A DNA stretch of 50,440 nucleotides from Terriglobia bacterium (GTDB taxonomy: Bacteria > Acidobacteriota > Terriglobia > Bryobacterales > JACQDG01). The notes beneath the pieces are model-generated. The model saw only the letters and a program-made list of their open reading frames with translations. It had not been told where the DNA came from and searched no databases. Of this stretch, positions 1 to 50,440 are shown piece by piece. Within the stretch, counting starts at the first letter, position 1; each line of letters begins with the position of its first letter. The translations under genes and the position numbers were made by a program. The stretch is taken from assembly GCA_041477815.1 (NCBI GenBank), contig JBGOUV010000002.1, positions 1 to 50,440 of the forward strand, read 5' to 3'.

Positions 1-141
1 ATATCGATACACCCGGTAACCCGGCCAACTCAGAATCTTGGTGAACTCGTTGTCGCTAGGCAACTTACGAGTCTAGCCTGAACCACCCCGTCGATAAAAT
101 CCAATCAATCCGGCCACTTCCACAGATTCCTGCGCAGAGCC

Positions 142-1347
142 GCTTTTTCTGGTAGCGAAGTTGATCGGCCGCAAACTTGCTATCGTCGAACTCTTGACCT
201 GTTGTGATCAGGTGGAAGATCACCCGGGCCAACTTGTGGGCAGCTGCGGTGATTGCCTTGGGAGCGCCGAGTTTGGCTCTCATGCGGTAGAAGTCGCCGA
301 GCGCGCTTTTGCTGTGGTGAAGAGACTGAGCGGCGATTCGTAGTGCGGTAGCGGCTCGGCATTTCACCTTGCGCGTACCGACCCAAAGAACCTTGCCGCC
401 GCTGATGTCGTTGTCCGGGCACAACCCCATCCAGGAGGCGAACGCCGAAGCGCTGCGGAACCTCGTGAAGTCGGGGCCGACCTCTCCGAACAAAGTCTGG
501 GCGATGCCAACGCGAATGCCGGGGATCTTGGTCAGATCGATTCCAAACACGCGCCTCAGTTCGATCCCCAAGCCTCCCTCCGTGGCGGATTTCTTGCTCT
601 GGCCTTTCTGGTGGTCGCTCACGGAAGCGTCTGGCTGGCGGGGCGGTTTGAACTCCTCCAGGAACCGGCGAATCTCGCGATCGCATTCCTCGATGAGCTT
701 CTGGTAGCTGCGATAGACGCCCAGGGATTGTCGCAATGTGAAGATATGCTCGGGCCGGTAGTCGCCCACCAGCGATTTGGCGATGAGCTCTTCGCTGGCC
801 TTGATTCGGTCGTTGCGCAGTTTGGCCAGAACAAACGGATCACGCTCCCCAGCCAGGATCGCATCGACGATGGCCAGTCCGGTCTGACCGGTGATATCGC
901 TGATCACGTGATGCAGTTGCAAATTCATCTGATCCAGCGCTTTCTGCATGTGGTGGACGTGGGTAGCCGCCATCTGTACCAAGCTCTCCCGATGCCGCAG
1001 CAGCGACCGCACAGCACAGACTTCCTGCTCCGGCCGGTACGAGGCCCGCAGTAACCCCACCGAGTGCAAGAACTGCAACCACTGACAATCGGATACGTCG
1101 GTGCGACGCCCGGGCACATTCTTCACATGGCGCGTTGACCAGGCATACTTCCAACCCGCGGTCTTCCAAGATCTGGAACAGCGGAATCCAGTACACGCCG
1201 GTGGATTCCATCGCCACTGTCTTTATCCCGCACTGCTCCAGCCAATCGGCCAACGCGTACAGGTCTTGTGTGAACGTCGGGAAGCCACGCACGTTCTCTG
1301 CGGCTCGGATCTGCGGGCACGGCAACGAAAATCTCCGTCGCTCCGAT
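142..1347 (-). pseudogene. IS110-family (DEDD) recombinase/transposase body, frameshifted, with detached N-terminus
   Basis: Pieces across frames read IGATEIFVAVPAD..ENVRGFPTFTQDL..VAMESTGVYW..CLVNA/HVKNVPGRRTDVSDCQW..SASAFASWMGLCPDNDISGGK..AAAHKLAR. Frameshifts near 1308 and 1130. C-terminus degrades after RYQKKR (~142). Confidence 0.92.
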
Positions 1348-1701
1348 AGCTAGCCCGGCGACTTCCTGCGGAAGTCATTGCAGGCAAGGAACGGACGCAG
1401 GTAATGATCCTGTCTGCCGCAGACGGCGGCAGCTAAGACCGGCCGAGCAATGGAGCTATCAAGCCCGGTAGCTAGCCTGGTTCCGAGTCTCGTGCTCAAT
1501 GCAGTGGTGACGCTTGTGGGCCTGCTGTATGAGCTCGCGGCGATCCCGATTAGGAGAGTGCCCGTTTTTGCGCGACTCGGGCCGTCGTCTGTCGGCAGAA
1601 GGAGACTGCGATGGCGAGGAAGCGCAAGGCTAAGAAGGAGACCAAGGCCAACAACTCGATGTTGCCGGTGATGCGGCCAGATGCGGCTGGAATCGATAGC
1701 T
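1348..1701 (+). mobile_element. Inverted IS110 left end (~260-bp noncoding) plus first 29 codons (1611-1697, MARKRK...DAAGID)
   Basis: AGGAG RBS precedes ATG 1611. DAAGID on + joins IGATEIFVAV on - to give the canonical GIDIG start. CGATAGCTA occurs at both junctions (1344-1352, 1694-1702). Confidence 0.85.
1352..1600 (+). ncRNA. Candidate IS110 bridge-RNA region
   Basis: Long noncoding end upstream of an IS110 ORF. Hairpins such as GACTTCC-tgc-GGAAGTC (1360-1376). AGCTA copies at 1431, 1454 and 1470. Confidence 0.45.
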
Positions 1702-1710
1702 ATTTACAAG

Positions 1711-1734
1711 ACGATCATCTAAACGATCATCTAA
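1711..1734. repeat. 12-bp tandem duplication ACGATCATCTAA x2
   Basis: Read directly; overlaps the adk stop codon. Confidence 0.9.
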
Positions 1735-2339
1735 TGGTCCAGGACCCGCTGGATCTCCTGCCAGACCAATGGTGGCTTTGGCGTGCCGTCCACCTTCTTT
1801 TGATTCCTGGTATACCGCTCCAGGACCAGCTTCTCCTCCGCACGGTACTGCTCCAGCCGCCGGCGCGACAACTCCGGGGTGTCGTCCACGCGGCCGCGGG
1901 TGCTCATGCGTTCCAGGGCCACGGCGTCGGGGACCTCCAGCAGCAGAACCAGCGGATCGGGGAGGCCCCGCTCCTTCAGTTGCGCTTCCAGGTACTCGGC
2001 CTGCTTGGCGGTTTGGGGATAGCCGTCTAGCAGGAAGCCCTGGCGGGCGTCCTTTTGCGTGATGCGCTGTTGGAGGAGCTGGTTGGCTACTTCGTCATTG
2101 ACCATCTCACCCGAGGCCAGCGGGACCTTCAGCGAACGGTTGAAATTGACCTTACCACCGGCCTTTTTGAGGATTTCGGCCATCGAAATCGCCGGAATGC
2201 GGTACTTACGACTGAGGTTTTTGGCCTGCGTGGTCTTGCCGGCACCCGGGGGGCCGAGCAGAAGTATCACGGTCTGGCCGGGGACCGCCGTCCCCGCCAG
2301 GAGGAGCAGGAGCGCTGCCGTCAGGCTGGGGAGGCGCAT
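1731..2339 (-). CDS. adk: Adenylate kinase family protein (short LID) with N-terminal signal peptide
   Basis: GPPGAGKTTQA P-loop, GFLLDGYP, RGRVDD. N-terminus MRLPSLTAALLLLLAGTAVPG. Confidence 0.9.
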   Translation of the reverse strand: MRLPSLTAALLLLLAGTAVPGQTVILLLGPPGAGKTTQAKNLSRKYRIPAISMAEILKKAGGKVNFNRSLKVPLASGEMVNDEVANQLLQQRITQKDARQGFLLDGYPQTAKQAEYLEAQLKERGLPDPLVLLLEVPDAVALERMSTRGRVDDTPELSRRRLEQYRAEEKLVLERYTRNQKKVDGTPKPPLVWQEIQRVLDH

Positions 2340-2413
2340 AGATCCTCATGGTAACCTAAGTTCTGGGTAAACAAAACGGAGGGTTCGAGCGTCTAATAAG
2401 AACGGACCGGGCT

Positions 2414-3475
2414 ATGGGATCGCGGACATGGGTGTGTGTTGGGCTGTCGGCGTGGTTGGCAGCGGGGATGGGGTGTCAGCGGGCTGCGCCCGTGGAAGCG
2501 GCGAAAGGCGTTGAAAACAAACCAGCTCCTGCGGTTCCGGTGACTCCGGCGTTGGTCTTGAAGAAGGGACAGGTGCGGGCCACCGGGACCATCCAGGCCG
2601 TCCGGGCCTACACGGTGCAGGTGCCCCAGATTGCGGGGTTGCCGCAGGGACCGCAAAGCCGCGTAACGCTGGTGAAGCTGGCGCCGAACGGGACCCGGGT
2701 CCAGGCGGGGGATGTTCTGGCCGAGTTCGACCGGACTACGCAACTGGATGCAGGCCGGGAGGCGCAGGCCAAGCACGAGGACTTGTCCCACCAGGTGCGG
2801 CAGAAGGCGGCCCAGAACCAGAGCGACCAGGAGAAGCGGGCGGTGGAGCTGAAAGAGGCCGAGGCGGAGCTGGCCCGGGCGCAAATTCAGTTGCGCAAGG
2901 GTCCGATTCTGAGCGAGATCGACCGGCTGAAAAACGAAGAGCGGTCGCGGGGCGCCCAGGCGCGGGTGAGGAGCCTGAAGATCATCGATGAACACCGGCG
3001 GAAGGCCGAGGCGGCGGCGTTGCGGATCCTGGAGCTGCAGGCGGAGCGTCAGAAGGTGGCGCTGGACCGGGCGCAGAGGAACCTGGAGAAGCTGGTGTTG
3101 AAGGCGACCATCGTGGGGATGGTGGCGCTTGAAAACATCTGGCGCGGGGGATCGATGGGGAACGCGCAGGAGGGCGACCAGTTGTGGCCGGGCCAGCCGC
3201 TGCTGAAGATTTTCGATCCGTCGGAGATGCTGGTGCAGACCAGGGTCGGCGAGCCGGACGGGGCGGTGCTGAAAGAGGGCGCCCTGGCCACCGTGTACCT
3301 GGATGCGTACCCCGACGCGGTGTTCCGGGCGAAGTTCGAGGCAGCGAGTCCGGTGGCGACGGCGGCCATGGGGAGCCCGATCAAGAACTTCACGGCACGA
3401 TTCCGGTTGGAACAGACCGATCCGCGGCTGCTGCCGGATCTGTCGGCGGCGGTGGTGATCGGGGGTGAACAGTGA
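2414..3475 (+). CDS. Efflux periplasmic adaptor (HlyD/MacA-like) 1, probable lipoprotein
   Basis: LAAGMGC lipobox-like signal, lipoyl halves flanking a coiled coil, RLLPDLSA end motif. Confidence 0.85.
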   Translation: MGSRTWVCVGLSAWLAAGMGCQRAAPVEAAKGVENKPAPAVPVTPALVLKKGQVRATGTIQAVRAYTVQVPQIAGLPQGPQSRVTLVKLAPNGTRVQAGDVLAEFDRTTQLDAGREAQAKHEDLSHQVRQKAAQNQSDQEKRAVELKEAEAELARAQIQLRKGPILSEIDRLKNEERSRGAQARVRSLKIIDEHRRKAEAAALRILELQAERQKVALDRAQRNLEKLVLKATIVGMVALENIWRGGSMGNAQEGDQLWPGQPLLKIFDPSEMLVQTRVGEPDGAVLKEGALATVYLDAYPDAVFRAKFEAASPVATAAMGSPIKNFTARFRLEQTDPRLLPDLSAAVVIGGEQ

Positions 3476-4713
3476 GGCGCTGGGTCCGGCGGGCCGGCGT
3501 GATGGTGGTGGTGTTGGGCGCCCTGGGGGCGGCGGGGTTCGCTGCCTGGAGGATGCGGAAGGCGCAGGCGGCGGAGTCGCTGCCGACGGCGCCGGCCCGC
3601 AAGGGGGACTTCCTGGTGATCGTGCGCTGCCGGGGCGAGTTGAAGGCCCGGCGCAGCGTCCAGGTCACGGCGCCGGTGAATGTGCCCGAGCTGCGGATCG
3701 TGTGGCTGGCGGCGTCGGGGACGATGGTCAAGGAAAACGAGTCTATCATCAAGTTCGATCCCTCCAGCGTCAAGCAGCAGTTGAAGGAGAAAGAGGCGGC
3801 CTTGAAACAGGCGCAGGCGGCCCTGGACCAGGCCATCGCGCAAGGGCGGCTGGCCGGCGAGCAGGACAAGCTGGAGCTGGCCGACGCCCGCTACCGGACC
3901 GAGCGCGCCAAGCTGGAGGTGTCCAAGGCGGAGATCGTATCGGCGCTCCAGGCCGAGGAGAGCAAGATCGAGCTGGGCCTGGCGGAACAGAAAATGGGCT
4001 TGGAGCAGGCCAAGGGGAAGCTGAACGATACCTCCAACGAGGCGAAGGTCGCGTCACTGCGGCGGGCCCGCGACAAAGCCAAGGATGAGTTGGAGCTGAC
4101 CGAATACCGGCTGTCGCAGATGGAGCTGGAAGCGCCCATCACCGGGTTGATCAACTACCTGCCGAACAATTCGCAGGGCTGGATCAACGCCAAGCCGTTC
4201 AAGGTGGGCGACCAGGTGTGGCCGGGAGCCGCGGTGGCCGAGGTTCCGGACCTGGAGACCCTGGAGATGGAAGGAAAGGTCGAGGAGATCGACCGGGGAA
4301 AGATCGCCGTGGAGCAGCAGGTGCGGATCCGCATCGATGCGCTGCCGGAAACGACGTTCCCCGCGAAACTGGAGCAGCTCTCTCCGATGACCGTCATGGG
4401 CTGGGATTGGCCGCCCACCCGGACGTTCCGGGGGTTCGCCAAGCTGGAAAAGATCGACCCGCGGCTGCGGCCGGGGATGAATGGGGCCATGGACGTGGTC
4501 GTGAACAAGATCCCTAATGCCATCAGCGTGCCGGTGAAAGCGCTGTTCACGCTGGGCGGGAGGCCGGTGGTGTACGTGGCCGAGAAGGATGGCTACCGGT
4601 CCGTGCAGGTGGATGTGCTGGCGCGGAATCCGGATGAGGCGGCGGTCCAGGGCATTCCGGGCGGCGTGAACCTGGCCCTGGTGGAGCCGGATAAAAAGGA
4701 TCTGAAGCGATGA
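3472..4713 (+). CDS. Efflux periplasmic adaptor 2
   Basis: N-terminal TM, coiled coil, KVGDQVWPG, LRPGMNG. GTGA overlap with the previous gene. Confidence 0.88.
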   Translation: MRRWVRRAGVMVVVLGALGAAGFAAWRMRKAQAAESLPTAPARKGDFLVIVRCRGELKARRSVQVTAPVNVPELRIVWLAASGTMVKENESIIKFDPSSVKQQLKEKEAALKQAQAALDQAIAQGRLAGEQDKLELADARYRTERAKLEVSKAEIVSALQAEESKIELGLAEQKMGLEQAKGKLNDTSNEAKVASLRRARDKAKDELELTEYRLSQMELEAPITGLINYLPNNSQGWINAKPFKVGDQVWPGAAVAEVPDLETLEMEGKVEEIDRGKIAVEQQVRIRIDALPETTFPAKLEQLSPMTVMGWDWPPTRTFRGFAKLEKIDPRLRPGMNGAMDVVVNKIPNAISVPVKALFTLGGRPVVYVAEKDGYRSVQVDVLARNPDEAAVQGIPGGVNLALVEPDKKDLKR

Positions 4714-5990
4714 AAAGGTGGATCGCGATTCCGGTGGGGCTGGGGACGCTGGCGCTGGCGGGTTGGGGAGGCTTCCGCGCGTATAAGGGAGCGAAGCCCG
4801 CGGAAGCGCCGGCGTCGGCCATTCCGATGACCCCGGTGCGGCGGGGCGATGTGACCTTTACGGTGGTGGCAAAGGGCGAGCTGGCGGGCGGCAATTCGGA
4901 GATGATGTACGCCCCGATGGTGGGGGGAGGAGCCCTGGCCATCACAGAGATGAAGGAGTCCGGGGATCTGGTGAACGAAAAGGAAGTGGTGGTGCAGTTC
5001 GACACCACCGAGCAGGAGTTCAAGCTGAAGGAAGCCGAGGCGGATCTGGCGGAGGCGGAGCAGCAGGTGACGCAGGCCGAGGCGGAGAGTAAGGCCCTGG
5101 AAGAAGAGGCGCAGTATGCGCTGCTGAAGTCGCGGTCGGAGCTGCAGATCGCCGAGCTGGAGACGCGCCGGAACGAGCTGCTGCCGGCGATCGTGGCCAG
5201 CCAGAATAATCTGGCGGTGGAAGCGGCCCGGGACAAGATGCAAAAGCTGGAGAAAGACCTGGGGGAGCGGCTGCAAACGGCCAAGGCGGGGATCGCGATC
5301 CAGCAGGCGGGGCGGGCGAAGGCCAAGGTGGCGGCGGACACGGCGCGGCGGAACATCGATTTGATGACCCTGAAAACGAAGTCGGGCGGATACGTGGCCC
5401 GGCAGGCGAACATGGAAGGGAACTGGCGGTGGGGATCGTACATGCCGTCGCTGCAGGTGGGCGACATGGTGCGGGCCGGCATGGCCGTGGCCCAGATCCC
5501 GGATCTGAAGAACTGGGAGGCTACGGCGCGGATCGGGGAGCTGGACCGCGGCCATTTGTCGCCCGGTCAGCAGGCCACCCTGCTCGTCATCGCGCTGCCG
5601 GACAAGAAGTTCAAGGCCAAGCTGAAGAGCATGGGCGGGACCACCGGACCGCCTTGGGATCGCTACTTCGAGTCGCGCTTCACGCTCGACGATCCGACCC
5701 CGGAGCTGCGACCGGGCATGAGCGCCCGGCTGCTGATTACCACCGGCGAGATGAAGAACGTGCTGTGGCTGCCGTCGCAGGCGTTGTTCGAAAGCGACGG
5801 CCGCAGGTTTGTGTACGTGCAGTCGGGGGAGAGCTTCACGCCGGCCGACGTGAAGCTGGTGCGGCGCAGCGAGAGCCAGGTGGTGATCGAAGGACTGCCG
5901 GAGGGGCGGGTGGTGGCGCTGGCGAATCCGGACATGATGAAGAAGACCAAACAGCGCGTGGGGGGAGCGCTCGAGGCCATCAAAAAATGA
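4710..5990 (+). CDS. Efflux periplasmic adaptor 3
   Basis: N-terminal TM, VRRGDV, QVGDMV, LRPGMSA. ATGA overlap. Confidence 0.88.
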   Translation: MKRWIAIPVGLGTLALAGWGGFRAYKGAKPAEAPASAIPMTPVRRGDVTFTVVAKGELAGGNSEMMYAPMVGGGALAITEMKESGDLVNEKEVVVQFDTTEQEFKLKEAEADLAEAEQQVTQAEAESKALEEEAQYALLKSRSELQIAELETRRNELLPAIVASQNNLAVEAARDKMQKLEKDLGERLQTAKAGIAIQQAGRAKAKVAADTARRNIDLMTLKTKSGGYVARQANMEGNWRWGSYMPSLQVGDMVRAGMAVAQIPDLKNWEATARIGELDRGHLSPGQQATLLVIALPDKKFKAKLKSMGGTTGPPWDRYFESRFTLDDPTPELRPGMSARLLITTGEMKNVLWLPSQALFESDGRRFVYVQSGESFTPADVKLVRRSESQVVIEGLPEGRVVALANPDMMKKTKQRVGGALEAIKK

Positions 5991-7228
5991 TCCTCTCGGA
6001 TGTGCTGCTGGCGGCGCAGAACCTGCAGGCACAGAAGACCCGAACGTTTCTGACCATGCTGGGGATTGTGTTCGGGGTGGGGTCTGTGATCGGGATGCTG
6101 GCGATCGGCGCCGGGGCGCAGGAAGAGTCGCTGAGTTTCATCGAGCAGTTGGGGGTGAGGAACGTCCTGGTGGAATCGCGTCCGGCGGCGAACCAGGAGG
6201 AGTTGCAGCAACGGCGGCGGTCGTCCCAGGGGCTGAGCGAGCGCGACGTCCGGATTCTGGAGGCGAATATCCAGTCGCTGGAGGTTCTGACGCCCCGGCG
6301 GACGCTGCGGCCGGCGCGGGTGCTGCCCAAGCCGGCGCGGGAGATGCCGGACCTCTACGGCGTTCGGCCCGCCTATGCGACCATCCACAACCTGCGGCTG
6401 GTGGAGGGGAGCTTCTTCCAGGAGAAGCACGAGACGTCGAGCGCGCCGATGTGCGTGCTGGGGCAGGGGGCGAAGGTCGATATCTTGGGATACGGGGCGG
6501 CGGTAGGCAAGTTCGTCAAGGTCAACGACACCTGGCTGGAAGTGGTGGGGGTGCTGGGAGAATCCATCCAGGCCGCGGGGCAGAGCTAGGGCGGGCGGAT
6601 GCGGGATTTGAATAATACCATCTACGTGCCGTTCAATACCTTCCAGTACCGGTTCTGGGACATGACCAGTTTCTTGAAGGACGACCTGGACGGGATCGAC
6701 ATGCGGCTGAAGCTGGGCGCCGACTCGATCGACGTGTCCAAGGTAGTGACCGCCATCCTGAACTCGACCCACAACAACACGCAGGACTTTACCGTGACGA
6801 TCCCGGCGGCGCTGCTGGCGCAACAGCAGCGTACCCAAACCATCTTCACCTACGTGATGGTGGCCATCGCGGCCATTTCGCTGCTGGTGGGCGGCATCGG
6901 CATTATGAATATTGTTCTGGCCACGGTGCTGGAGAGGACCCGCGAGATCGGCGTCCGGCGGGCGACCGGAGCGCGGCGGGCCGACATTATGAAGCAGTTC
7001 TTAACCGAGTCGGTGCTGATCTCGATGGCGGGCGGCGTGCTGGGGGTGGCGTTTGGGTTCGTTTTGGCGTGGCTGATCTCGACCACGGCGGAGTGGAAGA
7101 CGATCGTGACTACGGCGTCGGTGGTGATTGCGTTCGGTGTGAGCGTGGCGGTGGGGGTGGTGTTCGGGATCTATCCGGCGATGAAGGCCTCGCGGATCAA
7201 CCCGATTGAGGCGCTGCGGTACGAATGA
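5987..7228 (+). pseudogene. MacB/FtsX-family ABC permease interrupted by an in-frame TAG at 6587-6589 (nonsense mutation or sequence error)
   Basis: RTFLTMLGIVFGVGSV, LLVGGIGIMNIVLATVLERTREIG, PIEALRYE. Both halves are in the same frame. Confidence 0.88.
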
Positions 7229-7231
7229 GGC

Positions 7232-7278
7232 GGGTGTTGGGTGGTGGGTGTTGGGTGGTGGGTGTTGGGTCTTGGGGG
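7232..7278. repeat. Six G-rich heptamers GGGT(G/C)(T/G)T plus GGGGG
   Basis: gggtgtt gggtggt gggtgtt gggtggt gggtgtt gggtctt ggggg. Confidence 0.9.
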
Positions 7279-7279
7279 C

Positions 7280-7540
7280 CGGTCAGATCTCCGCGCGCGG
7301 CCATCAGATAGAGCCGAAACCAAGAGACCATCCTTAACCCTGCCGCCTGCCGGTCGCGCAAGACATAGCCGGTGGATGCGGGTGGCAGAGGGGGCCTGGG
7401 TCGCCAGAATTCCTACCATCGCATGCGGCCGTTCCCTGAGATACAACTCACTGGAAAGGACAACCGCCGGTCGAACCTTAGCAATTCTGGCGCCCGGAAG
7501 CAGCCCGATTACCACATCGCTCTCACGGCTCGCCGCGATG
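7280..7540 (-). pseudogene. PemK/MazF-family toxin remnant
   Basis: DVVIGLLPGARIAKVRPAVVLSS, then a frameshift into GYVLRDRQAAGLRMVSWFRLYL; truncated. Confidence 0.7.
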
Positions 7541-7737
7541 ATCGTGATCAAACCGCTCCAGAGCGGCTTGACTGTATTCTCGAAGGTCGTCCTCCGACCA
7601 GGCATCCGACCAGTCGATCCGAACATTCCCCGGCAGGGCCGCCAGGCGCAGAGCCAATTCGGCTAACCGCTCTCTGGCCTTCACCGGAGCCTGCGAAAGG
7701 CTTCGAGAAGGTCCTGTTCTTCCTGGGTACTCTGCAT
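7523..7737 (-). pseudogene. Putative antitoxin, frameshifted
   Basis: MQSTQEEQDLLEAFRRL, shift near 7685, then VKARERLAEL..DWSDAWSEDDLREY. Overlaps the toxin start. TATAAT lies 9 nt upstream. Confidence 0.55.
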
Positions 7738-7866
7738 ACAACGATCATTATAGAACACCTGGAACACCAACCGCCCCGCTCGCTTCTCGGCTCCCCCCCA
7801 ACATGCAGGCTGGTACGGCTCCACCGCGGCCTTCGGGAAGGCAGGGATTGACCTGGCTTACTTCCC

Positions 7867-9237
7867 TTACTCGATTCGCGGGAAGGCGCCGGGCGTGGAT
7901 CTTCTCGTGACTTGGCTCCTCATCGCCTGGTAGTCCCGGCGAATCTCCTCCGGAAAGCCCGCCATCAGGCGTTGGAGGCGAGCCTGTATCTCGGACACCA
8001 CCTTAGGGTGTTCGCGCGCGACGTCGTAGCTCTCATCTGGATCTATCTCCAAGTCATACAATTCGGGCTCGTTCAGGGGCAGGTTGTGACGGCCGCCCGG
8101 CGGAGGCGGGCTGTAGGGGGCGGAGTCGTAACGGGCGACGTGCAGTTTCCACCGGCTCCAGCGGGCGCACTGGAGGTGAATGTCGTCGAAGTAGAGCAGC
8201 GCCTCACGATCGAGGGACGGCTTCGCCCCAGAGAGCAAAGGCCAGATGTCGATCCCGTCCAGCGGTTTAGCGGGAAGCGGGGCGTCCGCCAGTCTGGCGA
8301 TGGTGGGGAGGAGGTCCATCGTGGAGGCGACGCCGGCGGAAACCTTTCCCCTGGGAATCCTCCCGGGAAATCGCGCCAGGAAGGGCTCGCGGACTCCGCC
8401 TTCGAGGGTCGAACCCTTGCGGCCGCGCAGCCGTCCCGGACTTCCCTGGAACCAAGGACCGTTGTCGCTCGAAAACAACGCCAGCGTGTTATCGGCAACG
8501 CCGGTTTCCTGGAGGGCCGACAATACCTGGCCCACGCTCCAGTCCAGCTCGGCCACCACGTCGGCATAGAGCCCCAGGCCGGTCTGGCCACGGAAGCGAT
8601 CCGAGGCCGCCAGCGGAATGTGGGGATAGGTGTGGGGCATATACAGGAAGAACGGCGACCCTTTCGATTTCCGGATGAAATCCACGGCCCGCTCGGTGTA
8701 ACGCGGCGTCAGCGTTTCCAGGGTAGCGGTCTGCTCCACTGTCTCAGTATTATGAAGCAGCACGCGGGGGATCATGTCGTTGCTGTAAGGAATCCCGAAG
8801 TACTCGTCAAAGCCGCGGCTGGTCGGCAGGTAAGGCGGCAGGTGGCCCAGATGCCATTTGCCCACGCACATCGTGCGGTAACCCACCCCTTGGAGCATCT
8901 GCGCCATGGTGGTTTCCGAATCCGGCAGGCCGGTGGCGTCCTTGGGAAACAACACCCGGGGGACGCCCACACGGGTGGGGTACCGGCCGGTCAGCAGCGC
9001 CGCCCGCGACGGCGAGCAGACCGGATTCGCGGAATAGAACTGCGTAAACCGGATTCCTTCCGAGGCCATGCGATCCAGGTGGGGCGTGCGCAACTGGGAG
9101 CCGTAACAGCCGAGGTCGCCGTAGCCCAGGTCATCGGCGTAGATGAGAACGATGTTCGGACGCACCGCCGCCGCGCAAAAAGGGGCGCTGCCTGCCGCTC
9201 CGGCCATGGTCTGGAGGAATCTTCGCCGCGTGCTCAT
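7867..9237 (-). CDS. Arylsulfatase A-like formylglycine sulfatase with Tat signal
   Basis: TRRRFL, ADDLGYGD, CSPSRAALLTGR, GKWHLG, SDNG. Confidence 0.95.
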   Translation of the reverse strand: MSTRRRFLQTMAGAAGSAPFCAAAVRPNIVLIYADDLGYGDLGCYGSQLRTPHLDRMASEGIRFTQFYSANPVCSPSRAALLTGRYPTRVGVPRVLFPKDATGLPDSETTMAQMLQGVGYRTMCVGKWHLGHLPPYLPTSRGFDEYFGIPYSNDMIPRVLLHNTETVEQTATLETLTPRYTERAVDFIRKSKGSPFFLYMPHTYPHIPLAASDRFRGQTGLGLYADVVAELDWSVGQVLSALQETGVADNTLALFSSDNGPWFQGSPGRLRGRKGSTLEGGVREPFLARFPGRIPRGKVSAGVASTMDLLPTIARLADAPLPAKPLDGIDIWPLLSGAKPSLDREALLYFDDIHLQCARWSRWKLHVARYDSAPYSPPPPGGRHNLPLNEPELYDLEIDPDESYDVAREHPKVVSEIQARLQRLMAGFPEEIRRDYQAMRSQVTRRSTPGAFPRIE

Positions 9238-9282
9238 CCTCGCCTCTTCATCACAGTTTATGGTAGTCTAAAGAAGGCAAGC

Positions 9283-9360
<78 letters not shown>

Positions 9361-9365
9361 ACCTC

Positions 9366-10781
9366 TTACGCCAGGATCTCCCGGACCACCTGCCCATGAA
9401 CGTCGGTCAGGCGGAAGTTGCGGCCCGCATGGCGATACGTCAGCCGCGTGTGATCCAGCCCCAGTAAATGGAGAATGGTCGCGTGCAGGTCGTGGAAGTG
9501 GACCTTGTTCTCCACGGCGTAATAGCCGTAGTCGTCCGTGGCCCCGTAGGGAAGTCCGGCCTTGACACCGCCCCCGGCTAGCCACATGGTGAAGGCTTCG
9601 GGGTTGTGATCGCGGCCGTCGGACCCCTGCGCAGTCGGCGTGCGTCCGAATTCGCCGCCCCATAGCACCAGGGTGTCCCGGAGCAGCCCGCGCGCCTTCA
9701 GATCCGTGAGCAGGGCGGCGATGGGCTTGTCCACTTCGCGGGCGTTCTGGGCGTGGTCGCGGCGCAGGCGGGAGTGTTGATCCCACTTGTAGGTATGGCT
9801 GACCTGCACGAAGCGGACGCCGCGCTCGGAAAAGCGCCGCGCCATCAGGCACTGGCGTCCGAAGTCCTCGGTGATGGGATCGTCCATCCCGTAGAGCTTG
9901 AGCGTCGCCGGGGACTCGCCCGAGATGTCCTGCAACTGCGGCGCTTCCGACTGCATGCGGAAGGCCAGCTCAAAAGACTCGATGCGCCCCTCCAGGGCGC
10001 GGTCGGGACCGGTCGCCGCCAGTTGCTCGCGATTCAGCTCCTGGATGTAGTCAATCTCCATCCGCTGGATGTCCCGAGGCGTTTCCTGGTTGGCGATGAA
10101 CGGAATCCTGGCCTCGCGCGCCGGAATCCCCACCGCGCCGATCGACGTTCCCGCGTACGGCGCCGGCAGAAAGGCCGAACTGTAGTTGTTGGCTCCGCCG
10201 TGGCTCTGGGTGGGGCAGATGGTGAGGAAGCCGGGCATGCTCTGGTTCTCGGAGCCCAGGCCGTAGGTAATCCACGAACCCATGCTGGGCCGCACGAACG
10301 TATCGCTGCCGGTGTGCAGCTCCAGCAGGGCGCCGCCGTGCCGCGAGTTCGACCCGTGCATGGACTTGATAAAACATATATCGTCCACGAACCGGGCCAC
10401 CTCGGGAAACAGCTCGCTCACCCACATCCCGCTCTGGCCGTGCTGCCGGAACTCCCAGGGCGATTGCAGCAGGTTGAACGTCTCGCTCGAAACCACCTTG
10501 GGACGCGCAAAGGGCAGCGGCTTGCCGTGGTCCCGCTTGAGCAGCGGCTTGTAGTCGAACGTGTCCACCTGCGACGGTCCGCCGTGCATGAACAGGAAGA
10601 TGACCCGCTTCGCCTTGGGCTCGAAGTGGGGCGTCCGTACCGCCAGCGGATTCGGAGTCCCCCGCGTCTCCGCCCCCAGCAGCCCGGCCAGGGCAAGGCT
10701 TCCGAATCCGGCGCTGGCCGTCTGCAGCAGCTCCCGCCGCGACATCCGGCGGCCGAGATAGGGGTTCCAGTGCGCATTCAT
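9366..10781 (-). CDS. DUF1501 family protein (Tat)
   Basis: SRRELL, AKRVIFLFMHGGPSQVDTFD, WDQH, GEFGRTP, GRDHNP. Confidence 0.93.
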   Translation of the reverse strand: MNAHWNPYLGRRMSRRELLQTASAGFGSLALAGLLGAETRGTPNPLAVRTPHFEPKAKRVIFLFMHGGPSQVDTFDYKPLLKRDHGKPLPFARPKVVSSETFNLLQSPWEFRQHGQSGMWVSELFPEVARFVDDICFIKSMHGSNSRHGGALLELHTGSDTFVRPSMGSWITYGLGSENQSMPGFLTICPTQSHGGANNYSSAFLPAPYAGTSIGAVGIPAREARIPFIANQETPRDIQRMEIDYIQELNREQLAATGPDRALEGRIESFELAFRMQSEAPQLQDISGESPATLKLYGMDDPITEDFGRQCLMARRFSERGVRFVQVSHTYKWDQHSRLRRDHAQNAREVDKPIAALLTDLKARGLLRDTLVLWGGEFGRTPTAQGSDGRDHNPEAFTMWLAGGGVKAGLPYGATDDYGYYAVENKVHFHDLHATILHLLGLDHTRLTYRHAGRNFRLTDVHGQVVREILA

Positions 10782-10790
10782 AGGCGATCC

Positions 10791-13700
10791 TCAGTTCAGA
10801 TAAATGAATTCATTCGACGCCAGCAGCGCTTTGCAAAAACTCTGCCAAGCGAATACACGCCGCTCGGCCGCCTCGGCTTTCCGATTCTCCATGGCCCGCT
10901 CCACGCCCGCGATGAACGTCAGCGCCCGGTCGATTTCTCCCGGAGCCGCCGGCCTGCCGAGCGCCCGCTCATAGGCATGGTGAATCCGTCCGGGGTCGTC
11001 GAGATCGGTACGAGCCAGCAACCCCTCGGCCATCTTCCTGGTATGTTTCAAAACTACCGATCCGTTCATCATGAACAGCGCCTGCGGGGCGACCACGGTG
11101 GAGTCCCGGTCCCCGTTGGACATGGAAGAGTCCGGCAGGTCGAAGGCCTGGAAGACCTCGTACATCGAGCTGCGGACGATGGGGAGGTAGACGGCGCGGA
11201 TGTTCCGGTCGTAATCGGGGGCTCCCCGCTTCTCAGTATTGCTGACATACTGGCGGTCCTTGTAGGTGAGGATGGATCCGCCCGGCGTGAAATCAAGATC
11301 GCCGGCAACGGCCATGATCCCGTCGCGGATGGCTTCAGCTTCGAGACGACGCCGGTTCATCCGCCACAGCAGCGTGTTTTCCGGGTCGATCTCCACCGCC
11401 CGCCCGTCGTACCGCGTGCTCATCTGGTAGGCGCTCGAAAGCATGACCAGCCGGTGCATCGCCTTGATCGACCAGCCGCGCTCGATGAAGCGGAGTGACA
11501 GCCAGTCGAGCAGCGGCTGATTGGTGGGCGCTTCGCCCAAACGCCCGAAGTTGTCGGGCGACGGCACGATCCCCCGGCCGAAATGCCAGCGCCAGATGCG
11601 ATTCACCATCACGCGACTCGTCAGCGGGTGGTCCTTCCGGGTCAGCCATTGCGCCAGTTGCAGGCGGCCGCTCTCCTGGTTGCCAATGGCCGGCTGATTC
11701 TCGCCCGCGATCACGCGGAGGAAGCGGCGTGGCGTTACCGGACCAAGCGTCCAGTGGCTGCCGCGAATGTGAATGGGCAGATCGGCGATCTGGTCACCCT
11801 CGCGGACCCCCATCGCTTGCGGAAACTCCGGCGTGGCCTCTTCCAGCGCTTTCTGCTCTTTCTCCAGCTTCGCCAGTTCCTGCCGGGTTTCCGCCGAAAA
11901 GTATTGCCTGGAGTCGGCCGGCGGACGGAACGGTCCGAATTTTTCGTACAGAAGCTGGCGCAGGGCTTCCAGGCCGGCGTCCGGCAGCCCGGGTTCCTTC
12001 TCGTCCTTCTTGTAGCGCTCCTCCTTCTCGTAGGCGACCTCGCGGTCGGGATGCAGCGCCTGCCACTGCCGCACCGACTCGCGGAACAGGTCCTGGTAAC
12101 GGGCGGCCAGTTCCTGGCGGTTGGCGGGGCGGAAGTCCTGGAACAGCTTCGCGGCGGGTGAGGACCATTCCGCGAGCGACTGCCCCGAGCCGTAGACGTT
12201 CCAGGCATACAGCACGGAGTGCGGCGCGCCCTTGGATCGGCGCAGATGATCGACCCATTGTTCCAGGAAGCCCGGATTGATCCCGTACTGGCGCGCCAGC
12301 TGCGCCGGCGTCTTCGGCGCCGGTACGCCCTGGGGAAGCGGGTTCGGGGCCACCAGAAACTTTTCGAAGTAGGGGAAGCGGTTCTTGTGCTCCAGACGGA
12401 GGATGTTCTTCCCGGCGGCCAGCGGGAAAATGCCGGCGACCGACCACCCGCCGGCGTCCGGCGAGGCCGCGCGGTTCTCAATCGGCTCCGCGCCCCGTTT
12501 CACCAGCACACCGTTGATCCACAGATCCGCGGTGCCGCCGCCCTTTTCTTCCTCCAGAACGTCGATCTGGTAGTCGCCCGCCGCGGCGACCGTAAAATCG
12601 TACTCCGCGAAGAAAGGACCCTTCTGGCCCACCGGAATGTTCCTCTGTCCCTTTTGCGGCGGGCGCGAGATGTTGCCGCGCTCGAAGCTGCCGGACTCGC
12701 GAACCGCCAGCCCGGAGCCGGCGGGCGCGGGCTGGAGATGGACCTGGTCGTAGCGCTCGACGTCGCCGGCCGCCAGCAGGTAAGCGCCGGCCGCCTGCCT
12801 GGCCTGCGCCACCAGCTTCGCGTTCTCGGCCTGCACGAGGCGGCTGCTCTCCCTCTTCTTGGCCTCGATCTTGTCTTCGTGCGCCTGGAGGCGGTCGCGG
12901 TCTTCCTGGGGCGCCAGCACATACTCGTGCCACTTAGCGACCACCTTGAAGTTCTCCATCGTCCTGGAGCTCTTGAAGATGCCCGCCAGCGAGTAATAAT
13001 CGGCCGTGGGGATGGGGTCGAACTTGTGATCATGGCACCGGGCGCAGCCGACGGTCAGGCCCATGAAGGCGCGGGCGGCGGTATCGAGCTGCTCGTCCAC
13101 AATGTCCATTTCCATCTTCACCGGGTCGTCCTCGGCGAGCATCTTGGCGCCGAGGGCGAGGAACCCGGTCGCCGTCCAGCGCTCGAAGCTGGTGGCGAGG
13201 TCGCCGGGCCCCGGGAGCAGGTCGCCGGCGAGCTGCTCGGGGATGAACTGATCGTAGGGCTTGTCCGGATTGAAGGTCTGCACGACATAGTCGCGGTAGC
13301 GGAAGGCGTTCTTGTACACCAGGTTTTCGTCCAGACCGTTGGAGTCGGCGTAACGGGCGACGTCCAGCCAGTGGCGGCCCCAGCGCTCGCCGTAGCGCGG
13401 CGAGGCCAGCAGGCGATCCACCACGCGGGAGAAGGCCTCCGGCGTCCGGTCGTCCAGGAAGGTGCGGACGTCGTCCGGCGTCGGCGGAAGTCCGGTCAGG
13501 TCGAACGTGGCCCGGCGGATCAGGGTCCGCTTATCCGCCGGCGGCGCGGGCGTCAGTCCCTTGGCCTCGAGCGCGGCAAGCAAAAAAGCGTCCAGCGGCG
13601 ACTTCACCCAAGCCCGGTTCTTTACGTCGGGGAGGCGAGGTTCCTGCGGCGGAATGAACGACCAGAACTTCTGCGACTCCGCGGGCGGCGGCGTCCCCGC

Positions 13701-14066
13701 GGCGCCCCACGGCGCGCCCCGTTCCACCCACTGCGCCAGGATCGCGATCTCGGCGTCCTTAAGCTTGCCGGTGGGCGGCATCCGCAGCTTGTCGTCCACC
13801 TGGCGAACTGCGCGGATCAGCAGGCTCGCTTCCGGCTTGCCGCCCACAATCGCCGGACCGCGCGAGCCCCCTCTTTCCACGCCTTCGCGGCTATCCAGTC
13901 GAAGCCCGCCCATCAACGGCCGGCTCGCCACCGAGTGGCAAGCCAGACAATGTTGCGCCAACAGCGGTCGGACGTTCTTCTCGAAGAAGTCCGCTCCCTC
14001 GTTCTGCGCCGAAGCGCGACCAGCGAGGACGAGGAGACCCACCACGTGGACCGGAAAACGCCTCAT
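10791..14066 (-). CDS. Planctomycete cytochrome c / DUF1549 / DUF1553 (PSD1) protein with a beta-sandwich insert
   Basis: [50 protein letters not shown]. Confidence 0.92.
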   Translation of the reverse strand: MRRFPVHVVGLLVLAGRASAQNEGADFFEKNVRPLLAQHCLACHSVASRPLMGGLRLDSREGVERGGSRGPAIVGGKPEASLLIRAVRQVDDKLRMPPTGKLKDAEIAILAQWVERGAPWGAAGTPPPAESQKFWSFIPPQEPRLPDVKNRAWVKSPLDAFLLAALEAKGLTPAPPADKRTLIRRATFDLTGLPPTPDDVRTFLDDRTPEAFSRVVDRLLASPRYGERWGRHWLDVARYADSNGLDENLVYKNAFRYRDYVVQTFNPDKPYDQFIPEQLAGDLLPGPGDLATSFERWTATGFLALGAKMLAEDDPVKMEMDIVDEQLDTAARAFMGLTVGCARCHDHKFDPIPTADYYSLAGIFKSSRTMENFKVVAKWHEYVLAPQEDRDRLQAHEDKIEAKKRESSRLVQAENAKLVAQARQAAGAYLLAAGDVERYDQVHLQPAPAGSGLAVRESGSFERGNISRPPQKGQRNIPVGQKGPFFAEYDFTVAAAGDYQIDVLEEEKGGGTADLWINGVLVKRGAEPIENRAASPDAGGWSVAGIFPLAAGKNILRLEHKNRFPYFEKFLVAPNPLPQGVPAPKTPAQLARQYGINPGFLEQWVDHLRRSKGAPHSVLYAWNVYGSGQSLAEWSSPAAKLFQDFRPANRQELAARYQDLFRESVRQWQALHPDREVAYEKEERYKKDEKEPGLPDAGLEALRQLLYEKFGPFRPPADSRQYFSAETRQELAKLEKEQKALEEATPEFPQAMGVREGDQIADLPIHIRGSHWTLGPVTPRRFLRVIAGENQPAIGNQESGRLQLAQWLTRKDHPLTSRVMVNRIWRWHFGRGIVPSPDNFGRLGEAPTNQPLLDWLSLRFIERGWSIKAMHRLVMLSSAYQMSTRYDGRAVEIDPENTLLWRMNRRRLEAEAIRDGIMAVAGDLDFTPGGSILTYKDRQYVSNTEKRGAPDYDRNIRAVYLPIVRSSMYEVFQAFDLPDSSMSNGDRDSTVVAPQALFMMNGSVVLKHTRKMAEGLLARTDLDDPGRIHHAYERALGRPAAPGEIDRALTFIAGVERAMENRKAEAAERRVFAWQSFCKALLASNEFIYLN

Positions 14067-14077
14067 GAGTGACTATT

Positions 14078-15466
14078 CTACGCCAGAATCCCCCGAATCA
14101 CCTGCCCGTGGACGTCGGTAAGCCGGAAGTCCCGGCCGCCGAACCGGTAGGTGAGCTTCTCATGATCCAGGCCCAGCAAGTGGAGGATCGTGGCGTGCAG
14201 ATCGTAAACAGTTAGGACGTTCTCCACCGCGCGATAGCCGTATTCGTCGGTGGCCCCGAAAATCGTGCCGCCTTTGATGCCGCCCCCGGCGAGCCACAGG
14301 CTGAAACCGGACGGGTTGTGGTCGCGGCCGTCCTTGCCCTGCACGAAGGGACTCCGCCCGAACTCGCCGGACCAAATGACCAGGGTGTCCTGAAACAGGC
14401 CCCGGACTTTCAGGTCCTGGATCAGCCCGGCGATGGGCTGGTCGACGTGGAAGGCGTTGGACTCGTGGCCTTCCTTCAGCTTGGTGTGCTGGTCCCAGGA
14501 GTTGCCGCCGCCCAGGCCCTTGGGCGGCACCACGGTCAGCTCCACGAAACGGACGCCGCGTTCCACCAGCCGGCGGGCCAGCAGGCACTGGCGTGCATAG
14601 GCGGCTTTGCCGGGGTTAGGGGAATCGAGTCCATAGAGTTTCTTGGTCGCTTCCGATTCGCCGCGCAGGTCGACCAGCTCGGGCACGGCGCTTTGCATGC
14701 GATACGCCGTTTCGTAGTTCTTGATCGCCGTTTCGATCTGGTCGTCCTGATCGGCGCGGGCGAGGAAATCGCGGTCCGCGTGGGCGATGAAGTCGAGGCG
14801 TTTCCGCTGCCGGGCGTCCGGTTCCTGGGGGGTGATGTTTTCGAGCGGCTGGTCGCGCTCCGGATAGAGGAACGATCCCTGGTGGACGGCGGGCAGAAAG
14901 CCGCTGCCAAAAACGTTGATCCCCCCCAGCGGGATTTCACCGCTGCCGAGTACGACGAAGCCGGGGAGGTTCTCGTTGAGCGTGCCAAGACCGTAGTTGA
15001 CCCAGGCGCCGAGGCTCGGAAAACCGGTAAGCGGGCTGCCGGAATGGTAGTAGTTGTTGGCCTGCGCGTGCTCCATGAACTTCACGGTCATGGAGCGGAT
15101 CACGGCCAGGTCGTCGGCCACGGCGCCCAGGTGCGGGAACAGGGCGCTCACCGGAATCCCGCTCTGTCCGTAGTTCTTGAACTCCCACGGGCTCGGCATG
15201 ATGTTGCCGTTCTCGTTGAACATGGTCCGGTCGATAGGTACGGGCATGGGCTGGCCGGCTTCTTTGGACAGGCGCGGCTTGGGGTCGAACGAATCGATGT
15301 GCGAGACGCCGCCGGACATATAACAGAAGATCACGTTCTTCACGCGCGGCTTGAAATGCGGGGCGGGGGCGGCGCGGCCCTCGCGCGCCATCAGCCCGGC
15401 CAGCGCCATCAGACCGAAGCCGCTCGACGCCTGAGCGAGGATCTCGCGCCGGGTTCTAAGGAACAT
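14078..15466 (-). CDS. DUF1501 family protein
   Basis: [36 protein letters not shown]. Confidence 0.93.
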
Positions 15467-18400
15467 AGAGGAACTCTTTCATATTGAACACCGCCAGTAC
15501 CAGGCTCCCCAGGCCGTTCTCGGCGGCGTAGGTTTGGGCGCGGTCTCGCTCCCCCGACTCGGGCCGGCGACCCAGCGCCCGCAGATAGAGCGGTCCGACT
15601 GGATCCGGCTCACCGCCCAGCAGGTTGGCGCATTTTTCGGACTGACCGGTCACGAACGCGCCGTTCATCAGCGCCAGGGACTGGGCGGGAACGTTGGTGA
15701 CGTCCCGCCGGCCTCGCGTGGTGGTAGGCTTGTAGGCGTCGAACACTTCCAGGAAAGGATGGGTGGCGTTGCGGCGAATCTCCAGATACACGCTGCGGCG
15801 GCCGTCGCCGTCCAGCGGCCCCTTCGGGCGGTCACCCTTCGTCTTGCCGGTATCGTGGGCGTAATACACACGGACGGACTCGCCGTACATCTTCCGATCG
15901 AGCCGGCCGGAGACGGCCAGGATCGCGTCCCGCAGCTCTTCGGCTTCCAGGCGCCGCAGGGGCAGGTGGTGGAACAGGTCGTTGGCCGCGTCCACCTTCC
16001 GGGCCTCAGGCGGCGCCACACTGCTCATACGGTAGGTCTGCGAGGTGAGCAGCAGTCGCAAAGTCTTCTTGATGGACCAGCCGTCTTCCACAAAGCGGCC
16101 GGCCAGCCAGTCCAGCAGCTCGGGGTGCGTCGGTTGGTCGCCCAGCTTGCCGAGGTTGTCAGCCGTACGCACGATCCCCCGGCGGAATACGTATTGCCAG
16201 AGCCGATTGACCAGGACACGCGCCGTCAGCGGATTTCGCGGGCTGGCGATCTCCTCCGCGAGGCGCAGGCGGTCGGGGAGCGGCCGGCTGCCGAGTGCCG
16301 CGAGGTAGCGCCGGGAAACCAGCTCGCCAAAGTCCTTGTGGCTGCCTCGAACCAGAAGCGGATGGTCGGCCGCAGGCTCCTGCAGAATTCCGGGGGCGCG
16401 GCGGGGGACCGCGATCTCTTGCTCCAGGCGCCGGTATTCGGTCACCAGGTCCGGGAATTTCTCCGTTGAGTTGCTCAGAAGCTGGTTCCGCACGAAGTAA
16501 TCGAGCAGCGCCGCCTGCGCGTTGGTGAGCGCGCCCCTCGACCACGTTTCCACGCCGGCCCCAAGCCGCGTCTGGAGACACCCCGCATACATCTCCCCCG
16601 GACAGTCGAGCACCGCTGCCACGGCCGGCTCTTCTTCCTTGGGCATGACCTTGCTGTCGTGAAAGACGATCTGCGAAACGCCCAGCCACGAGCGCCCGTC
16701 CTTCGCCACCGTCGTCTTGGTGCGCTTGGCCTCCTCCTCGGCCGTGGATAAGGTGACGTCGTCTTTGGTGGCGAACTCGATATAGCCCGTGAAACCCTTC
16801 CAGAAGGTCGTGTCCCACTGCAGCCAGCCCATCTGGTCCCGCGTGGCGATGTGGCGCAGGTTATAGATGCCGCCCCGAGGCACGGCGTAGTTCTCGACGA
16901 TCAACTGGGCGGAGCTGAAATTGCCTCCCAGCATCCGGAAGCTGATATAGCCGGTCTCAATTTTGAAGCGCGGCGACGTGATGACCGCGCCGTGCTTGCG
17001 TGAGAGCAGGCCGGTGTAGACGCCGGCGGGATAGATACCGTTGACGATCCGCGCGCCCTCCGGCTCTATCGTGAATTCGCCGGCCGCAGAGGGCTTCTCC
17101 GGCGCTCCCACGCCTTGGCGCAGCCAGGCGTCGTATTCCTGGGACGTCAGGTCCCAGACCTTACGGAAGTTCTTGGCGTTGAATTCGCGGCGCGCCGCCA
17201 GCTCCGCGCGCCAGCCCTCCGCCCAATCCCGGGCAGCGCGAGCGTCGCTCAGCGTTACCACCGGGTAGAGCGGACTCTCCCGGTCGTTATGGACCTGTTC
17301 CACCAGGCGCGCCTCCAGCTTCTGGGCGAACAGGTGATCGCTCTCGCCGCGCCACCGCGCCGCCAACTGCCGCCGGATCTCGCCCTTGAGCCGGGCCAGC
17401 TCGCCGCGATGGCGGTCGAGGACCTCGGGCGTATCCACGGCGACCTGCGTGGGACGCGCCCCGTAGAGGATCCCGAACAGGGCATAGAAGTCCTTCTGGC
17501 TGATGGCGTCGAACTTGTGATCGTGGCAGCGGGCGCAGGAGATGGTGATCCCCTGGAAGGCCTTCGAGATCACGTCGATCTGGTTGTCCATCCATTTGAC
17601 CCGGTCTTCCCACGGGTCCACCGGCTGGAAACCGTGCTCCACCATGCGGAAGTGCGCCAGGCCGAGCAGGGACTCGTTCAACTGCTCGCGCCGGTTGTAG
17701 CGCGGCTGGGGCAAAAGGTCCCCGGCAAGATGCTCGCGGATCAACTGGTCATAGGGAACATCAGTATTGAAGGCGCGGATGAGGTAGTCGCGGTAGCGCC
17801 ATGCCGCCGGCACATCGGGATCGCCTTCGCTGCCGTGGGACTCGCTGTAGCGGAGGAGGTCCATCCAGCGCCGGGCCATCCGTTCGCCGTAGGCGGGCGA
17901 ATCGAGCAGGCGGTCGACCAGCCGCTCGTAGGCGTCCGGGGCAGTGTCCTTCTCGAAGGCAGCGATGTCGTCCGGCGTGGGCGGGAGTCCGGTCACGTCA
18001 AAGAAGACCCGGCGCAACAGCGTGAGCTTCCCGGCCGGAGCCGCCGGCCGCAGGCCCTTCTGCTCCAGCTTGGCCAGAATGAACCGGTCGACGGGCTGGA
18101 GCGGCCAGCGCGCGTCTCGTACCTCGGGCGGCGTCGTCGCGCGGACCGGCTGCCAGGCCCAGTGCTCGCGCTTACGGGCCTCCAGGTCGAAGGCGGAAGC
18201 AGCGGCTGGTGGCGCCTTTTCGTCGGGCCAAGGCGCTCCCATCTCGATCCACCGGGCGATGGCGTCAATCTGCTCCTGCGGCAGTGGACCGGTGGGCGGC
18301 ATCCTTACCTTCAATTCGCCCCTTACTGCCCGGAGCAGCTTGCTCTCCGAGGGTTTGCCGGGGACGATCACCTTCAGGGCCTCGGCCTTCGAGTCCAGCC

Positions 18401-18539
18401 GCAGTCCGGCGAAGGCGGCTTTCACGCTGCTGGAGTGGCAGGCGAAGCAATGCTGCGAGAGCAGGGGCCGGATTTGCTTCTCGAAGAACTCCAGATCCAC
18501 AGCCGTTGCTAACAATAAGACGACAGCGGGGCCAAGCAT
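15456..18539 (-). CDS. Planctomycete cytochrome c / DUF1549 / DUF1553 (PSD1) protein
   Basis: [40 protein letters not shown]. Confidence 0.92.
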
Positions 18540-18562
18540 CTGGCATTAGTGTAGCTGAAACG

Positions 18563-19816
18563 TCACCAAGCGTCGCGGTTGGCGATGCGAACGCGGTACA
18601 GAGGCTGGTCGCGCTCCGCCGGCTCCATCTCGTAGGTCTGCTGGGTCTTGGCCGGATCGTAGTCCCGCCACAGCCAGGCCAGCGAATCGGGCAGATCGAG
18701 GGCGCCCTGGGCGTTGGCGTGCATACCCTCCCCGAACCGGAAGTGGAAGTCGTACCCGCGCAGCTTCAGAGAATTCGCCAACTGGATGTTCTGGAGCGGC
18801 CAGCTTCCGGTGGGACCCTCCTGGTCGTCGGCGCCGTCGGACAGCCAGATGCGAATATTTCGCTTCGGCTCGCGCCGGACCCGGAAGGGGTAGATGTTGC
18901 CACCGTCGAGACGATCCTCGGGGCGCCACTGCAGGGCGGTATAGCTTCCGATGTGTGAAAGGACGCGGCTGAACCGGTCCGGGAAGTGCCAGGCCACGTT
19001 GAGGGAGCAGATTCCCCCGGAGGACAGGCCGCCGATGCCTCGGGAATAGGCGTCGGGGCGGAGTTTGTACGATTTCTCCACTTCCGGCAGCACTTCCTCC
19101 AGCAGGAAGCGGCCGTAGCGATCCGATACCGTGTCGTACTGAATACTGCGCATGGGGGGTCCGCTGCCGGGAGCGATCATAACGTGGATCAGCGGCGGGA
19201 TCAGCCTGCGCTGCAGAAGGTTCTCGGTGACGGTGAACAGCCGAAAGGCGAACAGGTCGCCGCGTGCCAGGTTCTGCCCGTCCTGCCACAGCATCAACGC
19301 CGCCCCTCGGGACGGATCGTAACCGGGGGAGACGTAGACCCAGTAGTCGGCGGTCATGCCGGGGTAGATCTTGCTGCTGATTACTCTCTCTTCCGACAGG
19401 GTTCCCTTCGCAGTGCCCGGCTGTGGATAGGAATCGGCGCCGTACCCCGCCACATCATAACGATAGGCCGTTCCCAGAGACTTGCCATCCGCATAGAACT
19501 GGTAGTTGTGCGTCACGCCGATCCGCAGCCGCTGGAGCCGGTACCAGATGCTGGAGCCCGGAACGCGGGTCATCGGAGCCGGGGGTTGTCCGTCGATGGA
19601 GACCGCCGCCACCTGGCCGGTCTCGATGGCGAAGAGGAAGTCCTGTCCCCACACCACCGCCGCGCCCCGCTCCCGCAAGTCGAAGACGGTCTTGGGGAGC
19701 AGGTCCTTCAATTCCGGCGACTGGGCCCGCGCCGCCTCGATGGCAGCCTGCAGCGGGTGGATTTGGGCGGGGGCGGCAGCCACGGCTAACAAGAGCACCG
19801 GAAGTATTCTCGTCAT
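18563..19816 (-). CDS. Exported alpha/beta-hydrolase (enterochelin-esterase-like)
   Basis: Signal peptide, WQDG, GLSSGG nucleophile motif, GEGMH. Confidence 0.85.
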   Translation of the reverse strand: MTRILPVLLLAVAAAPAQIHPLQAAIEAARAQSPELKDLLPKTVFDLRERGAAVVWGQDFLFAIETGQVAAVSIDGQPPAPMTRVPGSSIWYRLQRLRIGVTHNYQFYADGKSLGTAYRYDVAGYGADSYPQPGTAKGTLSEERVISSKIYPGMTADYWVYVSPGYDPSRGAALMLWQDGQNLARGDLFAFRLFTVTENLLQRRLIPPLIHVMIAPGSGPPMRSIQYDTVSDRYGRFLLEEVLPEVEKSYKLRPDAYSRGIGGLSSGGICSLNVAWHFPDRFSRVLSHIGSYTALQWRPEDRLDGGNIYPFRVRREPKRNIRIWLSDGADDQEGPTGSWPLQNIQLANSLKLRGYDFHFRFGEGMHANAQGALDLPDSLAWLWRDYDPAKTQQTYEMEPAERDQPLYRVRIANRDAW

Positions 19817-19857
19817 ACGGCGTCCAGTTTACCGCCGAAAGGTGTATCTTGAGGGAC

Positions 19858-20820
19858 GTGTGGTGCCTCCTCTTGCCGGCGGTCTTCCTGCTGCAGGCGC
19901 AGGAGGCGGCTTTCTCCGCCGGCGTGCGGGTGGTCAACGTCCTGGCCACGGTGCGGGACAAGCAACGGCAAATCATCCGCGATCTCACCAAGGACGACTT
20001 CCTGCTGGAGGAAGATGGCCGCCCCCAAGCCATCCGCTATTTCTCCAGTCAGGCCGGCCTCTCCCTGACCCTGGGGCTGCTGGTGGACACCAGCGGGAGC
20101 CAGCGGCGCGTTCTCGGCGAGCAGCGCCAGGCGAGCCACCGCTTCCTGCAACAGGTGCTGCGCGAGGGCCAGGACCAAGCCTTCGTGATCCAGTTTGACC
20201 ACCAGGTGGAGTTGCTGGAGGAACTCACCTCCTCGCGAGAGGAGCTGGCGAGTGCGCTGGCGTTATTGCTGGCGCCGCCGCCGCTGCCGAGCCACTGGCA
20301 GGCGTACCAGCCTGCTCCTCGGGGCGGCCGGGTTAGTCGGGGTACCTCGCTCTACGATGCGGTCCGGCTGGCGTCCGACGAGCAGATGCACGAGCAGGCC
20401 GGCCGCAAAGCTCTTATTCTGCTCTCCGATGGCGTGGATGCCGGCAGCAAGGTCTCTCTGGATGACGCCATTGAGGCGGCCCAACGTGCCGATACCCTGG
20501 TCTACTCCATCCGTTTCTATGACGAACGGGCCTACAGCGGCAAGCGCCACCGGCCCGACGGCAAGAAGACTCTCGAGCGGCTGGCCAGGGAAACCGGCGG
20601 CGGCTACTTTGAAGTATCCAAGAAGCAGCCCCTCGAACGGGTTTTCGAGCGCATGGAAGAAGAATTGCGCAATCAGTATAGCCTGGGCTACACGCCGGAC
20701 CGGCAGGCGGGCGGGGAATTTCGCAAGATCCGGCTGACCACCAAGCAGAAGGGGCTGCTGGTGCAGAGCACCGACGGGTATTACCCGCACGGAACTCTTT
20801 CTACGGCCCCAGCACCGTAG
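19858..20820 (+). CDS. Acidobacterial-type VWA domain protein
   Basis: VVNVLATVRDK, DTSGS MIDAS, GTSLYDA, LLSDGVD, ETGG, ELRNQYSLGY. GTG start is inferred. Confidence 0.88.
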   Translation: MWCLLLPAVFLLQAQEAAFSAGVRVVNVLATVRDKQRQIIRDLTKDDFLLEEDGRPQAIRYFSSQAGLSLTLGLLVDTSGSQRRVLGEQRQASHRFLQQVLREGQDQAFVIQFDHQVELLEELTSSREELASALALLLAPPPLPSHWQAYQPAPRGGRVSRGTSLYDAVRLASDEQMHEQAGRKALILLSDGVDAGSKVSLDDAIEAAQRADTLVYSIRFYDERAYSGKRHRPDGKKTLERLARETGGGYFEVSKKQPLERVFERMEEELRNQYSLGYTPDRQAGGEFRKIRLTTKQKGLLVQSTDGYYPHGTLSTAPAP

Positions 20821-22021
20821 GCGCGCCCGCGGTGATCGAGACCGGACGAGTCTGCCCTCCTACCTTGACCGAGTACTTACCGGCCGGGAGAGCCAGCGGC
20901 TGGTTGAGCTTCTGGTAGCCGAGTTGGGCGCCGCTGGGGTCGAGAACGTAGTAGTGATCGGCGCCGGCGCCCTTTACGGTCAAAGTGCCGGTCTTATATT
21001 CGCTGGTGCGCGCGGCCTTGACTTCGACGGGGAAGGGAGCCCCGGTTACCTTCGCCGTGTAGGACCCTTCCAGCAGGGACACTGGCTGGCTGAGCTTGCT
21101 GTAGACGAGCTGGGCGCCGGCCGCGTCAAAAACATAGTAGTGCTCATCGGTGGTTCCCTGGACCAGCAGAGTGCCGGTCTGGATTTCTGACTGGGCGCCC
21201 GCGGCGATCTCAACCGGCGTGGACGAGCCGTTCACTTTGACGACGCTGGGACCCGGCAACAGGGCTAGAGGCTTGGAGAGTTTCTGGTAGGCAAGCTGCG
21301 CGCCGGCGGGGCTGAACGCGTAGTAGTGGCTGTCGGTCGAGCCCTGGACGAGCAGAGTGCCGCTTTGCAACTTAGTCGTTTCACCGGCGCGGATTTCCGC
21401 TTTGGCTTCCGTGCCGTTGACCTTGACGACGAAGGCTCCGGCCAGGACGGCCACGGGCTTGTTGAGCTGGGAGTAGCAGAGCTGGGCTCCGGCGGGATCG
21501 AAGAGGTAATAGTGCTCGTCGGTAGTTCCCTGCACGTCCAGGAGTCCTGCTTTCAGCTCCAGCGTGGAATTGGGATCCACGTTGGCAGCGGCGGTCGTCT
21601 TGTTGAGCTGCACCTGGTAGGCTCCCGGGAACAGCGACAGCGGCTTGCCCAGGTTTTGATAGGCGAGTTGGGCGTTCGCCGTGTCGAAGATATAGTAGTG
21701 CTCGTCGGTGGCGCCGGTCACGAGCACAGTTCCGGTGGAGCACTTGGTTTGCTTGCCGGCCTCGACGTAGACGGGATGAACCGAGCTGTTGATCTTCACC
21801 CGGTACTGGCCCGGTTTCACGGTAGCCGGCTTGTTGGCGGAAGAGTAGGTGAGCTGCTTGCCGGCTTCGTCGAAGATGTAGAAATGGGTGTCGGTGGAGG
21901 CGGCGATTTGGATCGCGCCCTGGCTGGAGTCGGAGAAAGGCTCGGCGGCGCAGATGGGATCGGGGGGTGGCGCTTTCTTGCAGGAGCAGAGCGCCAGGAG
22001 AAGAAGGACGATGACTCGCAT
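20801..22021 (-). CDS. Lipoprotein composed of six 62-aa beta repeats
   Basis: MRVIVLLLLALCSC signal; repeats of GTLxVxGxTDEHYYxFDxAGAQLxY..KP..L..G.Y.VKV. Confidence 0.85.
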   Translation of the reverse strand: MRVIVLLLLALCSCKKAPPPDPICAAEPFSDSSQGAIQIAASTDTHFYIFDEAGKQLTYSSANKPATVKPGQYRVKINSSVHPVYVEAGKQTKCSTGTVLVTGATDEHYYIFDTANAQLAYQNLGKPLSLFPGAYQVQLNKTTAAANVDPNSTLELKAGLLDVQGTTDEHYYLFDPAGAQLCYSQLNKPVAVLAGAFVVKVNGTEAKAEIRAGETTKLQSGTLLVQGSTDSHYYAFSPAGAQLAYQKLSKPLALLPGPSVVKVNGSSTPVEIAAGAQSEIQTGTLLVQGTTDEHYYVFDAAGAQLVYSKLSQPVSLLEGSYTAKVTGAPFPVEVKAARTSEYKTGTLTVKGAGADHYYVLDPSGAQLGYQKLNQPLALPAGKYSVKVGGQTRPVSITAGAPTVLGP

Positions 22022-22046
22022 TCCGGAGAATAGTATAGTGAAAGCC
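22022..22046. promoter_or_regulatory. Candidate bidirectional leaderless promoter
   Basis: TATAGT (+, 22034-22039) 7 nt before ATG 22047; TATTCT (-, 22027-22032) 5 nt before ATG 22021. Confidence 0.5.
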
Positions 22047-23429
22047 ATGCAGCGGCGTCAGTTTTTGCAGGCGGCGGCCGGATTGCCCGTGGCGATGGCG
22101 CCCGGGCCTGCCAAGCGGGTCATCGTGGCGGGAGCCGGAATCTCCGGGTTGTGCTGCGCCTATGAGCTGCTGAAGCGCGGCCACGACGTGATCGTCCTGG
22201 AGGCTTTGGGCCGGTCCGGCGGGCACATCCTCACGGTGCGGGACCAGCTTGCCGACGGGCTCTACGCCGACGCCGGCGCGGAGCATTTCTACCAGCGCGG
22301 CTATGACGAGTTCTGGCGGTACCTCGAGGAGTTCGATCTGCCGATCATCGCGTATCCGCGCCGCGACAGCATGATCCGGTTCCTCGGCGGGAAGCCGTAT
22401 ACCGAGAAGATGCTGGCGGATCGCAAGGTCTTGCAGGGGTTCGAGCTAAACCAGCGTGAGATCGAGTACGTGGTGCGCCGCTCGTGGCCGGAGCTGTCCG
22501 AGTTATACCTGGGACCCTATCTGGACAGCTTTCCCGCCGAAGACCGGCCCTTTGAGGCGGGATTGAACCAGCTTGACCAACTGACCGTGACCGAGCTGCT
22601 CGAGAAGGACCGGGCGTCGGCGGCGGCCATCGGGTTGGTGGGCGGGTCGCGGTCGGCGCTGCACACGGTGTGGCAGGCGGCCATCAAGAAGCTGCGGGGG
22701 TTTCCGCAGTATGTGCGCCAGGTCAGCCGCATCGCGGGCGGGAACCAGAGAGTGACCGATGCCTTGGCCGCGCGGCTGGGCGAGCGGCTGCGGCTGGGAT
22801 GTCCGGTGGTGGGGATCGAGCAGGGGTTGTCAGGGGTGACGGTTGGGTATCGGGAGTATGGCCGGGTAAAGAAGATGGAGGCCGACCACCTGGTGCTGTC
22901 CATGCCGTTCCGGGCGTTGCGGGAGATCCCGGTCACCCCGGAGTGGCCGCCGGCGAAGCGGTTCGTCATCGACAAAATGAACTACGACCTGAAGGCGCGG
23001 GTCATCTTCCAGTCGCGGACGAGGTTCTGGAAGCGCGACGGGGTGAGTCCGAACATGGTGTTCTCGGAGCAGGAATTGGCGGACGTGTGGGGGATGGCGG
23101 AGGAGGTGCGGACGCCGCGAGGGCTGCTGATCGGACAGGCGCGCACGTCCTCGGCCGAGACGGCGCTCGGGAAGTTCCGCCAGTTATATCCGGGGAAGTC
23201 GGAGGACGTGGAGCAGGCGCTGCTGGTGAACTGGACGCTGGATCCGTGGGCGGGTTCCTGCCTGCCGCTGTTGCGTCCGCCGGGGGAGCTGGCGCGGTTC
23301 TGGCCGGAGGTGATGCGGCCGGTGGGCCGGATTCAGTTCGCCAGCGTGGCGGTGGATCCGCTGCCGAACGGGTTGGAAGCGGGGGTTCGGGCGGGGAAGA
23401 GGGCGGCCGCGGCCGTGGGAATGGCCTGA
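22047..23429 (+). CDS. Flavin-containing amine / L-amino-acid oxidase family (Tat)
   Basis: MQRRQFL, VAGAGISG, LEALGRSGG, GAEHF, WTLDPW, GLEAG. Confidence 0.88.
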   Translation: MQRRQFLQAAAGLPVAMAPGPAKRVIVAGAGISGLCCAYELLKRGHDVIVLEALGRSGGHILTVRDQLADGLYADAGAEHFYQRGYDEFWRYLEEFDLPIIAYPRRDSMIRFLGGKPYTEKMLADRKVLQGFELNQREIEYVVRRSWPELSELYLGPYLDSFPAEDRPFEAGLNQLDQLTVTELLEKDRASAAAIGLVGGSRSALHTVWQAAIKKLRGFPQYVRQVSRIAGGNQRVTDALAARLGERLRLGCPVVGIEQGLSGVTVGYREYGRVKKMEADHLVLSMPFRALREIPVTPEWPPAKRFVIDKMNYDLKARVIFQSRTRFWKRDGVSPNMVFSEQELADVWGMAEEVRTPRGLLIGQARTSSAETALGKFRQLYPGKSEDVEQALLVNWTLDPWAGSCLPLLRPPGELARFWPEVMRPVGRIQFASVAVDPLPNGLEAGVRAGKRAAAAVGMA

Positions 23430-23466
23430 AGAGCAAGTTAGCCGGTCACCCCCTGGGGAGGACAGG

Positions 23467-24006
23467 ATGCGAGCTGTAGTCGACAAGTCGGCGGTCGGAC
23501 GGATCGCCTCGCTCTCTGCTACTGTATTGCTAGGACTGGCATCACCATTGCCGGCAGCGGATACCTACCTCCAAGCCTCGACGGACCAAGCCGGCCAACT
23601 CCGCATTGCAACTAAGGATGGGCGCGAGATCGTTCCTAAGAAGGAAGCCGGACAAGTGGGCTTTGACAAAGCGGCGATTTCTCCGGATGGTCGCTCCGTG
23701 GGTTGGTCGGCCCTGTATCCGAATTGCTGCACCTCTTATCCGATTCCGTTGAAGCTGGTAATCTACGCGAGCGGCCGGGTGCGCACCTTTGCGGAGGGGT
23801 TGCCGGTTTGGCAATGGTGCTTTGTAGCCGGCGGCAAGCAGGTCGCCTTTTTCCAGGAAACAGTCCATGGCGGTCGCGGGACGCGCCACGAATTGCGGGA
23901 GGTCGTCACGGGACGCCTCATCGCGGTATATGAGCCGGCCCCAGAGCCGGATACAGACCTCCGAGGCGTTCCCAAGTGGCTGTGCAAAGCGGACGCGAAG
24001 CAGTAG
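23467..24006 (+). CDS. Secreted hypothetical protein (PNCCTSYPIP motif)
   Basis: Signal-like N-terminus, ISPDG beta-propeller-like segment, RBS upstream. Confidence 0.7.
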   Translation: MRAVVDKSAVGRIASLSATVLLGLASPLPAADTYLQASTDQAGQLRIATKDGREIVPKKEAGQVGFDKAAISPDGRSVGWSALYPNCCTSYPIPLKLVIYASGRVRTFAEGLPVWQWCFVAGGKQVAFFQETVHGGRGTRHELREVVTGRLIAVYEPAPEPDTDLRGVPKWLCKADAKQ

Positions 24007-24116
24007 GGAATCCTCGTCATAGGGAGGGCGGCGCCGGCGGCTGCCTGGTCCCGGCCTGCCTGGCGTCCCGCCTCGATCCGGGGTTGGAGCTGCGCGAAGA
24101 GTAGCCCCCAGAAAAA

Positions 24117-24144
24117 TGTAACCGGTGGTAGTGTGTCCCGGTAA
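24117..24144 (+). promoter_or_regulatory. Candidate ECF-type promoter TGTAACC-N15-CGGTAA
   Basis: AAC-containing -35 directly upstream of the ECF sigma gene and its GGAGG RBS. Confidence 0.5.
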
Positions 24145-24161
24145 GGGTAGATAGGAGGGAC

Positions 24162-24668
24162 ATGGAGCTGCTGGAGCGGTTCGCTCGGGGCGATGTGGAG
24201 GCTTTCGAGACGCTGTTCCGGCAATATCAGGGCTACGTGTTCGCGTGGATCGTGAGAATGGTGCGGGATCGGGCGGCGGCGGAGGACTTGACGGTGGAAG
24301 CGTTCTGGCGGATCTGGCGCTCGCGGGCGCGGTTCGATCCGGATCGGGAGTTTGGGGCGTGGGCGCGCAGGGTGGCGTCCAACGTGGCGGTGGACTACCT
24401 GAAGACGGACCGGCGGGAGGTGGCGCTGGAGCGGGATTGGCCGGCCCGGGCAGAGGCGGGGCCGGAGGTGGGGCAGGCGATTCGAGAGGCCTTCGGTCGG
24501 CTGCCCGCGAGGTTGCGGGCGGTGGCGACCCTGGCCCTGATCGAAGAGAGGCCGTATGGCGAGATTGCCGAGGCTCTGGGGATCTCGATGGCGGCCGTGA
24601 AAACGCGGGCGTTTCGGGCGGCGCGGTTGTTGCGGACGAGGCTCGAAAAGATGGGGGTGAGGCCATGA
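24162..24668 (+). CDS. ECF RNA polymerase sigma factor
   Basis: GDVEAFETLF, AEDLTVEAF, WARRVASN, region 4 YGEIAEALGIS..VKTR. Confidence 0.93.
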   Translation: MELLERFARGDVEAFETLFRQYQGYVFAWIVRMVRDRAAAEDLTVEAFWRIWRSRARFDPDREFGAWARRVASNVAVDYLKTDRREVALERDWPARAEAGPEVGQAIREAFGRLPARLRAVATLALIEERPYGEIAEALGISMAAVKTRAFRAARLLRTRLEKMGVRP

Positions 24669-24865
24669 GCGGGGACGAATTGCGGCGGGCGTTGCCACCG
24701 GTCGGGGACGTGGAGTTGCAGCGGGACCTGTGGCCGGCGATGCTCCGGAGGAGGGAGGAGCGGCGCGTGCGGCCGACGTGGCTGGACTGGGCGCTGGCGG
24801 GGGTGGCGATGGTCTGGCTGGCGGTGTTTCCGGAGGCGATAGGAGTTCTATTGTATCAATTATGA
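24665..24865 (+). CDS. Small single-TM putative anti-sigma factor (66 aa)
   Basis: ATGA-coupled to the sigma gene; RDLWPAM followed by a hydrophobic helix. Confidence 0.7.
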   Translation: MSGDELRRALPPVGDVELQRDLWPAMLRRREERRVRPTWLDWALAGVAMVWLAVFPEAIGVLLYQL

Positions 24866-25254
24866 GGCAGAATCACCGTTATCTGCGAGCGTACATGGCT
24901 GGGATCACCGTGCCAACTATGTTTCTGTTGGTCGTGGTGACGGGCTTCACCCTGCTGCACAGAGTGGCCGCTCCCTGGGAGCGGATCATCATGTTCCCCA
25001 TGGCCGTGGTGCCGAACCTGTGGGGTGTCTGGAATCTATTGCACTGCCGGTGGCGGTGGACCACGATCGGAATGCATGGGGCGATTCTGCCGTTGTTGCT
25101 GGTGCCGGCGGGGTTCGCCCTGGCGCGGGCGCTGGAGGTTCCGTGGATCTCGGCGGGCGGCGCCGCCACCGTCCTGCCGGTAGGGATGGTGGTGTACTAC
25201 CTGGCCTGGAAGTACCTGGTGGCTTTCTTCAACGAAGTCCTGGGGGTCGCATGA
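24862..25254 (+). CDS. Four-TM membrane protein
   Basis: ATGA-coupled; MRQNHRYLRAYMAG followed by four hydrophobic segments. Confidence 0.75.
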   Translation: MRQNHRYLRAYMAGITVPTMFLLVVVTGFTLLHRVAAPWERIIMFPMAVVPNLWGVWNLLHCRWRWTTIGMHGAILPLLLVPAGFALARALEVPWISAGGAATVLPVGMVVYYLAWKYLVAFFNEVLGVA

Positions 25255-25751
25255 GAACTATATTTGTGGCGGTGAGGACGTTGCTGTTTGCGAGCGGGTT
25301 CTTCTATCTGTGGGTCTGGGTAGCCCGATCGGTCGAGCGGCTCGGGTTGCCCTTGCCGGAGTGGACGGCGGCGCCCGGGGTGGTCCTGCTGGCTTTGGGA
25401 GGAGTGCTGACGCTGGCGTGTGTGGGCACGTTCGTGCTTTGGGGGAAGGGAACGCCGGCGCCGTTCGACGCCCCGCGCGAGTTTGTGGCCGTGGGGCCGT
25501 ACCGATATGTACGCAATCCTATGTACATGGGGGGCGCGACGATGCTGGCCGGGTACGGACTGTACCTGCGGTCGGGAGCGGTGGTGTTGTTCGCCGTGGC
25601 CTGGCTCGGGTTGGCGCACCTGTTCGTGGTGCTGTACGAGGAACCCGCGCTGCGGAGCAAGTTTGGAGCGGCGTACGAGAGCTATTGCCGGACGGTGGCG
25701 CGCTGGATTCCGCGGCTTACCGGGCAGTCGTGGGCGCTGGAGAAGCCGTGA
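25251..25751 (+). CDS. Isoprenylcysteine carboxyl / phospholipid methyltransferase family membrane protein
   Basis: GTPAPFD, GPYRYVRNPMY, YEEP.L..KFG..Y..Y...V.RWIP. Confidence 0.9.
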   Translation: MRTIFVAVRTLLFASGFFYLWVWVARSVERLGLPLPEWTAAPGVVLLALGGVLTLACVGTFVLWGKGTPAPFDAPREFVAVGPYRYVRNPMYMGGATMLAGYGLYLRSGAVVLFAVAWLGLAHLFVVLYEEPALRSKFGAAYESYCRTVARWIPRLTGQSWALEKP

Positions 25752-26604
25752 GGATCCGCCGCAGCGTGCCGCCGAAGATGTTGGCCTGGGCTTCCGGGGA
25801 GACGCCGCAGGCGTCCAGCATCTTGCGGTAGCGCTCGACGGAGCGGTCGAATTCTTCCAGTTCGCCGCCGAATACATCGGAGCCGAAGATGATCTTCTCG
25901 AAGGCGCTCCCGCCCCCCTTGGGGGTGTGGGGGCTGGCCACGGCGCTCCACCAGAATACGGACTTGAAAAACCTGTAGTCCTCCTGTTTCTTGATGAGGG
26001 TGGAGCCGGAGAGGTCGAAGTAGAGATTGGGATTCCAGCGGGCCAGCTCCGCGGCCCAGGCGTAGTCGGGATTGCCCAAGTGGGCGCCGATGATGGTGAG
26101 CTTGGGGAAGCGCCGCGCGATGTTATCGAGCGTGGTGACGCGCATGCGCTCCGAGGAAATGTCGGTGGGGCGGTCGGGGTTCGAGCGGTTGACGATGCCG
26201 GTGTGGAACAGGACGATCATGCCGTATTTCTCGGCGCGCTCGTAGACGGGCCAGTAGGCCTTGTCGTGAAAGTCCCGCAGGGGTCCGGAGATTTCGCCGA
26301 GGCCGCGGAAGCCACCGTTGTGAAAGCGGTCGATCCACTCCAGGGCGTGGGGGTCGTCGAGCTGGATCTGGCCGAAGCCGATGAGACGGTTGGCGTGCTT
26401 GATCAGCAGCGCCTGGGTGGCGTCGAAGTCCTTGGGCTCGACCAGGAGAAAGGCCTGGCCGTCTACCCGGTCGAGGCGGGCGACGAGTTGTTCGATAAAC
26501 TTAGGGTCGCCGTTGTGGTGGACGTGCGCGTCGATGAGGCGGCGGTGGGACTGGGCGGGCAGGACGCTGAGGAGGATAGAGGACAGCAGTAGGAATCTGG
26601 TCAT
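25717..26604 (-). CDS. Amidohydrolase-2 family protein with signal peptide
   Basis: IDAHVH, FHTG, GAHLG, FDLS, FGSD. Confidence 0.9.
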   Translation of the reverse strand: MTRFLLLSSILLSVLPAQSHRRLIDAHVHHNGDPKFIEQLVARLDRVDGQAFLLVEPKDFDATQALLIKHANRLIGFGQIQLDDPHALEWIDRFHNGGFRGLGEISGPLRDFHDKAYWPVYERAEKYGMIVLFHTGIVNRSNPDRPTDISSERMRVTTLDNIARRFPKLTIIGAHLGNPDYAWAAELARWNPNLYFDLSGSTLIKKQEDYRFFKSVFWWSAVASPHTPKGGGSAFEKIIFGSDVFGGELEEFDRSVERYRKMLDACGVSPEAQANIFGGTLRRILTASPAPTTAR

Positions 26605-26942
26605 GGCGTGGGTCCGGCTGGAGAAGGTTCACGGGGCTCGATGACGAAGGCGACGCCGGCGACGATCTCGCGCACCCGCTCGGGAGAGAGGGCGCCACTA
26701 CGCTTGCCGAGTTGGGACTTGTCTAGGGTAAGGATCTGGGAGACGTTTGCCACGCTGGACCTGGGCAAGTTCGCTTCACCTCGGGTTAGGAGGACGTTAC
26801 CGCGGTCGGAAGCTCGTCTGACATCGAGTGTAAGGCCACAGACTAGCACCGTGCTAATGCGTTTGCGGTTGAGAAAGTTGTTTTGTACGACCACGTGCAG
26901 GCGTTGGCCCACCTGAGAGACGTCGCCCTGGGAGATCACCAT
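26601..26942 (-). CDS. PemK/MazF-family toxin
   Basis: MVISQGDV..HVVVQNNFLN..STVLVCGLT..GNVLL..GEANLP..SVANVSQILTLDK. Confidence 0.88.
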   Translation of the reverse strand: MVISQGDVSQVGQRLHVVVQNNFLNRKRISTVLVCGLTLDVRRASDRGNVLLTRGEANLPRSSVANVSQILTLDKSQLGKRSGALSPERVREIVAGVAFVIEPREPSPAGPTP

Positions 26943-27193
26943 TGGCCCTTCGCCAGGCGAGCCGCTTGTAGGAGCGCGGCGTCCAGCCACGCCTTCTCCT
27001 CGGGATCAGGGCCATCCGCGTAGGCGTCGTTAAAGCGAGCCAGCAGCTCGTCGTTCTCGTGGCGGCGCAGGAACTCCTGCATAGCCATGGAGTACAGCCG
27101 CGAGCGGGTCACTCGCAGGCGGCGGGCGAGCCTCTCGCTTTGGCGGAAGATGTCGCGGTTTTCTGAAATCGCGACCCTAACGCTGGTGGGCAT
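26936..27193 (-). CDS. Ribbon-helix-helix antitoxin
   Basis: VRVAISE..IFRQSERLARRLRVTRSRLYSMA; overlaps the toxin start. Confidence 0.85.
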   Translation of the reverse strand: MPTSVRVAISENRDIFRQSERLARRLRVTRSRLYSMAMQEFLRRHENDELLARFNDAYADGPDPEEKAWLDAALLQAARLAKGQW

Positions 27194-27215
27194 CCCTTCA
27201 ATTGTACCGCGGGTA

Positions 27216-27827
27216 CTACTTCTTCCAGCTCACCGACAACCCGGACGGGCCGACCTTGACCCACTCGGTCCGGAGCTCGGGGCTGGTCTTGATGGCCTCC
27301 AGGAAATCCGCCATTTCCTGGGGATGGGACTCCACGTTGTGCGCCACGATGGCGCCGCCGGAGGGGACCATAGGAAGCACCAAGTCCAGGTATTTCTTGT
27401 AGTCCGGTTTCCAGGCGTCGATGAAGACGATCTCGAAGGGACCCTGCAGAGTGGGAAGGGTCTTGAGGGCGTCGCCGAGGCGGGAGTCGATAAGGTCGTC
27501 GACGCCGGTGGCCTTGAAGTTCTTGAGGGCGAGGGAGCGGCGGCCTTCGTCGAGGTCCAGGGTGATCAGCTTGCCGCCCGTTTCGCGCAGCCCGAGGGCG
27601 AACCAGATGCCGGAGTAGCCGTTGGAGGTGCCGATCTCGAGGACCCGCTTGGCCTGAAGCCTCTTGACCAGGCCGGAGAGGTACTCGCCTTCGGCGGGGG
27701 CGACGTTCATCATGCCGCGCTCGGTGGCCCGCATCTTACTGAGGTGGTCGAGGATCTGCTGCCGGCTCATGCGAGGTTTCTGAGGAGAGGCGAGCAGGGC
27801 AGCGACTAGTAGCGTCGTGTAGAGCAT
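27216..27827 (-). CDS. Class I SAM-dependent O-methyltransferase with signal peptide
   Basis: VLEIGTSNGYSGIW, GDA, VFIDAWK, VAHN. Own start MLYTTLLVAALLA. Confidence 0.9.
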   Translation of the reverse strand: MLYTTLLVAALLASPQKPRMSRQQILDHLSKMRATERGMMNVAPAEGEYLSGLVKRLQAKRVLEIGTSNGYSGIWFALGLRETGGKLITLDLDEGRRSLALKNFKATGVDDLIDSRLGDALKTLPTLQGPFEIVFIDAWKPDYKKYLDLVLPMVPSGGAIVAHNVESHPQEMADFLEAIKTSPELRTEWVKVGPSGLSVSWKK

Positions 27828-27832
27828 AAGCT

Positions 27833-29882
27833 TCACCGCACTGCCAGGGTCACATTGGGCTGGCTGTTGACCCCGCCGATATTGATGGAGAGCGGAACGG
27901 CGGGGCCGGTAGGGGCGTTGGACGGCACGATCACGTTGACCTGGAGAAGGCCGACAAACTGCGGGGTCAGGCCGCCGAAAAGGACCTCGGCCGGAACGCC
28001 GCCGATGGTGGCGGTAACGGCTTGGACGGCGCCGTTCAAGGGCGAGGCCGAAGCCAGGGCCCCCGTGGCCAGAGCCGGCTGCACCGCCCCTTGACCGGTG
28101 GCGTAAATGACCACGGCCTGGCCGCGGGCCACCGCGTTGGCGGCGGTGTTGAGCGAACCGTCCTGGTGCTGAATGATACCCTGGGGAGGCGCCAGGACGC
28201 ACAAAGATGCCTGGCTGGGTCGAGCCAATAGGGATAGTCACCGGCGGGCTGGTGGCGAGCCGGTAGTTCACCACCACGTTGGCGGTGGAGGTGTTGGCCA
28301 TCTCGAAAGGCACCTGGGCGTTGATCTGGCCGGCGCTGGCGTAGAAGAGCGGGGCGCGAATGCCGTTGAACGTGACGCTGACGCCGGCCAGGGAGTTATT
28401 CAGGCGGCCGGTGCCGGGGTTCAGGGCGCCGACCTCCCCGGCGGCCGGTCCCAGGCCGCTTCCGAAGAGGGAGACAATCTCACCCGGCACGGCCGGACCG
28501 GAGGCGAAGCTGGCGCCGTTGACGATGCCGGCGGCCGTGAAGGAAGGAAGGGGCGGAGCGATACGAATGCCCGCGGAGAAGACGGCGGCGCCGGTCGAGG
28601 ACCGCACCAGCACGGTGGCCAGGCCCAGGGGGGCGTTGGTGGCCACCTGGACGGTGACGCGAATAATAGGAAGATTACTGCCGGAGGCGACACTGCGGCG
28701 GAAGCCGCCGGTAATGGTGATGGGGGCGCCGAAAAAGGAGAAGGAGTCCTGGGTAACGGTCGGGTCGTCGAGGCCGTCGCCGGCCAGGACCATATCGGCG
28801 CTGGAGCCGCGGTTGAGGACGAAGGCGCCGGAGCCGAAGGAGACGGCGCCGCCGACGGGCCCAGCGCCGCCCTGCCGGAGATTGAGGGGAGGATTGCCGG
28901 GCGCGACCGTCAGGCTGGCGCTGGCAGCAGCCCCGGCGGTGACGTTGACCGGCGTGGGCGCGTCCAGGCCGCCGAAGATGTTGGTGAGGAAGTTGGTGTT
29001 CGCTCCCTGGCCGGCGTTACCGAGTTGGTTGGGTTCCACCGGGCCGTCGGCGGGCTCGGCGTAAACAAAGTAGCGGCCGGGCGGGACCTGGCTAATAGTG
29101 AAGGTTCCGTCGGAGGCGGTGAGGGAGCCGAGCAGCGCGCCGGTGGACGGATCCACCGCGGCCACCAGGGCGCCCGGGACGGGGCCACCGGAGGTCAAGT
29201 TGACCGAACCGGTGACGACGCCCAAGCTGGCGGCGGCGCCGGTCTCCGGGTACACCTCCGTGGCGAACGCGACATCGTCCGGAGAGAGGGTGGACTGCAG
29301 GTTGTTGGCGCGGCGGACGGCAAAGAACATGGTCGCCCCTACCAGACCGGAGTGGCTGGACCCCAGGGCATGGCCGAGCTCGTGGGTCACCACCGTCTGG
29401 ATATCAAAAGTATTCGTCTGGAGAGTGGTCGAGAAAGGCAGAGTCGGGTTGAACAGGATGTCGGTGTCGGTGATCTCGCCCAAGGAGTTGGTGAAGGTGC
29501 GGGTGACGGCGACGGCATCCCCGACGATGGAGCGGTTGCCGGGGGTGTCCAGAAAACTAATGAGATGCTCGCGATCGGGCTGGGAGGATTCGAGCGGCGA
29601 TAGGGTCAGGGTCGCGAAGACGACGCTGGAGGTCGGGACATTGGTCCAGGAGTCCACCGCGGCCTGGAGGGCGCCCAGGGGGTCGCTGTCGGAGGTGATG
29701 ATCACGCCGCCGGAGGCGTTGGCGAGGCCGGGAGCGGTCTGGTTGTTGACCACGAAGCGGATGCCGCCGGAGTCGGTGCGGCGGGTGGGGAGGCCGGCGG
29801 AGGTGCGGCTGCGAATGAAGGCGGACGCCGGAGTGCAGGCGAGGACCAGGCAGGAGAGGGCGGCCAGTGTGGAGCGGGTCAT
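27833..29882 (-). CDS. Secreted matrixin (M10-like) metalloprotease with carboxypeptidase-regulatory-like domain and Solibacter-type C-terminal domain; +1 frameshift in a homopolymer near 28185
   Basis: HELGHALGSSHS, Met-turn ATMF, IVNGASF..PGEIVSLFG..QINAQVP. The C-terminus continues in ORF 27833..28228 (YATGQG..GLLQVN). Confidence 0.85.
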
Positions 29883-30415
29883 CGGGTCAGGACCCCGCGA
29901 ATGGCGGCCTTAAACCGGTCGAGGGACAGACCGTCGAGCCGGCGGAGGTCGGTCGAGCGAGCGGCCGGGGGCCGGACGGGACCCGGCAGCGAGAGACCTT
30001 CCACGGTGGCGTGGACCTGTCCGCCGGCGACGCGGAACTTGCCCTGCCCGAGGCCGCGGGTGCGCCAAAGTCCGTTGGGGACGCGGTAGAGGAACAGCAC
30101 CATCTCCTCGCCGCGCTCGAAGCGGGAGACGCCCTCGATGGTCATTTCCACGCCGTCCACCACGCCGCCGGGCTCGCTGACCACCACCGTCTTGGCGGCG
30201 CCGCCCTTGAGAGGGTCCGCGACCTCGACTTCGCAATGCGTCCAGATGGCTTGGTGATCGGCGTCCCAGGCGGACCAGGTGCGGAGGCAACGGCCGTGGA
30301 CGATGCGCTCCGAGCGGTCGGCAAGCTGTTCCAGGGTGAGGCGCTCGACCAGCGTGGCGGAAAGGGGCGCAACTGCCGCGCCGAGGAGAATGGCAATCCC
30401 TAGTAGGCGTTTCAT
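29879..30415 (-). CDS. Secreted hypothetical protein coupled to the protease
   Basis: MKRLLGIAILLG signal, LTLEQLADRSERIVHG, PGGVVDG, GLGQGKF. ATGA overlap. Confidence 0.8.
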   Translation of the reverse strand: MKRLLGIAILLGAAVAPLSATLVERLTLEQLADRSERIVHGRCLRTWSAWDADHQAIWTHCEVEVADPLKGGAAKTVVVSEPGGVVDGVEMTIEGVSRFERGEEMVLFLYRVPNGLWRTRGLGQGKFRVAGGQVHATVEGLSLPGPVRPPAARSTDLRRLDGLSLDRFKAAIRGVLTR

Positions 30416-30438
30416 GCCCGGACTATCACCATTGTATC

Positions 30439-31014
30439 TTATCGGCAGCGTGCCGCGTAGCGGCGGACAATGTGGCGGAGTGCCTGGTCGGCCGGGGTGA
30501 GCGAGAACAGGCCGCGCAGGAGCGGCAGGAAGGGGGTGACAAAAATCACTTGGGCCACGCCGAACGCCATCAGAAGAAACCAGATCGCCAGGGGGAGGAT
30601 CCGGCTGGGAACCCCGGCGTGCCAGAACACGAAGCCCCATGCCAGGTAGACGCCCGCCTGCAAGGGCCGGTTCCCAAGAACGAACAGGGCCGAATTGAGC
30701 GGAGGGGAGTAGAAGAGCATGGTCGCTAACTGGACGGTCAGGAAAAGGCCGATGTCGGCGAGGAGGGCATAGTCGACGCGCAGGAATTCGAGGAAGGCTG
30801 GAAAGGCCCAGATGGCGGCGGTCGAGGGCCACAGAACCCACAGGGCGGCCTCGCCCAGCAGGCGAGCGAAGGGGACCTGCTCGAGGACGGTGGGGTAGTC
30901 GCGGCGGAGGTCGGATTCCTCGGTCTTGAAGCGCAGGCCGCCGGCGGCGAAAAGGCCCTTCCCGGGAACGGTTCGGTACTCGACGGAAAAGGGATCTTGG
31001 GAGGAAGGGGCCAT
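30439..31014 (-). CDS. Hypothetical membrane protein
   Basis: Soluble N-terminus then ~4 hydrophobic helices; TATCAT 7 nt before ATG. Confidence 0.7.
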   Translation of the reverse strand: MAPSSQDPFSVEYRTVPGKGLFAAGGLRFKTEESDLRRDYPTVLEQVPFARLLGEAALWVLWPSTAAIWAFPAFLEFLRVDYALLADIGLFLTVQLATMLFYSPPLNSALFVLGNRPLQAGVYLAWGFVFWHAGVPSRILPLAIWFLLMAFGVAQVIFVTPFLPLLRGLFSLTPADQALRHIVRRYAARCR

Positions 31015-31031
31015 TCTGGATATGATAGCCC

Positions 31032-31051
31032 GGTCCGCAAATTTGCGGACC
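31032..31051. promoter_or_regulatory. Perfect 20-bp palindrome GGTCCGCAAATTTGCGGACC (operator-like)
   Basis: Lies in the 52-bp divergent intergenic region. Confidence 0.5.
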
Positions 31052-31066
31052 CAGCGAGGTGAAGCG

Positions 31067-33370
31067 ATGCGGGTAGGGATCATTCTGGTGCTGGCGGCAC
31101 TGGCCGGATGCGGAAAGAAGACCACTGGAACCCTGGAGACCCAGGCGCAGGCGGTCCTGGCCCAGACCACCGGAAAACTCCAACTGGCCGGGCTGGCCAA
31201 GCCCGTCGAAGTCCGGCGCGACCAGTGGGGCATACCCCACATCTACGCCCAGACGGTCGAGGACCTGTTCTTCGCCCAGGGATTCGTGGCCGCCCAGGAC
31301 CGGCTGTTCCAGATCGAGATGTGGCGCCGGACCGGGGCCGGCGAGCTGGCCGAGATCCTGGGGGAGAGCCACGTGGAGCGGGACCGCTTCGCCCGGCTGG
31401 TGAAATATCGCGGGGACATGCAGGCCGAGTGGACCAGCTACGCCCCCGACGCCAAGATCATCATCGAGAGCTTTGTGCGCGGGGTGAACACGTACATCCG
31501 CCACGCCGGCGACAAGCTGCCGATCGAGTTTCAGCTCTTGGGGATCCGGCCGGGGGAATGGAAGCCCGAGGACTGCCTGCTCCGGATCGCTGGATTGCTG
31601 ATGACCCGGAACGCCGTCCAGGAGGTGGACCGGGCGCGCTTGGTGGCGCGCTTGGGACCGGAGAAGGCCGCCGACCTCCTGCCGCCCGACCCCCTGACCA
31701 AGCACGAGGCCAGTCCGGCGTTTCCCCTGGAGGGGATCGACCAGCGGGTGACCAAGAGCCTCCAGGCGGCCATCGGACCGGTCCGCTACGAGACCGAGCC
31801 GGGGAGCAACAACTGGGTAGTGGACGGGACGCTGTCGGCCACCGGCAAGCCGCTGCTGGCCAACGATCCGCATCGGCCGGTGGTGCTGCCCTCGCTGCGG
31901 TACCTGGTGCATCTGGTGGGACCGGGCTGGAACGCCATCGGGTCGGGGGAGCCGGCGCTGCCGGGGATCGCCTTGGGACACAACGAGCGGGTGGGGTTCG
32001 GGTTCACCGTCGTCGGAATCGACCAGCAGGATCTCTACGTCGAGAAGACCGACGGCCAGAACCGGTACCAGGTAAAGGGCGACTGGCGCGAGATGCGGGT
32101 GGAGAAGGAGAAGATCCGGGTGAAAGGCAAGACCGAACCGGTGGAGGTGGAGCTGAAGTTCACCGACCACGGGCCGGTGATCTATGAAGATCCCGGGCGC
32201 CAGCGGGCCTACGCGCTGCGGTGGGTGGGTGCGGAGCCGGGCGGGGCCGGGTACCTGGCTTCCTTGTCGGCGGCGCGGGCCCAGAACTGGAAGGAGTTTC
32301 AGTCGGCTATGGAGCGGTGGAAGGTCCCCTCGGAAAACCTGGTGTACGCGGACGTGGACGGAAATATCGGCTGGATCGCGTCCGGTCTCGCGCCGGTGCG
32401 GAAGAATTGGAGCGGGTTGCTGCCGCAGCCGGGGCAGACGGGGGAGCGGGAATGGGCGGGGTTCCTGCCGCTCTCGGAGCACCCGCAGAAGTACAATCCC
32501 CCGGAGCATTACGTAGCCACCGCCAACCACAACATCCTGCCCCGGGGATACCGCCACCAGCTCGGGTACGAGTGGAACCCCGGGTTTCGGTTCCACCGTC
32601 TCGACGAGGTGCTGCGGGCCGGGAAGAAGTTCACCATCGAGGACTTCCAGAAGCTGCAGCAGGACTATACGTCGCTGGTGGCGCGGGAGTTCGTGGCCCT
32701 ACTGAAGAAGGCTCCGGCGGGAGTGGGGGGCGAGGCGCGGAAGATGCTGGAAGCGTGGGACTGCGTCCTCGGGAAGGATTCGGGGGCGGCGGCGCTCTAC
32801 GAGCTGTGGCTGCGGCGGCTGACCCGGCGCTACATCGCCACGCTGGGGCCCGAAGACGTCCGAGACGTGCTGGACCGGCGGATGTCTCACCGCAATATCC
32901 TGGATCTATTGGCCAAGGACCCGCCCGAGAAACGCCACGAGCTGCTGCTGGGCGCCCTGCGGGAGGCCGTCCAGGAGGCGGAGAAGACCATGGACGAAGA
33001 TATGGCTGGGTGGAGGTGGGGCGCGCTGCACCATATCCGGTTCCACCATCCGCTGGCGCTCGATGCGGAGCGGCGGAAGCTGTTTGATCTGGGACCGGTG
33101 GAGCGGGGCGGAGACGCCAATACGGTCAACAACACCGGTGGAACGGGGTTCAACCAGACTTCGGGAGCGTCCTACCGGCAGATCCTGGACGTGGCCGATT
33201 GGGACCGGTCGGTGGCGACCAGCACTCCGGGGCAGTCCGGGCAGCCGGGCAGCCCGCACTACGGGGATCTGCTACCACTATGGGCAGAGGGAAAGTACTT
33301 CCCCCTGTCCTATACCCGTGGGGCCGTGGAGAGAGTCACGCGTAACATATTGATTCTGGAGCCGAAATAA
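31067..33370 (+). CDS. Penicillin acylase (Ntn-hydrolase) family lipoprotein
   Basis: LAGC lipobox, RDQWGIPHIYA, AQDRLFQ, GSNNWVV, LANDPH, TANH, GQSG. Confidence 0.95.
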   Translation: MRVGIILVLAALAGCGKKTTGTLETQAQAVLAQTTGKLQLAGLAKPVEVRRDQWGIPHIYAQTVEDLFFAQGFVAAQDRLFQIEMWRRTGAGELAEILGESHVERDRFARLVKYRGDMQAEWTSYAPDAKIIIESFVRGVNTYIRHAGDKLPIEFQLLGIRPGEWKPEDCLLRIAGLLMTRNAVQEVDRARLVARLGPEKAADLLPPDPLTKHEASPAFPLEGIDQRVTKSLQAAIGPVRYETEPGSNNWVVDGTLSATGKPLLANDPHRPVVLPSLRYLVHLVGPGWNAIGSGEPALPGIALGHNERVGFGFTVVGIDQQDLYVEKTDGQNRYQVKGDWREMRVEKEKIRVKGKTEPVEVELKFTDHGPVIYEDPGRQRAYALRWVGAEPGGAGYLASLSAARAQNWKEFQSAMERWKVPSENLVYADVDGNIGWIASGLAPVRKNWSGLLPQPGQTGEREWAGFLPLSEHPQKYNPPEHYVATANHNILPRGYRHQLGYEWNPGFRFHRLDEVLRAGKKFTIEDFQKLQQDYTSLVAREFVALLKKAPAGVGGEARKMLEAWDCVLGKDSGAAALYELWLRRLTRRYIATLGPEDVRDVLDRRMSHRNILDLLAKDPPEKRHELLLGALREAVQEAEKTMDEDMAGWRWGALHHIRFHHPLALDAERRKLFDLGPVERGGDANTVNNTGGTGFNQTSGASYRQILDVADWDRSVATSTPGQSGQPGSPHYGDLLPLWAEGKYFPLSYTRGAVERVTRNILILEPK

Positions 33371-33409
33371 TGCACAAATTTGGAGCCGAATTACGGTTAA
33401 AATACCGCC

Positions 33410-36400
33410 ATGCCCGATAAACTTTCTCTCGATTGGAGCCAGCTCCAAAAGAAGTATGACTTTGTGGTCGTGGGGTCGGGATATGGGGGGTCGATCACGG
33501 CGGCTCGAATCGCCACCGCCGGCCTGCCCCAGAAGCCCTCGGTGTGCGTCCTGGAGCGGGGCCGGGAGTGGGAGGTGGGCACATTCCCGGATACCCAATT
33601 GGCGGCAGCCGCACAGTTCCGCAGCGACCTGAACCCGCTCGGCCTGTACGAGCTCCTGCCCTATAAGGACATCTCGGTAATCAAAGGGAACGGGTTGGGA
33701 GGCACGTCGCTGGTGAACGCCAACGTGGCCATTGTGCCCGATCGCGAGGTATTCGAGCAGGCCAACTGGCCGAAGACCCTCACCTACGACAAGATGCTCG
33801 GCTACTACGACAAGGCGCGGAAGGTATTAGACCCCGGACCGCACCCGCGATTCAGCGACCTGAAGAAGGTCCAGGCCCTGGGGAAGCGGGCGGCGCAGCT
33901 CGGTCTGCAGGCCGAGGCGCTCCACATCACGGTGAACTTCAAGGATTTCGCGGCCACCGGGGGGCTGAATCCCTACGGCCGGCCGCAGCAGCCGTGTACC
34001 GACTGCGGCGACTGCGTCAGCGGGTGCAACGTAGGGGCCAAGAATACCCTCTATATGAACTACCTGCCCATGGCCCGGAAGGCGGGGGCGCAGATCTTCG
34101 TCCAGGCCAAGGTCGAGTGGATCGAGAAGCTGGCCGCCGGCGGGTGGCGGATTCATGGGAAGCATTACACCGACACGTTCGACGCCCAGGACTTCACCCT
34201 GGAGGCGACGCACGTGGTGATGGCGGCCGGGTCGATCAACTCGACCGAGATCCTGCTGCGCAGCCAGGCGAAAGGGCTGGCGCTGTCGCCCCGCATCGGG
34301 ACCGGGTTCAGCGGCAACGGCGACTTCTTCGGGCTGGCCTACAACGGGAACGACCCGACCCAGGTGCTCGGATTTGGAAATCACCCGGACAGTCCGGGAG
34401 CCCAGTTGCCGCCGGGTCCGACCATTACCGGAATCATCCGGTACAACGTGAAACTGCCGCTGGACCAGCGGTTCACCATCGAAGACCTGTCCTTCCCCAG
34501 CGGCGGCGTGGACCTCAGCCGGGCCACCTTCGCGCTGCTCCGGGGAGAGGACACCGATGTCGGCGACGAGGAAGCGGAGCGAGGGCGGGTGCAGCGCGAC
34601 TTTCCCCCTCTGGTTCCGAACGATCCGCAGGGCGCGCTCAACCACACCATGCTGTATTTGTGTATGGGCAAGGATGATGCCAAAGGGACCATGGTATTCC
34701 AGACGCCGCTGCTGGAGCCGGATGGGCGGATGGAAATCGTCTGGGACGACGCCGGGCGGCAGCAGGTGTTCACCCGCATCAATGAAGAGCTGCGGCGGCA
34801 CGCCCGGGCGCTGGGGGCGAGCTTCATCGCCAACCCCATCTGGAACTTCCTGGACATCAAACACCTCGCCACCGCGCATCCGCTGGGCGGGTGCCCGGTC
34901 GGGGAGGACTACCTGCAAGGGGCCGTGGACGTTTACGGGCGCGTGTTCTCGGGCGACGGAACGGTACACGAAGGGCTGTTCGTGTCCGACGGCGCGCTGA
35001 TCCCGTCGGCGCTGGGGGTGAATCCTTTCCTCACGATTTCAGCGCTCACCGAGCACATCGTCGAGCGCAAGATCCAGGACCTCGCAGGGGACCGGTATCC
35101 GGCGCCGCAAAAGGCGGTGAGCTTTGCGGGCCTGCAGCCGGTTGACGTCATCGGGCGGCCCGAAGCGGAGCTGGAGCGGGTGTTTCGCAGCGTGCCGTCG
35201 TTCGGGATCGACACGCTGCTCAACAAGGGCGAGCGGAAGATCGACGTGGCCAAGCGGGAGATCTTCAACGACGCCTACTGGAAGGGGTTTTTCCCGGCGG
35301 GGCACCTCCTCAACCGCATGTCGGCGGCGATCTTCACCGGCTTCCAGAAGCGGTTCTTCCAGGAAGGCAATCACTACAAGGGGATAACCAGCGACACCGA
35401 CGGGCGCATCAACGCGCGGAACACGCTGGAGGAATTGAACCTGACAAAACGCACCGGGGACCTGGATCCGGGGCGATACATCCTGCTGCGATACATCGAT
35501 CCGCCGTGGCAGGGGTTCTACGACGTGTTTCGCATCGTCAGCGACGAGCTGATCCTCGGACGCGTGTACTTCGGGGAGTATCCCAACGGCGCGCGGGTGT
35601 TCACCTTCCCGATGAGCCGGCGGTACAGCTTCGACCAGATGACGGTGGAGGACCACCGCCAACTGTGGGAATCGGGGAGCGTGCCCACCCCGCAGGATCT
35701 GAACGGGGTGTGGCGGATGGACGCGATCTCCAACGCCAACCACGCCGGCGGGATCGCCTACCTGCAGTTCGACGCCAAGCCCGACGGGCGACTGGAGAGC
35801 CGCTACCGCCTGATGGGACTCATGGAGGGCCTGGTCACGCCGAGCTTCGTCGCCGACCACTTCCAGTTGCACGACTTTACAATGTTCCACGACGAAATCC
35901 GCGAGGTGGACGGGAAGTTCCTGGTGGGCAAGTACGTCATGGACCTGCCGGCGGCGATCGCCCAGGCCATTCCGGCCACGTCGCTCGGGCTGCTGCACGT
36001 GGAGGGCGGCCGGGTCGGCTTCTATTACCTGCTGACCAAGGCCGACCAGGCGGGGCTCGCCACCAGCACGATCCTGAGTCCCTTCCTGGACGCCAAGCTG
36101 CCGGACGGGCTGTCGATGAGCTTCGACGAGGAGATGGTCGGGTGGTACCAGGCCGTGGGGTCCAGCGAGAAGGTCGCCTGCAGCTTCCAGTTGAAGCTGA
36201 TGATCCGGGACGTGAACGAGTTTATCGACGGGACCGAGCACGAAGCGCAGTGCCGGGGAACAGTCCGGTTCGACAAATTCGAGGGCGAAGGACCCGTAAT
36301 CGTGCCGGTCGACGAGCGCCAGAGCCGGTTCAACTATCTGCGGGTGAACCCGGCAACCGGCGAAGCCGAGATGAACTATCACCTGGTATTCAGCCCCGGC

Positions 36401-37780
36401 CTGAAGCGGCGGTTCGTGCTCGAGGGCACGAAGTTCATGCAGAAGAACGAGGGAGGCGGATTGCGGGGTCTGCGGGAGGTCCTGGAAGACTACACGACTC
36501 TATACTACAAAGTCCTGGAAGGGGACCAGGAGATAGGGTCGGGCGTGCTGCGGTTCAAGACCTTCGAGGACCTGGCGGCGGTGGGAAACCTGGTCGGGTT
36601 CCTGCGGTCGTTCCAGGTCACCGGCACCGACAATGCGCTGTGGAAGCTGCAGGCGCAGATGCGGTTCATGGCGTTCACCGGGCAGTTCGTGCTGCAGGAG
36701 TATGATCCGCTCTCGCCCGACAGCGTCGGACCCTTGCAGGAGGACGTGCAGGCGCTGGTGGCGCGCGGCGCCGATACGCCGGACTTCTTCAGCACCCGGC
36801 CGTCCAACGAGCTGCAGTCGGTGCTGCGGGCCCAACCCACCCTCCCCCTGGAGAAGCTCGTCAACACCGGCGCGGTGAAGATAGACTGGGACCAGCGGCG
36901 CATCTGGCGCGATTCCTTCTGGAAGGGCTCCTTCGCCATGGATTCGCTGCTCGGCTGGGAGGAACGCGCCCAAAACGCCGGAGCCCAGCGCGAGGGTGCG
37001 ATCTTCGCCGGCGGGGCCTTCTGGAAGCGGTTCGATGGTGTGAAGAACGGCGTGGCCACGGGTCACGTGGTGAACTACGAGCTGGCGTTCCTGCCGGGAA
37101 AGCCGGAGGTGCGCGAAGTGGCGTATCCGAACGACGCGCGCGTGTATTTCGCCAAGGGCGACAAGATCCTGCTGCTCACCTATACCAACGAGCCGTACCG
37201 CATCGTCTACGACACCATCAAGGTGATCGACGAGAACAACTGCATCGGAGTGATGCACTTGGGAACGTTCCCGGACGGCGTGGTGTTCTCTTCGTTCGTG
37301 ATGACCCGCAACAATTATCCTTTTGAGAAGATGTCGGTGGAAGACCACCAGGCGATCTTCGCCGACCCGCGCACCACCGTGCCGGGAGCGGCCCAGCTCG
37401 AAGGCGAGTGGGACGGCAACCTGATTTTCCTGGCGCATCCCAACGTGAGCCTGCTGAACCAGGCCAACCCGGTACTGTTCCGGCTCAGTTTCCGGGCCGC
37501 CGGAAACCAGGTGGAGGGACGCTACCGCTTCGGCCTCTTGAGCGGACAGATGAAAGTGGAGTTTACCGAGGAGTTCGTCCGGCTGGTGGATTTCACCGCG
37601 TTCCACGACGAGATCCGCCTGATCGATCCGGATACGCTGATCGGCAAGTGGGTATCGCCGGATATGTCCCCGGTGCTGCTGGCCTGGCTGCGGAACTACG
37701 TGGAGCCAGGGGCAAATCGGCTGGGATTTTACTACATATTGAAGCGGGCTAAGGCGGGGGCGGCGACGGGAGGCGGATGA
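33410..37780 (+). CDS. Cholesterol-oxidase-like GMC oxidoreductase with a ~900-aa C-terminal extension
   Basis: VGSGYGG, LERG, GLGGTSLVNANV, CxxCGxCxxGC, HPLGGC, VNPFLTI. Confidence 0.92.
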   Translation: MPDKLSLDWSQLQKKYDFVVVGSGYGGSITAARIATAGLPQKPSVCVLERGREWEVGTFPDTQLAAAAQFRSDLNPLGLYELLPYKDISVIKGNGLGGTSLVNANVAIVPDREVFEQANWPKTLTYDKMLGYYDKARKVLDPGPHPRFSDLKKVQALGKRAAQLGLQAEALHITVNFKDFAATGGLNPYGRPQQPCTDCGDCVSGCNVGAKNTLYMNYLPMARKAGAQIFVQAKVEWIEKLAAGGWRIHGKHYTDTFDAQDFTLEATHVVMAAGSINSTEILLRSQAKGLALSPRIGTGFSGNGDFFGLAYNGNDPTQVLGFGNHPDSPGAQLPPGPTITGIIRYNVKLPLDQRFTIEDLSFPSGGVDLSRATFALLRGEDTDVGDEEAERGRVQRDFPPLVPNDPQGALNHTMLYLCMGKDDAKGTMVFQTPLLEPDGRMEIVWDDAGRQQVFTRINEELRRHARALGASFIANPIWNFLDIKHLATAHPLGGCPVGEDYLQGAVDVYGRVFSGDGTVHEGLFVSDGALIPSALGVNPFLTISALTEHIVERKIQDLAGDRYPAPQKAVSFAGLQPVDVIGRPEAELERVFRSVPSFGIDTLLNKGERKIDVAKREIFNDAYWKGFFPAGHLLNRMSAAIFTGFQKRFFQEGNHYKGITSDTDGRINARNTLEELNLTKRTGDLDPGRYILLRYIDPPWQGFYDVFRIVSDELILGRVYFGEYPNGARVFTFPMSRRYSFDQMTVEDHRQLWESGSVPTPQDLNGVWRMDAISNANHAGGIAYLQFDAKPDGRLESRYRLMGLMEGLVTPSFVADHFQLHDFTMFHDEIREVDGKFLVGKYVMDLPAAIAQAIPATSLGLLHVEGGRVGFYYLLTKADQAGLATSTILSPFLDAKLPDGLSMSFDEEMVGWYQAVGSSEKVACSFQLKLMIRDVNEFIDGTEHEAQCRGTVRFDKFEGEGPVIVPVDERQSRFNYLRVNPATGEAEMNYHLVFSPGLKRRFVLEGTKFMQKNEGGGLRGLREVLEDYTTLYYKVLEGDQEIGSGVLRFKTFEDLAAVGNLVGFLRSFQVTGTDNALWKLQAQMRFMAFTGQFVLQEYDPLSPDSVGPLQEDVQALVARGADTPDFFSTRPSNELQSVLRAQPTLPLEKLVNTGAVKIDWDQRRIWRDSFWKGSFAMDSLLGWEERAQNAGAQREGAIFAGGAFWKRFDGVKNGVATGHVVNYELAFLPGKPEVREVAYPNDARVYFAKGDKILLLTYTNEPYRIVYDTIKVIDENNCIGVMHLGTFPDGVVFSSFVMTRNNYPFEKMSVEDHQAIFADPRTTVPGAAQLEGEWDGNLIFLAHPNVSLLNQANPVLFRLSFRAAGNQVEGRYRFGLLSGQMKVEFTEEFVRLVDFTAFHDEIRLIDPDTLIGKWVSPDMSPVLLAWLRNYVEPGANRLGFYYILKRAKAGAATGGG

Positions 37781-37807
37781 CGGAGCCAGCGCGGTGACCC
37801 AGCCAGT

Positions 37808-37990
37808 TTACCGCAGAGGTATGCGCGAGCCTTTGACCAACGTATGGTCGTGCTCGAGACTCTTCAGGAGTTCCTCCACGAACTGTTTGTCAAGTGGTGT
37901 CCAAGCCGGGCCGACCAGGACGTTTGTAACCCCCTTGGGGTCAAAAGGCACTTCCCGCAGAAACACGCGGCATAGTAGAACCAGTCGGTA
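37808..37990 (-). pseudogene. Orphan C-terminal gene fragment (resembles DUF2971 protein ends)
   Basis: Reads ..FLREVPFDPKGVTNVLVGP..VKGSRIPLR-stop; no intact start. Confidence 0.35.
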
Positions 37991-38132
37991 CCCAGTCCCA
38001 GAGTCGAATCCTGCAGCGCTCCGACGATCGAGGACACTGGATCTTTTCGGCCATCGAGGACTTCAAGCGCGACCTCTGTACCGCGGGTGACCTCGGAGAG
38101 ATCATTGAGACACCGTACATCCGATGCCCAGA

Positions 38133-38225
38133 TCAGCTTCGATGAGAGGATCCCTCGCAGGCCCTCGGCGCTGGTGTAGTAGTTGCGGATACCACCGCCG
38201 AAATCTGTGACTCTCGCTTGGGCAT
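38133..38225 (-). pseudogene. Truncated RHH/antitoxin-like N-terminal fragment
   Basis: MPKRESQISAVVSATT starts 5 nt after the upstream stop, then degrades. Confidence 0.3.
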
Positions 38226-38230
38226 ATTTG

Positions 38231-40744
38231 TCAACGACCAGGGACTTGACCCATTTTCCCCCGATAGTGCTCCCGCGCTTGCGCCAGCATCCGCAGCGCG
38301 CGGTCCCGGTTCTCCCCCGGGCCGTAGTTGTTCCGCTCTTCGAGCAGCGCCTCCATCCGGTCCACCCAGCGGATCATCAGCTCCAGGTCCTGCTTCACCA
38401 GGACCGGCGCGCCAGCCACCGAGACATAGATGGGACTCGAATGGGCCCGCGGGATCTGTCCGGCGCCGACGATCCCCCGCGCCGCCTGTCCCCGCACCCG
38501 CACCGCGAACCAGCAGCTCGCCCGCACTTCCACCTCTTTCTCGACCCGCAGCTCCTTTGCCGTCGTGTCCCGGCTCTCGATCACCTCCCCGTTCTGAATC
38601 AGCTCCACCCGCTCCAGCGGCGACCGCGCCGTAACCTCGGCCACCAGCCGCGCCCGGTACGGCGTGCCCGACGGCGCCCGAATCTCGGAGCCGATTGGCT
38701 CGCCGTTCACGGCGAAGGTCAGCAGCGGCCCGTTGGTGACGAAGTTCCGGCCCGCCCGGAACCGCTCCACCCAGCGGTCCCACGCCAGGGTCGGACCCAC
38801 CTCTACGTACTGCCGCGCCCCACCCGGAATCGAGTTGATCCCCCGCCAGTTGGTGAAGACGTCGGTCCCGGCGCCTGCCGAAATCTTGAAGCCGCTGTTC
38901 AGAAACCGGTACCACAGCTCGTACGCCGCCTCGCCGAAGGGCAGAATGTCGATCGCGTCCACCGCCCCCAACGCCGCCCCCACCGGCGCCTCCTTCGCGC
39001 CCAGCGACGTATCGAATACGTCCCGCCCGGCGCCCATGGGGTGGACATAGCTCACCAGGCCGCCCTGCTTCTTCGCCTCCAGCGCCGCCATCGTATTCAG
39101 CGGGAAATCGTAGGACGAGTTGCTCCCGATCACGCTGGTGTACGAGGGCGGCACCTGCTGCTTGATGTTCAGGAACGCCTGGTGGCCCAGCGGATAGCTG
39201 TTCCGGTACTCCTGCCCCCAGTACAGGATGTAGCGCTCGGTGGAGAGCGAATCGGGCGCGCCCCGGAAGAACTCCTTATCGTGGATGAACGCCCCCTCCG
39301 AGTTGGCCACAATCATGTTGGCCGCGTTCAGATCCTCGGCCTGCAGCCAGGCCAGCGACTGTTGCGGGCGCTGGTAGTAGCTGCCGTTGTAGTTGGCGTG
39401 GAAGTGATTCTCGCCCGTATACCAGCCTCGCTGCCGCCAGTTGGTCCAGCGCCGCAGCGAGATCGTCGCTTCGGCCGTTTCCGCCGCGCCCACGGAAACC
39501 GTCCGCTCGCCGATCTCGTACTCCACACCTTTGATGGCCACGAACTGCACGTTGCCCGCCGGGACCGGAAAGTTGTCGTCCCCAGAAGCCACAAAGAAGC
39601 CCTCGCGCCCGCGTCCCGGCTCGAGGCCGTAGTAGAAGATCTGCGTCCCCGACGGGCAGTAAGCCTTCCCGTCCGACGCCCGCACATAGAGCCGCGCCGG
39701 CGTGGGGTTGCCCTGCTCGTCCAGCACACGCACCCGCACCCGCCCGTGGGGCCCCCGGAACCGCAGGTTGGTGAGCCGCACGTGGGTCTTGTCCCCGCCC
39801 GCCACCGGCATGGTGAACAGATCGATGTTCCCCAGGTGATTGGACACGTGCGCGATCCGCGTCCCGTCCGGCGACACCGCCGGCGAGAACTCGTCCCGCA
39901 CGGTATCGGTTATAGCTACCGGCGCGGGGACCGGCCCGCCGCGATACCGCGGCACCCGGTATAACTCGAAGTCACCCTTCCCGTTGACCACCACCGCCGA
40001 GTACACCACGCCGCTTCCATCCGGCAGGGCGCTCAGACTGTGCAACTGGACAATGTCCCCCGGCCGGTACCGCGTCAGCGGCATCTGCACCGTGTTGGCC
40101 GGCCCGCTGGGGTCCATCGACCAGATCTGCGGCGCCCCCACCCGCTGGGCGGCGAAGAAGATTTCCGGCATCTTCGGATTCCACGCCGCATCCACCCACG
40201 CCGACGCCGTCCGCAGCCCTTGCGGCAAGGTCTGGATCGGCCGCAGCGCTCCGGTGGCCACGGTGACCTCATGGAGCAGCGCCCCGTACTCAGTGGTACG
40301 CAAGGCGCAGACGATGCGGCTGCCGTCGGGCGACCAGGCCAGGGTGCCCGCCACCGGCTGCGGCGTGGCGATCTCGCGCTCCAGGCCCGACGCCACGTCG
40401 ACCACCACCAGTTTCCCCGGGATGTTGGGGATCCGGCCGGCCGGCGCCTCGCCGCGCAGGAACGCGATCTGGTCTCCCTGCGGCGACCAGGCCGGATGCG
40501 CATGGTAGCCACCAGAGGTAGTCAACTGCTGCGCCTCGCCGCCCGGCGCGCCCACCTGCCAGATGCTGCCGAACAAGGAAAACGCCAGCCGCTTGGAGTC
40601 GGGCGACCAGGTCGGGTCGGTCGCCCCCCAGGAGATGGTCTCCGTATCGGCGGCGTGCGTGGAATTCCAGTGGTCTCGAACCATCAACGTGCCGCCGGCG
40701 ACAACCAGCAGGGCGGCGGTTAAGGGGGCGGCCAAATACCTCAT
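38231..40744 (-). CDS. TolB-like (PD40) propeller fused to a CehA/McbA-like PHP metallohydrolase
   Basis: WSPDS, WSPQG, WSPDG, VSPDG repeats; GENHFH, GQEYR..GH, YVHP, GTD, GRNFVTNGP. Confidence 0.85.
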   Translation of the reverse strand: MRYLAAPLTAALLVVAGGTLMVRDHWNSTHAADTETISWGATDPTWSPDSKRLAFSLFGSIWQVGAPGGEAQQLTTSGGYHAHPAWSPQGDQIAFLRGEAPAGRIPNIPGKLVVVDVASGLEREIATPQPVAGTLAWSPDGSRIVCALRTTEYGALLHEVTVATGALRPIQTLPQGLRTASAWVDAAWNPKMPEIFFAAQRVGAPQIWSMDPSGPANTVQMPLTRYRPGDIVQLHSLSALPDGSGVVYSAVVVNGKGDFELYRVPRYRGGPVPAPVAITDTVRDEFSPAVSPDGTRIAHVSNHLGNIDLFTMPVAGGDKTHVRLTNLRFRGPHGRVRVRVLDEQGNPTPARLYVRASDGKAYCPSGTQIFYYGLEPGRGREGFFVASGDDNFPVPAGNVQFVAIKGVEYEIGERTVSVGAAETAEATISLRRWTNWRQRGWYTGENHFHANYNGSYYQRPQQSLAWLQAEDLNAANMIVANSEGAFIHDKEFFRGAPDSLSTERYILYWGQEYRNSYPLGHQAFLNIKQQVPPSYTSVIGSNSSYDFPLNTMAALEAKKQGGLVSYVHPMGAGRDVFDTSLGAKEAPVGAALGAVDAIDILPFGEAAYELWYRFLNSGFKISAGAGTDVFTNWRGINSIPGGARQYVEVGPTLAWDRWVERFRAGRNFVTNGPLLTFAVNGEPIGSEIRAPSGTPYRARLVAEVTARSPLERVELIQNGEVIESRDTTAKELRVEKEVEVRASCWFAVRVRGQAARGIVGAGQIPRAHSSPIYVSVAGAPVLVKQDLELMIRWVDRMEALLEERNNYGPGENRDRALRMLAQAREHYRGKMGQVPGR

Positions 40745-40775
40745 GCCCGAGAATGTAGCACAAGCAGGAGGGTCT

Positions 40776-41444
40776 TCAAGGCGAGATGTTCCAGACTTCC
40801 ACTAGCCGGAGTCCCCGGCTGGTTCGCTCCACCACGCCCCCGATGTCCCATCCGACTTTCAGCCGGGCGGTGGCCTGCCTCGGGACCGGTACTGGCCCCA
40901 AGGCCTCGTCTCCGTAGCTCCCCGGATCGAGCCACAGTTTTCCAGGCTCCAGGCGAACCACCCTGAAATGGTCCTCGATCCGATGGGAGCGTTCGTCCGG
41001 CGTATAGCGGGCGGCGTGCGCCTCCAGGATTCGGAGAGCGTCCTTGCTGGCGGGGAGTTCTCGGGCCGCGTCGGAGGCCCGCTTTACCGCCAGATCCACG
41101 TCGGCCACGTACCCCTTCTCCCGAAGCCATATCGCCAGCTTCTTCGTCACCGTTGCCGCCGCGCGCATCGTCTGCTTCCCGCACATCGCTTTGCGCGGCA
41201 TATAGTAGCCCAGGAACTCGCCGTAGGCTCCGGGCAGCTCTTCAGGACCGAAGGTCCCGCAGTAAGTGCCCCCAGCCTCCGTGATGCGGTTGTACTCCTC
41301 CTGGCCGTGTCCTGGCCAGTACGCCTCCAGGCAGTGCCGAAAGTAGCTGAGGGCGTACGTGTACTGAGCCAGCGTCCGAGTTGCGAGGCGCGCCCTTTGG
41401 TCGTGCACGAATTCCTCGAGGATGTCGTCGATGGTGGGCTTCAT
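40776..41444 (-). CDS. Hypothetical protein with an integrase-SAM-like helical N-terminus
   Basis: TIDDILEEF..RLATRTLAQY...LSYF, plus a beta-rich C-terminus. Confidence 0.7.
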   Translation of the reverse strand: MKPTIDDILEEFVHDQRARLATRTLAQYTYALSYFRHCLEAYWPGHGQEEYNRITEAGGTYCGTFGPEELPGAYGEFLGYYMPRKAMCGKQTMRAAATVTKKLAIWLREKGYVADVDLAVKRASDAARELPASKDALRILEAHAARYTPDERSHRIEDHFRVVRLEPGKLWLDPGSYGDEALGPVPVPRQATARLKVGWDIGGVVERTSRGLRLVEVWNISP

Positions 41445-41448
41445 GGCT

Positions 41449-41778
41449 CTATCCTTGCAGATAGCAGCAGCCCGCAGTGTCGAAGGCTTCCTCCGGGCTG
41501 GCCACGAACGAACCCGCCATCGTGAACGAGCGCTCGTACTTCTCGGTGCTGTACTTGTAGAAAGCGAACGTCCAGCGATCCGGGTTTCCCAAGTATCCCA
41601 GGCGGCATAGATGCACCGGCGCGTTGTCGCCCTGGATGGCGTCCACGTAAGCAAACGCCCCATGGAATCGCAGTGTGATCCCCCGGCATTGCTCCTTCCA
41701 CTCCGTGGCGGCGTGTCGTTCCAAGCGCTGTTGCAGATCCCGTTGGGCTGCCGGTGGGACAGACTTTGTCTTTGCCAT
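41449..41778 (-). CDS. Small hypothetical protein (109 aa)
   Basis: MAKTKSVP..RFHGAFAYVD..LCRLGY..WTFAFYKYS..YE..PEEAFD. Confidence 0.75.
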   Translation of the reverse strand: MAKTKSVPPAAQRDLQQRLERHAATEWKEQCRGITLRFHGAFAYVDAIQGDNAPVHLCRLGYLGNPDRWTFAFYKYSTEKYERSFTMAGSFVASPEEAFDTAGCCYLQG

Positions 41779-41851
41779 TTTTTGCAATGCACCGCTGGTT
41801 ATAGAATACGCCCAACGCGGTACAATCAACCCGAAAAGGGGAGCGTGGACC

Positions 41852-44065
41852 ATGAACTCTCGAAAACTGGTGGTGCTCTTTCTAGCCACTCTGATCGCCG
41901 CCCCCGCCGCGGAGGTCACCCTCCGCGACGGCACACCCCAAGCCGCCGGCGTGGACCAGGGCCGTCTCGGCAGCATCCTGGCCCGCCTCGGCGAGTGGAT
42001 CGACGCCGACATCACCGCCGGCGCCGTCATCCTCATCGCCCGCAACGGCGTGGTCGTCACCCACCGCGCCTTCGGACTCGCCGACGTCGAAGACAAGATC
42101 CGCTTCGAGCCCGACACTATCTGCCAGCTCGCCTCGGTCACCAAGCCCGTCACCGCCACCGCCGTTCTGCTGCTGGTCCAGGACGGCAAGATCGGCCTCG
42201 ACGACCCGGTGGCCAAGTTCATCCCCTCCTTCCGCCGCCATGCGAACGTCACCATCCGCCACCTCCTCACCCATACCTCCGGTCTGCCCCGCGACGTCCC
42301 CACCCGCAAGATGCCCAGCATGCACCCCGACTGGCTCTCCCGCCGCCTCGCCGACATCGCCGAGGAGACCGCCCAAATGGACCTGCTGTTTCCGCCCGGA
42401 ACCAAGTACTCCTACTGCAATGCCGGACTGGCCACGCTGGGCCGGGTGGTGGAGGTGGTGTCGGGCCAGCCCTTTGACCAGTTCCTGCAACGGCGCCTGT
42501 TCGATCCCCTGGGTATGACCACTACGACCTTCAGCCCGCCCGCTGCGGCGGCCCGCCGCGTGGCCACCCTCTACGCCGACAGCGCCGGCCGGCGCGACAT
42601 CACCTATCACTTCGATCCCGAGTTTCGCATCACCAACCCGGCGCCCAACGGCGGCCTGTTCTCCACCGCCCGCGAGATGGCGTCCTTTGTCCAAATGTTC
42701 CTGAACGGCGGCGCCTACAACAACGCTCCGATCCTTTCCCCAGCCATCGTGAAGCAGATGCTCACGAACCAGACGCCCCAATTGCCCGAGTCCCGCGGGC
42801 TGGGCTGGGCGCTGCAGGAACGCGGCGCCGTCTTTTCCCATGCCGGATCGAGCGGCACCTACCTCTGGGGCGACCCGCGCCGCGGCGTGGTGGGCGTCCT
42901 GTTCTCGCAAACCGCCGGCCCTCGCGTCAGCGAGGCCCACCGCGAGTTCCTCGCCCGCGTCACCGCCGCCGTCGATCCGCCTAAGGCCACGGACAATCCG
43001 CTGTGGCCCCGCCACGTAGTCGCCACCGGGTTCCACAACATGACCGCCATCGCCGCCGACTTCACCGGCGACGGCCTGCCCGACGTCATCACCAACGACA
43101 GCCGCCGCACCCTCCTCTACGTTGCTCCCGACTGGAAAGAGGTGGTCATCCACCCCGGCCCCATCGACGTTATCCACGGCGGGGTGATGGACGTAGACGG
43201 TGACGGCGACCCGGACTACATCGGCGCACGTTATTCTCCCGGCCTGATCTTCTGGCTGGAACGCCCGGCCCGACCCCTCCAGGACCCCTGGACCTATCAT
43301 CTTGTCGACGATCAGGTCAACGGCATCCACGGCGTCATGGTCGGCGACATCGACGGCGACAAGAAGCCCGACCTGGCCGCCACCAGCGCCCAGCCCACCG
43401 GCCCCTTCCCCAACTCGCTCGCCTGGTTCAAAGTGCCGCCCAACCCGCGCCGCGCCGAGCGCTGGCAGCGCTATGTCTTTGCCCGCCAGGACGCCCCCGG
43501 TCTCAGCCACTATGTCGGCATCGGAGACGTCAACGGCGACGGCCGCCCCGACATCGCCAGCGCCGCCAAGATCGCCCACGGCGGCAACTGGTACGCCTGG
43601 TGGGAAGCGCCTAAGGACCCCACCCAGGTCCCCTGGACCAAGCACGTCATCTCCACCGGCCAGGAAGGCGCCACCAACATTCTGATGGCCGACATCAACG
43701 GCGACGGCCGCATGGACTTCGTCGGCTCGCGCGGCCATGGCAAGGGACTGGTCTGGTTCGAGGCCCCCGACTGGAAGCCCCACGAGATCAACCCCTCCCT
43801 CACCGGACCGCACTCGCTAGCCGTGGGCGACATCGACGGCGACGGCGACATCGACGTCGTTACCTGTGCCAAGCACGACTTCGCCGCTGCCTGGTTCGAG
43901 AACGACGGCAAAGGTAACTTTAAGACGCACATTATCTACAACGACCAGGCCGCCTACGACATCCGCCTGGTGGACATGGACCGCGACGGCGACCTCGACG
44001 TTCTCATCGCCGGACAGGAGAGCCGCAACGTGGTTTGGTACGAGAACCGCGTGGCGAAGAAGTGA
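41852..44065 (+). CDS. Beta-lactamase-like serine hydrolase fused to an FG-GAP/VCBS propeller
   Basis: Signal peptide, SVTK, LLTHTSG, YCN, HAG; seven DxxGDGxxD-like repeats. Confidence 0.9.
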   Translation: MNSRKLVVLFLATLIAAPAAEVTLRDGTPQAAGVDQGRLGSILARLGEWIDADITAGAVILIARNGVVVTHRAFGLADVEDKIRFEPDTICQLASVTKPVTATAVLLLVQDGKIGLDDPVAKFIPSFRRHANVTIRHLLTHTSGLPRDVPTRKMPSMHPDWLSRRLADIAEETAQMDLLFPPGTKYSYCNAGLATLGRVVEVVSGQPFDQFLQRRLFDPLGMTTTTFSPPAAAARRVATLYADSAGRRDITYHFDPEFRITNPAPNGGLFSTAREMASFVQMFLNGGAYNNAPILSPAIVKQMLTNQTPQLPESRGLGWALQERGAVFSHAGSSGTYLWGDPRRGVVGVLFSQTAGPRVSEAHREFLARVTAAVDPPKATDNPLWPRHVVATGFHNMTAIAADFTGDGLPDVITNDSRRTLLYVAPDWKEVVIHPGPIDVIHGGVMDVDGDGDPDYIGARYSPGLIFWLERPARPLQDPWTYHLVDDQVNGIHGVMVGDIDGDKKPDLAATSAQPTGPFPNSLAWFKVPPNPRRAERWQRYVFARQDAPGLSHYVGIGDVNGDGRPDIASAAKIAHGGNWYAWWEAPKDPTQVPWTKHVISTGQEGATNILMADINGDGRMDFVGSRGHGKGLVWFEAPDWKPHEINPSLTGPHSLAVGDIDGDGDIDVVTCAKHDFAAAWFENDGKGNFKTHIIYNDQAAYDIRLVDMDRDGDLDVLIAGQESRNVVWYENRVAKK

Positions 44066-45597
44066 TCTCCATCGGCGACCGCCGCATCACCCTCCCGGAC
44101 ATAGCCGCCGTGGCCCGCGAAGGCGCCGAGGTAGCTCTCACCGCCCAGCCCCAGGTCCGCCGCCGCATCCGCCAATCCCGCGAGCACCTGATGGCGGCAG
44201 TCCACCGCGGCGAGATCATCTACGGCGTCAACACCGGCGTCGGCACCAACGCGGTCTTCGTCCTCCCGCCAGCCGAAGCGGAGCGCTTCCAGGAGAGCAA
44301 CCTGCAGCAACTCTGCTGCGGCACCGGCCCCCCGCTCGCCTCCGAAATAGTACGCGGCGCTATGCTATTGCGTGCCGCTACCCTAAGCCTGGGACTTTCC
44401 GCCGTCCGCGAAGAGGTCATCGAGCAGCTTGTCAGACTCCTGAACGCCGGCATTACCCCGATAGTCCCGCGCTACGGCTCGGTCGGAGCGAGCGGCGACC
44501 TGATCCCCTCGGGCTACATTGCCCTGGCCCTACTGGGGCAGGGAAGAGTCTGGTATCGCGGCCGGCCGAAGACAGCCCGGCGGGCCCTGTCGCAGGCCGG
44601 CATCGCCCCTCTCCGCCTCAGCTATAAGGAAGGCCTCTCCCTCATCAACGGCACCACGGTGATGACCGCGGCCGCGGCCCTTACGGTCCACGACGCCGAG
44701 GCCGTACTGCACGGCTTCCTCGCCGCCAGCGCGCTGGCGGTAGAAGCCCTGGGCGCCTCGCCTGAGCCCTTCGACGACTGGGTCCAGCGCGCCAAAGGCC
44801 ACGCCGGCCAGCGCGCCGTCGGACGCCTCCTGCGCGAGCTGCTCCGCGGCTCCCAAGCGGTCGGCTCCACGGCCGACCTCCGCCGCCGGCTGAAGAAGGA
44901 GAAGGTCTCGATCCAGAGTGGCTACTCTGTCCGCTGCCTCCCCCAAGGTATGGGACCGATGTACGAGAGCCTGGCCGCCGCCCGCGCGGTGATCGAAACG
45001 GAAGCCAACTCGGCCAACGACAATCCCCTGGTCGATCCCGCCACCGGCCGCTTCTACCATACCGGCAACTTCTACGGCGGACACATCGCTCGCTCCCTCG
45101 ACGCCCTCAAGCTCGACTTCGCCAACCTCGCCAACTGGTGCCACGCCCTGATGGCCGTCCTGGTCGACGACCGTTTCTCCGGCGGTCTCCCCCCCGCCCT
45201 GGCCGCCCGCCCCGGCCTCGACACCGGCTTCAAAGGCATGCAGCTCAGTCTCGCGTCGCTCACCTGTGCCGTCCGCCAGATGGCCGCGCCCTCCACCGTC
45301 CACCCGGTATCAACCGAACAGCATAACCAGGACATGGTGAGTCTGGGAGTCCACGCCGCCCTCACCGCCCGCGACGCCCTCGAATGTAGTGTGAATGCCG
45401 TCTCGATTCTGCTCCTGGCGGCCTGCCAGGCCGTAGACCTGCGCGGCACGGCCTCCCAGCTCGGCGCCGGCACCGGCGTGGCCTACCGCGCCGTCCGCTC
45501 CCGCAGCCGCTTTGTCAAAGCCGACCGCCCCCTCGATGCCGACATCGCCGCCGTCTCCGCCTGGATTCTCGCTGCCGAACGTCCGACTCGCACGTGA
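44062..45597 (+). CDS. MIO-dependent aromatic amino acid ammonia-lyase/mutase
   Basis: YGVNTG, GSVGASGDL, KEGLSLINGT, YSVRC, DNP, GNFYG, EQHNQD. Confidence 0.93.
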   Translation: MISIGDRRITLPDIAAVAREGAEVALTAQPQVRRRIRQSREHLMAAVHRGEIIYGVNTGVGTNAVFVLPPAEAERFQESNLQQLCCGTGPPLASEIVRGAMLLRAATLSLGLSAVREEVIEQLVRLLNAGITPIVPRYGSVGASGDLIPSGYIALALLGQGRVWYRGRPKTARRALSQAGIAPLRLSYKEGLSLINGTTVMTAAAALTVHDAEAVLHGFLAASALAVEALGASPEPFDDWVQRAKGHAGQRAVGRLLRELLRGSQAVGSTADLRRRLKKEKVSIQSGYSVRCLPQGMGPMYESLAAARAVIETEANSANDNPLVDPATGRFYHTGNFYGGHIARSLDALKLDFANLANWCHALMAVLVDDRFSGGLPPALAARPGLDTGFKGMQLSLASLTCAVRQMAAPSTVHPVSTEQHNQDMVSLGVHAALTARDALECSVNAVSILLLAACQAVDLRGTASQLGAGTGVAYRAVRSRSRFVKADRPLDADIAAVSAWILAAERPTRT

Positions 45598-45621
45598 CCA
45601 ACGGCGTGTCGTCTGGTAAGG

Positions 45622-45750
45622 CCTGTCACGCGGAGCTTGTGGCGCAGCCTTCAGGCTGCCGGGTCGAGACTCATCTCGACCCTTGACTCCCGGTGAGCAG
45701 ACGCCTCGACACGGGTGTCCCGGCGGCAGGCACGAGTGTATCGTGACAGG
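45622..45750. repeat. Nested REP-like palindromic element between convergent genes
   Basis: Outer IR CCTGTCACG/CGTGACAGG; inner hairpins GCAGCCT/AGGCTGC and GGGTCGAGA/TCTCGACCC; degenerate mirrored arm. Confidence 0.7.
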
Positions 45751-45757
45751 ACCTAAG

Positions 45758-46549
45758 CTACCGCGCCTCCCGCAGCGCCCGCGCCACTTCGCTCGACATC
45801 ACTGTCGGGCACCAGTACTTTTCAATATGCTCGACGACCAGCTCCGTCCCCCGGTCGTGGCTGACGTAGGGCCGATCCCCCGGATTGTACATAGCATCGG
45901 TCAGGTCCCGTACCAGGACGGTGCGGAGGCCCCACCTGGTCATCTGTTTGATGGCAAACGTCCGGTTCAGGACGCACATGTTGGTATGGACCCCCATCAC
46001 CAGCAGATTCTCGATGCCCTTCTCCTTGAGGAGGCTGTAGATCTCCGTCCCTCGGTCCGAGACCACGTCGTTGCCCGCCATCCGCAGCCCCGGATGCTAA
46101 CGGGTCCAGGCCTTGTAGGACTGGTCGCCGGTGTCGCAGCCGCCGGTGGAATCATCAATGGGCAGCGGCGGATCGGACAGGTCCAAATTCGGCGGCGGCT
46201 GCATCGTGGAGAGCTTCAAGATCCGCTGGCGGTACGGTGTGTCGGCGTAGAATGCCATCACGTCCGACGGTGAATGGATGATCTGCAGCCCCGTCTCCCG
46301 CGCCTGGTCGATCAGTGGCGCCATCTTGTCGGCCAGCACGTTCACCCGCTGGGCGGCGCCCTTGCACCAGTGGTTATCCCACATGTCGCAGATCAGGATA
46401 CCGGTCTTGTGCACCGGCAGCCGGCGCTCCACGCGCACCTCTTCCCACGCGCCGCTCCCCTTGAAGGCCTCCACCCGCGTGCGCAGGTTCAAGTTCAGAT
46501 CCGCCCCGGCGGCGCACAGCGGCAACAAACTCACCAGAACCCATCGCAT
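45758..46549 (-). pseudogene. Exported isochorismatase-like cysteine hydrolase with an in-frame TAG at 46097-46099
   Basis: ICDMWDNHWC, IHSPS, WTR*HP, GVHTNMCVLNR, RDLTDAMY. Halves are in frame. Confidence 0.85.
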
Positions 46550-47271
46550 CACTGCGCTCCTTTCAGAAACGCCTCCGCCTTCTTGAACCAAGGCCGCTCC
46601 TGCCGCCGCAGGTACCGCGGCAATGCCGGCTTCTTGGCCAGAATCTGGCGCATCATCTCCCGAGCCCGCTCCTTGTCTCCCTGCCGGTCGAGCAGCAGTC
46701 CGTATCCATAATACGCCCGCGAGACCGTCGTGCGTCCCAGGATCACTTCATAAGAGGCCCGCGCCTTCTCCGGCTGCCCGATCCGGTCATAGCACTCGGC
46801 CAGCGTCATATAGGAATCCCAGAACTGGTGCTTGGGTTCGGCTCGGACCACCGGCTCCAAGTCCTCGATGGCCCGCTCGATCTGCCCCAGCTCCACCAGG
46901 CTCTTGGCCCGCCCATGCCGCGCCTCGCGCGCGTCCGGATCCCGCATCAGCACGCGACTGAACAACTCGACCGCGCGCGGGTGCTCGCCCTCGGCCGCGC
47001 AGTTTTCGGCCAGCTCCTGCAAGTGCTCCAGCGCCGGCGACTCCTCCACTACATGCTCCAACCACTGCCGCCGCCGCCGCCGCTCCATCCGCATCAGCCA
47101 GGGCGGCTTCACCCGCAGGTCCGGCACGACCTCGATCACAAAATAGACCAGGGCCCCCAGCGGCCCCAGGAAGATGATTACAAAAAACCAGTACCCCTCC
47201 GGCCGCCGCCGGAAGAAGTGCACGATCATAAGGGCCTGCAACAGAACGCCGAGGTACCCGAGAGAATGCAT
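46549..47271 (-). CDS. Membrane-anchored TPR protein
   Basis: Two N-terminal TM helices then TPR-like helical repeats. Confidence 0.85.
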   Translation of the reverse strand: MHSLGYLGVLLQALMIVHFFRRRPEGYWFFVIIFLGPLGALVYFVIEVVPDLRVKPPWLMRMERRRRRQWLEHVVEESPALEHLQELAENCAAEGEHPRAVELFSRVLMRDPDAREARHGRAKSLVELGQIERAIEDLEPVVRAEPKHQFWDSYMTLAECYDRIGQPEKARASYEVILGRTTVSRAYYGYGLLLDRQGDKERAREMMRQILAKKPALPRYLRRQERPWFKKAEAFLKGAQ

Positions 47272-47363
47272 GTGCTCAGATTAGTCAGCCAGTCTATCAT
47301 GACAGCAGGGGACGCCCGATGGGATCGAGTCTGCTTCGGAAATGACGCACCACCCCGATTCCG

Positions 47364-47393
47364 ATCCGCGTTCATCGGTGCTCATCTGTGGTT
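47364..47393. repeat. Three degenerate decamers ATCNG(C/T)GNT(C/T)
   Basis: atccgcgttc atcggtgctc atctgtggtt. Confidence 0.55.
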
Positions 47394-47405
47394 CCAAAGG
47401 GCTTC

Positions 47406-47909
47406 TCACTGCACCGGCGTCCCATAGGGCACCAGCGTCTTGATCCGCTCGGTCGAATCCAGCCGCGCAATCCGCCAGCCTTCCGCCGTCTTCTCCAGGA
47501 ACATCTGCTGCACCTCGTTGCGGTCCTGGTAGACGTACTCCACCCGCACCCGCACTTCCCGGTCGGTCAGGGCCACCGGCTCGGCCAACGCCACGCCTTT
47601 AATCTCCTTATTAGTACCGACCAAGTACCGGGAGAAGGCCCGACTCCCCATCTCGGACTGGCTCTGCCCCAGCGTGGCTTCCATCTGCCCGGTAAAGCAC
47701 CGCAGGTACGCCCCCGCGTCCCCCGCCCGCGCCGCGTCCAGCATCTGGTAGATCGTATCCCGAGGCTCGGGCGGACGGGACGGCTCGGCCGGACGCAGCG
47801 CCGCCGTCCCCCCTGGCAGCTTCCACCCCGCCTTCTGACCGGCGATGACTGCCACTACCGTGCCAATCACCGCGATGGTCAGATAGCGGGCCTTCTGCTG
47901 CTGGGTCAT
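47406..47909 (-). CDS. Membrane-anchored hypothetical protein (NTF2-like fold possible)
   Basis: N-terminal TM, DAARAGD, LEKTAEGWRI. ATGA-coupled to hflK. Confidence 0.75.
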   Translation of the reverse strand: MTQQQKARYLTIAVIGTVVAVIAGQKAGWKLPGGTAALRPAEPSRPPEPRDTIYQMLDAARAGDAGAYLRCFTGQMEATLGQSQSEMGSRAFSRYLVGTNKEIKGVALAEPVALTDREVRVRVEYVYQDRNEVQQMFLEKTAEGWRIARLDSTERIKTLVPYGTPVQ

Positions 47910-48886
47910 CGCTGCGGCGCTGCCGGCCGCTCTCGCCGGATAATCGTCAAATCGAGGTTATTCCCCTGGCGGTCGACGATGGTCTTCTTGATCCGGGGCA
48001 GGATCTGCTCCATGGCCTCAATGTACAGCCGATGACTGGTCACCGCCGCGGCCTTGCCATACTCCGCGGAGAGCTGCGCGAACCGCGAGGCGTCGCCGGT
48101 CGCTTCGTTGATCTTCCGCTGCTTGTATCCCTCGGCCGCCTCCAGCAACTGCTGCGCCTCGCCTCGGGCCCGCGGCACCAGGTCGTTGGCGTACCCCTCG
48201 GCCTGGTTCACGATCTTGGCCGCGTCGGCCCGGGCCCCGGCCACGTCGGCGAACGCCTCCTTGGCCTCGTCCGGCGGCGCTGTCCGGTCGATGTTCACGG
48301 TGTAGATCGATACTCCTACGTCATAAGTGTCCAGTACGCGCTGCGCCCGCTCCTTCACCGCTTCCTGGATCTTGATTTTCTCCGTGGTCAGGACGTCGTC
48401 CACCGACCGGTGCGCGATCTCGCGCCCCAGCTCGCTCTCCACCACCGCTCCCACCGTCTGGGACACGTCCAGGGACCGGAACAGGTACTCGGCCGGACCC
48501 TTCACGTTGTACTGCACCACCGCCCGCACGTTGATGATGTTCTGATCGCCGGTGAGGAACTGGGCGCGCAGCGGGTCGGTCCGGCCCAGCGCCCCATCGG
48601 CCGCTTCCCCGCCCAGCGTGGCTGCCTGCAACTGGTCGGCCTTCAGCTTGACGATCTCCTCCATCGGCCAGGGCAGGTGGTAGTGGATCCCCGGCGTCTC
48701 GATCCGCTGGAACCTCCCGAACCGCGTCACCACCACCTGCTGATCGGTAGCCACCAGGTAGAGACCGCTCAGCAGCCACACCAGCAGCAGTCCTCCCCAC
48801 ACGTTGCCTCGCGTGAGACGCCCGCGCCACCCGGACCGAGGAACCTCCCGCGCCGGAGCTGCCTGTTCTATCAGCCCCAGGGTCAC
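47906..48886 (-). CDS. hflK: HflK-like SPFH protein
   Basis: VVTRFG, PGIHYHLPWP, LTGDQNI, AEGYAND..PRARGEA, RLYIEAMEQIL. Confidence 0.9.
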   Translation of the reverse strand: MTLGLIEQAAPAREVPRSGWRGRLTRGNVWGGLLLVWLLSGLYLVATDQQVVVTRFGRFQRIETPGIHYHLPWPMEEIVKLKADQLQAATLGGEAADGALGRTDPLRAQFLTGDQNIINVRAVVQYNVKGPAEYLFRSLDVSQTVGAVVESELGREIAHRSVDDVLTTEKIKIQEAVKERAQRVLDTYDVGVSIYTVNIDRTAPPDEAKEAFADVAGARADAAKIVNQAEGYANDLVPRARGEAQQLLEAAEGYKQRKINEATGDASRFAQLSAEYGKAAAVTSHRLYIEAMEQILPRIKKTIVDRQGNNLDLTIIRRERPAAPQR

Positions 48887-49764
48887 TGCACCCCCTGCCC
48901 CTTGGTCAGCAACCGCAGCAACTCGGAATCCGAGCTGAGGATGGCCGTGGTCTTGTCGTCCAGGATTTTCTTATAGGCCTCCAGAGTCCGCACCAGCTTG
49001 TAGAACTGCGGATTCCGCGAGTAGGCCTGCCCGTAGATCTTCGTCGACTGCGCGTCGCCCTCGCCCTTGACCTGCTCTGCCTGCTTGTACGCCGCCGACA
49101 CGATCTCTTCCTTCTGCCGGTCGGCGTCGGCCCGGATCTTGAGCGCCTGCTCCTCGCCCTCCGCCCGATACTGCTTGGCAATCCGCTCGCGCTCGGCCCG
49201 CATCCGCGCGAAGACGCTCTCCTTGTTCTGCTGCGGCAGGTTCAGCCGCTTGATTCGCACGTCCACCACCCGGATCCCGTACTCCCGCAGCGCCGCCGCG
49301 TTCACCTCGGCGGTCAGCTTGTCGAAGATATCGGACACCGCCGCCTTAGCCGGGTCCGGTGTCACGATGGACTCCAGGTCGTGGTTCCCCAGCGCCGCCG
49401 AGAGCCCCGCCCAGATCACGTCGTGCAACCGCGCCTCGGCGTTCGGCTCGGTGATGACCTTCTTCACGAACACCTCGGGCTTCTCAATCTGCCAGCAGAC
49501 GTAGTTCTCAATCACCAGGTTCTTCTTGTCGCGCGTCAAAAACTCCGACGGCCTCGGGTTGTACACCCGCAATCGCCGGTCGAAATACCGCGCGGTCTGA
49601 AACGGCCACTTCACGTGCAGCCCGGCGTCTTCCACCGTCCGCACCGGCCGCCCGAACTGCGTCACCAGCACAAACTCGGTCTCCCGCACGGTGAAGAAGG
49701 TGGCCCACAGGACCAACGCTCCCAATAGCCAATACCCAACACCCAGCACCCGCTTATCCATCAT
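48883..49764 (-). CDS. hflC: HflC-like SPFH protein
   Basis: VTQFGRP, GLHVKWP, LTRDKK, RMRAERER, AEGEE, FY..RTLEAY. Confidence 0.92.
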   Translation of the reverse strand: MMDKRVLGVGYWLLGALVLWATFFTVRETEFVLVTQFGRPVRTVEDAGLHVKWPFQTARYFDRRLRVYNPRPSEFLTRDKKNLVIENYVCWQIEKPEVFVKKVITEPNAEARLHDVIWAGLSAALGNHDLESIVTPDPAKAAVSDIFDKLTAEVNAAALREYGIRVVDVRIKRLNLPQQNKESVFARMRAERERIAKQYRAEGEEQALKIRADADRQKEEIVSAAYKQAEQVKGEGDAQSTKIYGQAYSRNPQFYKLVRTLEAYKKILDDKTTAILSSDSELLRLLTKGQGVQ

Positions 49765-50440
49765 TGTTCTTCCTCCCTGGCCCGCGGCCCCTGCAACAGC
49801 GGACCCGGCGGCGCCACGGTGACCCCGTCCTCCAGCAGCATGAGGTTCCGCCGCCCCCCCTTGCTGTCGATAATCAGCTTCTGCCGCCCCGGCAGGATCT
49901 GCTCCATCGCCTCCAGATACAGCCGCGTCTCGGTCGGACCGGGGGCCGTCTTGTAGGCCTGCTCCGCCTGCACGAACCGCGAGGCGTCCCCGGTAGCCCG
50001 ATTCACGCGCCCCAGCGTGTAGGCCTGCGCGTTCCGCACATTCGCCTCCCCCTGACCTCGCGCCAGCGCCACCTGCTCGTTCCGATACCCCTCCGCCACG
50101 TTGATCAGCCGGCTGCGCTCCTCCCACGCCCCCGCCACCTCGCGGAACGCATCCACTACCTCAACCGAAGGATGCACATCCTGCAGCTTCACATGCAGCA
50201 CCCGCACCCCGGCCCCATAGAGATCCAGCCGCCGCTGGAGTTCCGCCCGCGCCCGCTCCTCGATCGCCCACCGCCCCGTGGTGAGCAGCGGATCGAGCGG
50301 CGTGGTCGTCACCACCCACTGCACCACCGACTCCGCCGCCGCCCGCACCGCCCCGTCCGCGTCCGCCAGGCGAAAGATGTAATCGTCGGCCCGCACTACG
50401 CTGTAGTGGACCACGCCGTTCAGCTCGATCATGTTCTGAT
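49761..50440 (-). CDS. hflK: Second HflK-like protein (5' part outside window)
   Basis: LQDVHP, AFREV, AEGYRN, ARG, GDASRF, RLYLEAMEQIL. Confidence 0.88.
   Translation of the reverse strand, partial: QNMIELNGVVHYSVVRADDYIFRLADADGAVRAAAESVVQWVVTTTPLDPLLTTGRWAIEERARAELQRRLDLYGAGVRVLHVKLQDVHPSVEVVDAFREVAGAWEERSRLINVAEGYRNEQVALARGQGEANVRNAQAYTLGRVNRATGDASRFVQAEQAYKTAPGPTETRLYLEAMEQILPGRQKLIIDSKGGRRNLMLLEDGVTVAPPGPLLQGPRAREEEQ

Follow-up and report, generated by a model that had tools for sequence, protein, structure and literature searches.

A base-exact 350-bp inversion at the left end of a decayed IS110-family element in an acidobacterial genome

The layout at the start of the window (the whole stretch of 50,440 bases that was analysed) is accounted for by one clean inversion of 350 bp (1348-1697) beside the tip of an IS110-family element. 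The element is an ordinary decayed member of its family, a relic whatever its orientation and not active, and the inversion is an unusual scar, real and fixed in the population sampled, and not a working switch. As to its origin, our best reading, held tentatively and at a little under even confidence, is that the element's own recombinase reacted aberrantly, on a single occasion, at the palindromic remnant of its target. An earlier note on this DNA had proposed an IS110-family element whose layout is explained by a single inversion, which is supported by the Pfam matches, the relatives and the reading of the flipped segment. The features of the locus are listed below, a slash marking a breakpoint.

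1..141, no strand assigned: outer end of a different, repeated mobile element, X, interrupting the 3' end of the recombinase gene (the contig begins inside X)
142..1347, minus strand: recombinase body, codons 31 to ~434, with two frameshifts and cut by X (tblastn, Pfam)
1344..1352, plus strand: left inversion junction CGAT/AGCTA, crossover zone T1347-A1348 (bridged by a contig of run X2)
1348..1351, plus strand: four bases AGCT of original flanking target DNA, moved with the inverted segment (outside the core according to 16 subgroup left junctions and the relative L044)
1352..1353, plus strand: putative core dinucleotide AG at the element's left end (AG invariant at the same guide position in 20 aligned variants)
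1354..1610, plus strand: left-end non-coding region predicted to encode a bridge-RNA-like structured RNA, now pointing away from the gene body (relatives, consensus fold)
1468..1477, plus strand: guide segment G1, GTAGCT-AG-CC, probable left-target-guide analogue (sense of the 6-nt left target, the core and the element's first 2 nt)
1549..1558, plus strand: guide segment G2, ATTAGG-AG-AG, probable left-donor-guide analogue (sense of the last right-end bases and the core)
1611..1697, plus strand: start codon and codons 1-30 of the IS110 recombinase, ending in the first DEDD aspartate, GID (tblastn with L020)
1694..1702, plus strand: right inversion junction CGAT/AGCTA, crossover zone T1697-A1698 (bridged by contigs of runs X1-X4)
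1698..1733, plus strand: original left flank of the IS110 element, intergenic, downstream of the adenylate-kinase-family gene, with a 12-nt tandem duplication inside
1734-2339, minus strand: adenylate-kinase-family gene (Pfam ADK, 112.7 bits)

The window is the start of contig C567 in an assembly of 605 contigs (6.77 Mb, 91.9% complete), in which this is the only copy of the element. The element, approximately 1.63 kb in size, has an adenylate-kinase-like gene on one side of its insertion site and an outer-membrane beta-barrel gene on the other. Its left flank contains ACGATCATCTAA twice in tandem (1711-1734), while its right end and right flank are located on contig C16 beside the beta-barrel gene, in the order other end of X, last recombinase codons (QELKLRAKAKAMGFVLIPLELAR, stop), ...GGTGAGTTCCTTAGGAG and flank TCAATCAGGG. 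The right end of this copy (...GTGAGTTCCTTAGGAG) is found there together with the missing C-terminus of the recombinase. Element X, which was inserted at recombinase codon ~434, reaches nine contig ends in the assembly. Bases 1-141 are common to three other contig ends (C159, C284 and C512) with divergence after 141, and the second end of X is found on C16 and at the contig ends C15, C503, C97 and C158. The last 20 nt of both X termini are identical when read outward, and AAAAAGC is repeated on both sides. The match to all 80 related loci ends at approximately residue 329 of the 353-residue query, at the beginning of X. Word depths, which are one figure per contig and hence indicative only, were 5.05 (X1) and 5.1 (X2) for the IS110 element compared to 6 in both runs for the flank, and 21.8 for element X in X1. 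With a length of only about 90 nt, a short repeat ending in AGTTTCTTAGGAG on C148, C371 and C554 was rejected as a copy of the element. A scan of 1250-1800 for promoters and terminators gave nothing informative.

The recombinase gene was traced by tblastn of the 456-aa recombinase of an intact relative (L020) against bases 1-1800. Residues 1-30 are encoded on the plus strand (1611-1697), which translates as MARKRKAKKETKANNSMLPVMRPDAAGID (MARK...AAGID), and the continuation on the minus strand, which translates leftwards from 1347 as IGATEIFVAV. That the N-terminus and its continuation are on opposite strands, as the earlier note had seen, is confirmed by the sequence and by tblastn. On the minus strand, three pieces were matched, comprising residues 25-43 (frame -1, 1365-1309), 40-102 (frame -2, 1319-1131) and 101-434 (frame -3, 1138-140), the last with 83% identity to L020 over 334 aa. 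The first residues of the 25-43 piece read across the left junction and are not gene sequence; the gene proper comprises only residues 31-43 (1347-1309). Two frameshifts are present, within 1309-1319 and 1131-1138, and together with the inversion and the insertion of X they leave no intact reading frame. In the piece 68-1126, Pfam PF02371 (Transposase_20) was found with 42.7 bits (cut-off 21.3) and PF01548 (DEDD_Tnp_IS110) with 26.9 bits at profile positions 91-153, the latter falling below its 29-bit cut-off because the piece covers part of the domain only. In the intact L020, PF01548 reaches 81.8 bits (residues 27-171). Both recombinase domains thereby place the gene in the IS110 family. Since the PF01548 match starts at residue 27 in L020, right at AGIDIG, the D30/I31 break is at the first catalytic aspartate, by analogy with D11 of IS621 (PMC11208158). 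The motifs GID, MEST and TDVSD are found across the gene pieces, and their probable assignment to D/E/D/D follows D11, E60, D102 and D105 of IS621 (PMC11208158).

Both junctions read CGAT-AGCT-A, which agrees with the earlier note, and share the 9-mer CGATAGCTA. This 9-mer has exactly two sites in the window (1344-1352 and 1694-1702) compared to 0.09 expected, and at least two were seen in none of 100 shuffles. With the segment 1348-1697 flipped, the sequence reads GGAATCGAT/ATCGGAGCG, and no base is missing, added or discounted. The same string is read in intact relatives (L029 has GGAATCGATATCGGAGCGACC), and the closest of them, L044, with a DNA identity of 90-92%, is collinear through GGGATCGATATCGGGG. 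The flip therefore restores GIDIG as had been claimed, but without the discounting of an AGCT copy that had been part of the claim. The breakpoint does fall in GATATC at the first catalytic Asp, where GAT/ATC separates the codon of the first DEDD aspartate from that of the next residue, Ile. An alignment to intact relatives had been suggested as a check; L029 and L044 both show the collinear, un-inverted arrangement, and no second copy is available in the genome itself. The related loci (n = 80) are derived nearly all from Acidobacteriota metagenome-assembled genomes. A left end is present in 75 of them and absent from five, and in 75 of 75 it is collinear with the gene. A similar inversion was found in none of the 75 loci having a left end, and there is therefore no support for an inversion tendency encoded by the element.

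The reality of the junctions was assessed with Logan contigs of four runs from four coded studies (X1 to X4, one of which may be the source sample), compared with bases 1-2600; these are contigs, in which minor variants would stay invisible, and not raw reads. The right junction (1697/1698) is bridged by X1 record 7 (1537-2600), X2 record 16 (1654-2068), X3 record 21 (1412-1739) and X4 record 30 (1627-1821), and the left junction (1347/1348) by X2 record 15 (1270-1668). X1 record 2 (410-1363) was left out for the left junction, beyond which it extends by just 16 nt. Each of the bridging contigs has 0 differences from the window. A strand-changing joint at either junction was not found among the Logan contigs of the four runs, and the other orientation was absent from them as well. 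An assembly or amplification chimera might be suspected so close to a contig end (1.3 kb) in an assembly of 605 contigs, but is scarcely credible, given that independently assembled contigs bridge the right junction in four runs and the left one in one run, that both reciprocal junctions are present and that the shared 9 nt are far below any assembler word length. On this point the earlier note, which had named a chimera as the possible undoing of its reading, is borne out. It had also considered a switch, i.e. a reversible, programmed invertible segment governing expression of the recombinase. In its favour, the present junctions still carry ATAGCTA as a 7-nt inverted repeat, and dedicated invertases such as Piv belong to the IS110 family. 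Re-flipping would nevertheless not restore a gene that is dead through two frameshifts and a foreign insertion, the border repeat is only 7 nt long, one orientation only is seen in the contigs of the four runs and none of the 75 related loci is inverted, all of which makes a switch very unlikely.

The left tip of the element was placed by the intact relatives at approximately 1349-1354 of the window. In L044 the flank ...GAACTTGG is followed by GCTAGCCCGGCGACTTCC, which is the same as the window from 1349 onward, while the window before 1349 reads ...CTCCGATA, unlike the flank of L044; the latter differs upstream of GCT-AG. Since the identity to L044 begins at 1349, the left tip of the element is the left edge of the inverted segment. 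The left end thus coincides with position ~1350, on which the earlier note had made its own reading depend. One breakpoint is thus located 4-6 nt outside the left tip. Seven copies in one genome (L020-L025 and L051; element 83% identical) share the stretch from CTAGCATGGG... to ...GAGTTCCTTAGGAG and have unrelated flanks, and further multi-copy groups of relatives (one with six copies, several with two to five) gave equivalent limits. These multi-copy boundaries, the empty site L104 and the right end of this copy on C16 show site-specific insertion without terminal inverted repeats and with a short core at both ends, for which AG is the candidate.

The region between the left tip and the start codon comprises 260 nt and can be aligned across 20 variants; the non-coding left end has 81-91% identity to those of the relatives. 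A consensus fold of 16 variants contains 47 pairs, 23 of them with compensatory changes, and the single-sequence fold has a z of -3.7. In an Rfam scan of 1-2400 no bridge-RNA family was matched, and the two snoRNA matches (E 0.16 and 0.51) are at chance level. The segments G1 and G2, 10 nt each, are set in a common frame, CCCG-N6-AG-N2-TG. The G1 of a given variant matches the left junction of that variant at a mean fraction of 0.88, compared to 0.63 for guides of other variants (59 distinct contexts). G2 co-varies with the right end: where it reads TTAGGAG, TCAGGAG, TTGGGAG or TTAGAAG, the right end is of the matching type. In IS621 the left-target and left-donor guides are top-strand sense with the core included (PMC11208160). 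By analogy with IS621, G1 and G2 would be the counterparts of the two guides and their common invariant AG the core. The left end, with its covarying structured RNA and two sense-strand guide segments that follow the left junction and the right end, is accordingly a candidate guide RNA of the IS110 type.

An AG core also agrees with the boundaries of the multi-copy groups and with L104, an unoccupied copy of a repeat in another genome. The latter reads ...CCACTTTCTCAGG-AG-ACGACTT..., where one AG-containing stretch joins the left and right flanks of the occupied copies. The right junction of L057 has one extra G and a poorer fit to the boundary. From these sequence patterns, the AG core and the cut geometry of the clade are probable assignments. 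Several other positions of the core were tried and rejected. CT was dropped as G2 does not read left donor plus CT, and TA was likewise discarded; with the first AG of TTAGGAG, the right boundaries of five multi-copy groups, which fall after GGAG, are not explained, and an AG upstream of TTCC is incompatible with the empty site L104. The antisense guides (right target and right donor) were not found; the search against the right-donor arm gave no consistent column, junction calls being unreliable in periodic sequence.

In the un-flipped state and in gene orientation, the left junction would read ...GTAAATAGCT/AGCT-AG-CCCGGCG... and the internal site ...GGAATCGAT/ATCGGAGCG.... A reciprocal exchange at the 2-nt microhomology TA yields both present junctions with nothing lost or duplicated. 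The exchange point misses the AG core by 4 nt, so that the segment carried along 4 nt of flank (1348-1351). The string CTAGCTAG, which is its own reverse complement, is rare in this genome (4 copies compared to ~103 expected naively). Since it is self-complementary and the AGCT period extends into the flank, the exchange point is central in TAGCT/AGCTA, a 10-bp palindrome made up of the palindromic target CTAGCT-AG and the periodic AGCT flank. Read on either strand, it is the border between a guide-matching hexamer and an AG, which is compatible with a recombinase bound to a backwards or slipped copy of the target. The top strand of IS621 is cut 3' of the core (PMC11208158). If this geometry applies by analogy, the exchange point would match only the bottom-strand cut of the pseudo-target, with AT and not AG as the partner dinucleotide. 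At the internal site, GATATC matches G1, the left-target guide, in 4 of 8 positions in register. The 10 nt after GAT-AT match the right-donor arm in 6 of 10, a score reached by 3.5% of positions; of the inner 15 nt at either end of the segment, 8 are inverted-alike in register (background 2.9%). None of these likenesses at the internal site, for which only two guide segments could be compared, is significant after allowing for approximately eight comparisons. RNA guidance to GATATC, the site named in the earlier note, is hence left without a convincing in-register match to the two guide segments (4/8, 6/10).

In the reading favoured here, a decayed, single-copy IS110-family element of the bridge-recombinase type, inserted between the two genes, would have undergone one conservative reciprocal inversion of 350 bp. 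This would have flipped 4 nt of target flank, the bridge-RNA left end, the ribosome site and codons 1-30, and killed the gene by parting codons 1-30 from codons 31 onwards. The recombinase with its RNA may have bound the pseudo-target at the left end in the wrong orientation, and strand exchange may have followed with a poorly matching internal site (AT instead of the AG core, weak likeness to the right-donor arm). The outcome would be a rare off-target reaction disabling the element. This reading is favoured because both junctions conserve every base, as a recombinase-type exchange gives, and the breakpoint is only a few bases from the tip of an element of ~1.63 kb. IS110 recombinases invert DNA between oppositely oriented sites (PMC11208160) and recombine at half-matched and unmatched sites, with 27 of 168 insertion sites in the 'none' category (10.64898/2026.08.31.748434). 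Against the own recombinase, the exchange zone is TA and not the AG core, 4 nt from the canonical left-target/core boundary, and the internal site has no in-register guide match of weight. Thus, of the earlier proposal that the element recombined its own end with GATATC, the end is supported by a breakpoint at the tip, but not a crossover at the core, which is missed by 4 nt. The event does inactivate the gene, as the term self-inactivation implies; that the element's own enzyme was the cause is tentative.

The main rival, to which we assign a somewhat lower probability, is illegitimate recombination by the host, in which replication switched template, or two breaks arose, at short palindromes and the segment was rejoined in inverted order via the 2-nt TA. 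It would fit a microhomology of just 2 nt, a crossover away from the element's AG core, an internal site without guide complementarity, two sites that are both short palindromes (CGATATCG and TAGCTAGCTA) and an event unique among 75 related loci. A random break inside an element of ~1.63 kb would however come this close to the tip (4-6 nt) in roughly 1 of 100 cases, end-joining does not usually leave two junctions as exact as these, without a base lost or added, and perfect palindromes of 8-10 bp are too short to extrude. A duplication version of the inversion, in which a staggered cut at GATATC duplicated AGCT and the original junction was AAATAGCT-AG-CCCGG with a single AGCT, had been put forward in the earlier note and is improbable. 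While AGCT is indeed present at both junctions and the crossover at the right junction would fall exactly on the canonical left-target/core boundary, this version needs an A at target position -6, where the 16 subgroup junctions have C (13), T (2) or G (1) and never A. It also needs a stagger of 4 nt, compared to the 2 nt of IS621 (PMC11208158), and an extra step that the conservative model with the flank AGCTAGCT-AG makes superfluous; moreover, the 12-mer ATAGCTAGCTAG stands elsewhere in the same genome (contig C389). The 4-bp duplication is unneeded, given that the TA exchange reproduces both junctions, and the single-AGCT original is surpassed by the rebuilt flank CTAGCT-AG, in which the hexamer before the AG core occurs as left target more often than any other in the subgroup (5 of 16 junctions). 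L040 and L050 are examples of copies having CTAGCT-AG as their target. Since exact-pattern scans of metagenome contigs with the flank sequence gave 0 empty sites or un-inverted alleles, the choice between conservative exchange and duplication is one of target statistics; judged on these sequences, a conservative exchange is favoured, short of proof. Further routes were considered and set aside. Two head-to-head copies with two deletions would need independent deletions both ending at GAT/ATC and are unparsimonious. Inversion via the present 7-nt inverted repeat needs an ancestral gene with AGCT inside GATATC, which no relative has, and staggered cuts of the restriction or gyrase type do not, by reasoning only, reproduce both junctions without losing gene bases.

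For an element whose target is palindromic, an aberrant reaction of its own recombinase may have a wider meaning. CTAGCT-AG is self-complementary, and each insertion may therefore leave a target copy at the left junction which is readable backwards by the guide RNA. The recombinase might then engage its own end wrongly and invert the promoter-proximal part, a self-destruction route built into RNA-guided insertion sequences with palindromic targets, of which this locus, including the exchange between unlike cores, would be a natural record. We regard this generalization as speculative and rather unlikely. If true, palindromic targets would carry a cost for the element, and a base-exact natural inversion beside its own end would be a field example of a bridge-recombinase misfire. 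Bridge recombinases are under development as programmable editors, and active work is directed at their off-target and wrong-orientation reactions. At present, the scope is a single dead copy from an uncultured bacterium of soil or sediment, in which a role of the enzyme is tentative, and the general weight is modest unless the locus reflects a property of palindromic-target elements. The main present value is a clean, well-delimited case together with the putative guide layout (sense-strand guides, AG core) of an Acidobacteriota-centred IS110 clade.

Among the papers covered by full-text searches, none was listed in which the left end of an IS110 element had naturally inverted itself. The Piv/MooV DEDD invertases of Moraxella and Neisseria belong to the same recombinase superfamily and catalyse inversion. 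They act on dedicated inversion sites, the recombinase gene is outside the invertible segment and both orientations are present, none of which holds at this locus. In the intramolecular transposition of IS10, IS1 and IS30, which are DDE elements, an end attacks a nearby site and the DNA between is inverted, with a target duplication in inverted arrangement and DDE chemistry. Here, in contrast, no duplication is required and the family is DEDD/serine. Closest are IS621 and the IS110 bridge elements (Durrant et al. 2024, PMC11208160; Hiraizumi et al. 2024, PMC11208158). The present clade resembles them in a non-coding left end predicted to fold as a conserved RNA with two putative guide segments, of which one is the sense of left target plus core and the other of left donor plus core. 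In addition, insertion is site-specific and is flanked on both sides by one and the same dinucleotide, with nothing else duplicated. The core of IS621 is CT and that of this clade probably AG, the guide segments here are 6+2 nt followed by 2 nt, no Rfam model matches, and the present copy has been broken and rearranged. When bridge recombinases carry out programmed inversion (PMC11208160), ~0.35-1 kb between opposed sites of a single molecule is likewise flipped without loss of bases. In that case the two RNA loops are fully matched by both sites, which have the core in common, whereas at this locus the site at the element's own end only resembles a target, the other is without a clear match and the shared dinucleotide TA differs from the core. 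A further parallel is that IS621 recombines at half-matched and off-target sites (Xie et al. 2026, 10.64898/2026.08.31.748434), where one arm plus the core suffices and some sites have no recognisable match. The off-target events described there keep the CT core, whereas here the partner cores differ (AG and AT) and the event is intramolecular and natural.

The 3' end of the IS110 recombinase gene is interrupted by X, a repeated mobile element distinct from IS110, and the contig starts inside this insertion. Features at this end of the window are:

1–141 (and 1–141 of L110, the locus on contig C16 carrying the other X end and the right end of the IS110 element): X, ending here
1711–1734: exact 12-nt tandem duplication, two copies of ACGATCATCTAA; the repeat overlaps the adenylate-kinase-like gene's stop codon
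1734–2339, - strand: adenylate-kinase-family protein (Pfam ADK, 112.7 bits)
2414–5990, + strand: three consecutive genes for HlyD-family membrane-fusion proteins (353, 413 and 426 aa); HlyD_D23 and HlyD_3 domains are present in all three

Besides the one in the window, termini of X were found at eight contig ends of the G000 assembly, the one on C16 included. The interior of X is absent from that assembly. Read outward, X ends in ...ACAGATTCCTGCGCAGAGCC on either side, and the IS110 gene carries AAAAAGC at both borders of the insertion. The final 33 codons of X (…GYKNLRYLLLKAQRMAV…) matched no Pfam family at E-values up to 1. The adenylate-kinase-family protein starts with a hydrophobic, signal-peptide-like leader (MRLPSLTAALLLLLAGTAVPG) followed by the P-loop; such a leader is unusual in a cytoplasmic kinase. 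Beyond the tandem duplication, the 11-mer TAGATGATCGT was not found anywhere else in G000. The related element L026 also has it in its flanking DNA, where it forms a 20-nt inverted-repeat pair abutting the left junction.

The preferred target of the IS110 element is very scarce in its host, since CTAGCTAG and GTAGCTAG occur only 4 and 8 times in the whole genome, compared to about 103 and 207 copies expected naively from length alone, ignoring base composition. A target-like site is located on another contig of the same genome:

C389, about 4063–4090, reverse strand: ATAGCTAGCT-AG-TTCCTTAGG-AG-ACTCC

Here, a perfect left-target hexamer and AG lead straight into the final 11 nt of the right end of the element. 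The site could be the footprint of an element lost via recombination at an upstream AG in its right end, where AG-TTCC is kept in all variants; alternatively, the same arrangement could represent a hot target. The site adjoins a putative integrase gene.

In the left flanks of two related loci (L075 and L089), GAGTTC-CTTAG[GA]-AG, a related element's right end, immediately precedes variants with the left-target guide TTAG[GA]-AG. The right ends of relatives thus appear to be targets for some clade members, in which target guide and donor guide are nearly identical.
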